In this document: one piece after another, positions 1-52,700 of the stretch | Numbering within the stretch: the first letter of the stretch is position 1 | Layout of the letters: each line of letters starts with the position of its first letter | NCBI GenBank assembly: GCA_036276755.1 | Contig: DASUOG010000018.1 | Span: forward strand, 1 to 52,700 | Reading direction: 5' to 3' | Length of the DNA stretch: 52,700 nucleotides | From: Candidatus Saccharimonadales bacterium | GTDB taxonomy: Bacteria; Patescibacteriota; Saccharimonadia; Saccharimonadales; 2-12-FULL-41-12 | Program-made: the position numbers and the translations under genes | The notes under the pieces: model-generated | The model's input: only the letters and a program-made list of their open reading frames with translations | What the model was told of the DNA's origin: nothing | The model's database searches: none

Positions 1-657
1 CCCAGTCCTTATATGTACTATATACATTTCGGGAAGCGCGAAGTCTTCGGTGCCAGTCCGGAATTGGTGGTGAGCTCGATCGACGGAAGCGTGTTGACGA
101 CGCCTACGGCCGGTACCGTCCGCCGCGGCAAGGATGAAAAAGAAGACAAGGAGCTGGCTCGCAGGTTACTGAACGATCCGAAGGAGCTGGCCGAACACGC
201 GATGCTGGTGGATCTGCACAGGAACGACATATCCAAAGTTTGCAAGTACGGTTCGGTGAAGGTCTCAGAACTGATGCATCTTATCAAGTTCAAATACGTG
301 CAGCATATCTGCAGCGACATCGTAGGCGAGTTACGACCGGATAAGAACAGCTTCGATCTTTTGAGCGGCATAATGCCCTGCGGCGTCCTGACCGGAGCGC
401 CCAAGATTGAGACGATGAAGATAATCGCGCGTAACGAGCAATATCCGCGCGGCCCGTACGGCGGCGCGGTAGGGCGCTTCAGCTTCAACGGTGACTGTGC
501 GTTCGCTATGCCGATACGCAGTCTTTTCTGCGGGGGAGATAACTGCTATAACCAAGCGTGCGGCGGCGTAGTTTTCGATTCGGTTCCGGAGGAGGAATAT
601 GACGAAATAGTAGCAAAACTCACCGGTATGGAACAGACGATAAAGGATGTAACATGA
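1..657 (+). CDS. trpE: Anthranilate synthase component I, C-terminal part (5' end lies outside the window)
   Basis: Frame is open from base 1 (PSPYMYY). Chorismate-binding motifs ASPE, PTAGT, KELAEHAMLVDLHRND, LTGAPK, RGPYGG; overlaps the trpG start and precedes trpD/C/F. Confidence 0.93.
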   Translation, partial: PSPYMYYIHFGKREVFGASPELVVSSIDGSVLTTPTAGTVRRGKDEKEDKELARRLLNDPKELAEHAMLVDLHRNDISKVCKYGSVKVSELMHLIKFKYVQHICSDIVGELRPDKNSFDLLSGIMPCGVLTGAPKIETMKIIARNEQYPRGPYGGAVGRFSFNGDCAFAMPIRSLFCGGDNCYNQACGGVVFDSVPEEEYDEIVAKLTGMEQTIKDVT

Positions 658-1286
658 AGATCCTAATCATTGACAACTACGACAGCTTTACTTACAACCT
701 TGAGCATCTGTTCGGGGCTTTGCCCGATGTATCGGTCGAAGTGGCGCGGAACGACGATGATTTTATACCGGAGCTGGAAAGCGGACATTTTGAAGGAGTG
801 GTCATCAGCCCCGGTCCGGGCAATCCTACCGACGAAAAATATTTCGGCCGGAACATGGAAGTAATTTCCCGTTTCGGCCCGGCCGGGTTGCCGATTTTAG
901 GAATCTGTTTAGGGTTTCAGGGGGTAGCAGCCGGGTTCGGAGCCACCCTCAAAGAAGCTTCTTTGCCCCACCATGGCAAGACCTCCGTACTCAAACTCTT
1001 AGGAAAAAGTCCGATCCTAAAAAACGTACCCGATCACATAAAGGTCATGCGTTACCATAGCTTGATGATCGATACGGACAAACCTTTGCCGGACGAGCTT
1101 TTGATACTGGCCGAAACCGATCCGGATTCGCTGAGCGTGCAAAAGAACGGCCGGGAAATCATGGCTCTGGAGCACAAAAGATACCCGATCTACGGCCTGC
1201 AGTTCCACCCGGAAAGTTACGCGACCGAGCTTGGTGACATCATCGCCGGCAACTTTATTAATATCATAAAGGGAAGTGGCAAATGA
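654..1286 (+). CDS. trpG: Anthranilate synthase component II (class I glutamine amidotransferase)
   Basis: IDNYDSFTYNL, ISPGPG, ILGICLG, MRYHSL, QFHPES; ATGA overlaps with both neighbours. Confidence 0.95.
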   Translation: MKILIIDNYDSFTYNLEHLFGALPDVSVEVARNDDDFIPELESGHFEGVVISPGPGNPTDEKYFGRNMEVISRFGPAGLPILGICLGFQGVAAGFGATLKEASLPHHGKTSVLKLLGKSPILKNVPDHIKVMRYHSLMIDTDKPLPDELLILAETDPDSLSVQKNGREIMALEHKRYPIYGLQFHPESYATELGDIIAGNFINIIKGSGK

Positions 1287-3499
1287 GAATCGTTGAATTT
1301 CTAAAAAAGACCGTGGCCGGCGACCTGTCCTTGGACGAACAGAAAGAATATCTTAGACAAAAGCCTTTCGGCAGTGCCGAGGAAATAGCCGAGGCGGTCG
1401 AATACTTGTATGAACAGATGGCCGAAGTCCCGAAACTGGAAGACGGGGTAGATATTTGCGGCACCGGGGGTTCCGGTCTGCCAAGGCTGAATACCAGTAC
1501 CATCAGCGCGTTCATCCTGGCCGGAGCCGGAGTAAAGGTCGCAAAGCATGGCAATAACGCGGCCAGTGGGAATTTCGGAAGTTTTGATTTGCTCAGCGCA
1601 CTTGATATACCGATAAACCTATCGTCTGAGCAGCTTCAACTCAGGTATAACAGATATAATCTGGCATTTTTGTATGCCAAGAGCTTCCATCCCGCCATGC
1701 GGTTTTTTGGACCGGTCAGATCGGAGATGGACAAACCGACTTTCTTTAATATCTTAGGGCCGCTGCTTAGTCCGGTGAAGGCAAAGAGACAACTTATCGG
1801 TACTACGAGATTGGAATATGCTCGGATTATCGCTGAAGTTTCAAGGATATTGGGCAAAAAGCGGGTAGTGGTAGCCGTGGGCAGCGACGGATTGGACGAA
1901 GTTACATTGTGCGGGCGTACGCACGTCGTAGAGTTAGATGACGGCAAGATTAAAGAATATGAACTAAACCCTGCTGATTTCGGGATCAAGGCGGCGCGCG
2001 ACTTTTCCGAAATAGCTACCAAAGACCCCGAAGATAATATCCGGATTGCGAACTTGATTCTGGACGGCAAGGAAAAAACCCGCCGGACGGATTTGGTACT
2101 GGTGAATGCGGCATTGGCACTATATGTCGCCGGTAAAACCTATGATTTGCGCGAAGCTTATAAACTGGCCGAACGTACGCTTAAAACCGGCAAAGCCAAG
2201 GAAATCCTGCAAAATTATCGTCTGCCGAGCGCGCTAGCGAACATCGCAGCCCGCGATAAGAAACGAGATTTTACCGCCGCCGGCAAATTGCCGGAAGCCG
2301 GCAAGAGATACTCCGGCGGCCTGATTGCCGAAATAAAACGTGCCAGCCCCAGCGAAGGGCTGATAAATACCACGATAGACATAGCCGAACAAGCCCGTTT
2401 GTATGAGCAGGCGGGGGCTTCGGCGATCAGCGTGTTGTGCGAACCAGAAGACTTCGGTGGCAGTTTCGAAGATTTGAAGCTGGTCAGGAAGACGGTCAAC
2501 CTACCTTTGTTATGTAAGGATTTTATCTTCAGAAAAGAACATATCTACAAGGCGAAATCCTCCGGTGCGGACATAGTGCTTTTAATAGCGGCCATCTTGG
2601 ATGAAGAACAGCTTTTCAAGCTCCATGATTATGCTAAGAGCCTAGGGCTGCAATCGATAGTGGAGGTTCACGACCGAAACGAGCTGCGAAAAGCCCTGAA
2701 ACTGAAACCGGAAATTATCGGGGTCAATTCCCGAAACCTGCATGACTTTTCCCTCAATCCGGAAATCTTTACCGAACTGGCTAAACATATTCCGGCCGGT
2801 ACTGTAGCGATCGCTGAAAGCGGCATCGGCGGTTATCGGGACATCCCGAAGGATTACGAAGGCGTCCTGGTCGGAACCGTGCTTATGAAACACCAGTTTC
2901 CGCAGCTGAAAATCAAGGAACTTACCGGCCGGCCGCTTTTGAAACTGTGCGGTATGCGAAGGACGGAAAACGCCAAATTATGCGAAAAACTCGGTGTGGA
3001 TATGATCGGAATCAATTTCGTATCGCGCAGCCACCGCCAAGTATCAATCGAGGAGGCCAAACAACTCGTTGCCGCTTGTGATAACACTATCCCGGTCGGC
3101 GTGTTCGAAAACCAGACCCCGGAGGAAGTCAATGAAATCGCCAAGAAAACCGGTGTCAGGGCAATCCAGCTTTCCGGAGAGGAAAAAGATTTGCAAAGCT
3201 ATAACTTGCCAATTATCAAGACCGTAAGGCTTGGCGAAAAGCGGCCGGACGGAGCATTTTTGACCATAATCGACAATTCCATAGCCGGCTCTGGCAAAAA
3301 AATAGATCATAGCAAGTTAGAAAAGTTCGAACCCAGCCTGATCGCCGGCGGCATAGATTTAGCGACAGCTGAAAATTTATTTAAAAATAAATTCCCCCTG
3401 GGTATTGATACGGCGAGCGGGATCGAGACCGACGGTAAAGTGGATCCCGGCAAGCTCAAAGCGATGAGCGCGCTAGCCGCCTCCGTTAAATATGAGTGA
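1283..3499 (+). CDS. trpD: Trifunctional fusion: anthranilate phosphoribosyltransferase (TrpD) + indole-3-glycerol-phosphate synthase (TrpC) + phosphoribosylanthranilate isomerase (TrpF)
   Basis: One 738-aa ORF. TrpD motifs DICGTGG, NTST, VAKHGN, DGLDE; TrpC motifs IAEIKRASPS, LCKDFI, VEVH, GVNSRNL, AESGI; TrpF motifs LKLCGM, VGVF, IQLSG, IAGGI, GIDTASGIE. Confidence 0.92.
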   Translation: MRIVEFLKKTVAGDLSLDEQKEYLRQKPFGSAEEIAEAVEYLYEQMAEVPKLEDGVDICGTGGSGLPRLNTSTISAFILAGAGVKVAKHGNNAASGNFGSFDLLSALDIPINLSSEQLQLRYNRYNLAFLYAKSFHPAMRFFGPVRSEMDKPTFFNILGPLLSPVKAKRQLIGTTRLEYARIIAEVSRILGKKRVVVAVGSDGLDEVTLCGRTHVVELDDGKIKEYELNPADFGIKAARDFSEIATKDPEDNIRIANLILDGKEKTRRTDLVLVNAALALYVAGKTYDLREAYKLAERTLKTGKAKEILQNYRLPSALANIAARDKKRDFTAAGKLPEAGKRYSGGLIAEIKRASPSEGLINTTIDIAEQARLYEQAGASAISVLCEPEDFGGSFEDLKLVRKTVNLPLLCKDFIFRKEHIYKAKSSGADIVLLIAAILDEEQLFKLHDYAKSLGLQSIVEVHDRNELRKALKLKPEIIGVNSRNLHDFSLNPEIFTELAKHIPAGTVAIAESGIGGYRDIPKDYEGVLVGTVLMKHQFPQLKIKELTGRPLLKLCGMRRTENAKLCEKLGVDMIGINFVSRSHRQVSIEEAKQLVAACDNTIPVGVFENQTPEEVNEIAKKTGVRAIQLSGEEKDLQSYNLPIIKTVRLGEKRPDGAFLTIIDNSIAGSGKKIDHSKLEKFEPSLIAGGIDLATAENLFKNKFPLGIDTASGIETDGKVDPGKLKAMSALAASVKYE

Positions 3500-3554
3500 T
3501 TTGGACAAACTTCCTGTAACCGGATAATATACTTAATAATCTTAGGGGGTAGTC

Positions 3555-4436
3555 ATGCCGGACAAGGACGAAAAAGAAATCCAGCACAAGGGGCAGTATG
3601 ACGATGAATCCGAGGAACCGGGCTATGACATGCCGCCTATCAAGGTTCCAAAAGACGTACCGCAGGAACATCTATCCTCGCCGATGCCGTCCTCTCCGGT
3701 GGAAAAGGCTCCGAAATCGGAAATATTTAAGAGATTATTTTATCTGCTGCTGGCTATACCGGCCATCGCCATCGTGGGCATTGCCGCCTGGAAACTGATT
3801 CCCGATCAAAAAGATGACCAAGCCGCGCCGGCGCAAACCGCCGGACAAACCCCGGGCGAAACCGAACCGGCGGACCCTATCGCCCTTGCCCTGGGCAATA
3901 GTGATTTGACTGAAACTTATCAAAGCGAATTTTTGCTGCTATCGATGAAGCACCCGGCGTCATGGAAAGTCAGCGAAAAGGACAATTATATAATCGTCAA
4001 ATCTCCGGAATTCGATCTGCAGGATAACAGCGGCGTGGAGTCTAAAAGTTATTTTAAGATTTATATAAAAAGAGGCACTGACGCCGGTGACGGGAAATAT
4101 CTAGGCAAGGGTTATGCGGTCGCGCCATCTGAAAAAATCAGTTATTCCGATCCCGCGGAGAGTCAGCGCAAGGAGACGTTTCTGACCGATTTCGGATTGG
4201 AGTCACCGGATAATTTCGGTTATTTCGTGATTCAGGGGACATTCAATTTAAAAAAGGGCGATACGCTCGGTCCTAATTTCGCGAACGAGCCGGAAGCATT
4301 CCTGCTTGCCGGCGGGTTTGCCAGCGACCAGCAGCGTGGCAACCTGGAAACCCGGCCAGCGCCGCTGGATTCATATAAGGACAATCTGGCTTATGTCACC
4401 GCGGTCGAAATAATCAAAAGCGTCCAGCTGAGATAA
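3555..4436 (+). CDS. Hypothetical single-pass membrane protein with extracytoplasmic domain
   Basis: 293-aa ORF; acidic Pro-rich N-terminus, one hydrophobic segment (LFYLLLAIPAIAIVGIAAW), HPASW motif; GGGGGT upstream. Confidence 0.75.
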   Translation: MPDKDEKEIQHKGQYDDESEEPGYDMPPIKVPKDVPQEHLSSPMPSSPVEKAPKSEIFKRLFYLLLAIPAIAIVGIAAWKLIPDQKDDQAAPAQTAGQTPGETEPADPIALALGNSDLTETYQSEFLLLSMKHPASWKVSEKDNYIIVKSPEFDLQDNSGVESKSYFKIYIKRGTDAGDGKYLGKGYAVAPSEKISYSDPAESQRKETFLTDFGLESPDNFGYFVIQGTFNLKKGDTLGPNFANEPEAFLLAGGFASDQQRGNLETRPAPLDSYKDNLAYVTAVEIIKSVQLR

Positions 4437-5210
4437 TCATCCATTGATGCACTTGAGAAGCGCCGCATGCGCTGTGCCGTTTGAAATCACGGCTCCTTTG
4501 AACGGTTTGGTATAGTCCAGTTCCTTACCGTCGTAAGCCGTTACTCTGCCTCCGGCCTCTTCAACCACGACCTGTACGGCGGCGATATCGTGTGCGTTTA
4601 TATCTTCTTCAAAGTATCCGACTACCCTGCCGTGGGCTACCAGGCAGGATTTGAACACGGCTCCATAAACAGCATCTATCTTAGCGCCGGCGGCGGAAAG
4701 ATTCTCTATAAGGTGCGGTTTTTTAACGGCTTTTTCCATGGCGCTGGAAACGACGACGTAATGGCCGTTAACACCGTGTTTGGACGCTGCAAGTTTCTCT
4801 TCGTTGCAATAGCTGCCTTGGCCTTTTATGCCCCAGTACAACCTATCCAAAAATGGATCATATGCTACGCCTAAAACCGGCGAACCGTCAACTACTAAGC
4901 CCAAGGAAAACATAGCCGTAGGCACACCGATGACGAAGGCCTTGGTCCCATCAATCGGATCACAAAACCACTTCCGCCCCGGTCCGTATTCGCTGGTGCT
5001 CTCTTCTTCGCCGATGACGCCATCGTCAAAATGTTTACTAAGCTCGGCAATCACAAGGGAATTTATTTTTTTATCGGCAATGGTTACTTCACTGGCTTCA
5101 GCCGGGTCCGGCTTGTGTTCCAGCTCCTGTTCACCGTCGAAGTATTCGAGCATTATCTTGCCTGCTTTTTCGGCGATTAATTTTGCTACCTTGAGCTCTT
5201 GTTGATACAT
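4437..5210 (-). CDS. Inositol monophosphatase family protein
   Basis: VTIAD, IGEE, DPIDGT(K)AF, HDIAA motifs. Start moved to MYQQELK (5210), which follows a TATAAT. Confidence 0.9.
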   Translation of the reverse strand: MYQQELKVAKLIAEKAGKIMLEYFDGEQELEHKPDPAEASEVTIADKKINSLVIAELSKHFDDGVIGEEESTSEYGPGRKWFCDPIDGTKAFVIGVPTAMFSLGLVVDGSPVLGVAYDPFLDRLYWGIKGQGSYCNEEKLAASKHGVNGHYVVVSSAMEKAVKKPHLIENLSAAGAKIDAVYGAVFKSCLVAHGRVVGYFEEDINAHDIAAVQVVVEEAGGRVTAYDGKELDYTKPFKGAVISNGTAHAALLKCING

Positions 5211-5295
5211 TACCTTATCTACATTATATCCTAAGCCAGGATTAACGGTAAAACTGTATTGAATTTTAATCAATAAAATTATATAATTTGTCAAT

Positions 5296-6177
5296 ATGAT
5301 AAAAGTCGGGCCGGAAGTATCGCTAGAGAATTATCCAGCAGTCTATGACTTCTTTGATGAGCAGACGATAAGCGGGAAAATAGCTAATTTTGCGCATAAT
5401 GTTTTCCGCATCGGGTACAGCCCGGAGGTGGAGTATATAGGTGATGCCGAACAGCAGATTAAAGAACATTTTGGAGAGGATGGAATAGCGATGCTTACCT
5501 CGACCCATGGATTGCTTGATGATCCGTTTGTGCTGGCATCAATAGCAAAAAGGGAAAAAGTTCTCAGACCTTTGGTCAAAAATACGGTAATTCCAGCCAA
5601 AGAGGCCATATTCAACATGGCCAAGAACCTGCCAATAGTCAAAAACGGAGTCAATAAACTTATGCGGGTGGTGCTGGATAATTTCATCGCCTTGCCTACT
5701 TTTCGTGATAGAGATTATCCGCTTGAGGAAATGCCTGAAGGGGAAAGAGAACAAACTGAGGAATCCTTGCGGGGTGCAAATTCCAGACTTATTGATCGGT
5801 GCGTGGACAGTTTGGATGATGAAGAAAATCTGGCGATATTCCCAGAGGGACACAGGGGAGATGACCCTGATGAGATACAGGAACTCAAGACGGGCATGAT
5901 CAGGATGGCCCGCCGGACCAAGAACCAAGATAGACTCTTTTTCATACCTGTAGACATACGTTATAGACACGAAAGAAAATTGCGTCGAAAAGAAGGTGAA
6001 AGCAAGCTAGCATTTACCGGAAGGCAGATAAGCAACCTGCTTAAGAGGCGCCGGCCCTATGTCGCAATCGGCGAAGTCGTGTCTATAGTATCATCCGACA
6101 AAGAACTACTAAAACTGGTAAAGAATGGCCTCCAGGAATGCGTGTACAGAACAAAAGAAATGGAAGCCGCGGCCTAA
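5296..6177 (+). CDS. PlsC-like glycerolipid acyltransferase family protein
   Basis: THGLLDD (HxxxxD), PAKE, IFPEGHR, FIPVDI motifs; TTGAAT-17-TATAAT promoter upstream. Confidence 0.75.
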   Translation: MIKVGPEVSLENYPAVYDFFDEQTISGKIANFAHNVFRIGYSPEVEYIGDAEQQIKEHFGEDGIAMLTSTHGLLDDPFVLASIAKREKVLRPLVKNTVIPAKEAIFNMAKNLPIVKNGVNKLMRVVLDNFIALPTFRDRDYPLEEMPEGEREQTEESLRGANSRLIDRCVDSLDDEENLAIFPEGHRGDDPDEIQELKTGMIRMARRTKNQDRLFFIPVDIRYRHERKLRRKEGESKLAFTGRQISNLLKRRRPYVAIGEVVSIVSSDKELLKLVKNGLQECVYRTKEMEAAA

Positions 6178-6315
6178 CCAAATCAAAAAACATTGTCCGG
6201 CCGGCATACCGAAACAAGTGCCCGATGTTTTAGTTTTTAGCGGAAGATTTTTTCTTGTCCCACCGATCTAAATAATGGTTGCTCCTGTAGATTAGCGAGC
6301 TTTATAAAAACAAAA

Positions 6316-6364
6316 GTACCCGCTCCTGAGCTGGCCGGCCATGGCGGCCGGTTTGAACGGGTAC
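6316..6364 (-). terminator. Long GC-rich hairpin followed by a U-tract on the minus strand; probable terminator of the DUF308 gene
   Basis: GTACCCG...CGGGTAC outer stem with GCTGGCCG/CGGCCGGT inner stem; AAAAACAAAA precedes it on the + strand. Confidence 0.55.
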
Positions 6365-6373
6365 CTTATGGTG

Positions 6374-6925
6374 TTATTTTTTGCTTATGTCCAGCGCCAG
6401 CGCTACCATCAAAGGTCCGGCCAAAAGTGCGTACAGACCAAGGATCCATACGAAGGCCACGCCGCTGCTTTCCGGCTGGAACAGCAGGACTACTCCGGCA
6501 ACGACTGCCAATGCACCGGTCAAAGTAGTAGCGGTCCTATACATATTGCTCGTATCCGCTTCGAACAGTCCGTTGAACAGTTCGACCAGACCGCGCAGGA
6601 TCAGCACGAAACCGATCAATAGTATCAACGTAGAAAACGCAACGCCGATATGGCGGAGCAGATACACACCTACGCCGATTTCCGCGATACCCAATACTAC
6701 GGTGAGTACCAGCGAAAGTACCGAATTCCTTTCCCGGCTTGCGTCGATCAAGCCCATTACTAGTGTTACCAGGCCGCTTGCCAGCACAAATGCGCTGAAT
6801 AAATACACCAGTGTAACCAGTGTAATACCGGGCCAGAAGACTGCGGCGATGCCGAATAAAATAGCGACAATACCGCGAAGAGCCAAAGCGTTGCTCACAC
6901 GCTTAGCATCTACTTGAGTTGCCAT
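6374..6925 (-). CDS. HdeD/DUF308 family membrane protein
   Basis: LRGIVAILFGIAAVFWPGITL and a duplicated hydrophobic unit; strong SD AAGGAGG. Confidence 0.85.
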   Translation of the reverse strand: MATQVDAKRVSNALALRGIVAILFGIAAVFWPGITLVTLVYLFSAFVLASGLVTLVMGLIDASRERNSVLSLVLTVVLGIAEIGVGVYLLRHIGVAFSTLILLIGFVLILRGLVELFNGLFEADTSNMYRTATTLTGALAVVAGVVLLFQPESSGVAFVWILGLYALLAGPLMVALALDISKK

Positions 6926-7032
6926 AGCACCCTCCTTTATTTTTCTCCCACGCCTGGCAATATAATCTTATCGTTTAGTTACAATGTCAATGCCGTCTGT
7001 GGATAAATGTAGTATCAAAAACCTTGTCCGGG

Positions 7033-7995
7033 CTATTTAGCTGCGAAATACTCGATGATTTCCCGGAATTTTATCGGGTTGTAATCATTAGGAAGGCGAT
7101 CCAAAGCGACTAATGCCGCAGCGACATGCAAGGCGATTTTGTCCTTGCAGCCTTGCTCGCCGAGAACCTCATAGTAAGTAGGCCGCTGGTTTTTGACGTC
7201 CTGACCGGCCGGTTTACCCAGTTCCTCGGTAGTCGCCGTTATGTCCCGGAGGTCATCCTTCACCTGATAGGCGATTCCGGCATGATAAGAATATTCCTTT
7301 AGGATATCGATTATCTCGTCCGGTAATTCCCCGATAATAGCACTGCCGACTATACTCATCGCTATGGCCTGTCCGGTTTTAAGGTCTGTTATCCTGTCGA
7401 GTTCTTTCTCTGTAACTTCGTTCGGTTCCCGGCCGAAAGTCTTAAGATCCAGCCTCTGTCCCTGTGCCATTCCGCGGCTGCCAAGCCGGCTCCAGATAGA
7501 GCGGCTAAGTTGTCCACTGATTTCGCGGTGGCTTTCAGCGCCGCCCAGTATATTACCGGCGTCAGCAAGCAGGGCTATGCCATCGTTCTGGGCCAGGCCT
7601 TCGCCGAATTTTTTATGAAGCGCTTCTTTACCACGCCGTATGTCACTGTCATCCTGAGCCGGTAGATCATCGAAGATCAGCGATGCGGTATGGACGAGTT
7701 CGGTCGCTAGCGCCAGATCGTCCAGCTCGGTCCGCGGAATACCGAATGTGTCGCCGGTCATATAAGTCAATGCCGGCCGGATACGATTGGCTTTTTTGCT
7801 TATCAGGCTATGGGACAATTCCGTTCTGATATCGCTCGGTAAGGCGGCGAGATAGTCAGCGATCCGCCGGCCTACGCGCTCTTGTACACCGGCCATGTAT
7901 TCAGGTAATGATAATCCAAGTTCCGGTGTAGCTTGCGGTGCGGCTTGTTTTTCCCTCATGAATTCGAACCCCATTAATCCTGTTTCATCTGCCAT
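7033..7995 (-). CDS. Polyprenyl diphosphate synthase (IspA/GGPP synthase family)
   Basis: RIRP, ELVHTASLIFDDLPAQDDSDIRRG, GQRLD, KTG, YQVKDD, GKPAGQD. Confidence 0.92.
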   Translation of the reverse strand: MADETGLMGFEFMREKQAAPQATPELGLSLPEYMAGVQERVGRRIADYLAALPSDIRTELSHSLISKKANRIRPALTYMTGDTFGIPRTELDDLALATELVHTASLIFDDLPAQDDSDIRRGKEALHKKFGEGLAQNDGIALLADAGNILGGAESHREISGQLSRSIWSRLGSRGMAQGQRLDLKTFGREPNEVTEKELDRITDLKTGQAIAMSIVGSAIIGELPDEIIDILKEYSYHAGIAYQVKDDLRDITATTEELGKPAGQDVKNQRPTYYEVLGEQGCKDKIALHVAAALVALDRLPNDYNPIKFREIIEYFAAK

Positions 7996-8100
7996 AATAA
8001 CTTTTTTTGGTTAGACTTGTATGTTTAAAAGATTACCGGATTATTGCATCATTGCAATCATTAGAATAATCCGGGCATGCAAATCCGTCTCCCTGCGCGG

Positions 8101-9099
8101 TCAATGAGTTACCGATCCGGTGGCCGGAACAGCCGCAAACCAGCTATCTCCGCGGTTAAGCGGTACTTCCTTGCCGGTTGCATCGATTATCATTAATCGT
8201 TTGTCGTAACTTGTCTGTTTCCACTTGGCTTTTTGCACGGTGCCGTTTTTAAATACCAGGGCCTCACCGTTCGATAACGTCTTGATCTTTGCTGTGGGCA
8301 TCTTTAGGACTATCAGGTTTTTTACGGTTATCGGTTTGCCTGAGGCCTTGTCGATGTGCGGCTGGCCGCCCAGGTAACGAACATATGAATTTTTGGACTT
8401 GTCATATCGGAACTCCGCTATGAATAACGGGCTGGAAAAATTAACCGTTATTTTAGTAGCATCAGGTTCCTGTCTTGGATTGTCGCTGCTCCGGGGTATC
8501 GCGCTGAAACTGCTTTTTTCATGGTCCAGCTTTTCCTGCAGTTCCCTGAGGTCTTTTGTCCGGGCGTACATATTATGCGGAGCCGCCCGGCTATTGTCGC
8601 GATAGTAAGGCTCGGTGTATTTGAACTGACTCAGAGTCTTGGCATCGCGGTCTTCGATGGCATCCAAAGCCTCGGCGCTGCCGCCGACATGAGCGACTGA
8701 AGCCTCGAATCCCATCAACCAGTCAACGAAATGCGGCCGTACGCTTCTGACCGGCCCGACTATTTCCGGCATCTTTTCCTGATACAAGGCCAGGTAGCGG
8801 GTAATGCCGCCTTCGGTAACCGTCTCAAAAACTATACCGGCCGAATCAAGTCCGGTCTGCGGCCGGGCTTGCTCGGAATTCTCGATCATAATTCCAAGTA
8901 TCGGTCTCTCGGCAAGCTCACGGTCTACTTCCAGTCCGGTAAGCTGTGAATAATAAACGGTTTTAGCTTCTTCCTGAGGTGTTTCTTTGTCGAACGCTCC
9001 TAAGCCGTAAGCCGCGGCCAGCGCGATGATGATTAAAAGCAAACCGCCGGCAATCAAACGGCGGCGCCTGGTTCTAAGTAAGCGCTTCAATCTTTTCAC
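8101..9099 (-). CDS. DUF3048 domain membrane-anchored protein
   Basis: MIENS..ARPQTGL, EGGITR, GPVRSVR, HVGGS, APHNMY. Start set at GTG 9099, 7 nt after TAAAAT. Confidence 0.85.
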   Translation of the reverse strand: MKRLKRLLRTRRRRLIAGGLLLIIIALAAAYGLGAFDKETPQEEAKTVYYSQLTGLEVDRELAERPILGIMIENSEQARPQTGLDSAGIVFETVTEGGITRYLALYQEKMPEIVGPVRSVRPHFVDWLMGFEASVAHVGGSAEALDAIEDRDAKTLSQFKYTEPYYRDNSRAAPHNMYARTKDLRELQEKLDHEKSSFSAIPRSSDNPRQEPDATKITVNFSSPLFIAEFRYDKSKNSYVRYLGGQPHIDKASGKPITVKNLIVLKMPTAKIKTLSNGEALVFKNGTVQKAKWKQTSYDKRLMIIDATGKEVPLNRGDSWFAAVPATGSVTH

Positions 9100-9251
9100 A
9101 GCTATTATTTTAATGCATCGGGCCCGGTTTGTCCGTATTTTCCACTGCCAAATAAACAACGTTAGTAACTTAAACCACAGACAGTATTTGCCAAGAGGAC
9201 TTATAATAAATGCAGGCCGGGAGGCCTTACTAGCACGAAGGGAACAAGCAG

Positions 9252-9908
9252 ATGAGCTACGTTGATCGGCAAGATGCAGGCAGGAAGTTGGCCCAAGCCC
9301 TGAAACGCTTCAGGGACGGGGATATTGTCGTACTTGCTTTGCCGCGCGGCGGGATTGTTCTTGGCGCCGAGGTCGCAAGAACGCTCAAAGTAACGCTTGA
9401 CGTAATAGGTGTGCGAAAAATCGGACACCCTTTTCATCCGGAATATGCCATTGGCGCCGTAGTCGGTGAGAACACGGCGGTTTATAACCGCAACGAATCG
9501 GCGGCGGTAGATAAATCCTGGCTGAAAAAGGCCGAGGCCGAAGCGCGGGAACTGATCAAAAAACGTGTTGATTTGTATTACCATGAAGACTTTCAACCAA
9601 TCGAAGTAAACGGCAAGACGGTAATACTGGTGGATGACGGTATAGCTACCGGACTGAGTATGCAGGCATCCGTCCGGGCGATGCGTGAACAGGGCGCCGA
9701 GAGGATCATAGTGGCCGTACCGGTAGCTCCCGCCGATAGCGTCGAAACATTGAAGACGCTCGCCGATGAAGTGGTGGTCCTGGATAACCCGGGTATGTTT
9801 CTGGGTGCCGTAGGTGCACATTATCAGCTGTTCGATCAGGTAGACGATGAGGAAGTAAAGGCATTGCTCAAGGAGGTGAACCATGAATTACAACGAGCCG
9901 TTGCCTAA
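9252..9908 (+). CDS. Phosphoribosyltransferase family protein
   Basis: DRQDAGRKLA, ALPRGG, VILVDDGIATG PRPP-binding motif, AVPVAP. Confidence 0.9.
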   Translation: MSYVDRQDAGRKLAQALKRFRDGDIVVLALPRGGIVLGAEVARTLKVTLDVIGVRKIGHPFHPEYAIGAVVGENTAVYNRNESAAVDKSWLKKAEAEARELIKKRVDLYYHEDFQPIEVNGKTVILVDDGIATGLSMQASVRAMREQGAERIIVAVPVAPADSVETLKTLADEVVVLDNPGMFLGAVGAHYQLFDQVDDEEVKALLKEVNHELQRAVA

Positions 9909-10146
9909 ATTAGAAGAGCTCGGACGGCTTTCGCAGGAAGTCGGTCGTTTTCCCATAGCTACGCGCAAGATAGTAAGCATAGCGCGTGAGTTGGATTACA
10001 GCGAAGAAGTTATCAATTTGTTGAAATTATTCCGCGGTGAATTCGAAAGCCGCGCCGACCTTTATGCCAGGACATCAGAGCTGGCATTGCTGATAAGCGA
10101 AGAACGGAAGCAGCCAAAAGAAGGAGTGCTTAGCCAGCAGGATTGA
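9883..10146 (+). CDS. Small protein, DUF2795-like
   Basis: 87 aa; FP.T...V..AR.....EEVI..L...EFESRADL pattern; strong SD AAGGAGG. Confidence 0.55.
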   Translation: MNYNEPLPKLEELGRLSQEVGRFPIATRKIVSIARELDYSEEVINLLKLFRGEFESRADLYARTSELALLISEERKQPKEGVLSQQD

Positions 10147-10147
10147 G

Positions 10148-10531
10148 ATGGTGTTAAAAGTCGATACCGACGGTAAAAGACAGGTGCTGGATATCACTGA
10201 TAAGATAGAAGACCGGCTGGAAGGCAGCGGTTTGGTAAACATATTCGTACAACACACCACTGCGGCCGTAACCACTGCCGATCTGGATCCGGGCGGCACG
10301 GACAAGGATTATCTGGAAGCGATAACGGCGATGACGCCCGATAAGTCTTGGCGTCATCCGCATGACCCAGGCCATTTCCCCGACCATCTGTGGTCAAGCC
10401 TGATCGGTCCGGGTTTATCGGTCCCGTTCGAGAAAGGCAAACTTCAGCTTGGTACCTGGCAAAGAATAGTTTTAATAGAATTTGACGGTCCGCGCGAACG
10501 CGAGATCCGCTTAACCGCAATCTTAAATTAA
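10148..10531 (+). CDS. yjbQ: YjbQ/UPF0047 family protein
   Basis: DITD, FVQHTTA, HPHD..H..DH, LGTWQRI..IEFDGPR.R. Confidence 0.9.
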   Translation: MVLKVDTDGKRQVLDITDKIEDRLEGSGLVNIFVQHTTAAVTTADLDPGGTDKDYLEAITAMTPDKSWRHPHDPGHFPDHLWSSLIGPGLSVPFEKGKLQLGTWQRIVLIEFDGPREREIRLTAILN

Positions 10532-10628
10532 CGGGTAGTTATAACCGGCCAACTATTGCGTATTAAGTTATTTATGATATATTAAGTAACCTTAGTACTA
10601 GGAGACCAGTCGTTTCAAAAGGATAGAC

Positions 10629-11747
10629 ATGGAAGGTTCGTTACCCGGAACTCTCTTGTTACCTCCAGAAAGGCAAGCGCAGACAGACATTGATTGCACT
10701 GTCGGAGGAGTCGCCTTAAAGTGTGTCGCTTCCAATGTCAGACGGACTGATCTTCCTTGGGAATCATATGAATTGACAACCGGCCTTGGCGGAGAAGGTA
10801 ACCTGGTCGTCGTGGAAGCGATCTCTGATGATGGTTTCCGAACCGAGGTGGAAAGCCAGGCAGGACGCGATGAACGCATCTATGCAGGCGATAAACTCGT
10901 AACTGTTTTAGCCAACCGGCATTCAGGCACTTCCGAATCAGGGTATGTACCTGAAGAAGGTCTGGAGATTACCGAAGAAACCGAACTTCATTTGCTGGCT
11001 GCCGGCTGCGTAGTCGGTATAAATTCGGGTATGCCTGCCGGTGCCCGTGAGCCGATGAGGTTCAGATCGCTCGGACTGGTATCTGATGAACAAGGCCCCG
11101 TCGACCTTATCGATATATGCGGTGGGCATGATTCGGCACCCGATACTTCGGCGCCGGTCATCCTTGTCTGTGGCACCAGCGCAGAAGTCGGGAAGACAAC
11201 AAGTTCGATCCGGCTTATACGCGCCCTGGCAGACGAAGGTTTACGGGTGGCCGGTACGAAATTTTCCGGAACCGGCCGGATGCGCGACATATTAAGTCTT
11301 CGCGACGCCGGTGCTCGACCGGCATTGGATTTCCCTGAGGTGGGTTTGGCTACCACGTACACTTCTCCGGAACGCTATATCCCGAGTATGTATACGCTTT
11401 TCAATTATCTCAACGACGACAACCCCGATATTATAGTCGCTGAAGCCGGCGGTGATCCGATTGAAGCCAATATACCTACTTTTCTGCGGGACGAACGTCT
11501 GATGGAACCGGTAGTAGCCGCGGTACTGGTCTCGGGAGACGTTATGGGTATGATGGGGGCTATCGATTACCTTCGCAAACATGCTCCCGAACTGCCGATT
11601 TATTTGACGGAGCCCAAAGGCAGGAATCCGACTACCACCCGTGAGCGGGTTGCCAATGAATTGCCCGGATTTACTCTTTTTAACTCGCTTGATCGCTCGG
11701 CAGTATCAGCAGTGGCAAAAGAAATAATCGGGGAGTTGCGGCCATGA
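10629..11747 (+). CDS. DUF1611-like P-loop protein; first gene of the phosphonate operon
   Basis: GDKLVTVLANR, HLLAAG, VCGTSAEVGKTT (P-loop), KFSGTGRMRD, LDF.E.G..TTY; stop overlaps the pepM start. Confidence 0.7.
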   Translation: MEGSLPGTLLLPPERQAQTDIDCTVGGVALKCVASNVRRTDLPWESYELTTGLGGEGNLVVVEAISDDGFRTEVESQAGRDERIYAGDKLVTVLANRHSGTSESGYVPEEGLEITEETELHLLAAGCVVGINSGMPAGAREPMRFRSLGLVSDEQGPVDLIDICGGHDSAPDTSAPVILVCGTSAEVGKTTSSIRLIRALADEGLRVAGTKFSGTGRMRDILSLRDAGARPALDFPEVGLATTYTSPERYIPSMYTLFNYLNDDNPDIIVAEAGGDPIEANIPTFLRDERLMEPVVAAVLVSGDVMGMMGAIDYLRKHAPELPIYLTEPKGRNPTTTRERVANELPGFTLFNSLDRSAVSAVAKEIIGELRP

Positions 11748-12655
11748 AACGGAAAACCAGAAAAGTCCTGACGAATCCGCGGGTCGGGAAATTGCGCGAG
11801 CTGATAGCTGCCAAAGATATCGTAAGATTGCTTGAAGCCCATAACGGCTTGACCGGACTTGTAGTTGAAACCACCAGAATCAGCAAAGGCGGCAAAGACG
11901 TAGGCTTCGATGCCATATGGGAAAGCAGTCTTACCGACTCCGCCTCCAAAGGCAAGCCGGATATTTCCGTAGTAGATATGACTTCTCGCATGCAAACTAT
12001 CGAAGAAATCATGGATGTAACGACCAAGCCTGTAGTAGTCGATGCGGATAATGGCGGGTTGACGGAGATTTTCGGTTTTACCGTTCGCAGCCTTGAACGT
12101 ATCGGTGTATCAGCGGTCATAATAGAGGACAAGACAGGCAGAAAACGCAACTCACTTTCCTCCGCCGATGTGATTCATAAGCAGGATTCCATAGAAAACT
12201 TCAGCGATAAGATAGCTTTTGGCAAAAGAAGCCAGCAAAGCGATGAGTTCATGATTATCGCGCGTATCGAGAGCCTGATTTTGCGAAAAGGCTTGGCTGA
12301 CGCCCTGGCACGTGCCGAAGCATATATAAACGCGGGTGCTGACGGCATCCTGATCCACAGCAATGCTAGGAATCCGGAAGAAATATTGAGTTTCTGCAAG
12401 GAATACAAAAAGTTCTCTGATATGGTACCGTTGGTAACTGTTCCAACCAGCTATAATTCCATAACCGAGCCGGAGTTGATAGATGCTGGCGTAAAAGTAG
12501 TGATTTATGCGAACCAGTTGTTACGCAGCGCATATCCGGCTATGACATCCGCTGCTAAACTTATCCTGCAGAACGGACGATCGCTTGAAACCGATAAATT
12601 GTGTATTCCGGTATCAGAACTTTTAGAACTAATACCGTCTTCCACGGCAGAGTAG
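11744..12655 (+). CDS. pepM: Phosphoenolpyruvate mutase
   Basis: EAHNGLTG, WESSLTDS, DADNGG, diagnostic EDKxxxxxNS (EDKTGRKRNS), IARIESLI, IYANQLLRS; phosphonopyruvate decarboxylase directly downstream. Confidence 0.95.
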   Translation: MKRKTRKVLTNPRVGKLRELIAAKDIVRLLEAHNGLTGLVVETTRISKGGKDVGFDAIWESSLTDSASKGKPDISVVDMTSRMQTIEEIMDVTTKPVVVDADNGGLTEIFGFTVRSLERIGVSAVIIEDKTGRKRNSLSSADVIHKQDSIENFSDKIAFGKRSQQSDEFMIIARIESLILRKGLADALARAEAYINAGADGILIHSNARNPEEILSFCKEYKKFSDMVPLVTVPTSYNSITEPELIDAGVKVVIYANQLLRSAYPAMTSAAKLILQNGRSLETDKLCIPVSELLELIPSSTAE

Positions 12656-12660
12656 GGACC

Positions 12661-13779
12661 ATGAAAGTTGCCGAGCTTACGGATCTGCTTATAAAGGAAG
12701 AATTGACTTTTCTGACGGGTGTCCCATGCAGCTATCTCAAGGAATTGCTCGGCACTCTGGATGGTCGGACTGATTTACAGCACGTAGCGGCCAGTAGCGA
12801 AGGCGAAGCGGTAGGAATAGCCGCTGGTTATCATTTGGCAACCGGCAGAGTACCTGTAATATATTTGCAGAATTCCGGCTTGGGAAATGCAATTAATCCA
12901 TTGACTTCGCTGTCGGACAGGGAGGTTTACGGCATTCCCGGCATACTTTTTTTGACCTGGCGCGGCGAACCCGGCAAACCCGATGAGCCCCAGCACAAAA
13001 AGATGGGCCGCATAATGCCCGATTTATTGGAAGACCTGGAAATAAATTATGGTTTTGCTGACAGGGATATTGTCAAAACCACCGAAACTGTCCGTCGTTT
13101 AAAAGCCGAATCCCTTTCCGCGAAAAAGCCGGTTGCTTTGATTTTCCGTCCGAAGCTTATAGAAAAAACTGAAGCAACCCCCGGAATCTTAAATGCTAAG
13201 TTTATGAAACGCGAAAAAATCTTAAAGCTGCTGTTGCCAAAGATCGGTGAATCGCCCCTTGTAACTACTACCGGCAAAACTTCGCGAGAAGTGTTTGAAC
13301 TACGGGAAAAAAACGGCCAATCACATCAACAGGATTTCTTGACTGTCGGTTCAATGGGATGTGCCGCAGGTATCGGACTGGGGATTGCCCGGCAGACCTC
13401 TAAGAGAGTTTTTGTGATAGACGGCGACGGAGCGGTGCTTATGAAAATGGGCACTCTGGCCACGATCGGTCATTATAATCCGGAAAACCTGATACATATA
13501 GTAATAGATAACGGAGCTTATGAAAGTACAGGCAGCCAGCCGACCGTCGCCAAAAACTTAAAGTGGCGGAAGTTATTCAACGGTTTCGGATATAAAACGG
13601 TTCTGATTATTCGCACCCAGGACGCTCTGAAATCCCTTGAACTTGAAAAGATCAAAGGCCCGGCGGCCGTCGTTGTATATTCGCGGAGCGGATCTCGACC
13701 GGATCTTGGCCGTCCGACTACCGGACCCGGGTATAACAAACGGCAATTTATGAATTTTTTGGGGGTGAGCGATGAGTGA
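12661..13779 (+). CDS. aepY: Phosphonopyruvate decarboxylase (ThDP-dependent)
   Basis: GVPCS, EGEAVGIAAGYHLATG, YLQNSGLGN, WRGEPG.PDEPQH, TTGKTSRE, DFLTVGSMG, DGDGA. Start set at ATG 12661. Confidence 0.95.
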   Translation: MKVAELTDLLIKEELTFLTGVPCSYLKELLGTLDGRTDLQHVAASSEGEAVGIAAGYHLATGRVPVIYLQNSGLGNAINPLTSLSDREVYGIPGILFLTWRGEPGKPDEPQHKKMGRIMPDLLEDLEINYGFADRDIVKTTETVRRLKAESLSAKKPVALIFRPKLIEKTEATPGILNAKFMKREKILKLLLPKIGESPLVTTTGKTSREVFELREKNGQSHQQDFLTVGSMGCAAGIGLGIARQTSKRVFVIDGDGAVLMKMGTLATIGHYNPENLIHIVIDNGAYESTGSQPTVAKNLKWRKLFNGFGYKTVLIIRTQDALKSLELEKIKGPAAVVVYSRSGSRPDLGRPTTGPGYNKRQFMNFLGVSDE

Positions 13780-15127
13780 GCACGCCGAATCTCAGTTAAG
13801 AGCTGCGGCCGAGGATTTTTTTGCGACACTTAACTTGGATCCCGCCGAGAAACGGCGCATTTTTTCTGCCGTCGTATCCGACGTTAGGGACCGTCGTGAA
13901 GAATTGGCAGATTTGGCAGTTAGCGAAGTTAAATTGACACGCGTAGATGCTCGCAAAGAGATTGATCGCGCGTTAAACACCTTCATCCGGGCGAGAGACT
14001 CGGCCGATCTTATCCAGGAATCCACGTTTAGCTTGGGCGATGAGAAAATTGCTCGCGAAAAACGGCTCCCAAGGGGGCCGCTCCTAGCCATTACACCGTT
14101 TAGTAGCCCCTTCAGCTCGCCGGCTCACAAAATAAGCATGGGTATCTTAGCCGGTACGTCCGTTTTGTTCAAGCCGTCGCCTTTTGCCCGGCAAAGCGGG
14201 CGGGCATTATATACGATCATCGAAAAAGCGTGCGATGGAAAGTATGTATATTTTTCTGCTGAAGATGATCGGAGGCGTCTCGATTCTATAGTAGCCGATT
14301 CGCGTATTGGGATCGTTTCATTTACCGGCAGCTACTCCACTGGCAGCAGAATTATCAAGAACGGGGGCGTAAAACGGTACCATATGGAGCTGGCAGGCGG
14401 TAACTCACCGATAATATTCGCACCGGAATTTGATCGGTATGACGACCGGTTGGCTGGGGATATAGTCGACGGTATAACCGCTAAAAACGGACAGCGTTGC
14501 GTGTCGGTCAAACATTTGTTTATACCGGCTGGGCGCAGGCAATTCATAGATAAGCTACAAAGCCGGCTTGAACGGCTGAAGAACCACACCAGGGAACGGC
14601 CGGATAACGGCGGAGATCTCAAGCTTGGTCCGCTTATCACCGAAAAATATGCCAAACAAACAGCAAAAAAGGTAGGGAGCATCTTAGAATTGACCGATCA
14701 GGCCGACACGCTTATAGCATTGGAACGACGCAGGGATTATATTTTTCCCACTCTTTATGCAATCAAAAAAATTGACGAGCCTTTCATCCGTAACATCTTT
14801 GATTTTGATATTCCTGGGCCCGTAGCCTTCATTCATCTTTATAATTCACAGGCCGAATACGAAAAAATCCTTTCCGCGCTCAAACGGGATTATACGCGCT
14901 CGGGATTGCAATTGTCCTTTTACGTAGCTGACAAAATTTCGGCGGATAACATCATAAAAAATCTATTATGGGGCGGAATTATCTTTAATGATTTGCCGAC
15001 TTATCGCGATGAATCCATGTCGTTCGGTGGTTTTGGCAAATCAGGTCTGGGCAAAGAAGGATTTCCCGAAACACTAAATTCAATTACCGATCCACAAGTG
15101 GTAGTTTATCCCAAAGATTTTGTTTGA
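13772..15127 (+). CDS. Aldehyde dehydrogenase, probable phosphonoacetaldehyde dehydrogenase (PhnY-like)
   Basis: AITPF....AHK, FKPS, SFTGS, MELAGG, NGQRC (catalytic Cys), FGGFGKSGLGKEG; overlaps the end of aepY. Confidence 0.82.
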   Translation: MSEHAESQLRAAAEDFFATLNLDPAEKRRIFSAVVSDVRDRREELADLAVSEVKLTRVDARKEIDRALNTFIRARDSADLIQESTFSLGDEKIAREKRLPRGPLLAITPFSSPFSSPAHKISMGILAGTSVLFKPSPFARQSGRALYTIIEKACDGKYVYFSAEDDRRRLDSIVADSRIGIVSFTGSYSTGSRIIKNGGVKRYHMELAGGNSPIIFAPEFDRYDDRLAGDIVDGITAKNGQRCVSVKHLFIPAGRRQFIDKLQSRLERLKNHTRERPDNGGDLKLGPLITEKYAKQTAKKVGSILELTDQADTLIALERRRDYIFPTLYAIKKIDEPFIRNIFDFDIPGPVAFIHLYNSQAEYEKILSALKRDYTRSGLQLSFYVADKISADNIIKNLLWGGIIFNDLPTYRDESMSFGGFGKSGLGKEGFPETLNSITDPQVVVYPKDFV

Positions 15128-15138
15128 TCATGGATTGA

Positions 15139-15939
15139 TTAAAAATTCGCTGTCTTGCGCTTGAACATATTGACCGCGACGATGTAGGAAATTACTAGAA
15201 GCCCCAGCGACCAGACGACGGCCAGCCAGCCGTGATTATCCATAGGCGTGCCTACCGTGAGCGACCTTACCGCTTCGATGACATGGGTCACCGGCTGGTT
15301 TTCAGCGAATGCCCGAAGTGCCGATGGCATACTGCCTGTCGGTACGAACGCACTGCTGATAAAAGTCAGCGGGAAGATAAATACGAAAGTAATCCACTGC
15401 ACGCCCTCTATCGTCTTGGACAGCAAACCCATGATGGCGCTCATCCAGGAGATAGCGAACGTGAACAGCATTAAGATTCCGAATGCCAAGAGCCAGTCCG
15501 ACCAGCTGGCCGTAGGCCTGAAGCCGACCAGCAGACCCACCAATACCATGATGATGGAAGAAATCGCATTGCGTACCATATCGGTTACCGTGTGCCCTAC
15601 CAGAACTGCCGAGCTTATCATCGGCAGACTTTTGAACCGGTCGATTATACCGCGCCTTATGTCCGTGGTAACGCCGATTGCGGTATAAGTGGCGCCGAAA
15701 CCGGCGGTCTGGACCAAGATTCCCGCGAAAAGAAAGTTTATATAAGAAACCCCCGGCGTATTAATCGCGCCGCCGAAAACGTATCGGAACAGGAGCAGGA
15801 ACATTATCGGCATAAATACAGTCGAAAGCGCCTGGTCCATGTTCCGTACGATATAAACCATGCTGCGCTTGATTAAAACGGCAAAATCGCTGAAGGCCCA
15901 ATATAATTTGCTACGTTTTTCCGGAGTTACTCGTTTCAC
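15139..15939 (-). CDS. ABC-2 type transporter permease (DrrB-like)
   Basis: Six hydrophobic segments; GIIDRFKSLP, FISSAFVP, FAENQPVT; coupled to the ATPase. Confidence 0.9.
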   Translation of the reverse strand: MKRVTPEKRSKLYWAFSDFAVLIKRSMVYIVRNMDQALSTVFMPIMFLLLFRYVFGGAINTPGVSYINFLFAGILVQTAGFGATYTAIGVTTDIRRGIIDRFKSLPMISSAVLVGHTVTDMVRNAISSIIMVLVGLLVGFRPTASWSDWLLAFGILMLFTFAISWMSAIMGLLSKTIEGVQWITFVFIFPLTFISSAFVPTGSMPSALRAFAENQPVTHVIEAVRSLTVGTPMDNHGWLAVVWSLGLLVISYIVAVNMFKRKTANF

Positions 15940-16928
15940 TTTTTCTTCCTTTTTACCTTTGCTGCCGTAGTTCCGTTCTGGTTTTCCCCGTCTGTGGCCT
16001 TATGTCCGGTAAGTTTCAAGAACACATCATCAAGCGTCGGTTTGCTTAATGACATTGCCGTAACCTTAATTTTTGAAGATTCAAATTTTTCCAGGATTGT
16101 TTTAACTTTGTAAACGCCGCGGTCATTGCTTACGGAAAGAGTTCTTTGCTTCTTATCGACATCCGGCGAATCGCCGTCGACCAGCTTGACGGCTTTGCTC
16201 AGATCCCTGTCGCTTGCAAAACCGAATTGGATTCGCTCCCTGCCGACTCTTCCTTTCAATTGGTCGGAAGTACCTTGGGCTATGACCTTTCCATGGTCGA
16301 TTACCACTATGCCATCAGCCAACCGGTCGGCTTCTTCGAGATGCTGGGTCGTTAACAAGATAGTGGTACCTTGAGCAGCTAGGTCTTCTATCATTTCCCA
16401 CATGGCGAGCCGGCTGCGGGGGTCCAGACCGGTGGTCGGCTCGTCTAGGAAAATAATCGGCGGGGTAGCTATCAGGCTGGCTGCCAAATCCAGCCGCCGG
16501 CGCATACCGCCGGAATAAGTTTTGGCGTATCGGTCAGCCGCATCCGTCAGATCAAACTGCTCCAAAAGTTCTTCGGTCCGGCGCGCTACGTCTGCTTTGC
16601 TCAGATGGTAAAGCCGTCCCATCATCCTTAGATTCTCCCGGCCGGTCAGGTATTCATCGACAGCTGCGTACTGGCCGGTCAACCCTATGCGCGAACGCAC
16701 GTCATCCGCCTGTTTGATTACGTCATAACCATCAACCTTAACCGTACCTTGGTCGGCACGGAGCAGGGTAGAAAGGATGCGCACCATCGTGGTTTTGCCG
16801 GCCCCGTTCGGGCCGAGCAGTGCCTGTATGGTGCCACGCTCAATCTGCAAATCAATACCTTCGAGCACCTTAAGCTTGCCGAAGGATTTGTGGACATTTT
16901 TTGCCTGTATCGGATATTTATTTGCCAT
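15936..16928 (-). CDS. ABC transporter ATP-binding protein (DrrA-like)
   Basis: GPNGAGKT, YSGGMRRR, FLDEPTTGLDP, C-terminal PTLDDVFLKLTG. Confidence 0.93.
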   Translation of the reverse strand: MANKYPIQAKNVHKSFGKLKVLEGIDLQIERGTIQALLGPNGAGKTTMVRILSTLLRADQGTVKVDGYDVIKQADDVRSRIGLTGQYAAVDEYLTGRENLRMMGRLYHLSKADVARRTEELLEQFDLTDAADRYAKTYSGGMRRRLDLAASLIATPPIIFLDEPTTGLDPRSRLAMWEMIEDLAAQGTTILLTTQHLEEADRLADGIVVIDHGKVIAQGTSDQLKGRVGRERIQFGFASDRDLSKAVKLVDGDSPDVDKKQRTLSVSNDRGVYKVKTILEKFESSKIKVTAMSLSKPTLDDVFLKLTGHKATDGENQNGTTAAKVKRKKK

Positions 16929-17085
16929 TTCAACTATATTAATGAACTTTGCCGTATTAGGCCAGTATTAAATTTTATTGACAACGCGTTTGAGTTTGCG
17001 TCAGACTATTTTTATAAAGTAGCCGATCGAGGAGGGTTATGATGGCGGCGGGTGACGGTAAAGTTTGGAATGAAAGGATGATTTT

Positions 17086-17580
17086 ATGCAAAAGATAATT
17101 ACATATTTGTGGTTTGACAAACAGTGTGAGGAAGCGATGAATTTCTATGTGGATGTGTTCAAGGGAGCCCCTTCCAAACAAGCGCAGGATTCAGAGATCA
17201 CAGAGATCACACGTTATCCCGAAGGCTACAACGAAGGCCCGATGGCCGGCATGGAAGGCAAGGTTATAAACGGGACCTTCAAGTTGGCCGGCCAGAAATT
17301 TTATGCGCTGGACGGTGGACCGATATTTAAGTTCAACGAGGCCGTCTCGCTTTATGTCGAGTGCGAAGACCAAGCAGAAATCGATTATTTCTGGGGCAAG
17401 CTTTCCGCGGTCCCGGAGTCCGAACAGTGCGGTTGGCTGAAGGACAAGTTTGGCCTGAGCTGGCAGATAATACCGAAGAACATGGGAGAATTGCTTCAAA
17501 CCAAGTCCCAGATAGACACCATGCTAAAGATGCATAAAATAGTAATTGCGGACTTGGAAAAAGTCGGTAAGGAAAAATAA
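17086..17580 (+). CDS. VOC family protein (PhnB / 3-demethylubiquinone-9 3-methyltransferase-like)
   Basis: QKI.TYLWFD...EEAMNFY, FKFNEAVSL, QCGWLKDKFGLSWQI. Confidence 0.9.
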   Translation: MQKIITYLWFDKQCEEAMNFYVDVFKGAPSKQAQDSEITEITRYPEGYNEGPMAGMEGKVINGTFKLAGQKFYALDGGPIFKFNEAVSLYVECEDQAEIDYFWGKLSAVPESEQCGWLKDKFGLSWQIIPKNMGELLQTKSQIDTMLKMHKIVIADLEKVGKEK

Positions 17581-17972
17581 TGTTAAACAATTCCAAAGCG
17601 ATTTTCAGTAGTTTTTCGACCGATGATTTGACCAAAGCCAAAAAGTTTTATATAGACAAATTGGGCCTTGTACTCGATAACGAGGATATGGGCCTCGCTA
17701 TCAAACTGCCTGCCGGCACGCAGCTTTTTATTTACGAAAAAGAGGATCATCAGCCGGCGACCTTCACTGTTTTAAATTTTGTAGTAGAAAATATCGACGA
17801 AGAAGTAAAGGAACTAAAAGCCAAGGGCATAAAGTTTGAAGAAATAAGTTTTGGCGAAAATGCGAAAACCGACGAAAAGGGGATAATGCGCGGTCGGAGC
17901 GCGAATCAAGGCCCTGATATCGCCTGGTTCAAGGACCCGGCCGGCAATTTCTTATCCATAATCGAAGAATAA
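17580..17972 (+). CDS. VOC/glyoxalase family protein
   Basis: DL.KAK.FY...LGL, PATFTVLNF.V, IAWFKDPAGN. Confidence 0.9.
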   Translation: MLNNSKAIFSSFSTDDLTKAKKFYIDKLGLVLDNEDMGLAIKLPAGTQLFIYEKEDHQPATFTVLNFVVENIDEEVKELKAKGIKFEEISFGENAKTDEKGIMRGRSANQGPDIAWFKDPAGNFLSIIEE

Positions 17973-18002
17973 TCGCCTCAATTTAAAATTGAGGCGATTA
18001 TT
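17968..18002. terminator. Perfect 17-bp inverted repeat between convergent genes; bidirectional terminator
   Basis: AATAATCGCCTCAATTT-A-AAATTGAGGCGATTATT, overlapping both stop codons. Confidence 0.8.
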
Positions 18003-18369
18003 AATGAAGAAAATTAACCATGGAATCGGGTAATTGTGCCCGGATATGATTTATCTGGCCCCTAGTAAGGGCTTCCTTAAGTGCATCCCACGCCGAATGT
18101 ATCTGTTTTTTGGCGTGGTCTTCTTCGATGCCCTGTGTCCGCATAAATTGCTCGATTATTCCCTCTCGGGAATTCTGTTTCGTCGCATAAACGGAAAGTG
18201 CCATGTCCTTGAGCTCGTGAGGCAGCTGGCTGGCAAAATCTTTGCGTTCGCCCTCGGTAAGGTGAACTGCCAGACTTTCGACCATAAGCTCCAGAGCTTC
18301 CTTGGACTCCTTGTCCGAAAAGCCCGATTTGATTTGTACCGTTTTGATAAGCTCGCGAAAACCCATCAT
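18001..18369 (-). CDS. DUF2267 family protein
   Basis: L..HL..GE..DFASQLP.EL, L.EALT.GQI.HIRAQLP; SD AAGGAGG. Confidence 0.8.
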   Translation of the reverse strand: MMGFRELIKTVQIKSGFSDKESKEALELMVESLAVHLTEGERKDFASQLPHELKDMALSVYATKQNSREGIIEQFMRTQGIEEDHAKKQIHSAWDALKEALTRGQINHIRAQLPDSMVNFLH

Positions 18370-18377
18370 GAACCTCC

Positions 18378-19184
18378 TTATACGTATTGAAGCGTACTGC
18401 CCAGCGCGGAATATTCTTCATTCATCGCATTAAGTTCTTCCATGTCATCCCCGCTTAATTCAAAGTCGAAAACATCCAGATCTTCTTTTAGGTGCTCTAT
18501 CTTATTGGCTTTGACTATCGGTACCGTCCCAATCTGCAAATTCCAGCGGGTCAGGATTTGCGCTGGTGTCTTGCCGTATTTTTCGGCTATGTCGTTAAGC
18601 TCCGGATCATCGAGGCGTTCACTGCGGGTAAGCGGGCTGTAAGCCTGTATGATGATCCCGTTGTCCCGACAGTATTCCAGCATTTCCATGCTATGTCCGA
18701 ACGGGCTCCATTCTATCTGGTTGACCACGGGAACTACGCCTGTCGCGTTAATGAGCTCCTCTATCTGCTTCTTACTGTAGTTGCTGACTCCTATATCTTT
18801 GGTGAGACCGTCTTGCTGTGCCCTTAACAAGCCCTCCCATAAGTTTTGTCCGACACCGTTATCCGGCGGACGGTGGATAAGCATCAAATCGGCATAATCA
18901 AGTTGCAGTTCTTCTAAATTTTTCTTGGTCGCCCTATAAGCATCATCGCTTTCTTCTACTTTCGTCACCAAATAAAACTGGTCGCGCGGTATCTGACTTT
19001 TCTTTATGCCTTCAGCTATGCCGGGCTGGGTCCCGTAATCTCCCGAGGTGTCTATCATCGGATAACCGATAAGCAATGCCTTGGCTATGGTATCTGCCGT
19101 CCGATCGGTCAGCTCCCAGGTACCTAGCCCTAATACGGGCATTTTCCTCCCCGTGTGAAGTGTTACTGTTGAATTTATATTCAT
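18378..19184 (-). CDS. Aldo/keto reductase (2,5-DKG reductase-like)
   Basis: MPVLGLGTW, IDT...Y, LVTK, DLMLIH.P, IGVSNY, NQIEWSP, AYSPL. Confidence 0.93.
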   Translation of the reverse strand: MNINSTVTLHTGRKMPVLGLGTWELTDRTADTIAKALLIGYPMIDTSGDYGTQPGIAEGIKKSQIPRDQFYLVTKVEESDDAYRATKKNLEELQLDYADLMLIHRPPDNGVGQNLWEGLLRAQQDGLTKDIGVSNYSKKQIEELINATGVVPVVNQIEWSPFGHSMEMLEYCRDNGIIIQAYSPLTRSERLDDPELNDIAEKYGKTPAQILTRWNLQIGTVPIVKANKIEHLKEDLDVFDFELSGDDMEELNAMNEEYSALGSTLQYV

Positions 19185-19302
19185 TGCTGCCTCCTTCGTA
19201 ATCCTATATTATCGGCTTCTAACCGGCTGTCCGCAGTGAAACTTTTTACAAATCAGCAGCGTGTTGAATTAAAACAATAAATATTATATAATTACATTAA
19301 TA

Positions 19303-19947
19303 ATGAAAAAAATCGGTCCGGAGTATATCCGAAGCCCTGCAAAAAGATGTCTGGATATCGTAGGCGGCAGCGCTATTGGCGCCGGCCTTTCCCCTGCGGC
19401 GGTTGCCTTGGCGATAGAAACGATCGTAGAACATAAGAACTTTAACCCGTTTTTTACCGAAACCAGGGTAGGTAGACAGGGAAGCTATACGAACTTTAAA
19501 TTCCAGACCTTAAGTCCCGGGCCGAATTCCAAGACGGAAGGCGGTTCGAAACATAAACGTGCCAGCATCATCGGAACCCTGGTCAGAAAATCGGGCATGG
19601 ATGAGATGCCACAAATAATACATGTCATCAGGGGCGATATAAGTCTGGTCGGCATACGCCCGCAGTCGCAGGAACGGTTGGACTATTTTCGAAGCTTTGC
19701 TTCGGAAGATTTGTTTGAAGAATGGTTCGAATGCTACCGTCAAAACCCGGGATTGACCGGTGAAGGCCAGCTTTATAGCAACCGGTTCCCGCATCATACG
19801 CCGGATGTGCTGAAAAGACGTATGGAAATAGATATAGAATCATTCAACAATGCTTCCATTGCTGGCGATTTAAAAACTATAGCCCGCACGCCTTTCGTAT
19901 TGCTGAGCCCGTCTCACACCGCTGCCACCGAAGCTCCGCTTGCATGA
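19303..19947 (+). CDS. Bacterial sugar transferase (polyprenyl-phosphate glycosyl-1-phosphate transferase family)
   Basis: KRCLDI, RVGRQG..F..FKFQT, RKSGMDEMPQ....GDISLVG.RP, PGLTG..Q. Confidence 0.85.
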   Translation: MKKIGPEYIRSPAKRCLDIVGGSAIGAGLSPAAVALAIETIVEHKNFNPFFTETRVGRQGSYTNFKFQTLSPGPNSKTEGGSKHKRASIIGTLVRKSGMDEMPQIIHVIRGDISLVGIRPQSQERLDYFRSFASEDLFEEWFECYRQNPGLTGEGQLYSNRFPHHTPDVLKRRMEIDIESFNNASIAGDLKTIARTPFVLLSPSHTAATEAPLA

Positions 19948-19977
19948 AAAACGGCCCAGCTTAAGGTGAGCCGTTTT
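19948..19977. terminator. Hairpin between convergent genes; probable bidirectional terminator
   Basis: AAAACGGC...GCCGTTTT stem immediately after the stop codon. Confidence 0.6.
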
Positions 19978-19996
19978 AATCAGTCGTTTTTGTGTA

Positions 19997-20629
19997 CTAT
20001 CTGCTGTCTTTGCCGGTATTCGCATATTGGATACACAAGCCTTGGTTTCGGAAACCAAACGCGGCGTATCCGCCCTTCTTACAAAAATCCTTGGTTATCT
20101 CACAACTTTCTACGTTGAACTCATTCCAGTTTACAAACGGATTCGGCTCATCCGGTCCGTCCAAAACCCAACCAAATCCGCCCTGACTTGTTGCATAGGC
20201 GTTGATGTCTGAGCTGAAGGTAGGCGTCCCGTAACCATTCCAAAGCGGCTGGTCATATGATCGTTCTGCACCGCCGAACACATTCCAGCTTATGGTTACG
20301 TCATCGCCGGAACCATAGAACGGCCCGGTTGTGATAGTCGCAACGCTTCCATCAGTAGGCACGTTTACAAATTGTGTATCACCCTCTGCGCTGACCACCA
20401 GGTACATATTACCGACTTTGTGTGTTCCGTCGGGGTCTATGATACCTGCACTGAATGTAGTTTCACCGCACGTACCGGTTTGATGCGAGATGTCGGCACC
20501 GTTATGTCCGGCGCTTGCCGTTGAAGATATTGCCAAGCTTGCCGCTATTGCCAGTGCAAGCGCAACAAAAAACAGGCCGAACCTGTTGATACCTTTTCTA
20601 ATTAAACCTTGTTGAAAACTATATACCAT
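19997..20629 (-). CDS. Secreted hypothetical protein with C-terminal C-K-x-G-G...F-x-N-Q-G-x-C motif
   Basis: Signal peptide ending ASA; terminal CKKGGYAAFGFRNQGLCIQY; SD AGGAGG. Confidence 0.75.
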   Translation of the reverse strand: MVYSFQQGLIRKGINRFGLFFVALALAIAASLAISSTASAGHNGADISHQTGTCGETTFSAGIIDPDGTHKVGNMYLVVSAEGDTQFVNVPTDGSVATITTGPFYGSGDDVTISWNVFGGAERSYDQPLWNGYGTPTFSSDINAYATSQGGFGWVLDGPDEPNPFVNWNEFNVESCEITKDFCKKGGYAAFGFRNQGLCIQYANTGKDSR

Positions 20630-20768
20630 GAACTCCTCCTGTATTCTTATGTATCTCTAGCTTAAATGACACTCATAACCAGCGCAAGCGCACAAGGTAA
20701 ATTAGTTAACCATACGGCTAACCGCGGAAACCTATAATCAGACCCGTCTTGCGTGCTATTGGACAGGA

Positions 20769-21884
20769 TTACTTAGGCAGGCTGAAATAAAACCGGGTGC
20801 CTTTGCTGTTGCTAGTGAACCACAAGCGGCCCTGAAGGATGCCGGCGATTTCTTTTGCCATGTACAAACCAAGCCCGCTTCCGTTGGGATCGATACTTTG
20901 GATATTAGGCGCTCTTGAGAACTTTGTGAAGATCTTGTCTTGGAAGTTTCTAGGTATACCGTACCCGTTGTCCTGCACGCGGAACACATATGATTTCTTG
21001 TTTGCCCAAAGGCTCAATTTGATTTTTCCTTCCCTGGGCGTGTATTTGATCGCGTTTGAAATAAGGTTGCTATAAATTTCACCGACAAACAAAGCGTCGG
21101 AATTAATGGTGAACGGTCTGTCTTGTATATCTAAAGCCAGCTTTAGATCTTTTTTTAACGCGTCCTGCTTAAGCTCCTCGACAATGCTCCTTAAAACGAC
21201 ATCCAGCTGCATGTCCTTGTAATTGATGTTGATCTTACCGGTTTCCAATTTTGAAATATCAAGCAGGGCGGAGATAAGCTTGTTCATACGTCGGGTTGAA
21301 GCAATTATGGTGTTCAGGCTTTCTTGTTGTTCTTTACTAACCTTGCCTTTGTATCCCTCTACCAGCATCTGCGCGTATATGCTGATAGCCGAAAGGGGCG
21401 TCCTCAGCTGGTGCGAGGCGATAGAGATGAATTCGCTTTTCATTTTATCGATTTCCAGCTCCAGACTCACATCTTCGAAGACTTCGATCGCGCCGAGCGG
21501 CTTGTTGTTCAGGATGATTGGCGAAACCGTGATATTGGCTGCCAATAAAGATTTATCCTTCTTTCTATAATAAGTGAGGGTGTTTACCGGTTTTCCGGTT
21601 AAAAACGATTGGGTTATCGGCCGGTCCATAGTCTCGATGACCTTCTTGTGCTTATCCAAAGCTACCAAAACCTGCGGGAACCATTTTCCGATTAACTCTT
21701 CTCTTTTAAAGCCAACCATTTCCAGGGCCCGATCATTAACCCGCTCTATCATTCCATTCTCGTCGGTCATTATGGCACCGGTACCAATGCTGTCGAACAT
21801 CGCTTCGACACGAGCATACTCAGGGTCGTTTTTGCTAACGTTCTTTTTAGAAAGCGACGGGCTTTTAACGATTTTGCTTAGCAT
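20769..21884 (-). CDS. Soluble PAS-domain sensor histidine kinase
   Basis: PAS domain, H-box SEFISIASHQLRTPL, N-box NLISNAIKYT, G1 QDNGYGI, G2 GSGLGL; no TM segment. Start set at MLSKIVK. Confidence 0.92.
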   Translation of the reverse strand: MLSKIVKSPSLSKKNVSKNDPEYARVEAMFDSIGTGAIMTDENGMIERVNDRALEMVGFKREELIGKWFPQVLVALDKHKKVIETMDRPITQSFLTGKPVNTLTYYRKKDKSLLAANITVSPIILNNKPLGAIEVFEDVSLELEIDKMKSEFISIASHQLRTPLSAISIYAQMLVEGYKGKVSKEQQESLNTIIASTRRMNKLISALLDISKLETGKININYKDMQLDVVLRSIVEELKQDALKKDLKLALDIQDRPFTINSDALFVGEIYSNLISNAIKYTPREGKIKLSLWANKKSYVFRVQDNGYGIPRNFQDKIFTKFSRAPNIQSIDPNGSGLGLYMAKEIAGILQGRLWFTSNSKGTRFYFSLPK

Positions 21885-22125
21885 CTTGGGACAAACTCTT
21901 GAGATTATCAATATACTCAGCGATAATTTTTTCGTCATTAGTAAGCAGGGATATCACCGCTTCAATCCAGATTATCAGCTTTGGCATATCCGAAGGCTTC
22001 AAATCCTCAGGCGCCTTATCCAAATGCGACGTTATCTGCCGGTCTATGAATCTTTTAGCGGCAGGCCCTAAGTAATCTTTGGTTATTTCAATTATCTGGT
22101 CGTATAAAGAATATATTTCCCTCAA
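21865..22125 (-). CDS. Small helical hypothetical protein coupled to the kinase
   Basis: 86 aa, TTG start right after the upstream stop, overlaps the kinase start; YLGPAAKRFIDRQI..HL motif. Confidence 0.75.
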   Translation of the reverse strand: MREIYSLYDQIIEITKDYLGPAAKRFIDRQITSHLDKAPEDLKPSDMPKLIIWIEAVISLLTNDEKIIAEYIDNLKSLSQDAKQNR

Positions 22126-22126
22126 T

Positions 22127-23047
22127 TCAAACCTTTTCTATTTTTTCTAATTTTTTTACGGATTTTACCATTAAAACAAAACCCAATAGGAGTATCACAA
22201 GAAGTAGATAGATTATCAGTAAAATAGTTTTCAATGTACTGTCGCTGAAGGCGGAAGATGAACTGGCTAGATACCTTATAAATACGATTGAAGTTACGAT
22301 ACAAAACAAACCTTTGGCAAAATAATCAAGCGCGCTTTTGTATATTATTCCGCGTACTTTCCTTCTATAAATATATAAGTTGAGTACAGCAAAAAACCCG
22401 TAATAAAACACCAGGATGTAGGGGATAACCACAGTGCCGATTATTAGCCAATCCGGCATATAATAGCCGGCTGTCTTAACGTCTTCCGTAGGGAATTGCC
22501 GCGCGGGATTATTCAGTGTCAAAAATATATAAAACTCACTGATAGCGATAATCGGAATAAGCGCCAGATACTTCCAGCCGGAAGCTTTTTTCGCCTCTTT
22601 CAAACTGCTGAGTTCGCTGGCACCTTTATAAATCAAAAGAAGGGCGGCGAGAACAAGGAGCAGGTTGAGGTAATTGTTTATGATCACCAGGGGCATCGTC
22701 CAGGAAGGCTGGACCCTGTATGCATAATTGGATAAGTTGGAAACTATCGTGCTGATCGGCAGCCATAAACAAAGCAGCAACACACCGGTGCTGATGGTCG
22801 AGAAAATCCGTCCGTCCTTGTAATTTGAAATGCTGTCAACATAGGACTTGAACTTTATATATACATACGACCCCAGCATCCAGACGAAGGCTATCGGCAG
22901 GGCAAAGGTGAGAGCCAATAATTTGGCTTCCGTTTCGCTCAGGCGGAATTTAGCTAGCGCGGACGAGTCCGGTGGGATAAGTAATACTTCCATTATATAG
23001 ATGACTGTCAGTGCTATAAACACCCAGAAAATTCTTTTATTGGCCAT
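22127..23047 (-). CDS. Polytopic membrane protein (~7-8 TM), putative receptor
   Basis: 306 aa of repeated hydrophobic segments; first gene of a tightly coupled 3-gene unit ending in a PAS kinase. Confidence 0.75.
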   Translation of the reverse strand: MANKRIFWVFIALTVIYIMEVLLIPPDSSALAKFRLSETEAKLLALTFALPIAFVWMLGSYVYIKFKSYVDSISNYKDGRIFSTISTGVLLLCLWLPISTIVSNLSNYAYRVQPSWTMPLVIINNYLNLLLVLAALLLIYKGASELSSLKEAKKASGWKYLALIPIIAISEFYIFLTLNNPARQFPTEDVKTAGYYMPDWLIIGTVVIPYILVFYYGFFAVLNLYIYRRKVRGIIYKSALDYFAKGLFCIVTSIVFIRYLASSSSAFSDSTLKTILLIIYLLLVILLLGFVLMVKSVKKLEKIEKV

Positions 23048-23129
23048 TACGCAAGCAGTCCCTCATAGGTTGAATAAAAATTATCACCATTTATCGAACG
23101 GGAGTGTGAAGTATTTTACAAAGGCGGGC

Positions 23130-23351
23130 CTAAATATCTAACAATTTTAATATTAAATAAGCCGTTAGCCCAAGGGCAAACGGGTAAATTATGAACAGCC
23201 AGAGGTAGGATATGAGGTTTGTACTGCCGGGTTCTTTTACAAAATCATACCAAGTGTTCACGCCGGCTTTACCGGCCAGGAAGTTCAGCGCCAGCGCAAC
23301 GGCCAGTATGCTGATGCCGACTAAAAAGATGGGAAAAATCTTATCAAACAT
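23130..23351 (-). CDS. Small 2-TM membrane protein
   Basis: 73 aa, two hydrophobic helices; TATAGT 8 nt upstream of the ATG. Confidence 0.65.
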   Translation of the reverse strand: MFDKIFPIFLVGISILAVALALNFLAGKAGVNTWYDFVKEPGSTNLISYLWLFIIYPFALGLTAYLILKLLDI

Positions 23352-23389
23352 ATAGTTAAACTATAGCGTACTAGTCCGCAGCATAGCGA

Positions 23390-23665
23390 TTAATACAAAA
23401 TCAAGCCCACAACAATCAGAATCTCCAGAATAGCCAAAGGCACATAAGTGATGATGAGTAATTTTTCTTTGTGGACTATACCGAACCAAGCAAAAAGAAG
23501 GGAAGCGAACAGATAAAAAGACCAGGTTGCCAGTGAGACTCCCAATGTCTGTTTGCTAATGATGACATTGTAGGTCTGCGGTATGGTTAAGATGGGAATC
23601 ATAAAACCGATAAAGTAAGTCAATTGGTCCAGATTCTTATTCTTGTGTTTTTTAACGAGTTTCAT
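23390..23665 (-). CDS. PQ-loop / SemiSWEET-like small membrane protein
   Basis: 91 aa, three hydrophobic helices, TIPQ motif then GVSLATW. Confidence 0.7.
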   Translation of the reverse strand: MKLVKKHKNKNLDQLTYFIGFMIPILTIPQTYNVIISKQTLGVSLATWSFYLFASLLFAWFGIVHKEKLLIITYVPLAILEILIVVGLILY

Positions 23666-23730
23666 CCATAGCTCTTTGTAGTAATTATAACAAAGAGCCA
23701 GGTTTTATTAAGTATAATTTAGATCTATTG

Positions 23731-23759
23731 TTGACTATACAAGCAATAGCTTGTATAAT
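23731..23759 (+). promoter_or_regulatory. Sigma70-type promoter
   Basis: TTGACT-17 nt-TATAAT, 12 nt upstream of ATG 23772. Confidence 0.7.
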
Positions 23760-23771
23760 TAGTTTCTTAAT

Positions 23772-24656
23772 ATGAGCTTTGGTATTGAAGATAGGGGAAA
23801 AGAAGGTTTCCCCGATGGAGATGTCGCTCCGGTTATGGACGGGGCTTTGTTGCAAGAGGTATCCGATCGGCTGGGTAGAGTTGGTTTATCCGGTGCCGCC
23901 GGGGTCGAAGAGCAACTTGAAGCCATGGACGTTTTCTGGGAGACCCTCGGCCGGTTTGTACCTGAGCTGGACGATGAACAGATGGATAGGCTTGATGAAG
24001 CCGTCCGATCTCATCCCGCACGGCGTGTTTTACCCACCCCGCTTTTGGACATAAGCGAGCTTAAAGCCGTCGCCGAGCGGGCGCGTGGGTTCCCCAGGCA
24101 GAATCTTAACCCGGATAACTCCGTGCTATGGCTTCCCGGCGAGAACCAGGCCTCCGGCAGGTTAATCAGAAATCCTAGAGGAGTAACACAGGATAAAGAC
24201 ATGGATTTAGGTTTGTTTTATAAAACTCCCGGCAGAAAGCTAACGGATCGGGAAGGTTTTATGACTGACATGCTTCAAAGGGGACGGGCAGTCGCCGAGG
24301 ATGGAACAGTATGGGTCTTTCCTGTTTTAGACGTTCGTATACGCAATTCCGGACGACGGGGCGCCCCGGCTATGGAGTGTTTCAAGCGGAATGATCCCGT
24401 AGTGACTACGGAAGTACTTGTTACCAAACAACTTCTGCATCAGGCACTTGGTATGACAGCTTCGGGCAGGTATTTGGAATTTGCCAATGGCGGAGTCTAC
24501 AGTCTTAAGGAAGACGGTACGCCGCAACGCTTACATTTTGCTCCGGGGGTGCACTGGGCTGGGAAAGAAAGACGTATAGGAATTTATTACAAACGGGCCC
24601 GGGGCAGGGGTCATCATATACATTACGGATTTACCCCTGCCACGAGCGGCCTTTGA
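23772..24656 (+). CDS. Hypothetical protein
   Basis: 294-aa ORF behind a near-consensus promoter; no family recognised. Confidence 0.7.
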   Translation: MSFGIEDRGKEGFPDGDVAPVMDGALLQEVSDRLGRVGLSGAAGVEEQLEAMDVFWETLGRFVPELDDEQMDRLDEAVRSHPARRVLPTPLLDISELKAVAERARGFPRQNLNPDNSVLWLPGENQASGRLIRNPRGVTQDKDMDLGLFYKTPGRKLTDREGFMTDMLQRGRAVAEDGTVWVFPVLDVRIRNSGRRGAPAMECFKRNDPVVTTEVLVTKQLLHQALGMTASGRYLEFANGGVYSLKEDGTPQRLHFAPGVHWAGKERRIGIYYKRARGRGHHIHYGFTPATSGL

Positions 24657-24820
24657 GCCTTACGTGATTATAGAAATTAGGAAAGGCTCAAGCATAAAAC
24701 ATATTATACAATATATTTTTTTACGTAAAATTACAGGGGTAAACATGGGCGTTGAATAATCCACAACGGCAAAATCCGATAGATTGCTTGTACTAAAAAA
24801 ACTTATGATATAATTAACTT

Positions 24821-24912
24821 AGCGTTTTTGAGATGATTGTGAGACAGTTCAAAAATGCAGTGAAACGTGAAGTTTTGAGAGGTAAAAAGAGCCGAAAAAG
24901 GGCTCTTTTTGT
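24821..24912 (+). ncRNA. Candidate orphan small RNA (~90 nt)
   Basis: Extended -10 TGaTATAAT at 24806-24814, 5' stem GCGTTTTTGA/TCAAAAATGC, ends in an intrinsic terminator. Confidence 0.35.
24884..24910. terminator. Bidirectional intrinsic terminator
   Basis: AAAAAGAGCC-gaaaaag-GGCTCTTTTT, perfect 10-bp arms. Confidence 0.85.
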
Positions 24913-24918
24913 TCGTTT

Positions 24919-24934
24919 TGGCTGGAAAAGAGGG
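24919..24934 (-). repeat. Short copy of the tRNA-Gln 3' end (att-like remnant)
   Basis: TGGCTGGAAAAGAGGG vs TGGCTGGGGAAGAGGG at 30759-30774 (14/16 identical); 8 nt from the terminator. Confidence 0.5.
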
Positions 24935-24953
24935 GCGGCTCAGCTTTTAACTT

Positions 24954-25020
24954 TGGCTGGCGAGGAGGGATTCGAACCCTCGATCACGGGACCAGCCGTT
25001 ACCTTACCAGTTGGCCACTT
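24954..25020 (-). pseudogene. Degenerate tRNA-Gln copy (island boundary / att-like repeat)
   Basis: 39/42 identity to the 3' part of the tRNA at 30759-30800, then a 3-nt deletion in the anticodon arm, a recognisable D arm and a lost 5' acceptor strand. Confidence 0.85.
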
Positions 25021-25068
25021 ACACTTATTAAGTATGCATACGAAAACAATTGGTTTTATGTTTAATTA

Positions 25069-26046
25069 TTATAATTTCCGTTCGACCCATCTTGGCATTT
25101 CCATTTCGCCTAATAACTGACCGAGCCTTTGCATCTGTTCAGTATTGTCTGCAAAAAAGCCTCCTTGCACCAGCTTAGACTCATCGAGTCCTTCTTGAGC
25201 TACCTTAGACTGGAATACAATCTGTCTAAGCATAGAATAAATGCGGAAAATGTTTAATAAGTCAGGATTTAGCTGATATTTTCTAGATTCTTCATAAGCT
25301 TGTATCAGTGTATCTACTACGGCTTTATTATGGTGTGACCAATCCATAAGCTTTACAAAATCTTTCTCAGGAGGGGCTATTACAGCCGAATCCCAATCTA
25401 ATAAACAAATCCTGCCAATAGGACGCAGTATCATATTTTTGAAATGAGCGTCATTGTGCACCAGAACCAATGAACTCTCTGCCGCCTCTATAGTAGGCAA
25501 GTATTTCGTAAGAAATGCATCTATACTATCTGCTTCATAACCTGCATCTATCGCGGTTGACTTGAAATCTTTCACAAAACTTCCAGACCAGCTTACTTCT
25601 GGGTCGGATTTTTTACCTTCAACGAAGTCGAGGTAGTTGCTCGCGCCGTTGGATGGCACATGAACATCGGCCATTAGCCGACCGACACTCTCAGCTATTT
25701 CATCATCTAAAGCTAACTTATGTAAAAGTGTACCTTCAACGAATTCGGATATAAGTAGTTGAGGCCGTCTTTTATCATCGGCATATAAAACAGCGGGGAT
25801 ATCAACAATGCCTAGACTTTCTATGAAAGGTTCCTTAATGCACTCTTCATACCAAAACTCTGTTGCGGTGCGATAGCGAACACAACTTTTGCCACCCTCT
25901 GTATCTGCCACAACAACAATGGTATTTTGCCTACCGTCATGTATAAGTTCTGCACTGGCCACCTCTACGCCTAGAAGAGAACTGCAATCTGTTGCAGCAA
26001 TAGCTTCAAATTGCTTTGCCCGTTCAATGTCTGCTGGAGCACTCAT
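25069..26046 (-). CDS. Aminoglycoside phosphotransferase / choline kinase (APH) family kinase
   Basis: GRQN.I loop, IP.VL, LISEFVEG, LVHNDAHFKNMI (Brenner motif), LLDWD, P.KD. Confidence 0.85.
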   Translation of the reverse strand: MSAPADIERAKQFEAIAATDCSSLLGVEVASAELIHDGRQNTIVVVADTEGGKSCVRYRTATEFWYEECIKEPFIESLGIVDIPAVLYADDKRRPQLLISEFVEGTLLHKLALDDEIAESVGRLMADVHVPSNGASNYLDFVEGKKSDPEVSWSGSFVKDFKSTAIDAGYEADSIDAFLTKYLPTIEAAESSLVLVHNDAHFKNMILRPIGRICLLDWDSAVIAPPEKDFVKLMDWSHHNKAVVDTLIQAYEESRKYQLNPDLLNIFRIYSMLRQIVFQSKVAQEGLDESKLVQGGFFADNTEQMQRLGQLLGEMEMPRWVERKL

Positions 26047-26273
26047 ATATATCCTTAATTCATTTATTATGAAGCGATATCTATCTATAAGTAAAGTATT
26101 ATTTTGAAGCCATACAATTTAGATCGATGTGTAATACATATTATACTATTTTTTAATATCTGTCAAATTTTTGCTTATGTATTAATATTTTTTGTATTCT
26201 TCATACTTCTCAAGATTTCTAAAAATATTAAAACTATTAATAAATAATCTGAAGGGTGATGTCGAATATTTAA

Positions 26274-27641
26274 TTAAATTTTCGATGCCACACGAATAGC
26301 ATTTGCCGCTAAAGATAATGTTACATTTGCTCCGCCTGATGTAGGCATAAATGACGCGTCAATAACAAATAAGCCTTCACAGTCATAACTCATGCAATTT
26401 GGATCAAGAACCCCGGTACTATAATCCAGCCCAAACTGCAGGCCACCATGCACATGAGTTGAGAGGTAATTCCTAATATCAACTCTATGTTCCAATGTAT
26501 TCTTATCGTAACCAAGTTTTTCTAAAAAAAATAACATTTTTTTGAATGCTCTTTTTCTAAGCTCGATATCGTGAACATGCTGTTTGTAATGTATAGCCGG
26601 AATAGGCACACCGCTATTATTAACAAATCTGGAAAGGGTTACACGATTTTCCATTAACGGCATGGCCTCCCCTTTAAAATTGATTTGAACAACATACTTC
26701 TTTTTTTCTTGATTAAGTCTATCTAGAGAAAAATTAGACTTTATTATTTCTTCTTTTCTTTGTTCTTCACCTTTAAAAAATAATCTGTCAGAAAAGCTAT
26801 ACTTACCACTTTTAATAGTGGTTGCCGTTGAGGATTCGTATTCATCCATGTATGCCAAAGTGAAGATATTTCTTTTCTGAGGTGTCCTGTCTATGTCTAC
26901 GATTGCCCGAACATACATATCCGTTAGAAAGGTGATCTTTCTCCCGACCAAACCGTTCTTACCTAACCCTGATAGCAAAAAAAGTCTTATCGACTCGAGA
27001 GTTGAGCATCCTAAAACAACAATTTTAGAGCTTAAGCTGAACTCCACTCCAGTTTTGTTGTCTATACAATAGACACCAGTAACTTTTCCATTCTTGTGCT
27101 GCACTTTAGCAACCTGGGTATCAAAGTATTCTGTAACTTGATTTTTTGTAGACACCAGTCCATACAAGTTTGCAGGTTTGCCATCAACTTCCGAGGTCGC
27201 TATATGCTCGGTATTAATATTGTGCTTGCGTAGTTTTTCAGCTATTTGCGATTCAAACTTGGTTGCACTTATTGCCGGCGTTTTAAGAAACTCATATGCT
27301 TTAGGGTAGTAGCGATTAAATATCTTGTAGCTAACACACCAGTTATCAAGAATCGCACCCGAAACTCTGCTATCGTTCTTGAAAGTACCTAAATTAAAGT
27401 CCAGTTCCGACAATTCCACTAGATGCCCGTGCCAAGCCTGTGTCGTGCCGCCTTTTCCCGCTCTGAGCCATTTCTGCTCATGTTTAATATTATTAAATTC
27501 AAATTCAGGTACATGCATTTGGGTGCTTGACCCATTTTCAATCACTGCGATCTTATGAGATGGGTGTAATTTGCTATATTCATTAATGAAAGAACTTGAA
27601 GACGCTCCAGTACCCACTATTACAATATCGTAATCTACCAT
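26274..27641 (-). CDS. GMC family FAD-dependent oxidoreductase
   Basis: YDIVIVGTGASS, GGTTQAW, ESIRLFLLSG, NRVTL, H.HGG, GVLDPNC...GLFVIDASFMPTSGGANVTL. Confidence 0.88.
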   Translation of the reverse strand: MVDYDIVIVGTGASSSSFINEYSKLHPSHKIAVIENGSSTQMHVPEFEFNNIKHEQKWLRAGKGGTTQAWHGHLVELSELDFNLGTFKNDSRVSGAILDNWCVSYKIFNRYYPKAYEFLKTPAISATKFESQIAEKLRKHNINTEHIATSEVDGKPANLYGLVSTKNQVTEYFDTQVAKVQHKNGKVTGVYCIDNKTGVEFSLSSKIVVLGCSTLESIRLFLLSGLGKNGLVGRKITFLTDMYVRAIVDIDRTPQKRNIFTLAYMDEYESSTATTIKSGKYSFSDRLFFKGEEQRKEEIIKSNFSLDRLNQEKKKYVVQINFKGEAMPLMENRVTLSRFVNNSGVPIPAIHYKQHVHDIELRKRAFKKMLFFLEKLGYDKNTLEHRVDIRNYLSTHVHGGLQFGLDYSTGVLDPNCMSYDCEGLFVIDASFMPTSGGANVTLSLAANAIRVASKI

Positions 27642-28471
27642 CTAAAAGACTCACATATATAGGTAGGAATATCTAAGGATCTGCCCTTAATGGTTTCGCA
27701 GAGTTTGTTCGTACTATTATCTAGCATGTTAAAATTGTCAAAAGCTGCGCCAGTAGTCACTAGAAGTGTATCAAAACCTTGGGTAAATGCGCCTACGCAA
27801 TCAGAAAAATATTGATCGCCAATTGCAAGAACCGTTTTTGGGGAATTAATTTTGAATTTATACATACAATGCTCGTATATGTATTTTTCTGGTTTACCAA
27901 AATTAACAACTTGCCCTCCATTTGACTCATACTTGTGACATATTTTGTCAAGGCCTTTAAAAATACCATTTGTTCGTACGGTACTTTTATCTCTAGTAGG
28001 CACTATTAAGGGTATGTTTTTGTTTATAGCAGCTTTCATCCAGTAGTCATGGACTGAAATTTCGTTCTCTGGCTTAACTCTTAACAACACTACGGCATCA
28101 GAATCTTCTACATTTTCAACTTGCCTGTTAATTATATTCTCCACTACTGACAAGTCTTCGTCTTCAGCCACAAAGTACACCTTGCGAAATTCTTCATCGT
28201 TTTGCATATGCATTGTCAGCATATCCGCCGATGTAAATACATCACTGAATAAGCTAATATTGCAATTGAGATTAGCCATTAAATTTTGATTGGTTCTTTT
28301 ATTTCTGCTGGAATTGGTGATAATAATTGAATGTTTTTTATTAGCTTTAATGTTTTCAAGACATTCATTCACACCCTCATACAAGTTGTTGCCGTCATGG
28401 ATTACGCCCCATTGATCTATTAGCAAATAGTCGTAATTTTGAATAATTTCAGATATTCCGGATATTATCAT
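27635..28471 (-). CDS. HAD subfamily IIA hydrolase
   Basis: IDQWGVIHDG, ITNSSR, GKP...IY, IGDQ..SD..GA, LVTTG. Confidence 0.88.
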   Translation of the reverse strand: MIISGISEIIQNYDYLLIDQWGVIHDGNNLYEGVNECLENIKANKKHSIIITNSSRNKRTNQNLMANLNCNISLFSDVFTSADMLTMHMQNDEEFRKVYFVAEDEDLSVVENIINRQVENVEDSDAVVLLRVKPENEISVHDYWMKAAINKNIPLIVPTRDKSTVRTNGIFKGLDKICHKYESNGGQVVNFGKPEKYIYEHCMYKFKINSPKTVLAIGDQYFSDCVGAFTQGFDTLLVTTGAAFDNFNMLDNSTNKLCETIKGRSLDIPTYICESFRW

Positions 28472-29534
28472 AGTTGTCGTTTACAAATTTATTGATTAAT
28501 TTAGTGAGTTGGTGCATGTGATGTTCTTTCGAAGAAATCGAAACTCGGAAGAACCCGGCTGGCATATCATGTCGGTCAAAGACTTTTATAATTAATTGAT
28601 TGCCTAAAAGGTAATCGTACATAGGTTCAACCGTTCGAGGGTCTGTCTTACACAGTATGAACGACGCTTTAGATTGATACGCTTTTATTTTATTTGCAAT
28701 AGTGGGGTGGGTTAGGTTTCGGTGCGTATGGTTTTTTAAGTCTATTACTTTGGTAATTTTTTGTAAAAAAACTTCATCGTATCTTATGCATTCGGATGCG
28801 ATAAGATCAGTAAGAATATTATTTCCTAAATAATTGTCAAATATCTTTAATTCCTTAGCAAATTCGTGTCCTATAAATGTATACCCCACTCGTAATGCAG
28901 AAATGCCATATAGCTTCGACATGGACCTGCAGACTGAAATATTAGGGAAACGCCTCATGAATTTTGTCGGATTATAGTCAGAATCAGTGAAACAAATGTA
29001 TGTTTCATCAATGATGAATAGTGCAGAAGGAAATTCTGCTACGATTTCATATACCGCCCTTACGTTTGTAAACCCACCAGTAGGATTCGATGGGTTGTTA
29101 ATTATGACTAATGGTCGTTTGCCTTTCGACAAGATGCTTATTATGTTCTCTTTGAGGGAGTCAATGTCTAGTTTAAATAAACCGGATACGTCATCTACTG
29201 AGTAGAATCGCGGTTCATGACCATATTTTGAAGATAGAACTCGATAATAACCCCAGGAATATTTTGGAAGTAGGAGTTGGAGATTGCCGTCAATTGTGCG
29301 AGAAAATGCGGATAGAAGAAAATCCTCGACCCCATTTGATATATGGATTTCGCTTTTTGAACAATTGTATTTTTCAATCAGAGCCTTTTCCAGCCTTAGC
29401 TCTGTGTTGTAAATACTGAAGTTTATATTATTTCTTTCTATAAGATCCGAGACACTGAAAGGTAGGTCGTTGTGTAACTCATTTCTTGATAAATCTATTG
29501 CTTTTGGATTTGTTTGCCGATTGATTCTGTTCAT
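28449..29534 (-). CDS. PLP-dependent class I/II enzyme, HisC/CobD-like (aminotransferase or decarboxylase)
   Basis: IDLSRNE, SNG.ED, NNPSNPTG, IIDETY, RSMSKLYGISALRVGY (PLP lysine), FRVSI. Confidence 0.88.
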   Translation of the reverse strand: MNRINRQTNPKAIDLSRNELHNDLPFSVSDLIERNNINFSIYNTELRLEKALIEKYNCSKSEIHISNGVEDFLLSAFSRTIDGNLQLLLPKYSWGYYRVLSSKYGHEPRFYSVDDVSGLFKLDIDSLKENIISILSKGKRPLVIINNPSNPTGGFTNVRAVYEIVAEFPSALFIIDETYICFTDSDYNPTKFMRRFPNISVCRSMSKLYGISALRVGYTFIGHEFAKELKIFDNYLGNNILTDLIASECIRYDEVFLQKITKVIDLKNHTHRNLTHPTIANKIKAYQSKASFILCKTDPRTVEPMYDYLLGNQLIIKVFDRHDMPAGFFRVSISSKEHHMHQLTKLINKFVNDNYDNIRNI

Positions 29535-29536
29535 TA

Positions 29537-30619
29537 TTAACCAAGATTCATTATTTTATCTCTTTTAATCAGCTTGCTTTTGGCTCCGAATCTTTGAACG
29601 TAAAGGTACCCAGGCTTACATGGATTAACGGCATCCTTCAATGAAGGCGCGCTATTGAATGTCTCGATGTACAATTTTGGAAAGTTCAGGCCCAAAAGCG
29701 CTAAGAAGTAAGTTGAAGTAAAAAACCTGCTTGCCTGGATCTCTGTAACAGCAGGATGTCCATTGTCATCAACTAAGTAGTCGATTCCCATTGCGCCGTT
29801 AACTGACCCGAATGACCTCACTACTTTGTCAGAAAGTTCATGAATATAATCATTTGATACTGTCATATTTGCCCCTGTGTATCCAGTTACTCCCGACACT
29901 GCTAGGTCTGAATGCTCCCAGTAAAGCCTCTTTCTTACTTGACTTGCAATAAGCTCATTGTCTTTATATAGCGCAATCCACGAAACCATCTCGCCTGGTA
30001 GTAAGTCGTCGCTTAAACGCTGTTTCCAAGAGTAGGACTCCTTTATGTCGATCCTTTTTGACACCAAATAATCGCCCCAGCCATTTCTTTCATCTAGTAC
30101 ACTAGAAATTACCGCCACACTATCTGCTCTAAAAGACCCCTTCCCACCTTGTCCACTTTTTGCTCGTATCCAAAATTCGTTGGAGCTTATATTTCTAGAA
30201 ATATCGTACAGCTCTTCAACATTATTTGGTAAACCGGTATATGGAGCATTAAACCCTTTTGCAACCAGATGACGATAAGTAAGGTACTTATCTTCGTAGA
30301 TAACAATTTGCTTATGCGTCGGCAGAAACACAGGATATTTATTCCTATGCTTAGAATAATCAAGCATATAGTAGTCAGATTTAGATTGATAAGTTAGGTC
30401 AAAGTCAACATTTGATTCTTTTCTGGCAATGTCGATTACTTTTGAAGGATATTGATTTTGGGCTTCAGACACGTAAATATTGTGGTCAACTTCTGATAGT
30501 AAAGATCGAATACGATGAGTCGAGGTACCGTAAATTTTACAATCAATCGCTGCATGTTTTAAACAAGATACAAAATTACTGCCAGAAGATTTATCTGAAT
30601 TCAGAACTAAAATGTTCAT
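29537..30619 (-). CDS. ATP-grasp fold carboxylate-amine ligase (CarB-like, single domain)
   Basis: DKYLTY..L...G...P.T, WIRAKSGQGGKGS, GIDYLVD..G.P.VTEIQA.RF. Start set at MNILVL (alternative TTG 30637). Confidence 0.8.
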   Translation of the reverse strand: MNILVLNSDKSSGSNFVSCLKHAAIDCKIYGTSTHRIRSLLSEVDHNIYVSEAQNQYPSKVIDIARKESNVDFDLTYQSKSDYYMLDYSKHRNKYPVFLPTHKQIVIYEDKYLTYRHLVAKGFNAPYTGLPNNVEELYDISRNISSNEFWIRAKSGQGGKGSFRADSVAVISSVLDERNGWGDYLVSKRIDIKESYSWKQRLSDDLLPGEMVSWIALYKDNELIASQVRKRLYWEHSDLAVSGVTGYTGANMTVSNDYIHELSDKVVRSFGSVNGAMGIDYLVDDNGHPAVTEIQASRFFTSTYFLALLGLNFPKLYIETFNSAPSLKDAVNPCKPGYLYVQRFGAKSKLIKRDKIMNLG

Positions 30620-30758
30620 CTTAGTCAGTACCGTCAAGTAAAGAGACTTTTGGATTATCGTATGTCATAAGCCTCTTTTGGCCATATATTAAGAAGCTTT
30701 ACTTCTTTAATCCTACCTAAGGGAATATCGGCCATAATTTATTAACATTATATAGTAT

Positions 30759-30832
30759 TGGCTGGGGAAGAGGGATTCGAACCCCCGATCACGGGACCAG
30801 AACCCGTTGCCTTACCGCTTGGCTATTCCCCA
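30759..30832 (-). tRNA. tRNA-Gln (anticodon CTG)
   Basis: Reverse complement TGGGGAATAGCCAAGCGGTAAGGCAACGGGTTCTGGTCCCGTGATCGGGGGTTCGAATCCCTCTTCCCCAGCCA: full cloverleaf, U1-A72, encoded CCA. Confidence 0.97.
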
Positions 30833-30890
30833 ATGTCAAATACGATTATAACAGATTGAAACCTATGCCAGTCCGGTTTAAAACCTTGTT

Positions 30891-31946
30891 TTATTCTTCG
30901 GTGCTTAGTATCTGCTCTAGTTCGTCGACGGAACGCTGGTACATATCCACGACCGCTTGGGTATCTCGCAGGTCTTTTCTCAGACTGGTTCTTGTATTTA
31001 CGCGGAAGAAACGGCTGAGGAAAGGCAATTCGTCGAATTCCTTAATTTTTTCTTCGATTTCTTCCACGCGCTCAGATGATGCCGCCAAGCGTTGCTGTTC
31101 TTCCGGTAACCATTTGCCGGCGACTTCTCGCTCCATATCTTCCCGCCCATCGCCAAAGCCATAGTCCCGTACTGTCTCGAGTGCGCGATAGACGGACTTG
31201 GAGCGCAGGGCTTCAGCCCGCACTTTTTCATTGAGTTCCGTGCGCATATGCTCGTCCATGCCTTCTGAGCTGTAATCATCAATAGTTTCCACCGCCCTAT
31301 ATAAATTTGACGTCCCTAGAGCCACACTTCTGACACGCCGGTCATGGCTGCGGCGCATTGCCGGTTCGGCGGCAGCGCTAGCATAACTTTCTATGGTTTC
31401 TTGTCCCCGGTACAGACTTCGCTGCTGCATGGCTTCGCGAAATACCCGGATATCAAATCCGGCTCTCATGCCGGGCTGTGCTCCCCGGGTAGCATGGTCC
31501 AGTTCTTCGACGCCTCTATATAAACTGGGAGCGGCGAACATGGTGTCCAATACCACTCTGTTAAGTCCGGAGCGAAGGGCAAGTTCTTCGGCCCCACGGC
31601 CGGTAATCAGATCGGAAAGTTCGATGCTTTCCACCGCCCGATAAAGAGACGGCTGGGCATGTGCATTATCAAACACTCGGCTTAACCCTTCCATCGCAGC
31701 AAAATCTTCGACCATCTGTTCAGTCAGTCGTAGATCGCCGTGCACACGTCCATAAACCTCATCAAGTATTTCTTCTACCTCTTTGGAGACCAAAGCCAGA
31801 TGCCCGGCGATTTCTCCGCTTTCCGGGTCGAATGTCCTTGCGGCCAACTCGCCTAAGGCAGCTGCCCCGTCGCTTTTGGTAGCATCTAGTAATTGTTCCT
31901 GATACGCAGGGACTTCGATCAAACTCCCAGGTCTTTCGATGGACAT
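30891..31946 (-). CDS. Hypothetical tandem-repeat protein (five ~37-aa SLYR repeats, C-terminal coiled coil)
   Basis: SLYRAVE, SLYRGVE, SLYRGQE, NLYRAVE, SVYRALE spaced 41/36/37/37 aa; SD GGGAG and TATAAT upstream. Confidence 0.8.
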   Translation of the reverse strand: MSIERPGSLIEVPAYQEQLLDATKSDGAAALGELAARTFDPESGEIAGHLALVSKEVEEILDEVYGRVHGDLRLTEQMVEDFAAMEGLSRVFDNAHAQPSLYRAVESIELSDLITGRGAEELALRSGLNRVVLDTMFAAPSLYRGVEELDHATRGAQPGMRAGFDIRVFREAMQQRSLYRGQETIESYASAAAEPAMRRSHDRRVRSVALGTSNLYRAVETIDDYSSEGMDEHMRTELNEKVRAEALRSKSVYRALETVRDYGFGDGREDMEREVAGKWLPEEQQRLAASSERVEEIEEKIKEFDELPFLSRFFRVNTRTSLRKDLRDTQAVVDMYQRSVDELEQILSTEE

Positions 31947-32016
31947 ATAATCTCCCTAAGATTTTGGAGTATTATACATAAAAAATATATATTTGTCAAT
32001 CAAGCACCGAAGTTGA

Positions 32017-32439
32017 TCAGACTTCACCCATGACGGGCGATGCGTAGGATTTTCTGATGATTTCTTTGAGTACATCTAAATCTATATCTTCCAGCTTATT
32101 TATATAAAGACAGGCTTTGCCAGTTTTGTGTTTGCCGAGGTTACCCAGAAGCTTATCGTAACCGGAAAAACCATCCATTAAATATAGCGTCAGACTTTGC
32201 TTCCTGGGCGAAAGGCCCATTCGCGGCCAATCTCCCTCCCGGCCGGAAGCATATTTATAATGATACACGCCGAAACCGATGATGCTTGTACCCCACATAA
32301 CAGGCGGCTCACCGGTGATTTCGGCCATCATTTTTGTTACAGCGCGAGCGTCTTTTCGGCGCTGTTCATCCGCTACGCTATCTAAAAATTTCTCTACATC
32401 GCCGTCGTTTTTCTTGGTCTTTGGTTCGGTGCTAGCCAT
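32017..32439 (-). CDS. DUF1801 (YdhG-like) domain protein
   Basis: MWGTSIIGFG.YHYKYASGREG, SPRKQ.LTLY, LGKHKTGKACLYINKL. Confidence 0.88.
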   Translation of the reverse strand: MASTEPKTKKNDGDVEKFLDSVADEQRRKDARAVTKMMAEITGEPPVMWGTSIIGFGVYHYKYASGREGDWPRMGLSPRKQSLTLYLMDGFSGYDKLLGNLGKHKTGKACLYINKLEDIDLDVLKEIIRKSYASPVMGEV

Positions 32440-32506
32440 GTGTATATGTTACCAGTTTGACACAAGCAATTTTTATTTTGTTCGGAACCTGTTAATGTAT
32501 CTTAAA

Positions 32507-32662
32507 ATGAGAATTTTACTTCTTAGCATATTCGCGGGTATTTTTATGTATGCTCCTCTGTATATGTTTGATACTTTTGTCGAGCCGCAGCTTGACCAGC
32601 TGCGTTATACATATGCGCATGCCGAAGAAATCGCTAATGAAGCGGCGGGGATAAATAACTAG
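32507..32662 (+). CDS. Small membrane-anchored protein (51 aa)
   Basis: MRILLLSIFAGIFMYAPLYMFDTFVEPQLDQLRYTYAHAEEIA; ends 2 nt before the next start. Confidence 0.6.
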   Translation: MRILLLSIFAGIFMYAPLYMFDTFVEPQLDQLRYTYAHAEEIANEAAGINN

Positions 32663-32664
32663 GC

Positions 32665-33780
32665 ATGGCTGCACCAAGCGAACTGGATCCAAGCCTGAAA
32701 CCGAAACAGCAGCTGGAAACCGTGTGCGCCAGATGGGGCGTAACTTATGATGATGCAATCCAATATTACGGGGGTGAAATAGCTTATTTGCTCGGCGGCC
32801 AGGACCCTGTAGGCGAAAATGAGGTTCTGGAAAATTTGAACATGGTTCCCAAGGCATTACAACCGAGTCCGGACTCGGCTTACGCTATAGCGGACAGAAA
32901 AGCATATATGGAAGGCGTGCCTGACGCTGCCAAAGCATTGCTCTTACCGCATGTCGAGGCAGAGGGCAATAGGATAGGTTATTTAGATGATGATCCTAAG
33001 CAATATGAGGCTCAAAGACCGATGCGTTTTTCTGTAGACGGTGAACGCCAACCCAGGGAAAATACTGATTTCATGGCAGAAAAAGTCGACGAACGCTACC
33101 CCGAAGCCATGGAAAAATTAAGCGCCGACGAAGGTTCCAAAGAGGCGATCCAAACTGCCATCAAGCTGATGCAACAAGGCAAAAGTATCATCGGAATAAC
33201 TTTTCATGCCAAAGATATAATCGACACGGCCATCGCCTTGAAGTTTTACCTTGATCTGTTTGATGAGCAAGGGTATTCTCCCGATAAAACCGCGCTGAAC
33301 CTTAGCAAGAGTCTTGCGTGGGGAGAATACGAAGTGCCCGGCTTGGGACCGGTCGTGATGATAGACGTAGTAAAAACCATAGCGGACCGCACTCACTTAT
33401 CCTGGCCTAAGACCGATTCATCCGAAGACATGCTGAGGATGCTGCCGCAACGGGAGATTAACCGTAATAATAAGTACGTCGCCACCGATATCAAACAGAT
33501 GCTGGCAGACGGTAACTCCCTTGTGGTCATATCGCCTACGGGAAGCACCAGAGGAGGCGGTGTCAAGGCCGGTACGGCCGAACTTATGGCCCATCCGGAT
33601 TCTTATGTCATGCCGCTGTCGCTATGGCGCATGGGGGAAGAACTTAAGGTCAGGTGCATGCCGCCGGTTAATTTGAAAGGTGCGGCGGATGTCGACATCC
33701 TGATGGTAAGTTTCGCCAAAGATTTATCCGATTTGGTGCCGGATCAGGATTTCCTCTATACGCCCCACCTGCGGGCTTAA
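32665..33780 (+). CDS. Hypothetical protein, possibly a divergent glycerolipid acyltransferase
   Basis: 371 aa; IGITFH...ID, LSK, VVISPTGS and VMPL occur in the order of PlsC motifs I-IV but are degenerate. Confidence 0.5.
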   Translation: MAAPSELDPSLKPKQQLETVCARWGVTYDDAIQYYGGEIAYLLGGQDPVGENEVLENLNMVPKALQPSPDSAYAIADRKAYMEGVPDAAKALLLPHVEAEGNRIGYLDDDPKQYEAQRPMRFSVDGERQPRENTDFMAEKVDERYPEAMEKLSADEGSKEAIQTAIKLMQQGKSIIGITFHAKDIIDTAIALKFYLDLFDEQGYSPDKTALNLSKSLAWGEYEVPGLGPVVMIDVVKTIADRTHLSWPKTDSSEDMLRMLPQREINRNNKYVATDIKQMLADGNSLVVISPTGSTRGGGVKAGTAELMAHPDSYVMPLSLWRMGEELKVRCMPPVNLKGAADVDILMVSFAKDLSDLVPDQDFLYTPHLRA

Positions 33781-35039
33781 AGTCTTTCTTCTGCCGGGTG
33801 GATTTTATCTATCTTATCTGATTTCGCGTGTTCTCTCCGGGCTTTTAGGATGAACGGCAGGGAAACCGCACTGATGACCCCGGATACCATATAAGACGTG
33901 GAATAGCTGTAGATGTCGGCTACCTTACCCAGACCCGGCTGGAAGATGACGCCGCCACCCGAACCTATCATTGAATCAAATGATAATACCGTGGCCCGCT
34001 GGCTGGATGATATCTCGCCGTTGATGTAAGCCTGACGCACTGGCATGGTGGTCGCGAAAATCAATGCCCAGAGCACGATCAGCGGGATGGCGATAGCGAA
34101 ACTGTTGATAAATCCGAAGACAATAAGTATGACAGCGCTTACGGCATAACCGCCGAACAGCACACTGGTCCTTTTGCCGAACAAGCTGATAATCTTCGGA
34201 ATTACCAAACCGCCCAGTATCTGGGCTCCGGCAACGATAGCGGCAACCAGTCCGGCGATGGAATATGCCTCCGGGTTTCCGTAAAGTTTTAATAGGTACG
34301 GCTGCATCGCATAAAATACGTAAAAGCTGATGCCGGTCATGAACGGTGACGACAACATTATCCAGCGGATCTTGCGATTTTGAAGACCGTGTTCTATCGA
34401 AGAGTTTAAAATCCTTTTTGCTTCTTTTAAGGGTTGCTTGCTTCTCTCTGGCTTAAAGCCGATATCACGCATAACCAGAAACGCTACAATAAAACTTAAA
34501 ATTAAAATGGCCGCGCGGAATATGTAAGGGATGCCGAGGTTACTGGCTTGGGCAATAATCCCGCCGACGACGGAACCGCTGAGCATGGCGATGCCGCTGA
34601 CTACCTGGCCTTTGGCAAATACGTTATCCAAATTTCCTTTGAACTTGTGGTAGTGAAGAGCGTCGACCAGCCAGGCTTCGACCGCTCCGGAAAAGAATGT
34701 ATAGCCAAGACCCAGAACTACCGAAGATAAGGCCCAGCCCCAAAACGGGCCGGAAATTTCCCACATATATAAATAAAAGCCAGTCGACAGGCTAAGGGTC
34801 AAGGCGCCGAGCAAGAAGGATGTACGCCGGCCCCTGCTATCGGCAACTACACCGGTAGGGACTTCAAACAGCAGTTGTCCCGCAGTGAAGAAAGCATTGG
34901 CCGCGAAAGCTTCGGTATTGGAAAGTCCGGCATCCAAGAGGAACAGGGTATTGATACCCCATATCAAGGAGGTCGCCAGAGTATTTAAAAGCGTAAGGGT
35001 AAGATAGATACGCTGAACGCGCCGCGCCTCATTATTCAT
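33777..35039 (-). CDS. MFS transporter
   Basis: ~12 TM; FEVPTGVVADSRGRR (motif A), SGAVEAW, RATVLS. Confidence 0.92.
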   Translation of the reverse strand: MNNEARRVQRIYLTLTLLNTLATSLIWGINTLFLLDAGLSNTEAFAANAFFTAGQLLFEVPTGVVADSRGRRTSFLLGALTLSLSTGFYLYMWEISGPFWGWALSSVVLGLGYTFFSGAVEAWLVDALHYHKFKGNLDNVFAKGQVVSGIAMLSGSVVGGIIAQASNLGIPYIFRAAILILSFIVAFLVMRDIGFKPERSKQPLKEAKRILNSSIEHGLQNRKIRWIMLSSPFMTGISFYVFYAMQPYLLKLYGNPEAYSIAGLVAAIVAGAQILGGLVIPKIISLFGKRTSVLFGGYAVSAVILIVFGFINSFAIAIPLIVLWALIFATTMPVRQAYINGEISSSQRATVLSFDSMIGSGGGVIFQPGLGKVADIYSYSTSYMVSGVISAVSLPFILKARREHAKSDKIDKIHPAEERL

Positions 35040-35064
35040 ATCCAGATTGTATCAGATTAATGCT

Positions 35065-36090
35065 CTATCTGCGCCGATAATTCGGCAGTTCTTCAAGTTT
35101 GAGTCCGACGCGAGCAAGCCGTTGTTCAAATTCTGCCACTTCGGCTTCCTGCTCTTCGCTGAGAAGAGGTTTGCGCGTTTCTTTCTGCCTTTCTTTGTCT
35201 TCATACATCCTGCTGTCAGCCAGCGCCAGAAGATCGGAGGCTGTCATATTTTCCCCGAGCGCAGCTACGCCGATGGCGGCACTTAAGCCTATTTCCTTTA
35301 GGTGTTCATTGCCCGGACTGTTCACATGTTCTTCGACCATGTTCCTTACTCTCTCAGCTATTACGGTGGCTCCGGCAAAATCGGTATAACAGATACTGGC
35401 GAACTCATCCCCGCCAAGCCGGCCGGTTTCCAGCAGTGCTTTGCGCTCCTCTTTGGGTATCGAACCGTTGAACTTCTTGCCAAAAGCTACAAGGTCAACC
35501 GGCCGGTCAGGATATCCCGGGTTATGGTTTAAGCGGAATTCATCCCCAACCATGGCAAACAGCGTTTTAATGTCGCGGATCAATTTGTCGCCTTCGGGGT
35601 GGCCGTAAAGATCATTCACCCTTTTGACGAAGTTAAAGTCTATAAAAATCAGCGATAAGTCTGAACCCATGCGCCGCGCTTTATCGACCTCATCCTGGAA
35701 TTTGATATGCCAGTAGGCCTTGCTTAGTATCTTGCCCCTGTGCTCTCCAACCATCTGGTCTTCGAAATCCGCGTCAAAACGTGCGTAATGACGTTGGTCC
35801 CCCTCCAGATTCCTATCGATGGCATCCTCGATTATCTCCAGGTTAACTTCGGAACTATCACGTCTGTCGTAATGATTGACGGCTTTAAGCAATGAGTATT
35901 TTAAGGACTCTTCCTCAGACGGCGCCTCTTTGCCGGCCAATAAGGCCACACCTGCTAGGACACTCGCTAGTTCGATCAGATCCTCGCGGTAATCTTCATG
36001 TCCGGTATCCCTGGCAAAATCAAAAGCTTCATTCATCTCATAAGCGATGAACTGTGCGCGTTCGATCTCGTGGGTCTCCACAGATTCCAT
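35065..36090 (-). CDS. GGDEF domain protein (diguanylate cyclase)
   Basis: IFIDFNFVKRVNDLYGHPEGD, RLGGDEF, SAAIG, AD.RMY.DK; uncharacterised N-terminal helical region. Confidence 0.88.
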   Translation of the reverse strand: MESVETHEIERAQFIAYEMNEAFDFARDTGHEDYREDLIELASVLAGVALLAGKEAPSEEESLKYSLLKAVNHYDRRDSSEVNLEIIEDAIDRNLEGDQRHYARFDADFEDQMVGEHRGKILSKAYWHIKFQDEVDKARRMGSDLSLIFIDFNFVKRVNDLYGHPEGDKLIRDIKTLFAMVGDEFRLNHNPGYPDRPVDLVAFGKKFNGSIPKEERKALLETGRLGGDEFASICYTDFAGATVIAERVRNMVEEHVNSPGNEHLKEIGLSAAIGVAALGENMTASDLLALADSRMYEDKERQKETRKPLLSEEQEAEVAEFEQRLARVGLKLEELPNYRRR

Positions 36091-36219
36091 CTGTATATTA
36101 TAGCATAAAAACTATAAAAAGTCCATCACGGAGAGGATCAACTGACTGTGGATCCGGGGCCGCACCTGATTGGCAAGTTTTGTCGGACGTGGTAAATTAA
36201 AGAGCGTTAACAATTAGAA

Positions 36220-36326
36220 GATATAAAGAGCGCGGGGAGAGAGCTAGCTCGATGAACCGCCGGCAACCCGCTTTGTATTAAAGGTAGGGTGCTCCATCTA
36301 GTCCGCTCGAATGGCGGAAAGATATC
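36220..36326 (+). ncRNA. SAM-I (S-box) riboswitch aptamer
   Basis: AAGAG..GGGGAGAGA-GCTAGCTC-GATGAA-CCGC-CGGCAACC...GGTGC...AAAGAT in SAM-I order; lies directly upstream of metK. Confidence 0.85.
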
Positions 36327-36337
36327 GTTGCAATGCT

Positions 36338-36371
36338 ATCCTTTCCGTGCCAGAGCATAGAAAGGATTTTT
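36338..36371 (+). promoter_or_regulatory. Riboswitch expression platform: hairpin sequestering the metK SD, followed by a U-tract
   Basis: ATCCTTTC pairs with GAAAGGAT (contains SD AAAGGA), then TTTT and the TTG start at 36375. Confidence 0.7.
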
Positions 36372-36374
36372 AAT

Positions 36375-37487
36375 TTGCCAGACGGCGCCGAATTATTTAC
36401 CAGCGAATCCGTGTGCGCCGGCCATCCGGACAAGATATGCGACGGGATCAGCGACGCGATACTTGATGCCGCTTTGCGCCTGGACCCGCAGGCAAGGACG
36501 GCCGTTGAAACCGTGGTCGGTGATAGCCAGATAAGCTTGTTCGGTGAAGTCAGGATCGCTTCAGAAGTTGATTACGAGCGGATTGTCAGAGAGAGGATAG
36601 CCGCGCTCGGCTACACCCGGCCCGAGTGGAAATTTTCCGATCAAGCCCGGTTTTCAAACTTCCTGCATAGCCAAGCGCCGGAAATAGCTGTCGGTGTGGA
36701 CAAGGGCGGCGCCGGTGATCAAGGTATGATGTTCGGTTACGCCTGCAAACAGACGCGTGAGTTCATGCCTTTGCCGATCATGCTGGCACACGCCCTTACC
36801 CGCCGGATCGATGAAGCTCGTGAAGCCGGCGAGCTGCCATGGCTGCGCCCGGACGGCAAAGCACAGGTTACCGTCAGATATGAAGGTACCCGGCCCCTTC
36901 GCCTGGAAAAAACCGTATTGGCTTTGGCCCATGATGAAAATACCGGGCCCGAACAGGTCAGGGAGGAAGCCACGGACAAGCTGATCAAGCCCGCCCTGAA
37001 GAATTTCAATCTGGATTTTGGCGGTGATGTGATTATCAACGGGACCGGTGTTTGGCACATACCGGGTCCGGAGTCTGATGCCGGCCTGACCGGGCGCAAG
37101 ATCGTAGTCGATACTTACGGAGGCTATGCCCGCGTCGGCGGCGGCGCTTTTTCCGGCAAAGATCCGAGCAAGGTAGACAGGTCCGGCGCATACGCAGCCA
37201 GGTATATCGCCAAAAACATCGTCGCCCATGGCCTGGCAGACGAGTGTGAAGTCGGTTTGGCTTACGTCATCGGTCGGCCGAAACCGCTGATGGAAACTAT
37301 CGAGACTTTCGGTACGGCCAAGGCTAGTGACAAAGCGCTCTATGCCTTCATGCATAAATTAATAGACACCTCGGTAGAAGGAATTATTGAAACGCTTGAC
37401 CTGCGGCGGCCGATATATTCGGCTACTTCCGTTTACGGTCATTTCGGTAAAGACGGACTGCCTTGGGAAAAAATCCAAGATGAATAA
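36375..37487 (+). CDS. metK: S-adenosylmethionine synthetase
   Basis: FTSESV..GHPDKICD.ISD, GAGDQG, RPDGK.QV, DAGLTGRK, GGGAFSGKDPSKVDRS, YGHFG. Start set at TTG 36375, 8 nt after the SD. Confidence 0.96.
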   Translation: MPDGAELFTSESVCAGHPDKICDGISDAILDAALRLDPQARTAVETVVGDSQISLFGEVRIASEVDYERIVRERIAALGYTRPEWKFSDQARFSNFLHSQAPEIAVGVDKGGAGDQGMMFGYACKQTREFMPLPIMLAHALTRRIDEAREAGELPWLRPDGKAQVTVRYEGTRPLRLEKTVLALAHDENTGPEQVREEATDKLIKPALKNFNLDFGGDVIINGTGVWHIPGPESDAGLTGRKIVVDTYGGYARVGGGAFSGKDPSKVDRSGAYAARYIAKNIVAHGLADECEVGLAYVIGRPKPLMETIETFGTAKASDKALYAFMHKLIDTSVEGIIETLDLRRPIYSATSVYGHFGKDGLPWEKIQDE

Positions 37488-37535
37488 GTATAAATATTGG
37501 CATGAAATATATTCTGTAAGGTACAATTAAGTCAA

Positions 37536-38462
37536 ATGATTGACATTTATCACAACTCAGCACGTACCCGAAAACTGGCCAAACTCAACACGGTCAAAGC
37601 CGGCAGTTGGGTGCATGCCGTGGAACCGACGGACTCCGAGCTGGACCAGCTGGCCAAGGATTTGGATCTGGACAAGGACATCCTAAAGGACGCTACCGAC
37701 CCGCATGAGGTGCCGCGCGTGGAAGTAAGCGACGGCAAGGTATATGTATTCTGTAGGTACTGCCGCCCAGAAGACCCTGACATTCCCACCGAGCCCATGC
37801 TTATTGTCTACACCGAAAAAAACATCATTACCGTAATGCGCAATCCGGATAACATTTTGGAAAGCATGATAAACGGCAAGACAGAATTTCTTACTACGCA
37901 AAAGACCAAAACCTTCTTGCACATCTTCGAACAAATCAACCATACCTACCGCAGACAGCTCTTATACATAGCCAAACAGATTCTCCGCTTCCGCTCCCAG
38001 ATGCGCCGGACCGAGGCCAGCAGCATAGATCTGATAAAGTTCATTGAACTCGAAGAAGACCTGAATGAATTTTTATCAGCTCTACAGCCGCAAGCACTCG
38101 TGCTGAACGCTCTGGAAAGCGGCAAATACATGCGCCTATATGAAGACGACCGCGATATGGCCGATGACATTATGCTGAGCACCAACGAGCTTATTGAACA
38201 ATGTAAATCGCGTTTGCGTACGGTGGTCAACATCCGCCAGGCTTATGATGTCATCGCCACCAACAACCTGAACGCTATCTTTAAGCGCCTGACTGCTATT
38301 GCCGTGTTTTTGGCAATACCGACTATCATCGTCGGGCTTTGGGGGATGAATGTGACGCTGCCCTTGCAAGAGAGCAGGTACGGATTTGCCATTATTCTAG
38401 GAACCATAGCGGTATCGGTATTTACAGTCACTAAATTTTTCGTCTACAAAAAATGGCTCTAA
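37536..38462 (+). CDS. corA: CorA family Mg2+ transporter
   Basis: WV....P, D..E.PRVE, C-terminal PT...GLWGMNV.LP and two TM helices. Confidence 0.93.
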   Translation: MIDIYHNSARTRKLAKLNTVKAGSWVHAVEPTDSELDQLAKDLDLDKDILKDATDPHEVPRVEVSDGKVYVFCRYCRPEDPDIPTEPMLIVYTEKNIITVMRNPDNILESMINGKTEFLTTQKTKTFLHIFEQINHTYRRQLLYIAKQILRFRSQMRRTEASSIDLIKFIELEEDLNEFLSALQPQALVLNALESGKYMRLYEDDRDMADDIMLSTNELIEQCKSRLRTVVNIRQAYDVIATNNLNAIFKRLTAIAVFLAIPTIIVGLWGMNVTLPLQESRYGFAIILGTIAVSVFTVTKFFVYKKWL

Positions 38463-38623
38463 GCGTTTGCACCGGTTAGCCTGCCAACCAGCATAGCTGG
38501 TTGCACTGCTAACCTCTTGGCGCTAAGCACGATTTTTTCTTCGTTGCTCCCTCGACGTATCATCTATACGACTCAGTCCGCTACTCAAAAAGAAATCGCA
38601 CTTTGCATCCAAGTGTAAACGCT
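38462..38623. repeat. Long imperfect inverted-repeat element with a second hairpin nested in its left arm (REP/MITE-like)
   Basis: Terminal AGCGTTTGCAC/GTGTAAACGCT; inner arms TTGGCGCTAAGCACGATTTTTTCTT vs AAAAAGAAATCGCACTTTGCATCCAA; apex CGTAT-catct-ATACG; nested hairpin at 38474-38514. Confidence 0.65.
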
Positions 38624-38749
38624 CAGATTGACATAAATAGTATTGACGGGTTTTAGTTGGCCGGGTTTATAATTGAATCCGGAAGTGTGAGGCTTCCATC
38701 GATCCCGGCATCACCGCCGGGATCCTTGATTTCTGGTAAAATTTCTTTA

Positions 38750-39859
38750 GTGGACAAAACGAATATTGATTTCTCAGCTCTCGGTAATTTAACCAGACTG
38801 GATATAAAACCTAAACAAGCCGTAGTTTACGCAGTATTATTCATCATCACCCTTGTATGGGGTGTAACTACTGAAAGTACCGCCTCGACACTGGCGCTGA
38901 TGTCCTTGATTTTGTTCGGCATCGTTTATCTCATCTACATTTCTTATAAAACCGCTCAGAAAAACAACGAAGTCTTACTGGCTTTCGCAAGCCAAAACGG
39001 CTTTACATTTGAAAAAGCGAACAAACATATTGTAGAGAAAGGCAGTTTATACCAGAGAGGACACAGCAAAAAAGAAACCCGGATTATAAGCGGCGAGCTA
39101 TATAGTCTGCCAATGAAGATCTCGGATTATGAATACGCAACCGGACATGGTAAAAACCGGACCGATTATCAGATAAGGGTCATGCGGCTGACCCTGCCGC
39201 GCCACCTGCCGCACATGGTCATAGATTGCGAAGTCGAGAGCGACAGCAACGGTTATTCTTCGTTGCCCATTACGTTCGACAGGTCGCAAAAGATCGAGTT
39301 GGAAGGCGATTTCCACAAATATTTCAATCTGTATGTACCGGACAAATACGCTGTTTCAGCACTTAGCATCATCGCTCCCGACGCCATGGAAGCACTGATG
39401 AGGATGAAGGCGTTATGCGATATTGAGATAGTCGAGAATCAGATATATTTTTATTGGCCGGATACTGAAGCCAAACGGGAAAAGTACGAGAATGCCTTCG
39501 CTACCGTAGGAGAAGTGATGAGTGAAATCGGCGGCAAGCTGAAATCTGGCGATATCTTCGCGCATGAAACCCAGGCGCAGCTTCATGTAGGTGATGCGAA
39601 GAACCCGATCAAACTCAAAAAATCATCGATCCTCTCTTGGCTTAAGTCCAAAAACGCTATCGGCTTGTATGGCGTGATAGCGATGGTCGGGTTGCTTACG
39701 TTCATGGACAGTTCAAATGCCGAGACTTTCGGCAATCAGGCAGCGTTTTTTCTACTTATATCCCTAGCTGTTATCGTCATCCTCACGCTCTACACAATAT
39801 ATAGTTATGCGAACAAACATAGATTGAAGAGAGAACTAAAAAGAAGACACCATACCTAG
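38750..39859 (+). CDS. Hypothetical membrane protein (2 TM + soluble domain + 2 TM; DUF3137-like)
   Basis: FA..NGF.F, Y.Y.TG.GKN, LP..LPH...D, LEGDF..YF.LY.P. Start set at GTG 38750, 7 nt after TGgTAAAAT. Confidence 0.7.
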   Translation: MDKTNIDFSALGNLTRLDIKPKQAVVYAVLFIITLVWGVTTESTASTLALMSLILFGIVYLIYISYKTAQKNNEVLLAFASQNGFTFEKANKHIVEKGSLYQRGHSKKETRIISGELYSLPMKISDYEYATGHGKNRTDYQIRVMRLTLPRHLPHMVIDCEVESDSNGYSSLPITFDRSQKIELEGDFHKYFNLYVPDKYAVSALSIIAPDAMEALMRMKALCDIEIVENQIYFYWPDTEAKREKYENAFATVGEVMSEIGGKLKSGDIFAHETQAQLHVGDAKNPIKLKKSSILSWLKSKNAIGLYGVIAMVGLLTFMDSSNAETFGNQAAFFLLISLAVIVILTLYTIYSYANKHRLKRELKRRHHT

Positions 39860-39898
39860 TATTGACAATTTTATACTTTTATTGTTATATTATAATTA

Positions 39899-40609
39899 AT
39901 GACCGAGTTAGGATTTGAAGATTTTGAGACTCGAAAAATAGATATGTACGGTGGTAGCCAAGCCGTAGGTTCAGTCTTATGGTTGGAGCATTGTGAAGCA
40001 CTCCATGTACCAATGGAGGAGGGCTCCAGTTTGAGATTAAGCCCTCAAGATTTGATCGAGGATGAGAATTTACTTAAGGAAAAAGGACATATTGATATTC
40101 ACAAACTCAAACCGACTGATTTGGAAAAGGCACCACCTGATAAAATCATGAGGTATGTTGTTTTGCCTAATCTGCCTTTAAAAATTACCGGTAATGAAGA
40201 AAGAGACCCCTTGGTACTTAATGTAGACTTTAAAGCCTTTTCGACGCCAAGAAGCCTTACTTATCATTCGGGTGTTCTTGGAATGTTTGATTCCGGATAT
40301 GATGACGAAGAAGAACTTGAAAGAAAACTTGATGAACTTGAATTTGATGACGAAGCCTCCTTGCTAAATACGCTGAATGCACCGGGAGATGACCTTGTGC
40401 CTACTTTTACTGTTCGATTTAATCCCTTGAAAGGGGCAGTTGCTTCTTTTGCAGCTTATCCGGCCTCAGGAAGTGAAGACTATGCTGTTAACGCAATTGA
40501 GGTTGACGATCAAGGTATGAGGGCACTCATAGGCGGCAGGATATTTACCGAATGCTTTAGGGAGAGGCAAGCTGATCTGCCGGCTCTTCATGCACCGCAT
40601 CAATTTTAG
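39899..40609 (+). CDS. Hypothetical acidic protein
   Basis: 236-aa ORF; TTGACA and TGtTATATT promoter elements end 7 nt before the ATG. Confidence 0.7.
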   Translation: MTELGFEDFETRKIDMYGGSQAVGSVLWLEHCEALHVPMEEGSSLRLSPQDLIEDENLLKEKGHIDIHKLKPTDLEKAPPDKIMRYVVLPNLPLKITGNEERDPLVLNVDFKAFSTPRSLTYHSGVLGMFDSGYDDEEELERKLDELEFDDEASLLNTLNAPGDDLVPTFTVRFNPLKGAVASFAAYPASGSEDYAVNAIEVDDQGMRALIGGRIFTECFRERQADLPALHAPHQF

Positions 40610-40626
40610 TCTAAACCTTGGCTAAA

Positions 40627-41073
40627 TTAGTTACAGTTTTTGCATAAACCGCGGAGTTCGACTTCGTGGTCGGTGATCTTAAAGCCGTGTTTTCGCCCAA
40701 AACTTTCTATGGCCTTTTCCAGGCGTACGCCTAAGGTTATTGGGATTATCTTGCCGCAATTCTGACAGCTTAGGTGGTGATGGTGCGGACGGAAACGTTC
40801 GGATAATTCAACCCGGTATTTCCAACCTGCGTAAACCTTGTTGATGATGCCGATCTTTTCAAAAAGTTCGACGTTGCGATACACGGTCGCCGGATCCATC
40901 TGCGTGGATAGGGAAGAGACCAGCTGGTTTATGCTGACCGGCCGGTTCTGCCCGGCAAGCCGTTCGTATAAATTTCTTCGCTCACGGGTTACCCGAAGCC
41001 GTTTTTTGTCTAATATTTCCTCAAAAGTTATTTCATCGACCGTACTAAGTTCGTTTTGTTTATTTTGGGTCAT
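40627..41073 (-). CDS. Fur family regulator, probably Zur
   Basis: LRVT.ER, ATVYRN, HHHHLSCQNCG, GLCKNC; divergent from a ZIP transporter. Confidence 0.9.
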   Translation of the reverse strand: MTQNKQNELSTVDEITFEEILDKKRLRVTRERRNLYERLAGQNRPVSINQLVSSLSTQMDPATVYRNVELFEKIGIINKVYAGWKYRVELSERFRPHHHHLSCQNCGKIIPITLGVRLEKAIESFGRKHGFKITDHEVELRGLCKNCN

Positions 41074-41092
41074 TACTTCCCTACATTAACCT

Positions 41093-41113
41093 TATTGCAA
41101 AACTTTTGCAATA
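41093..41113. promoter_or_regulatory. Putative Zur/Fur operator 1
   Basis: Perfect 10-1-10 palindrome TATTGCAAAA-C-TTTTGCAATA about 20 nt upstream of the regulator start. Confidence 0.75.
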
Positions 41114-41165
41114 TGTTGTATCGATTTACATCTGTTTGGAACACCGGGCTTGTTATTAGTTTTTG

Positions 41166-41188
41166 TTATTGCAAAAAATTTGCAATAA
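41166..41188. promoter_or_regulatory. Putative Zur/Fur operator 2
   Basis: TTATTGCAAA-AAA-TTTGCAATAA, same motif as operator 1. Confidence 0.75.
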
Positions 41189-41364
41189 GACAATACGGGC
41201 TGATAGACTTTTAACAGATGCTGCCGGCTTAAGGACCCTGTCCGTAATCCGACAAAGTTCCACAGCTGAATAACCATATCAAGTAAGGCAGATCATGTTT
41301 GTACCTAAGAATAGACAAAAGCATGGCGTATAAAGTTAAATAATAGACAGCAAAGGTTGAAATA

Positions 41365-42180
41365 ATGGCAACATACACCGACGTAATTATCTTTTCGCTC
41401 ATCGGCGGGGTGGTTTCACTCATCGGCGGGGTGTTCTTGCTTAGCCGTAAAACCAGCGCGGAGCTTTTGGCCAAATACGCCACGCCGTTCGCCGCCGGCG
41501 CGTTGCTGGCTGCGGTGTTTTTAGACCTGCTAAAAGAAGGTTTGGAAAAAAGCCCGGCCGAAACCGTGCTGATAGCTTCGCTCATCGGCATACTGGCCTT
41601 CTTTACTGCTGAGCGTTTCTTGCGCTGGTTTCACCACCACCATGAGCATGAAGACAAAAAACACGACCCGCACACGAGCCTGATCATCGCCGGCGACACC
41701 TTGCATAACGCGTTGGACGGAGTGGCGATAGCCTCGGCCTTTCTGATAAGCATTCCGACCGGCATCGTGACCACGTTCGCGGTAGCGGCGCACGAAATAC
41801 CGCAGGAAATCGGTGACTTCGGCTTGCTGCTGGCCAAAGGCGTGAGCCGGGCCAAGGTATTGCTCGTCAATATTATAAGCGCGCTGGCTACGCTTTTGGC
41901 TGCCGTCATTACTTTTGCTCTGGGTTCGGAGGAAAAGCTGCCGGTCGGTGTGCTTTTAGGATTGTCCGCCGGTTTTCTGCTATATATCGCGATGAGCGAT
42001 ATCATACCGACCATCCATGAAAAAACTTCTAAGAAGCCTTTGTTTAATATCCAGCCGTTGTTGCTTTTGATCGGAGTCGTCGTGGTCGGCCTGGCCATCA
42101 ATCTAGCGCATAGTTATATTGAACCCGAACACCCCGAGAGCGGAATGCACAGTGCAAGCGGCGAGCTTGTCGGCCATTAG
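41365..42180 (+). CDS. ZIP family zinc/metal transporter
   Basis: FAAGALL, His-rich loop HHHHEHE, HNALDG, HEIPQEIGD. Confidence 0.93.
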   Translation: MATYTDVIIFSLIGGVVSLIGGVFLLSRKTSAELLAKYATPFAAGALLAAVFLDLLKEGLEKSPAETVLIASLIGILAFFTAERFLRWFHHHHEHEDKKHDPHTSLIIAGDTLHNALDGVAIASAFLISIPTGIVTTFAVAAHEIPQEIGDFGLLLAKGVSRAKVLLVNIISALATLLAAVITFALGSEEKLPVGVLLGLSAGFLLYIAMSDIIPTIHEKTSKKPLFNIQPLLLLIGVVVVGLAINLAHSYIEPEHPESGMHSASGELVGH

Positions 42181-42197
42181 ATGCTACAATAACACTT

Positions 42198-43229
42198 ATG
42201 GAAATTGCGGGAATCTTAGCTGGGGCGGTGATAGCGGCGGTGATTGTGATTATCTTTATGTATTTGTTCCAGCAGAAATTTACCTTGCAGTTGACGAAGA
42301 CCAATGAGGAGCAGAGAAAGGACAGCAAGGAAGAGATAGAAACGGATGTTAAAAACATCTTTAGTGAAATAACGAAGAATATCGAGAAACAGCTGGAAAT
42401 CAGCAGAAAAGAAGTCGGCGATTTGAAAAATCAAAACGCGGCCATCAAGGAACAGCTGGCTATGGCGACAAAGGCTACCGAGGGGCTGCAGGTATCGACA
42501 GACGGGCTTAAGAATCTGTTGACCAACAACCGTCTCCGCGGCGAATGGGGCGAGCAGGTGGCCGATGAATTATTACAGGCTGCCGGATTCGTCGAAAATG
42601 TTAATTATACGAAACAGACCAAAACAGAGGAAGGCCGGCCGGACATCACGATTAACCTGCCCGACGGGGCCAAGCTGAACGTCGATGCCAAATTTCCTTT
42701 CGATGACCTGCTGGAATATCAGGAGGCAAAGACTCCGGCGGCAAAAAAACAAGCCCTGGCAAAGTTCCGCACGTCTATTAAAAATAAGGTCAAGGATATC
42801 ACATCGAAGGACTACATCGACCCTAAGAGCAATACGCTGGATTTCGTCGTGATGTTCATACCCAATGAGATGATTTTTAGCTTTATCTATGAAAAACTCC
42901 CGGAAATAAACGAATACTGCAACAAACGGAAAGTGGTATTAGCCGGGCCCTTCGGCTTCACCGCCGTTTTGAGGCTTGTTTTGCAGGCTTATAAAAATTT
43001 CGGGTATGAGCAGAATCTGCAGGAGATATTCGGCTTGGTCTCGCAATTTCAGGAAGAATATGAAAAATTTGGCGATCATTTGCAAAAACTTGGCAATCAG
43101 CTGGCAACTACCCAGAAGACCTATAATGAAGTGGAAGGCACGAGAAGCCGCCAGCTGAGTAAGGTAGTCGATAAAATCACCAGCAAATCCCAGTTTGAAA
43201 ACAAAAACAAGAAACTGATAGAAGATTAA
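42198..43229 (+). CDS. rmuC: DNA recombination protein RmuC
   Basis: N-terminal TM and coiled coil, RGEWGE, RPD..I.LP, VDAKFP, KDYI, DFVVMFIPNE. Confidence 0.92.
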   Translation: MEIAGILAGAVIAAVIVIIFMYLFQQKFTLQLTKTNEEQRKDSKEEIETDVKNIFSEITKNIEKQLEISRKEVGDLKNQNAAIKEQLAMATKATEGLQVSTDGLKNLLTNNRLRGEWGEQVADELLQAAGFVENVNYTKQTKTEEGRPDITINLPDGAKLNVDAKFPFDDLLEYQEAKTPAAKKQALAKFRTSIKNKVKDITSKDYIDPKSNTLDFVVMFIPNEMIFSFIYEKLPEINEYCNKRKVVLAGPFGFTAVLRLVLQAYKNFGYEQNLQEIFGLVSQFQEEYEKFGDHLQKLGNQLATTQKTYNEVEGTRSRQLSKVVDKITSKSQFENKNKKLIED

Positions 43230-43231
43230 AC

Positions 43232-43408
43232 TTAAGAATTCATCGCGTGGCGGGTGATTGCCAGCGTCAGCAGTGAATCGATAATTACCATAGCGGTTAC
43301 CGGCAGCTGGTTGTCGATATCATAAAAAGCCCACGTACCGACCCAGACGACCGTGACTATCCCGACTACGTAGGGATGCCGGATATGCATAAGAATTCTT
43401 CTAAACAC
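43232..43408 (-). CDS. Small 2-TM membrane protein (58 aa; below the ORF-track cutoff)
   Basis: GTG start overlapping the kinase stop; (M)FRRILMHIRHPYVVGIVTVVWVGTWAFYDIDNQLPVTAMVIIDSLLTLAITRHAMNS; fills the intergenic gap. Confidence 0.7.
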   Translation of the reverse strand: MFRRILMHIRHPYVVGIVTVVWVGTWAFYDIDNQLPVTAMVIIDSLLTLAITRHAMNS

Positions 43409-44873
43409 TTAGCGACCTCATACTGATTTTTGAAGACAACATCTGGTATAAGTATATATCCTTGGCGGCGACCTTCTCCAGCCATTCGGCTATTATCGAT
43501 ACGGCGTCTTCGGGGGTTACGTAGTTTTTACGGCTGGCCATCTCGGTGTGTTCCAGCTTATTGACTACGCTGGTGTAGACTTCGTTGAGTACGTTTTGTT
43601 TGATGCCTAACGAACCGACCAGGTCGATGTACATGAAGGTAGCCCGGAGGAATTCCGGTTGTTCGATTTCCAGATTGAAGCCGAACCGGTTGTTCTCATT
43701 TATCACCGAACTGAAGACTCGGAGGAACTTGTTGCTATGCAGCATGTTCTCGACATCGCTGAACGAATTTTTAAAGATGCTGGACGCGGATTCGGTGATG
43801 GCGGTAAAGAGCTGTTTCTGGATCCGGCCGTGGTTGTACATATCAAGCGAGCGTACTGCCATGCTCAGATCCCGGACGAACAGGTTGACTATCGCCCAGG
43901 TATAGCCCTCGATGTCGAAGTTACCGGAATATATCTTCTGGTATTGTTGCACGAGCTTGAAAAATGCCTGTTTATCGCTCGGTGCGGTCGCCGAGATGCC
44001 GAAATCAAGCAGAGCCACGCGGTTGTCTGGCAGTAATTTTATATTGCCGGGATGCGGATCGCCGTGCGCAGTGCCTTCGGTGAACATCGACTCCAACATC
44101 ACCTGGCCGATCGCGGTCATCTGGTAGCTGAGACTGGAGCCCAACACTTGCTTGGTATATTCTTCGGGGGAGTGGCCAAATTCTTTTTGTGCGAGCACGT
44201 CGGTCAGCATGACACCGCTGATGTACTCCTGGGTTATCAGATGCTTCGTACAAAGTTCCTGATATGTCTTGGGAATTACCACCGTGGGGTGGTTTTTGTA
44301 TCTGTCGTAAAGCTCGACGGCATAATGGACCTCGCGCTCGTAGTCCAGTTCTTTCAAGGTAGTCGACTTGAACTTGCGAAAGACATCCAATATGTCAAAA
44401 CCGCCCTTATGCCCGACATTGACTATCCGGACCAGAAAACCCAGCAGCTTGATATCGAAGTCGATGTCGCGGAGCACGCTCGGCCTCAACGCCTTGATGG
44501 CTACAGTCTCACCGTTTTTTAGCGTCGCTTTATATACTTGGCCGAACGAACCGGCGGCAAACGGATCGCGCTCGACGCTCTTTATTTGTTCTATCCCCTC
44601 ACCGAGTTCCTGCCTGAGTAATCTCGCTATATCTATGGGTTCGTAAGGACTGCTGTCATACGTCTTTTTGAGCAGGAAGCTGAACTCGATATCCATGTAT
44701 TCGCGGTCTTCGCTGAGCCTGACCAACAATAACTGAACGAACTTTATATACAAGCCGCCCATGGAAAGCAGTTTTTCATAAAGCTCGTACTGCGCGTCCG
44801 AGCCCGCTTTGTTCTTGCGAAGCGCCAAGAGGAGTACCGCGGTGATCTGACTGATTCTTTTTATCTTGTTCAT
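43401..44873 (-). CDS. ABC1/UbiB (AarF) family atypical kinase
   Basis: GGLYIKFVQ (KxGQ-like), PFAAGSFGQVYKA, VAIK..RP, ELDY.RE, HGDPHPGN, LLDFG; no C-terminal TM. Confidence 0.92.
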   Translation of the reverse strand: MNKIKRISQITAVLLLALRKNKAGSDAQYELYEKLLSMGGLYIKFVQLLLVRLSEDREYMDIEFSFLLKKTYDSSPYEPIDIARLLRQELGEGIEQIKSVERDPFAAGSFGQVYKATLKNGETVAIKALRPSVLRDIDFDIKLLGFLVRIVNVGHKGGFDILDVFRKFKSTTLKELDYEREVHYAVELYDRYKNHPTVVIPKTYQELCTKHLITQEYISGVMLTDVLAQKEFGHSPEEYTKQVLGSSLSYQMTAIGQVMLESMFTEGTAHGDPHPGNIKLLPDNRVALLDFGISATAPSDKQAFFKLVQQYQKIYSGNFDIEGYTWAIVNLFVRDLSMAVRSLDMYNHGRIQKQLFTAITESASSIFKNSFSDVENMLHSNKFLRVFSSVINENNRFGFNLEIEQPEFLRATFMYIDLVGSLGIKQNVLNEVYTSVVNKLEHTEMASRKNYVTPEDAVSIIAEWLEKVAAKDIYLYQMLSSKISMRSLSV

Positions 44874-44876
44874 GAT

Positions 44877-45038
44877 TTATTTCTTTGAAAACCCTATGAT
44901 GTAGATACCGAGGGTCAGCACTATCATGCAGATATATAGGCCGAACCTGTCGATCGTTTCGATGTTCCTGCTCGTGGCTATCACTATGGTGGTGATCCAG
45001 CAGACGGCGATAATCACAAACGAGAACAGATATCTCAT
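44877..45038 (-). CDS. Small 2-TM membrane protein (53 aa; below the ORF-track cutoff)
   Basis: MRYLFSFVIIAVCWITTIVIATSRNIETIDRFGLYICMIVLTLGIYIIGFSKK; TATAAT 10 nt upstream; stop 3 nt before the kinase ATG. Confidence 0.75.
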   Translation of the reverse strand: MRYLFSFVIIAVCWITTIVIATSRNIETIDRFGLYICMIVLTLGIYIIGFSKK

Positions 45039-45103
45039 AATAAGTCGAATTATATCATAAAGAGTTAGTAAAAATTCCAGCCCGCTAAGTTATAATGGCA
45101 ACT

Positions 45104-45361
45104 ATGAGCAAATCGAGACCGACGAACAATCCGAAGATCGATGCGGCGCATCTGGCGGAAATACTGATGAAGGCCGAATACTTAGATAGGAAAGCCTTTT
45201 ATCTGCATAGTTTCCTGCGTGGTATGGTAATCGGCGCCGGAGGCGTCTTAGGTGCGACCGTACTTATAGCAGTTTTATTGTGGATTTTATCCCTTTTTGA
45301 CACCATCCCATTCGTCGGGCCGGTTATAGACAGCGCCCGCGAGACGATAAAAGACAATTAG
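45104..45361 (+). CDS. DUF5665-like small membrane protein
   Basis: FY..SFLRG...GAGGVLGATVLIA.LLWILS.F..IPFVG. Start set at 45104, 7 nt after TATAAT. Confidence 0.75.
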   Translation: MSKSRPTNNPKIDAAHLAEILMKAEYLDRKAFYLHSFLRGMVIGAGGVLGATVLIAVLLWILSLFDTIPFVGPVIDSARETIKDN

Positions 45362-46689
45362 TACGAAGTCTCCTCAAACAGATCTATGGCCAGGGCTGCA
45401 GTCCAGCTGAAGTTCCTGGCTCCGGACGGCGAACCGTCCAGCGGGGAGAAATATTCGTAAGGGCCATGGTCCCTGACCAGTTGCAGACTGGAATTAATCA
45501 GCCGCCCGGCCTCCGAGTTAAAACCATATTGTTTCAACCCCTGGATTATCAACCAGTTGGTGTTCAGCCAGGTCGGACCCTGCCAATATTTATGCTCGTG
45601 GAACCATTTTGAGTTGACGGGGACGCTGGGCACCGGAAACGACACGTCGAAGGTGTCATGGTCGTGCAGTTTTTTGACTATCGCCTTGGCCCGTTCCTGG
45701 CGGATGGCTCCGCTGTATAACGGCATCAGACAGGCAAGGGTGGTAATCTTGGTATGCTGGTGAGTAATGAAATTCCGCGAAAAATATTCCTCCTGATAAG
45801 GATCCCACAAACTGTCTATGGCCGATTCGGCTTTTTGCATCTTTTCGATCAGATATAAAGACAAGGGCCGGTTGATCGCCTGGGCTATGTCCTGTAGGTG
45901 CTTATTGGCACGGATCAGGATGCAGTTGAAGGTCAGGTCCTCGAACAGTATTTTCGCGTGCGGCAGAACGCGCTCGATGTCGTATCGCTTGCGTTTTAAC
46001 CGTTTGATTATGTCGTAATAAAGCAGCACTTCAGTATTGCTCATCCTGTCGGTGGACGGTATATGTTTGAGATCCCGCCGGAAAAAGTTGATCATCTTTT
46101 CGGCAGGGACGAACCTTAAGACGCTTGTCCACCATGGCTGATGATGTTCGAAGATCTCGGCAATCATCGGCGGCGTGTTGTCCAGTCCGGTCTCATACGG
46201 ATGGACCTGCAGCACCAGGCCTTCGTCATGCGGGTCGCGTTCGGCATATAACCACTGGTGATAGTCCACCAGGACGGGATACATGCGCTTATACCAATCC
46301 TGCTTCTCTGCGGGCGTAAGCTTTTCACCGACGCGCACAACCGCTTCGGCAAGCATCGGCGGCTGGGTAATACCGGTCGTAGCGATGCCGTTGGGCGAAT
46401 TAGGGTTGATCGAGCTTTTCCATACTTCCCGGTCCTGATGATAACGGGCATCGCTGGCGAAGATTATATTCGGCAGCATGCCGTTACGCCACTGGCCCCT
46501 AGCCAACGACATAAGTTCCTGCCGGGCGCGCTCGGTATTAAAATGCCTAAGCCCGATGGCTGTAAAACAACTGTCCCAAAGCCATTGGTGCGGATACATG
46601 CCGCTTGATGGTATGGTATAGCCCCAGCGCCAATTATCGTTGAGTACCTTTTGACAAACGGTTCTGATATCCGTGTTATCAAAATTCAT
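45358..46689 (-). CDS. GH63-like / mannosylglycerate hydrolase-like glycoside hydrolase
   Basis: YPHQWLWDS.F, ITQPP, HPYETGLDN.P, YWQGPTW.N.NW, EYF.P..G, FSWTAA. Confidence 0.88.
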   Translation of the reverse strand: MNFDNTDIRTVCQKVLNDNWRWGYTIPSSGMYPHQWLWDSCFTAIGLRHFNTERARQELMSLARGQWRNGMLPNIIFASDARYHQDREVWKSSINPNSPNGIATTGITQPPMLAEAVVRVGEKLTPAEKQDWYKRMYPVLVDYHQWLYAERDPHDEGLVLQVHPYETGLDNTPPMIAEIFEHHQPWWTSVLRFVPAEKMINFFRRDLKHIPSTDRMSNTEVLLYYDIIKRLKRKRYDIERVLPHAKILFEDLTFNCILIRANKHLQDIAQAINRPLSLYLIEKMQKAESAIDSLWDPYQEEYFSRNFITHQHTKITTLACLMPLYSGAIRQERAKAIVKKLHDHDTFDVSFPVPSVPVNSKWFHEHKYWQGPTWLNTNWLIIQGLKQYGFNSEAGRLINSSLQLVRDHGPYEYFSPLDGSPSGARNFSWTAALAIDLFEETSY

Positions 46690-46716
46690 AATCTTTACTA
46701 TATAAGCTGCAGCGGT

Positions 46717-47214
46717 TTAGCGGAAATTGATAAACGTCAGCGGGAAGTCGAAGTCCTGGGCTTTAAGCAGGCTTATGACTGATTGCAGCTCATCTTTCTT
46801 AGGGCTGGTTACGCGGATTTCTTCGCTTTGGATCTGGGTTTTGACCTTCGGGTGCTTATCACGTATCAGCTTGGTTATCTTTTTAGCGTCCTCGCCTTTT
46901 AATCCGGACTTGAAAGTTATTTCCTTGGTGACTTTCAGATTCGATGCGGCCGGCTCTTTGGATGTATCGAGGATTTTTTGGCTTTGGTTACGAGCAGCGA
47001 GTTTCTTGCGGATGATGTCGGTTACGGCCTGGACATGATAGTCATTGTCACCGGTTATCAGTAGGCCGCTTTTGTCCGAATCCAACCACTGCAGGCCGGC
47101 CGAAGTGTCTTTGAGGTCGTATCGGTTCGCCAGCTCTTTTCTGGCCTGGTCGAACACGTTGTTCATCTCCGCCTTGTCATAATTGCTCACGATATCGAAT
47201 GAGAAATTCGCCAT
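46717..47214 (-). CDS. yajQ: YajQ family nucleotide/c-di-GMP-binding protein
   Basis: SFDIVS, NRYD.K, AKKI.K.I, QIQ.EEIRVT..KKDELQ, L.F.NFR. Confidence 0.93.
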   Translation of the reverse strand: MANFSFDIVSNYDKAEMNNVFDQARKELANRYDLKDTSAGLQWLDSDKSGLLITGDNDYHVQAVTDIIRKKLAARNQSQKILDTSKEPAASNLKVTKEITFKSGLKGEDAKKITKLIRDKHPKVKTQIQSEEIRVTSPKKDELQSVISLLKAQDFDFPLTFINFR

Positions 47215-47248
47215 ATAGCCCATGTTATCATGACCTAAGAGGCAAGGT

Positions 47249-48190
47249 ATGAAAGCAGCACAGATTAGCGAATATGGCGATTCTTCGGTTTTGCAGATAA
47301 ACGAAGTTGAAAAACCCGTCCCTAAGCCGAAGCAGGTAGTCGTGGAAGTTTATGCGGCAAGTCTTAATCCTTTTGATACGTCTGTGCGCGCCGGTTATGT
47401 GAAAGACTCAATGCCGATTCAACTTCCTGCTACGCTTGGCGGGGATATTGCCGGTGTCGTATCCGAAGTGGGCGACAATGTGGACAGTCTGGGCGTAGGG
47501 GATAAGGTATATGGCCAAGCGAGTGTAGTTGCCGGCAACAGCGGTGCGTTCGCCGAATTTGCTGCGACGTCGGCGAAACAAATAGCTAAATCACCGAGTA
47601 ATTTGGATTTTAAGCAGGCGGCTTCTTTGCCTTTGGTAGGCGTGAGTGCCATGCAGGCGGTTAGTGAGCATATAGATTTAAAACCCGGCCAGAAGATCTT
47701 CATCCACGGCGGAGCCGGCGGTATCGGCACTATCGCGATACAAATTGCAAAGCACCTCGGAGCATATGTGGCGACTACTGCCACCGGAGACGGCATCAGC
47801 CTGGTGAAAAACCTGGGAGCCGATGAAATAATCGATTACAGATCGCGGGATTTCTCAGAAGTTCTGAACGGGTTTGACGCTGTTTTTGATACCGTCGGCG
47901 GTGATGATTTTAACAAGTCGTTCCCCATACTCAAAAAAGGCGGCATCGCAGTTACGATGATTGCCCAGCCCGATGAAGCCAAGGCAAGAGAGCTTGGCGT
48001 TACCGTTGTCCGGCAAGGCACAAGAGTGAATACCAAGAAGCTTAATCTGTTAACCAAGCTTGTCGAAGAAGGCGTGTTGGTACCGCAAGTCAATAAAGTA
48101 TTCCCACTTGAGAAAATAAAAGAAGCGTTTGAAGCACGCGAAGGCGGAGCAACCAAAGGAAAGGTAGTCATAACAATAAAAGGCGGTTAG
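47249..48190 (+). CDS. NADP-dependent oxidoreductase (MDR / quinone oxidoreductase-like)
   Basis: AASLNPFD, LGGDIAG, IHGGAGGIG, GAD.IIDY, GKVVI. Confidence 0.9.
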   Translation: MKAAQISEYGDSSVLQINEVEKPVPKPKQVVVEVYAASLNPFDTSVRAGYVKDSMPIQLPATLGGDIAGVVSEVGDNVDSLGVGDKVYGQASVVAGNSGAFAEFAATSAKQIAKSPSNLDFKQAASLPLVGVSAMQAVSEHIDLKPGQKIFIHGGAGGIGTIAIQIAKHLGAYVATTATGDGISLVKNLGADEIIDYRSRDFSEVLNGFDAVFDTVGGDDFNKSFPILKKGGIAVTMIAQPDEAKARELGVTVVRQGTRVNTKKLNLLTKLVEEGVLVPQVNKVFPLEKIKEAFEAREGGATKGKVVITIKGG

Positions 48191-48218
48191 CCGACTTCTT
48201 TGGTACAATATCCATAAG

Positions 48219-49247
48219 ATGCCACTTGATAAAAAGATAGTTGCCGAGCTATTAAAACGTGCCGAGAATGGCGACATATCGGTGCTGAAAAGCACGGAGC
48301 TTAGATCGCTTTTCGACCAAATAAAAACCCTGAAGCCTAACGAGCGGGCGGTTTACGGCAGGGAATTTAATGAGTTAAAGCAAAAACTGGAGAACGCCAT
48401 AGCCGCCAAGGCAAAAACCAAGCTCAAAAAGGATCCGATAGACGTAACGGCGCCCTGGCAGGTAAACACGCCGGAGAAAGACCGGCCGGCTACCTTGCGG
48501 GCCGAAGCCGGCAGTGTCCATCCTTTGATGCGGGATATGCAGGAGCTTATCGACATCTTCGCCCGCATGGGATTTTCGGCGATAGAATCACGCCAAATAG
48601 ATGATGACTGGAACATGTTCACGAGCTTGAATTTTCCCAAAGGGCACCCGGCGCGCGATGATTATGACACTTTTGTCATAGATGAAAAGGACAAACAGGG
48701 CAATAATTTGGTAGCACCGGCGCATACCAGCACCATGCAGAACCGGGTGTTAAAAGCAAACAAGCATCTGCTTGCGGCAGGCGAACCGATAGCGTTTGTG
48801 ATCCCGGGTCGGGTATTCCGTAACGAAGATATCGATGCTACGCACGAACATACCTTTTATCAGCTGGAGGGGCTTTATGTTAGCAAGGGCGTTAACACCG
48901 GCCACCTGATAGCTACGCTCAAAGCTTTTTTGGAAGAATATTTCGCTCAAAAGTTGCGGATAAAAACCCAGCCGTTTTATTTCCCGTTCACCGAACCGAG
49001 CTTTGAGTTCGCAATCGAAAAACCAAAGAGCTTAAAGAAACCATCCGACAGCAGCCATGAATGGCTGGAGCTGTTGGGTTGCGGCATGATTCATCCTAGT
49101 GTTCTTGAAGCGGCCGGGATCGACCCGGCGGTTTATACCGGATTTGCCTGGGGCGGCGGAATTGATCGGTTGGTAATGATGAAATACGGCATAGAGGATG
49201 TCCGGCATTTCCATAGCGGCAAACTTAATTTCCTGAGGCAGTTTTGA
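48219..49247 (+). CDS. pheS: Phenylalanine--tRNA ligase alpha subunit
   Basis: HPARD..DTF, HTS..Q, GRVFR.E..DATH...F.Q.EG, YFPFTEPS.E, GCGMIHP, GFAWG.G.DR. Confidence 0.97.
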   Translation: MPLDKKIVAELLKRAENGDISVLKSTELRSLFDQIKTLKPNERAVYGREFNELKQKLENAIAAKAKTKLKKDPIDVTAPWQVNTPEKDRPATLRAEAGSVHPLMRDMQELIDIFARMGFSAIESRQIDDDWNMFTSLNFPKGHPARDDYDTFVIDEKDKQGNNLVAPAHTSTMQNRVLKANKHLLAAGEPIAFVIPGRVFRNEDIDATHEHTFYQLEGLYVSKGVNTGHLIATLKAFLEEYFAQKLRIKTQPFYFPFTEPSFEFAIEKPKSLKKPSDSSHEWLELLGCGMIHPSVLEAAGIDPAVYTGFAWGGGIDRLVMMKYGIEDVRHFHSGKLNFLRQF

Positions 49248-51691
49248 TGAGGGTTAGCTTAAACGCGTTGAAACAGGTTTATAAACAGGTTGGCATGGCC
49301 GATCCTTTGCCGGATAACATAGATGATATCGTCGTCACCATTGGCGCGCAGCTTGGTGAGATTGAAGAAGTTATTGATCTTGGCAAAAGATATGAAAAAG
49401 CCTTGGTGGCTAAGGTTGTTTCATGCATCGACCATCCCAATGCGGATAAACTCAAGGTTTGCAAAATAGACACCGGCAAAGATTTGGTTCAGGTCGTGTG
49501 CGGTGCGCCCAATGTCAAGGAAGGGATGCTTGTTGTCTGGTTGCCGCCCGGCGCAGTCGTTCCGGCCTCGTCCGATAAAGAACCGCTCGTACTGGAATCC
49601 CGGGAAATCAGGGGCGAGGTAAGCAACGGTATGCTGGCCAGTCCCAGCGAGTTGAGCATCGGCGACGACCATAGCGGTCTGCTGGAGATCGACAAATCGG
49701 CCCAACCGGGTGATTCGTTCACCGAACTTTATAAACTCGACGATTACATAATAGACATTGAGAACAAAATGTTTACGCACCGCCCGGATTGCTTCGGGCT
49801 TTTAGGCATTGCCCGCGAGGTATCAGGCATATACGACAAACCGTTCAGCAGTCCTGATTGGTATTTAAAGCCGGATGAACCGAAGGCCGAAAGCGCCAAA
49901 CTCGAATTGGAGGTAATTAACGAGATACCGAAACTGGTCCCCCGTTTCAATGCGGTTGCGATCGCTGATGTGAATGTCGGCATAAGCCCGCTTTGGCTTA
50001 GGGTTATGTTGTCGAAATTCGGTATCAAGTCGGTGAACAATATAGTCGACCTGACCAATTTTTACATGCTGTTCACCGGTCAGCCTCTGCACGCTTATGA
50101 CTATGACAAGGTTGATAGGCTAAGCGGGCACGGGGCGGTGATAAAAACCAGGCAGGCAAAAAAGGCCGAGAAACTCAAGGTGCTTGGCGGCAAGGAGGTC
50201 ACGGTCGAAGAAGGCACTATCATGATAACGACTGATAAGCACGCGATCGGCATCGGCGGGGTTATCGGCGGCGCAGATACCGAAGTGGATGAATCGACCA
50301 GGAACATTATCCTCGAATGCGCGAACTTTGACAGTTACAGCATCCGGCGGACCAGCATGCACCACGGGTTATTCACCGACGCGGTTATGCGTTTTACTAA
50401 AAACCAGAGCTCGCACCAGACATTTGCGGTTATTAGCAAAACAGCCAAGGACATAGCCGGGCTGAGTGGCGGAAAAATCGCCGGCCGGGTATTTGACCTA
50501 AAAGGCAACCTCCCCGCCAACAAACCAATAAGGCTTAAGCCGGAGTTCGTAAACGACCGGTTGGGACTCGAACTGGGGTCGAATAAGATCACTAAGCTAC
50601 TGGAAAATGTCGAGTTCAAGATTGCAAAGACCGGTGAGCACCTTACCGTTACAGCACCGTTCTGGCGGACTGATGTAAGTATCCCCGAAGACGTGGTGGA
50701 AGAAGTCGGCCGGCTTTACGGCTACGATAATTTGCCGCTTAGACTTCCCGTCAAAACAGTGTCGCCATCGCACGTCAGCGATGAGTTGCGGTTGAAGCAG
50801 GCGATAAGACTGAGGCTCGCGGCGCTGGGAGCCAATGAAGTGTTGAATTACAGCTTTGTCCATGGCGATCTGCTGGACAAGGCCGGACAGGATAAGGCAA
50901 GATCGTTCAAATTGAAGAATGCACTTAGCCCAAAGCTGCAATATTACCGGCAGGGCATAACTCCGAGTCTGCTCGAAAAAGTACATCCAAACATCAAAGC
51001 CGGCTTCGATGAATTTGCCCTGTTTGAATTAGGAAGGGTCCATAAAAAAGACGCGAGGTCCGGCGGCTTACCGGAAGAGTCCGCGAGATTAGGTCTGGTG
51101 GTGGCCTCGAAGAATACACGCAAGTCCCCGGCGTTTTATACCGCCCGCAAGTACCTGGTCGAACTTTTCGCTGGGTTAAATATAGATGAAGACACGGTTT
51201 CTTTTGAGCCGATAGCGCCGAGTTCTTATTTCCAGTCCGGCCGGGCGGCAGCCATCAAAGTCGGCGGCCAGCTCGCCGGCCATATCGGAGAGTACGACCC
51301 GAGAATTACGAGCGGGCTAAAACTGCCGGAATTCTGCGCTGGCTTCGAGCTTTATCTGCAGGCCTTGAGCGGACCCGGAGGTAAGAGGTACCGGGTTATT
51401 TCCCGCTATCCTGCGACCGAGCAGGATATCTGCCTAAGGACACCTGCGGACATTTCTTATTCCCGCATTAAAGACGCGCTTGTGAGGAGCCTGCTTGGTA
51501 AACTGCCTGCCGACGTATCCGTGCGAATCCGCACCATCGATATATTCAGCAAGGATACGCGATCCAAACAAACCACCTTCAGAGTTACCGCATTCAGCTA
51601 TGAGCGAACCTTGACCAGCGAAGTCATGAATGCGATTTTTAACAAAACAGCGGAACCGTTAAAAAAGTTGGTGGGAGCTGATATAATCTAA
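49247..51691 (+). CDS. pheT: Phenylalanine--tRNA ligase beta subunit
   Basis: HPNADKL, VCGAPN, RPDC....GIARE, NNIVD.TN, GQPLHAYD, P.WR.D....DVVEEVGR.YGY, SRYP...D. Confidence 0.97.
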   Translation: MRVSLNALKQVYKQVGMADPLPDNIDDIVVTIGAQLGEIEEVIDLGKRYEKALVAKVVSCIDHPNADKLKVCKIDTGKDLVQVVCGAPNVKEGMLVVWLPPGAVVPASSDKEPLVLESREIRGEVSNGMLASPSELSIGDDHSGLLEIDKSAQPGDSFTELYKLDDYIIDIENKMFTHRPDCFGLLGIAREVSGIYDKPFSSPDWYLKPDEPKAESAKLELEVINEIPKLVPRFNAVAIADVNVGISPLWLRVMLSKFGIKSVNNIVDLTNFYMLFTGQPLHAYDYDKVDRLSGHGAVIKTRQAKKAEKLKVLGGKEVTVEEGTIMITTDKHAIGIGGVIGGADTEVDESTRNIILECANFDSYSIRRTSMHHGLFTDAVMRFTKNQSSHQTFAVISKTAKDIAGLSGGKIAGRVFDLKGNLPANKPIRLKPEFVNDRLGLELGSNKITKLLENVEFKIAKTGEHLTVTAPFWRTDVSIPEDVVEEVGRLYGYDNLPLRLPVKTVSPSHVSDELRLKQAIRLRLAALGANEVLNYSFVHGDLLDKAGQDKARSFKLKNALSPKLQYYRQGITPSLLEKVHPNIKAGFDEFALFELGRVHKKDARSGGLPEESARLGLVVASKNTRKSPAFYTARKYLVELFAGLNIDEDTVSFEPIAPSSYFQSGRAAAIKVGGQLAGHIGEYDPRITSGLKLPEFCAGFELYLQALSGPGGKRYRVISRYPATEQDICLRTPADISYSRIKDALVRSLLGKLPADVSVRIRTIDIFSKDTRSKQTTFRVTAFSYERTLTSEVMNAIFNKTAEPLKKLVGADII

Positions 51692-51698
51692 CCATCGT

Positions 51699-52274
51699 AT
51701 GGGAGTAAAAGAAAAAGGCCAGAAGGTTATCATTATGACTATAGTGTCGGCTTTTGTGTTGTCCTCGGTCGGATTCAGCGCGCTGGTAATCTGGCAGTTG
51801 AATCAAGATAACCAGGACTCATCTTCTCAGACTGCGGACCTACAAAAACAGCTTGAAGAACAACTCGCCGGGCAGTGCAGTATCCAGGTTCCGGTTCCGG
51901 GCAAGGAAGCAAAAGCCGTTCCTAAGACCGAAAAGATAACTTCCGACGTCACTAAGCTTCAAAAGAAGGAGCTAAAGCTCGGCAGCGGCAAGGCGGCTGC
52001 CGAAGGGGACTGCCTGGTGGTCAAATATAACGGGACTTTGGCAAAGACCGGCAAACAGTTTGACGGCAACTTCGACAGTAGGGACGGATTGCAGTTTACT
52101 CTGGGTAAGGGTGAAGTGATTCCCGGTTGGGACGAGGGCTTGGCGGATCTGAAGATCGGCGGAATCCGCCAGTTGATAATCCCGTCTGATAAGGCTTACG
52201 GGAACCGGTCCGCCGGCGAAATCCCGGCTAATTCCGACTTGGTATTCGTAATCGAACTTCTGGAAATAAAATAG
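51699..52274 (+). CDS. FKBP-type peptidyl-prolyl cis-trans isomerase, membrane-anchored
   Basis: N-terminal TM; Y.GTL...G.QFD, LG.GEVIPGWDEGL, IP...AYG, IPANS.LVF.IEL. Confidence 0.93.
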   Translation: MGVKEKGQKVIIMTIVSAFVLSSVGFSALVIWQLNQDNQDSSSQTADLQKQLEEQLAGQCSIQVPVPGKEAKAVPKTEKITSDVTKLQKKELKLGSGKAAAEGDCLVVKYNGTLAKTGKQFDGNFDSRDGLQFTLGKGEVIPGWDEGLADLKIGGIRQLIIPSDKAYGNRSAGEIPANSDLVFVIELLEIK

Positions 52275-52293
52275 CGTGATAATAGGGCAAAAA

Positions 52294-52341
52294 ACACAAC
52301 ATATAGTGTCTTGAAATATCTATATGCGCTATATATACTAA
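52294..52341. promoter_or_regulatory. Tandem NrdR boxes
   Basis: ACACAACATATAGTGT (52294-52309) matches the NrdR consensus acaCwAtATaTwGtgt; weaker GCGCTATATATACTAA starts 32 nt later. Confidence 0.75.
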
Positions 52342-52424
52342 ATATTACCTCACTAATAAAGCTGTAAGTTCAAAGACTTACGCCCAAAAAATCAACAATA
52401 AAATTAATAAAAAAGGAAGAGACG

Positions 52425-52673
52425 ATGACAAAGAATATCACTGTTTTTACCAGCAATACCTGTGCCTATTGCGTAATGGTGAAGAAATGGCTGGGGGCGA
52501 AGGGACATCAGTACGAGGAAGTCAATATCGACCAGCAACCGGAACGACAGAAAGACGCTTTTGAGCTGAGCGGCCAATTGGCGGTTCCGGTAACAGTGGT
52601 TACCAAGGACGACGATACCAAAGAAGTCATCGTTGGATATAACCTGGCGCGCTTAGCTCCGGCGGTTTCGTAA
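52425..52673 (+). CDS. Glutaredoxin-like protein (NrdH-type)
   Basis: CAYC active site, SGQ.AVPV, VG.N; NrdR boxes upstream. Confidence 0.88.
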   Translation: MTKNITVFTSNTCAYCVMVKKWLGAKGHQYEEVNIDQQPERQKDAFELSGQLAVPVTVVTKDDDTKEVIVGYNLARLAPAVS

Positions 52674-52700
52674 CACTCTTGATTTATTGTGGCGCATACT

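Follow-up and report, generated by a model that had tools for sequence, protein, structure and literature searches.

A four-gene phosphonate cassette from a Saccharimonadales bacterium may encode a route to N-phosphonoacetyl-L-aspartate

N-Phosphonoacetyl-L-aspartate (PALA) is known as a synthetic compound. As sparfosate, it is described in PMC8508918 as an inhibitor of ATCase that was tested as an anticancer drug. The phosphonoacetate branch of phosphonate metabolism is already known and accounts for 6% of ppm neighbourhoods (Li and Horsman 2022); in the text of that study's supplement, neither the Pfam terms of interest nor carbamoyl terms turned up. Two described systems lie closest to the locus reported here. 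In Streptomyces sp. NRRL F-525, according to PMC8942020 and PMC12723261, a PhnY-type cluster yields O-phosphonoacetic acid serine (O-PnA-serine) by a PepM-Ppd-PhnY-like route to phosphonoacetate, to which an amino acid is then attached, as we propose below, although the link is an ester to serine rather than the amide to aspartate predicted here. The other is the kfp cluster, described from Kitasatospora fiedleri DSM 114396, Streptomyces sp. MMG1121 and 31A4 (PMC12723261), where phosphonate production was shown genetically for the K. fiedleri cluster. The main text of that paper does not mention a carbamoyltransferase; the gene list names kfp15 as PyrB and has kfp06, a hypothetical protein of 349 aa, at the position of the P-loop gene described below. 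As listed there, the kfp cluster shares a PepM, Ppd and aldehyde dehydrogenase (ALDH) core with our locus but comprises 25 genes, including ATP-grasp, TauD, CysDNC and transporter genes, against four. Strain MMG1121 corresponds to one of our loci (L041, on the contig cited in the SI of that paper), which has a P-loop homologue (41% identity) and an ATCase; its ORF lengths match kfp06, kfp07 and kfp15, and from position and length, rather than sequence, we infer that kfp06 is the P-loop homologue. No natural PALA pathway and no link between pepM and ATCase was found in the searches run, which covered literature open without subscription.

The window analysed is a stretch of 52,700 nucleotides from Candidatus Saccharimonadales, a small-genome soil bacterium. 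Within it, four intact, tightly coupled plus-strand ORFs were confirmed at 10,629 to 15,127, where the original prediction had placed a phosphonate operon. They encode a 372-aa P-loop protein (10,629 to 11,747) with a beta-rich N-domain and a dethiobiotin-synthetase/DUF1611-type C-domain, predicted to be a phosphonoacetate:L-aspartate ligase; the PEP mutase PepM (11,744 to 12,655); a single-chain phosphonopyruvate decarboxylase, Ppd (12,661 to 13,779); and a divergent ALDH (13,772 to 15,127) that, judged from its sequence, likely converts phosphonoacetaldehyde to phosphonoacetate. The P-loop gene and pepM overlap by 4 nt and ppd and the ALDH gene by 8 nt, while 5 nt separate pepM from the ATG of ppd at 12,661; a longer ppd reading from a GTG at 12,601 is probably not the real start.

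The first two steps follow from family membership. PepM scored 373.7 bits against TIGR02320 (cut-off 319.55) and carries the EDKX5NS motif, intact as predicted, as EDKTGRKRNS at residue 128; among partner PepM-like proteins of the homologous loci, EDN, EDS or EDQ replaces EDK in 8 of 52, and 11 gave no motif match. Ppd scored 413.3 bits against TIGR03297 (cut-off 312.5), in keeping with its proposed identity, and has the ThDP motif DGDG...DN at residue 254. With this coupling enzyme adjoining pepM, the locus has both marks of a phosphonate cluster, the PepM motif and an adjacent Ppd. Pfam searches found no reductase or cytidylyltransferase beside the cassette. The genome (91% complete) contains a single pepM, and its best TIGR03301 score was 35 bits against a cut-off of 360.8, leaving no transaminase above cut-off to act as an aepZ elsewhere and complete an AEP pathway.

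The ALDH carries the AHK (residue 118) and NGQRC (residue 239) motifs, but its description as PhnY-like was only partly right, as the enzyme is divergent. It failed TIGR03250 (PhnY; 121 bits, cut-off 635.65), a model passed by the ALDH of a relative, L020 (724.5 bits), and it is about 24% identical to Sinorhizobium meliloti PhnY (PDB 4I3T/4I3X), about 40 of whose N-terminal residues it lacks. The fold is shared, with a TM score of 0.84 between our model and 4I3X. When residues were mapped to PhnY through the L020 enzyme as a bridge, R66, E206, R242, C243 and R412 corresponded to PhnY R108, E254, R290, C291 and R447, while N158/H159 were replaced by Ser/Ser, E385 by Asp and F387 by Pro; the residues retained comprise the phosphonate-binding Arg triad and the catalytic Cys and Glu of PhnY. 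The enzyme belongs to a family of 43 proteins at least 41% identical to it, with the next homologues at 31% or less. The five residues are kept in 42 to 43 of the 43 members, and Ser111-Ser112, where PhnY has Asn-His, in all 43; fixation of this pair beside conserved catalytic Cys and Glu indicates selection. The route to phosphonoacetate that had been proposed is supported.

The P-loop protein had been called DUF1611-like, which holds for the fold of its C-domain and less so for the protein as a whole. Its match to DUF1611 (PF07755) was weak (24.6 bits, cut-off 25) and confined to residues 172 to 216, it failed TIGR00347 (BioD; 18.6 bits, cut-off 83.3), and Pfam, NCBIfam and PDB sequence searches returned only weak BioD/CbiA matches and no function. 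In an AF2 model (pLDDT 93.9), the C-domain matched 2G0T (Z 17.6, rmsd 2.7, 178 aligned), dethiobiotin synthetase (DTBS) 1DBS (Z 16.5) and DUF1611 2OBN (Z 16.1), with the scores of DUF1611, DTBS and CTP synthase tied within about 1; the D-glutamate acetyltransferase 7XRJ was absent among the fold matches listed. The N-domain, nearly all beta strands in the model, has no named family and matched only unnamed clusters by sequence; the DUF1611 N-terminal domain is Rossmann-like. A viral fold library gave nothing specific, and phage records gave no match. The Walker A motif (G182...G188-K189-T190), K211 and E272-x-G-G-D276 are invariant in 55 homologues, and K211 aligns to K37 of Escherichia coli DTBS. 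The protein shares the P-loop C-domain fold and the DTBS-type K15/T16/K37 positions with the DTBS/DUF1611/7XRJ group, but is 13 to 19% identical to solved structures, probably differs in its N-terminal domain and is tied to phosphonate genes and ATCase rather than to biotin or arginine genes. As far as sequence can tell, it likely activates and ligates phosphonoacetate, much as originally predicted. For arginine operons, GapMind 2026 (10.1101/2024.10.14.618325) predicts an alternative N-succinylglutamate synthase with a relative in the D-glutamate acetyltransferase characterised by Yu et al. 2023, which is described as an acetyltransferase, not an ATP ligase. Our proposal has in common with this prediction that an acidic amino acid is N-acylated, and a distant P-loop homologue (27% identity) lies in just such a setting, an arginine operon with argB/C/D/F'/G.

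Gene neighbourhoods were then compared across homologues. The P-loop family co-occurs with pepM/ppd across many phyla, in 54 of 148 non-duplicate loci, and the identical four-gene order recurs in five others, as expected if the P-loop gene belongs with pepM; because the loci are related, these and the following counts overstate independence, and no weight is placed on Fisher p values. All-ORF neighbour clustering merged families through antisense ORFs and served as a lead only. ATCase lies near 30 of the 54 phosphonate loci (31 if L039 is counted), and of the 39 flanked by 3 kb or more, 23 have it nearby, compared with none of 28 distant non-phosphonate homologues. All seven ATCase-type neighbours scanned pass TIGR00670, and the aligned cluster ATCases keep R54, K84, R105, H134, Q137, R167, R229 and Q231. 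In the ATCase tree, 30 distinct cluster copies spanning several phyla group together (99/97), separate from the other ATCases of their hosts, in a clade that also contains many Burkholderiales ATCases, taken irrespective of genomic context; four Patescibacteria cluster ATCases fall outside it, so that more than one ATCase lineage has been recruited. The P-loop protein of the cassette is sister (98) to that of L006, which has the identical four genes plus an ATCase 67 bp upstream. Where the locus has no ATCase, eight genomes hold one ATCase or none. Of three plasmid matches, two were examined, and each has a carbamoyltransferase gene along with pepM and ppd; in one, pyrB abuts the P-loop gene, and in the other the best family is ornithine carbamoyltransferase (OTC), below cut-off. 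These carbamoyltransferase neighbours, which the original prediction did not include, point to aspartate as the acceptor and ATCase as the target.

A residue pair in the P-loop protein follows the same pattern. R217 with R/K219 occurs in 37 of 37 ATCase-linked homologues, and the cassette protein has R217/R219; none of nine phosphonate loci without the Arg pair has an ATCase, and the OTC-linked plasmid homologue has Cys/Glu at these positions. Of the 47 phosphonate loci with the pair, however, 15 show no ATCase in view, and the pair is also present in non-phosphonate homologues (L049, L077 and L078).

On balance, we lean towards a pathway in which the cassette converts PEP to phosphonoacetate and the P-loop enzyme ligates this to aspartate with ATP to give PALA, with ATCase conferring self-resistance where present. 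By family membership, PepM would convert PEP to phosphonopyruvate and Ppd would convert phosphonopyruvate to phosphonoacetaldehyde. Oxidation to phosphonoacetate by the ALDH is suggested by its three conserved Arg and catalytic Cys/Glu, and by PhnY-type enzymes in the same slot of relatives. An acyl-phosphate would then form at the Walker A/K211/E272 site and yield an amide with the amino group of L-aspartate, presumably bound by R217/R219. Producers with larger clusters would be protected by a spare ATCase and an M20 amidohydrolase; the present host has the four-gene core only. As an antimetabolite, the product would interfere with the pyrimidine synthesis of a host or competitor. More tentatively, bacteria and an archaeon may make PALA and, from a sister cluster, PALO through a new ATP-dependent ligase family in which Arg217/Arg219 or Cys/Glu selects aspartate or ornithine, matching the duplicated carbamoyltransferase; the cassette could then be a minimal version with which a Patescibacteria symbiont throttles host pyrimidine synthesis. 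If PALA is indeed the product, a clinically tested drug seen as rational design, and so far known as a synthetic one, would be a natural product reached from PEP in four enzymes, an unnamed P-loop family would gain a function, the core of what the K. fiedleri/MMG1121 clusters make would be predicted, and a reduced-genome Patescibacterium would make an antimetabolite. The compact cassette and the available PALA standard make this claim cheap to test.

Several other readings were weighed against PALA synthesis. The same ligase logic might serve another acceptor, namely glutamate, ammonia (giving phosphonoacetamide), ornithine (PALO) or serine (O-PnA-serine), since the fold neighbours CTP synthase and DTBS use other amines, acylation of glutamate has been predicted or reported for relatives, a PhnY-type cluster makes O-PnA-serine, and one cluster is paired with OTC. 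We regard this as unlikely: at the two positions the cassette protein matches the ATCase-linked copies (Arg pair) and not the OTC-linked copy (Cys/Glu), its sister locus L006 carries ATCase, and no OTC was found beside any of the 54 phosphonate loci. It is improbable, too, that the P-loop protein is a kinase releasing phosphonoacetyl phosphate and that an ATCase, of the cluster or the host, acylates aspartate in a biosynthetic rather than protective role. ATCase does abut the P-loop gene at 40 to 200 bp in 14 loci and stays when pepM is missing (three of the five genomes in which a close P-loop homologue occurs with no detectable pepM have it adjacent), and its carbamoyl-phosphate loop is altered in a few clusters; but four of the five loci with the exact gene order, and the cassette itself, lack a cluster ATCase. 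Moreover, PALA blocks ATCase, and an ATCase making PALA would hence be self-blocked.

Persistence of the P-loop gene with ATCase or M20 after loss of pepM is also what protective genes would show, and phosphonoacetate is a weak ATCase inhibitor at the carbamoyl-phosphate site. On these grounds the pathway could end at phosphonoacetate, with the P-loop protein serving in protection or modification, a reading that takes in the earlier suggestion of an antiviral pyrophosphate mimic. We give it little credence, as M20 amidohydrolase neighbours (10 of 54 phosphonate loci) suggest an amide product, relatives are described as N-acylating acidic amino acids, and the antiviral idea gained no footing, with no defence-type family recurrent among annotated neighbour clusters. 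Slightly less credible still is a remnant without resistance gene and product, or a pathway that stops at the aldehyde with an inactive ALDH. Decayed Patescibacteria versions exist (a frameshifted P-loop gene in L014, a truncated pepM in L241), the ALDH oxyanion-hole Asn is replaced, and a search of 60 relatives did not turn up the cassette; the four ORFs, however, are intact and coupled, and the invariant Ser-Ser speaks of selection.

Self-resistance by a duplicated target was sought in the host genome. The cluster ATCase is an extra copy in seven of seven genomes checked (L006 and six others), whereas the cassette window contains none and the host genome has one ATCase only; five of five congeners also have a pyrB, which speaks against a resistance role for this one. 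By tblastn, no cluster-type M20, TauD or TauE was found in the genome either, leaving no visible self-resistance or exporter. An ABC pair, convergent with the cassette and 11 nt downstream, was rejected as a member, since a congener that lacks the cassette has the pair and the phosphonate loci do not; a low-GC ATP-grasp island 10 kb away was set aside for want of a homologue in those loci. Scans for promoters, terminators and repeats detected no signal above chance and no insertion scar. Upstream, yjbQ ends 97 nt before the cassette, and read depth in the probable source sample, which is no independent check, is flat over the cassette and its flanks.

The phosphonate cassette at 10629-15127 (+ strand) is a genuine, intact operon, the smallest version seen of a cluster family that is widespread and uncharacterised. 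With a slightly better than even chance, judged from sequence, its most likely product would be N-phosphonoacetyl-L-aspartate (PALA), an inhibitor of aspartate carbamoyltransferase (ATCase) tested in phase II trials (PMC8508918). The four genes, which overlap or nearly abut, encode a P-loop protein, PepM, Ppd and an aldehyde dehydrogenase (ALDH). Profile scoring placed PepM and Ppd above curated cut-offs and PepM carries an EDKTGRKRNS motif, which bears out the tight coupling and intact motif of the original prediction. The window, contig C18, belongs to a genome assembly of 893 kb and 91% completeness, probably from a soil metagenome; its size and nearest named homologues suggest Saccharibacteria/Patescibacteria. 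In it, one pepM copy and no 2-aminoethylphosphonate (AEP) transaminase were found; as far as the assembly shows, therefore, an ordinary AEP pathway, the alternative named at the outset, is not completed elsewhere. This genome also holds carAB, pyrB, pyrC and a pyrD-like gene, so an ATCase target is present.

Loci with P-loop homologues (160, the best 80 of 153 and the best 80 of 155) were surveyed, and 148 were left after removal of 12 duplicates and two own-genome loci. Among these listed loci, pepM or ppd was near the P-loop gene in 54, confirming the expected co-occurrence; the 54 included ALDH in 39, ATCase in 30, TauD in 27, M20 amidohydrolase in 10 and TauE in 9. Counting the listed loci that had 3 kb or more of flank, ATCase was nearby in 23/39 phosphonate loci versus 0/28 distant non-phosphonate loci. 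In a quick tree, the window P-loop protein was sister (98) to that of locus L006, where the same four genes follow an ATCase gene 67 bp upstream. P-loop proteins at L007 and L086 were 57-59% identical to the window's and their PepMs only 32-33%, so the pairing with pepM was formed anew. Counting against the PALA reading, the EDK lysine was missing in some partner PepM-like proteins. At L033 (1-5165), in a Nanobdellati archaeon, pepM-ppd-ALDH-P-loop is immediately preceded by pyrB and a pyrI-like gene; at L003 the P-loop gene adjoins carB. Distant homologues at L103 (2936-6508), L077, L078 and L081 are paired with M20 hydrolases, one of these loci also having a knotted YgeW carbamoyltransferase.

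For the P-loop protein, sequence libraries gave nothing beyond weak CbiA, DUF1611 and BioD matches. Its AF2 model (pLDDT 93.9) combines a beta-rich N-domain that belongs to no named family with a C-domain showing essentially tied matches to TM0796 (2G0T, Z 17.6), CTP synthase (16.6), dethiobiotin synthetase (16.5) and DUF1611 (2OBN, 16.1); the proposed DUF1611 likeness thus holds for the C-domain fold, but the sequence match is weak and the fold does not single out that family. Invariant in 55 homologues were G188-K189-T190, K211, which aligned with dethiobiotin synthetase K37, and E272-x-G-G-D276. In enzymes of the dethiobiotin synthetase/CTP synthase type, ATP phosphorylates an oxygen and an amine then displaces the phosphate. 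A 939-aa protein, P0336, fuses P-loop, methyltransferase and TauD. At L199 (9264-10295, -), a distant homologue (27% identity) lies within a Patescibacteria arginine operon with argG, argF', argC, argD, argB and a desuccinylase-like gene, and is a candidate alternative ArgA. A remote D-glutamate acetyltransferase relative in such operons is predicted to be an N-succinylglutamate synthase (GapMind 2026, 10.1101/2024.10.14.618325), and succinate would be a close analogue of phosphonoacetate.

R217 and R/K219, in the loop after K211, occurred in 37/37 ATCase-linked P-loop proteins and in the window's (R217/R219), and ATCase was found in 0/9 phosphonate loci without the pair (six with 4 kb of flank). 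The pair was lost in several branches of the quick tree and was also seen in three non-phosphonate homologues. These arginines may hold the aspartate carboxylates. A plasmid search gave three records, and the top two were examined: the first carries pepM, ppd and TauD with pyrB abutting the P-loop gene, and L227, on Priestia megaterium plasmid NZ_CP085446 (8805-17493), is a pepM/ppd/P-loop cluster flanked by IS6 elements, with ornithine carbamoyltransferase, M20, two ATP-grasp ligase genes and an LLM monooxygenase. No ALDH was listed in either. The ornithine carbamoyltransferase-linked P-loop protein has Cys/Glu at 217/219, and L227 is a candidate pathway to the ornithine counterpart (PALO) or a PALO-peptide.

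All seven ATCase-type neighbours scanned passed TIGR00670, aspartate-site residues were retained in the cluster ATCases aligned, and a second ATCase was present in 7/7 checked genomes with a cluster copy (in the L006 genome, with carAB and pyrC). Thirty distinct cluster ATCases formed one clade (99/97) spanning Actinomycetota, Pseudomonadota, Bdellovibrionota, Acidobacteriota and Patescibacteria. Because four Patescibacteria copies group weakly with housekeeping-type enzymes, and the plasmid pyrB does not share the main clade's insertion and most resembles E. coli PyrB, ATCase was probably recruited more than once. L240 (G833:C3), the sole ATCase listed for the L038 genome, lies away from phosphonate genes and shares 51% identity with a cluster-type ATCase.

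The window ALDH belongs to a tight 43-protein family and scores 121 bits against a PhnY cut-off of 636. Residues were mapped through the ALDH of L020, a relative above that cut-off, aligned to PhnY 4I3T. Equivalents of R108, E254, R290, C291 and R447 were kept; N158-H159 is Ser-Ser in 43/43 family members, E385 is Asp and F387 is Pro (PhnY numbering). The model shows the full ALDH fold (TM 0.84 to 4I3X). The predicted resemblance to PhnY therefore survives in five key residues and fold, but not in score or at the changed positions, and phosphonoacetaldehyde oxidation is likely by sequence. The phosphonoacetate branch is already known (PMC8942020). The K. fiedleri cluster makes a phosphonate; the SI table for it includes PyrB and, where the P-loop gene would lie, a hypothetical protein of 349 aa, but the main text does not mention a carbamoyltransferase (PMC12723261). 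Among mostly non-subscription papers, none was found that ties pepM clusters to PALA or to ATCase.

Against PALA stand the window genome's only ATCase, common to 5/5 congeners; the absence there of cluster-type M20, TauD and TauE; 15/47 Arg-pair phosphonate loci with no ATCase in view; eight genomes of ATCase-less loci with one ATCase or none over cut-off; and the many 430-aa Burkholderiales enzymes that the main cluster-ATCase clade also contains. That the P-loop protein makes another phosphonoacetyl conjugate is a clearly weaker reading, against which stands the arginine pair that the protein shares with every ATCase-linked homologue, and an ATCase-assisted route to PALA is improbable. Slightly more doubtful is free phosphonoacetate with a protective P-loop protein: pepM was not detectable in five MAGs with close P-loop proteins, and ATCase was adjacent in three (L004, L019 and L022, each with an intact P-loop gene), which fits protection but also decay or scavenging. 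A remnant, set against the intact operon, is the least probable of these, and PALA remains our preferred product.

The cassette occurred in 1/61 relatives and 1/401 genomes of the class, each time the window's own genome. The P-loop profile matched 6/401 genomes of the phylum, only two being of the phosphonate type, and 11/401 had a pepM-like gene; these counts argue that the P-loop protein is not a general pepM companion. A congener lacks the cassette but has the ABC, glyoxalase and IMPase genes of its flanks within 9 kb, as expected if a variable region gained or lost it. A low-GC island at 25069-30637 (-; GC 36-39% versus about 48%), with ATP-grasp, HisC-like aminotransferase, HAD-IIA, GMC oxidoreductase and APH-like kinase genes, looks like a second small-molecule cluster; the phosphonate loci contain no homologues of it. 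Genes for tryptophan, including a TrpD-TrpC-TrpF fusion, an arginine operon and the pyrimidine genes, at 13-3499 and on contigs C25, C5, C10 and C34, amount to rich biosynthesis for a 0.9-Mb genome.

Follow-up and report, generated by a model that had tools for sequence, protein, structure and literature searches.

The five genes described here form a horizontally moved, integrase-free island at a tRNA-Gln gene of a Candidatus Saccharimonadales bacterium and, judged from sequence comparison, they are part of a rare family of clusters with members in distant bacteria. That they serve a single cytoplasmic pathway, leading through a hidden phosphate to an N-acylated amino sugar or aminopolyol, is a reading to which we would give an even chance. 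The window, that is, the whole stretch of DNA analyzed, comprises 52,700 nucleotides of contig DASUOG010000018.1, and belongs to a genome of 0.9 Mb (G000, 91% complete). Its relevant features are the following:

24881..24913, strand not assigned: terminator-like hairpin, immediately beyond the island
about 24953..25020, minus strand: decayed, near-full-length copy of the tRNA-Gln gene, a direct repeat that marks the far border (repeat match)
25069..26046, minus strand: APH/choline-kinase-fold kinase (Pfam APH; NCBIfam)
26047..26273, no strand: AT-rich spacer between the GMC and kinase genes
26274..27641, minus strand: compact GMC flavoenzyme of the sugar-oxidizing group (Pfam GMC_oxred_N/C; structure model)
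27635..28471, minus strand: HAD class IIA phosphatase of the TIGR01459 (DQWG) type (Pfam Hydrolase_6; NCBIfam)
28449..29534, minus strand: HisC/CobD-fold PLP enzyme (Pfam Aminotran_1_2; NCBIfam; PDB search)
29537..30637, minus strand: ATP-grasp ligase (Pfam ATP-grasp_3, a weak match of 27.5 bits; model pLDDT 87.7)
30759..30832, minus strand: tRNA-Gln(CTG) (ARAGORN), past whose 3′ end the island begins

An earlier note on this DNA had placed five co-oriented genes on a low-GC island next to tRNA-Gln, and this description holds in all its parts: the reading frames lie where it put them, the gap of 2 nt, the overlaps of 23 and 7 nt and the spacer of 227 nt are recovered when recomputed from the coordinates, and Pfam returns each of the families it had named. 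The 5.8-kb island lies between the intact tRNA-Gln and its decayed copy, 5805 nt apart; the copy matches the intact gene over 43 nt at 93% without gaps, carries a 3-nt deletion beyond them, and receives no call from ARAGORN. The GC content is 0.370 in 25019-30758 vs. 0.485 across the remaining window, and the GC3 of the cassette genes (0.34-0.36) lies below that of all seven other window genes measured (0.49-0.61). The five genes are intact, with coupled reading frames free of stops, and have retained their catalytic motifs. As the same note had held for transporters, regulators and glycosyltransferases, the list of open reading frames and Pfam reveal none of these within the island, nor any integrase; the one tyrosine recombinase observed is on contig C28, outside the island. 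The marks of a tRNA-targeted genomic island are found in the tRNA with its direct repeat, in the atypical composition, and in a site that is empty or differently filled in relatives, and what is absent is an integrase of its own. Promoter and terminator counts at the island are at chance level, and a hairpin comparable to that at the far border is also seen in genome G003, whose site is empty, 3′ of its tRNA.

The same tRNA-Gln is present in genomes G001, G002, G003, and G005; the site is empty in the sister genome G003, and in G002 it holds a different, aldo-keto reductase-like cargo. A close ligase occurs in only two of 401 genomes of the order. For the two genes compared, dN/dS is 0.10 (ligase) and 0.20 (PLP enzyme, first 148 codons), values that place both under purifying selection, and their dS (0.47-0.62) vs. 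that of the core genes metK and corA (2.3-2.7) points to a recent transfer, since between species they diverge far less than the core. The horizontal acquisition of a pathway of small-molecule type, proposed beforehand, is supported. In addition, fragments of all five genes, with their flanks nearly absent, were found in a groundwater run from a different study, run X1 having been left out of the support as it may be the window's own source. With the window GMC as query, no GMC was found in G001-G005, although in G005 the contig stops within the PLP gene, so that its missing GMC says nothing about that cassette. Whole-genome searches covered the Patescibacteria; among viral contigs, 67 pattern matches included no relative of the ligase, phage records gave no match to the kinase, and none of the five proteins matched the defense-protein models of PADLOC 2.0. 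The MFS transporter at 33777-35039 was considered as a dedicated exporter and rejected, because the G001 and G004 loci carry it without the cassette.

None of the five enzymes exceeds about 30% identity to a solved structure. The ligase probably starts at the ATG at 30619 (360 aa), the same start as in its relative L001, and its model has the three-domain fold of the PylC/PurK/PRK12767 type (Z 25.6 to 2pn1, and 24.9 to PurK and PylC, at 12-14% identity); K117, R158, G162-Q163-G165, D286, E299, Q301, and R304 are invariant in 18 of 18 aligned rows. With this fold and the ATP/Mg-binding residues it is an ATP-grasp enzyme, predicted to be an amide ligase. A 15-codon frame 5′ of it, considered as a precursor peptide (RiPP), was rejected on not being conserved in L001. 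The PLP enzyme retains D176, K207, R215, and R330 (invariant in 7/7 aligned rows), and scores below the curated cut-offs of both HisC (TIGR01141, 133.5 bits vs. 276.55) and CobD (TIGR01140, 103.7 vs. 290.55); hence the fold of the "HisC/CobD-like" enzyme announced in the earlier note stands, and membership in either family does not. It is 26-29% identical to members of the cluster family, groups with the L008 and L009 enzymes (98/97) on a long branch, and has a Lys at a position where the HisC of the same genome has an Arg. This other hisC sits within a his operon, so the cassette enzyme would be unneeded for histidine, and it is predicted to be a transaminase of a phosphorylated keto compound.

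The HAD enzyme is a member of TIGR01459 (118.2 bits, cut-off 103.75) with the DxWG motif I and the GD motif IV, shares 32-33% of its residues with the L008 and L009 HADs, and shows no hydrophobic signal stretch in its hydropathy. The GMC model matches fructose and glucose dehydrogenases as well as pyranose and C-glycoside oxidases (TM 0.70-0.78); this fold and the retained catalytic pair His396/Asn439 place it in the sugar-oxidizing group, and it lacks the Cys-rich segment. Its FAD motif reads GTGASS vs. the canonical GxGxxG, the same reading being found in P0181 and P0182 (the latter a truncated relative of 298 aa), and the two glycines lost are kept in at least 90% of 51 aligned rows. In the kinase, H197-x-D199-x-H201-xx-N204 and D217 are invariant in 15 of 15 aligned rows, and its scores of 16-18 bits against the aminoglycoside-resistance APH families, with cut-offs of 620-680, leave it outside them. 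Searches of the Atlas returned generic GMC and APH clusters only.

The proposed pathway would run as follows: (i) the GMC enzyme would turn a hydroxyl group into a carbonyl, on a sugar, polyol, or glycoside; (ii) the kinase would phosphorylate the same unit, before or after this oxidation; (iii) the HisC-fold enzyme would transaminate the phospho-keto compound; (iv) the ATP-grasp ligase would couple the amine so formed to a carboxylic acid, for which an amino acid or a small hydroxy acid is probable; and (v) the HAD enzyme would take off the phosphate. The evidence against this model includes the low identity to solved proteins, the change in the FAD motif, the long branch of the PLP enzyme and its Lys for the Arg of HisC, the incomplete gene content of the shorter loci, the lack of an exporter in the island, the gene content of loci L010 and L017, the GMC-PLP pairing in a single lineage, and the distant ligases found in glycan loci. 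As a guess, the product could diffuse and serve as a defensive metabolite or as one directed at the host.

The family comes into view in 14 related loci outside glycan clusters, where the gene order is shuffled and where an APH kinase is found in nine, a HisC-like gene in seven, and a phosphatase in seven; nine of these loci are shorter than 6.5 kb, so their gene content is incomplete, and the five longer ones are fairly complete. Their hosts are Patescibacteria-like contigs, Alphaproteobacteria, and Clostridium. In L009, four of the five cassette genes have close relatives in a single run; L010 joins a close ligase to an LDH-like gene and two HADs, without a kinase or HisC-like gene; and in L017 no HisC-like gene or phosphatase was detected. 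Two fears raised by the earlier note, that the genes would never co-occur elsewhere or would do so only as fragments of capsule or O-antigen loci, are thus allayed, given that the genes co-occur in other orders and that their close homologues lie outside such loci. More distant relatives of the ligase, at about 30% identity, do occupy glycan loci (L022-L025, L040). A HydE/PylB-like radical SAM gene is present in 8/14 of the non-glycan loci and a GMC gene in 0/14. The GMC-PLP pairing has been seen only in the window's lineage among the loci compared, and the GMC enzyme likely fills the slot held in most relatives by the radical SAM enzyme together with an epimerase or SDR, so that its product would probably be unlike theirs. 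No radical SAM partner was found elsewhere in the genome (91% complete) by HydE model, Pfam family, or motif scan, nor any such gene by tblastn with ten partner proteins from related loci. Set aside were the only GMC-profile match among the glycan loci (L024), by eye a different FAD enzyme, and three other plasmid-borne HydE-like genes (Bacillus, Bradyrhizobium, Streptomyces), which belong to different clusters without the ligase. No published description of the combination or the family was found by title and abstract among the papers listed, and the main text of PMC8792950, in its accessible part, makes no mention of ATP-grasp, phosphotransferase, or aminotransferase.

The main rival reading is that the same chemistry acts on a surface glycan made elsewhere in the genome, the acid being its uronate, as in Campylobacter Cj1435-Cj1438, and the cassette would then be a stand-alone, serotype-converting decoration set; we consider this possible, though improbable. 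It is kept alive by the distant ligases, which adjoin Gfo/Idh/MocA dehydrogenase and HAD genes in five of five glycan-type Patescibacteria loci examined, to which are added the UDP-glucose and GDP-mannose dehydrogenases of the genome, the island's lack of an exporter, and the amidation of glucuronate by Cj1438 after polymerization, as given in the available part of PMC11800397. However, the glycan-locus ligases form a clade separate from that of the window ligase (100/100), kinase and HisC-like genes are found in none of those five loci, no glycosyltransferase occurs in the runs of the close relatives or of the Clostridium operon, and the neighbors of L017 are ketosynthase, carrier-protein, and AMP-ligase genes. 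Another reading, decidedly unlikely, is that a toxic aminoacyl-amino sugar is the product of four of the genes, while the kinase, transcribed on its own, protects the producer. Such protection by phosphotransferases is common among producers (PMC12710036, in the part consulted), the kinase gives weak matches to APH(9), and its 227-nt separation includes a candidate promoter, a sigma70-like site (26166-26138, minus strand) that points to it; nevertheless, such sites are at chance level (20 found vs. 20.4 expected). The protein P0034 moreover fuses a ligase (41% identical) with a kinase (48%, C-terminal half), the kinase gene of L009, L011, and L027 is internal to the operon, close kinases (48-54%) are few and in five cases on contigs that match close-ligase contigs in size, and the HAD, without a signal-like stretch, would reverse the protection inside the cell. 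Of the two options in the earlier note, the cryptic phosphate is therefore favored over immunity, and the kinase most likely works within the pathway, because one relative fuses it to the ligase; one kinase could still serve both purposes.

More doubtful still is that the PLP enzyme is a decarboxylase like CobD or Cj1436, with the kinase phosphorylating Ser or Thr, decarboxylation yielding an aminoalcohol phosphate, and the GMC enzyme supplying the acid partner (aldonate or uronate). The 103.7 bits of the CobD model, a third PDB match to 3fkd (annotated as a threonine-phosphate decarboxylase), a choline-kinase-like signal in the kinase, and the Cj1436 precedent (PMC11800397, accessible part) would agree with this. 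The HisC model, however, outscores CobD in the window and in three of three relatives scanned. CobD carries an N-terminal His-Gly-Gly, which is absent from the PLP enzyme. Finally, a decaying or chance set of foreign genes with no joint function seems very improbable: the rarity of the close ligase, the altered FAD motif, and the truncated P0182 would fit it, but it is opposed by the coupled frames without stops, the dN/dS of 0.10-0.20, the partners conserved across phyla, and the recovery of the complete set of five in the data of an independent study.

Returning to the pathway through a hidden phosphate, its logic resembles that of two known systems, although the cassette belongs to neither of them. 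In the HS:2 capsule of C. jejuni, according to the accessible part of PMC11800397, Cj1437 transaminates DHAP to serinol-P, Cj1436 is a phosphoserine decarboxylase, Cj1438C an amidoligase, and Cj1435 a HAD; Cj1437, Cj1438, and Cj1435 carry out transamination, ligation, and dephosphorylation in that order. Alike are a PLP enzyme on a phospho-compound, an ATP-dependent amide ligase, and a late HAD dephosphorylation; the cassette differs in having no glycosyltransferase or capsule locus, in its dedicated kinase and GMC enzyme, and in a free-standing ligase of PylC/PurK fold, likened by activity and not by sequence. Pseudouridimycin synthesis includes the same five activities in its early steps, as far as the parts available describe it (PMC10127198, PMC7835738): PumD phosphatase, PumI/SapB GMC oxidase, PumG/SapH transaminase, PumK ATP-grasp, and PumH kinase, with SapB, SapH, and PumK oxidizing, transaminating, and ligating (PMC10127198). 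In those accounts, however, SapH is of fold type I subclass II with an unphosphorylated substrate where the cassette has a HisC-like enzyme, the kinase PumH belongs to the adenylate kinases and not to the APH fold, and PumD is proposed to act first where the HAD is modeled last. The island also lacks the PumJ pseudouridine synthase, the PumE/M/N tailoring genes, and transport genes.

The likeness to PylB/PylC consists in the fold of the ligase (Z 24.9) and in the HydE/PylB-like gene of most relatives; yet the identity to PylC is 14%, the relatives' radical SAM proteins are under the PylB and HydE cut-offs, and without a radical SAM match in G000 the cassette falls outside pyrrolysine biosynthesis. 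Kanosamine-pathway transaminases are of the DegT type. The NtdABC/KabABC and RifL/K/M/N pathways to kanosamine share sugar oxidation, transamination, a phospho-sugar phosphatase and, in RifN, a kinase, but have no amide ligase, and their dehydrogenase is not a GMC enzyme, RifL being NAD(P)-dependent (PMC8788734, accessible part). A further likeness is found in the plasmid operon LL032_RS23975-RS24015 of Clostridium estertheticum DSM 14864, a free-standing operon with a toxin-antitoxin pair and a recombinase gene after it, which shares the ligase (35% identical), kinase (25%), PLP enzyme (22%), a phosphatase, and a mobile replicon; in place of the GMC enzyme it has two radical SAM genes, an SDR, an epimerase, and a P-loop protein, and in place of the HAD a histidine phosphatase. 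The literature search found no described product of a radical SAM/ATP-grasp/HisC-like/APH cluster.

Biosynthetic clusters are described as uncommon in streamlined genomes such as those of Patescibacteria (PMC12455944, in the part available), so that a selected, mobile, and complete pathway in one of them would be unexpected. The most far-reaching reading is that an ultrasmall episymbiont has a complete five-enzyme pathway to a new bioactive N-acyl amino sugar directed at host, competitors, or phages, and that this pathway is maintained by selection and exchanged among species. The cassette would then be the iron-sulfur-free version of a cross-phylum family so far undescribed, with a flavin oxidase in place of the radical SAM step; as a whole we regard this reading as speculative and rather unlikely. 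Should the iron-sulfur-free reading be true, the cassette would be the easiest member from which to learn the chemistry of the family, and should it do no more than decorate a surface glycan, it would be a variant of Campylobacter-type chemistry. With just five soluble genes, 5.6 kb in all, and no Fe-S enzyme, it lends itself to reconstitution in vitro or in a laboratory host, and the product as well as the hidden-phosphate model can be tested directly in this way. The cassette anchors a rare cluster family that would span Patescibacteria-like contigs, Alphaproteobacteria, and Clostridium.

The cassette comprises five minus-strand genes, placed by an earlier note where they were found, and the junctions it gave, a 2-nt gap, overlaps of 23 and 7 nt and a spacer of ~230 nt (exactly 227 nt), all match, while its family assignments (ATP-grasp ligase, HisC-like PLP enzyme, HAD, GMC and APH-like kinase) are borne out by profile matches. 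The low GC proposed for this DNA is also evident, at 0.370 vs 0.485 in the remainder of the window, with GC3 of 0.34–0.36 in the cassette genes against 0.49–0.61 in seven other window genes; a hydropathy scan found no strongly hydrophobic 19-residue stretch in any of the five proteins. The cassette begins behind the 3′ end of a tRNA-Gln. The features are:

10629–15127, plus strand: phosphonate operon
23772–24656, plus strand: orphan ORF
24953–25020: decayed tRNA-Gln copy
25069–30637, minus strand: five-gene cassette
30759–30832: tRNA-Gln(CTG)
30891–31946, minus strand: orphan ORF, with repeats inside it

The decayed copy, 5805 nt from tRNA-Gln(CTG), forms the far border of the island. At the same site in sister genome G003 the tRNA is followed after just ~200 nt by sequence that matches 24694–24884 of the window, and in sister genome G002 the tRNA-Gln slot holds a 1.3-kb filler with an ORF that by eye resembles aldo-keto reductases (L029:489-1541). 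No integrase lies within the island, and the single tyrosine recombinase of the genome (37 contigs, 892,603 bases in total) is outside it. At the “empty” G003 site (L028:5093-5300) the 3′ end of the tRNA is itself duplicated over 21 nt, ahead of a terminator, and this duplication is the scar of a different small insertion. The two orphan ORFs flanking the island have host-like GC, and have neither Pfam, NCBIfam or PADLOC matches nor counterparts in the sister loci examined. The phosphonate operon, unusual in so small a genome, encodes a P-loop protein, PEP mutase, a TPP enzyme (phosphonopyruvate decarboxylase-like) and an aldehyde dehydrogenase; its product would be phosphonoacetate, and no tie between it and the cassette was seen.

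The closest match among named genomes, a Candidatus Saccharimonadales record (L001), shares with the window the tRNA-Gln, the ligase at 87% and the start of the PLP gene, and on this basis we take the host to be a Saccharibacterium. When the window is compared with L001 by the Nei-Gojobori method, the ligase gives a dN/dS of 0.10 and the PLP gene, over its first 148 codons, one of 0.20, with dS of 0.62 and 0.47, respectively; dS reaches 2.7 in metK and 2.3 in corA and is saturated in the MFS gene. Because dN/dS is low and dS lies far below that of metK and corA, we infer that these two genes are under selection and that transfer postdates the species split. In a groundwater run from a separate study, eight pieces among the matches listed span all five genes at ~90–94% identity, one crossing the GMC-HAD junction and another extending from the kinase into the spacer, and the cassette flanks are nearly uncovered. 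The cassette is rare, with close ligases in two of 401 genomes of the order (four further matches are distant) and in this genome only in a phylum sample of 401 (one distant match), and a strong kinase match is again confined to it among 401 genomes of the class.

We give about even chances to a pathway, built by analogy, in which the cassette would make an N-acyl amino sugar or aminopolyol. The GMC enzyme would oxidize, the kinase phosphorylate, the HisC-fold enzyme transaminate a phospho-keto substrate and the ATP-grasp enzyme form an amide, after which the HAD would dephosphorylate. This order is proposed because, in the portions of the sources available, Cj1437 is a HisC-fold precedent acting on the phospho-keto substrate DHAP and the Campylobacter ligase precedes the HAD (PMC11800397), pseudouridimycin formation runs from GMC oxidase through transaminase to ATP-grasp ligase (PMC10127198, PMC7835738), and the kanosamine route comprises oxidation, transamination and a phosphatase (PMC8788734).

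The ligase model (pLDDT 87.7) is a three-domain ATP-grasp fold, with a structural tie among 2pn1, PurK and PylC at 12–14% identity, and the positions that would bind nucleotide and metal in this fold are unchanged in all 18 aligned rows. The PLP enzyme keeps the cofactor Lys and the Arg residues, falls below both the HisC and the CobD cut-offs, and clusters with those of loci L008 and L009 (98/97; 8-row tree) on a long branch of unsure placement; it is distinct from the housekeeping HisC, encoded in a his operon on contig C11. The HAD exceeds the TIGR01459 cut-off. The GMC protein has two close relatives only (85%, and a truncated one at 93%), then others at 23–32% across long alignments; structural matches to its model are fructose and glucose dehydrogenases along with pyranose/C-glycoside oxidases, and it has His396, Asn439 and the FAD motif GTGASS, without the Cys-rich segment present in the consensus of its relatives. 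Catalytic motifs are intact in the kinase, but it scores far below every resistance APH cut-off. The earlier note had left it as either an immunity gene or the source of a cryptic phosphate; a ligase-kinase fusion (P0034) and the position in the operon favor the latter, so that it is more probably a pathway enzyme, although kinases can serve both pathway and self-protection (PMC12710036). Counting against the pathway are the ambiguous reaction type of the PLP enzyme, the altered FAD motif, the lack of an exporter in the cassette, and two exceptional loci, L010 (HAD, LDH-like, ligase, HAD; no kinase) and L017, where HisC-like gene and phosphatase are both undetected and the neighbors are ketosynthase and carrier-protein genes.

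These two belong to a family of 14 loci, 13 from a profile scan of metagenome contigs and one from a plasmid search (Clostridium estertheticum), nine being shorter than 6.5 kb and five longer. With profiles built in part from these same loci, the APH-like kinase is found in nine, a HydE/PylB-like radical SAM gene in eight, the HisC-like enzyme and the phosphatase in seven each, and GMC in none. Since, moreover, no radical SAM gene was found anywhere in our 91% complete genome, GMC may stand in for the radical SAM step of its relatives. The five longer loci are L009, L010, L011, L017 and L027. Gene order is radical SAM, HAD, ligase, kinase, HisC-like in L009; L011 and the plasmid locus L027 each carry a pair of radical SAM genes along with ligase, HisC-like, kinase, SDR and phosphatase genes. 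L017:3496-21023 is a large hybrid cluster with a BtrH_N protein, LysA-type decarboxylase, two radical SAM genes, ligase, kinase, NTP_transf_5, ketosynthase, carrier protein, WbuX-like protein and AMP-ligase.

The main rival, which we hold to be rather unlikely, is that the cassette decorates glycans in trans, for which nucleotide-sugar dehydrogenases of the genome could supply uronates. However, five Patescibacteria glycan-type loci with distant ligases contain neither the kinase nor the HisC-like gene, carrying Gfo/Idh/MocA and HAD genes instead (L023 and L040 read by eye); four of these ligases, included in the tree, form a separate clade, and the window's ligase falls in a 21-row clade (100/100) with L007–L010 and a protein labeled Alphaproteobacteria. 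These five glycan-type loci (L022, L023, L024, L025 and L040) share a recurring module of DegT aminotransferase (absent in L025), Gfo/Idh/MocA dehydrogenase, ATP-grasp and HAD, possibly an unstudied amino-sugar N-acylation module, and P0060 is an ATP-grasp-HAD fusion. At G000:C5:22544-23050, in the window's own genome, a UDP-glucose/GDP-mannose dehydrogenase domain match is split in two pieces.

The proposed N-acyl product pathway works like the Campylobacter amide module (Cj1435–Cj1438) and the early pseudouridimycin steps, but the cassette belongs to neither, as it has no glycosyltransferase locus on the one hand and, on the other, no pseudouridine synthase, with transaminase and kinase from other families. 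The enzyme classes and logic are already known, while the family and its GMC form appear undescribed, and we found no description of the combination in the open literature searched. That the product is a new bioactive metabolite is a tentative prospect. On the C. estertheticum plasmid (L027:6019-20776) the family operon diverges from a run of PqqD, CPBP protease, ABC transporter and CYTH genes, which could be part of the cluster, and this species is a cultured organism in which the family operon can be studied.
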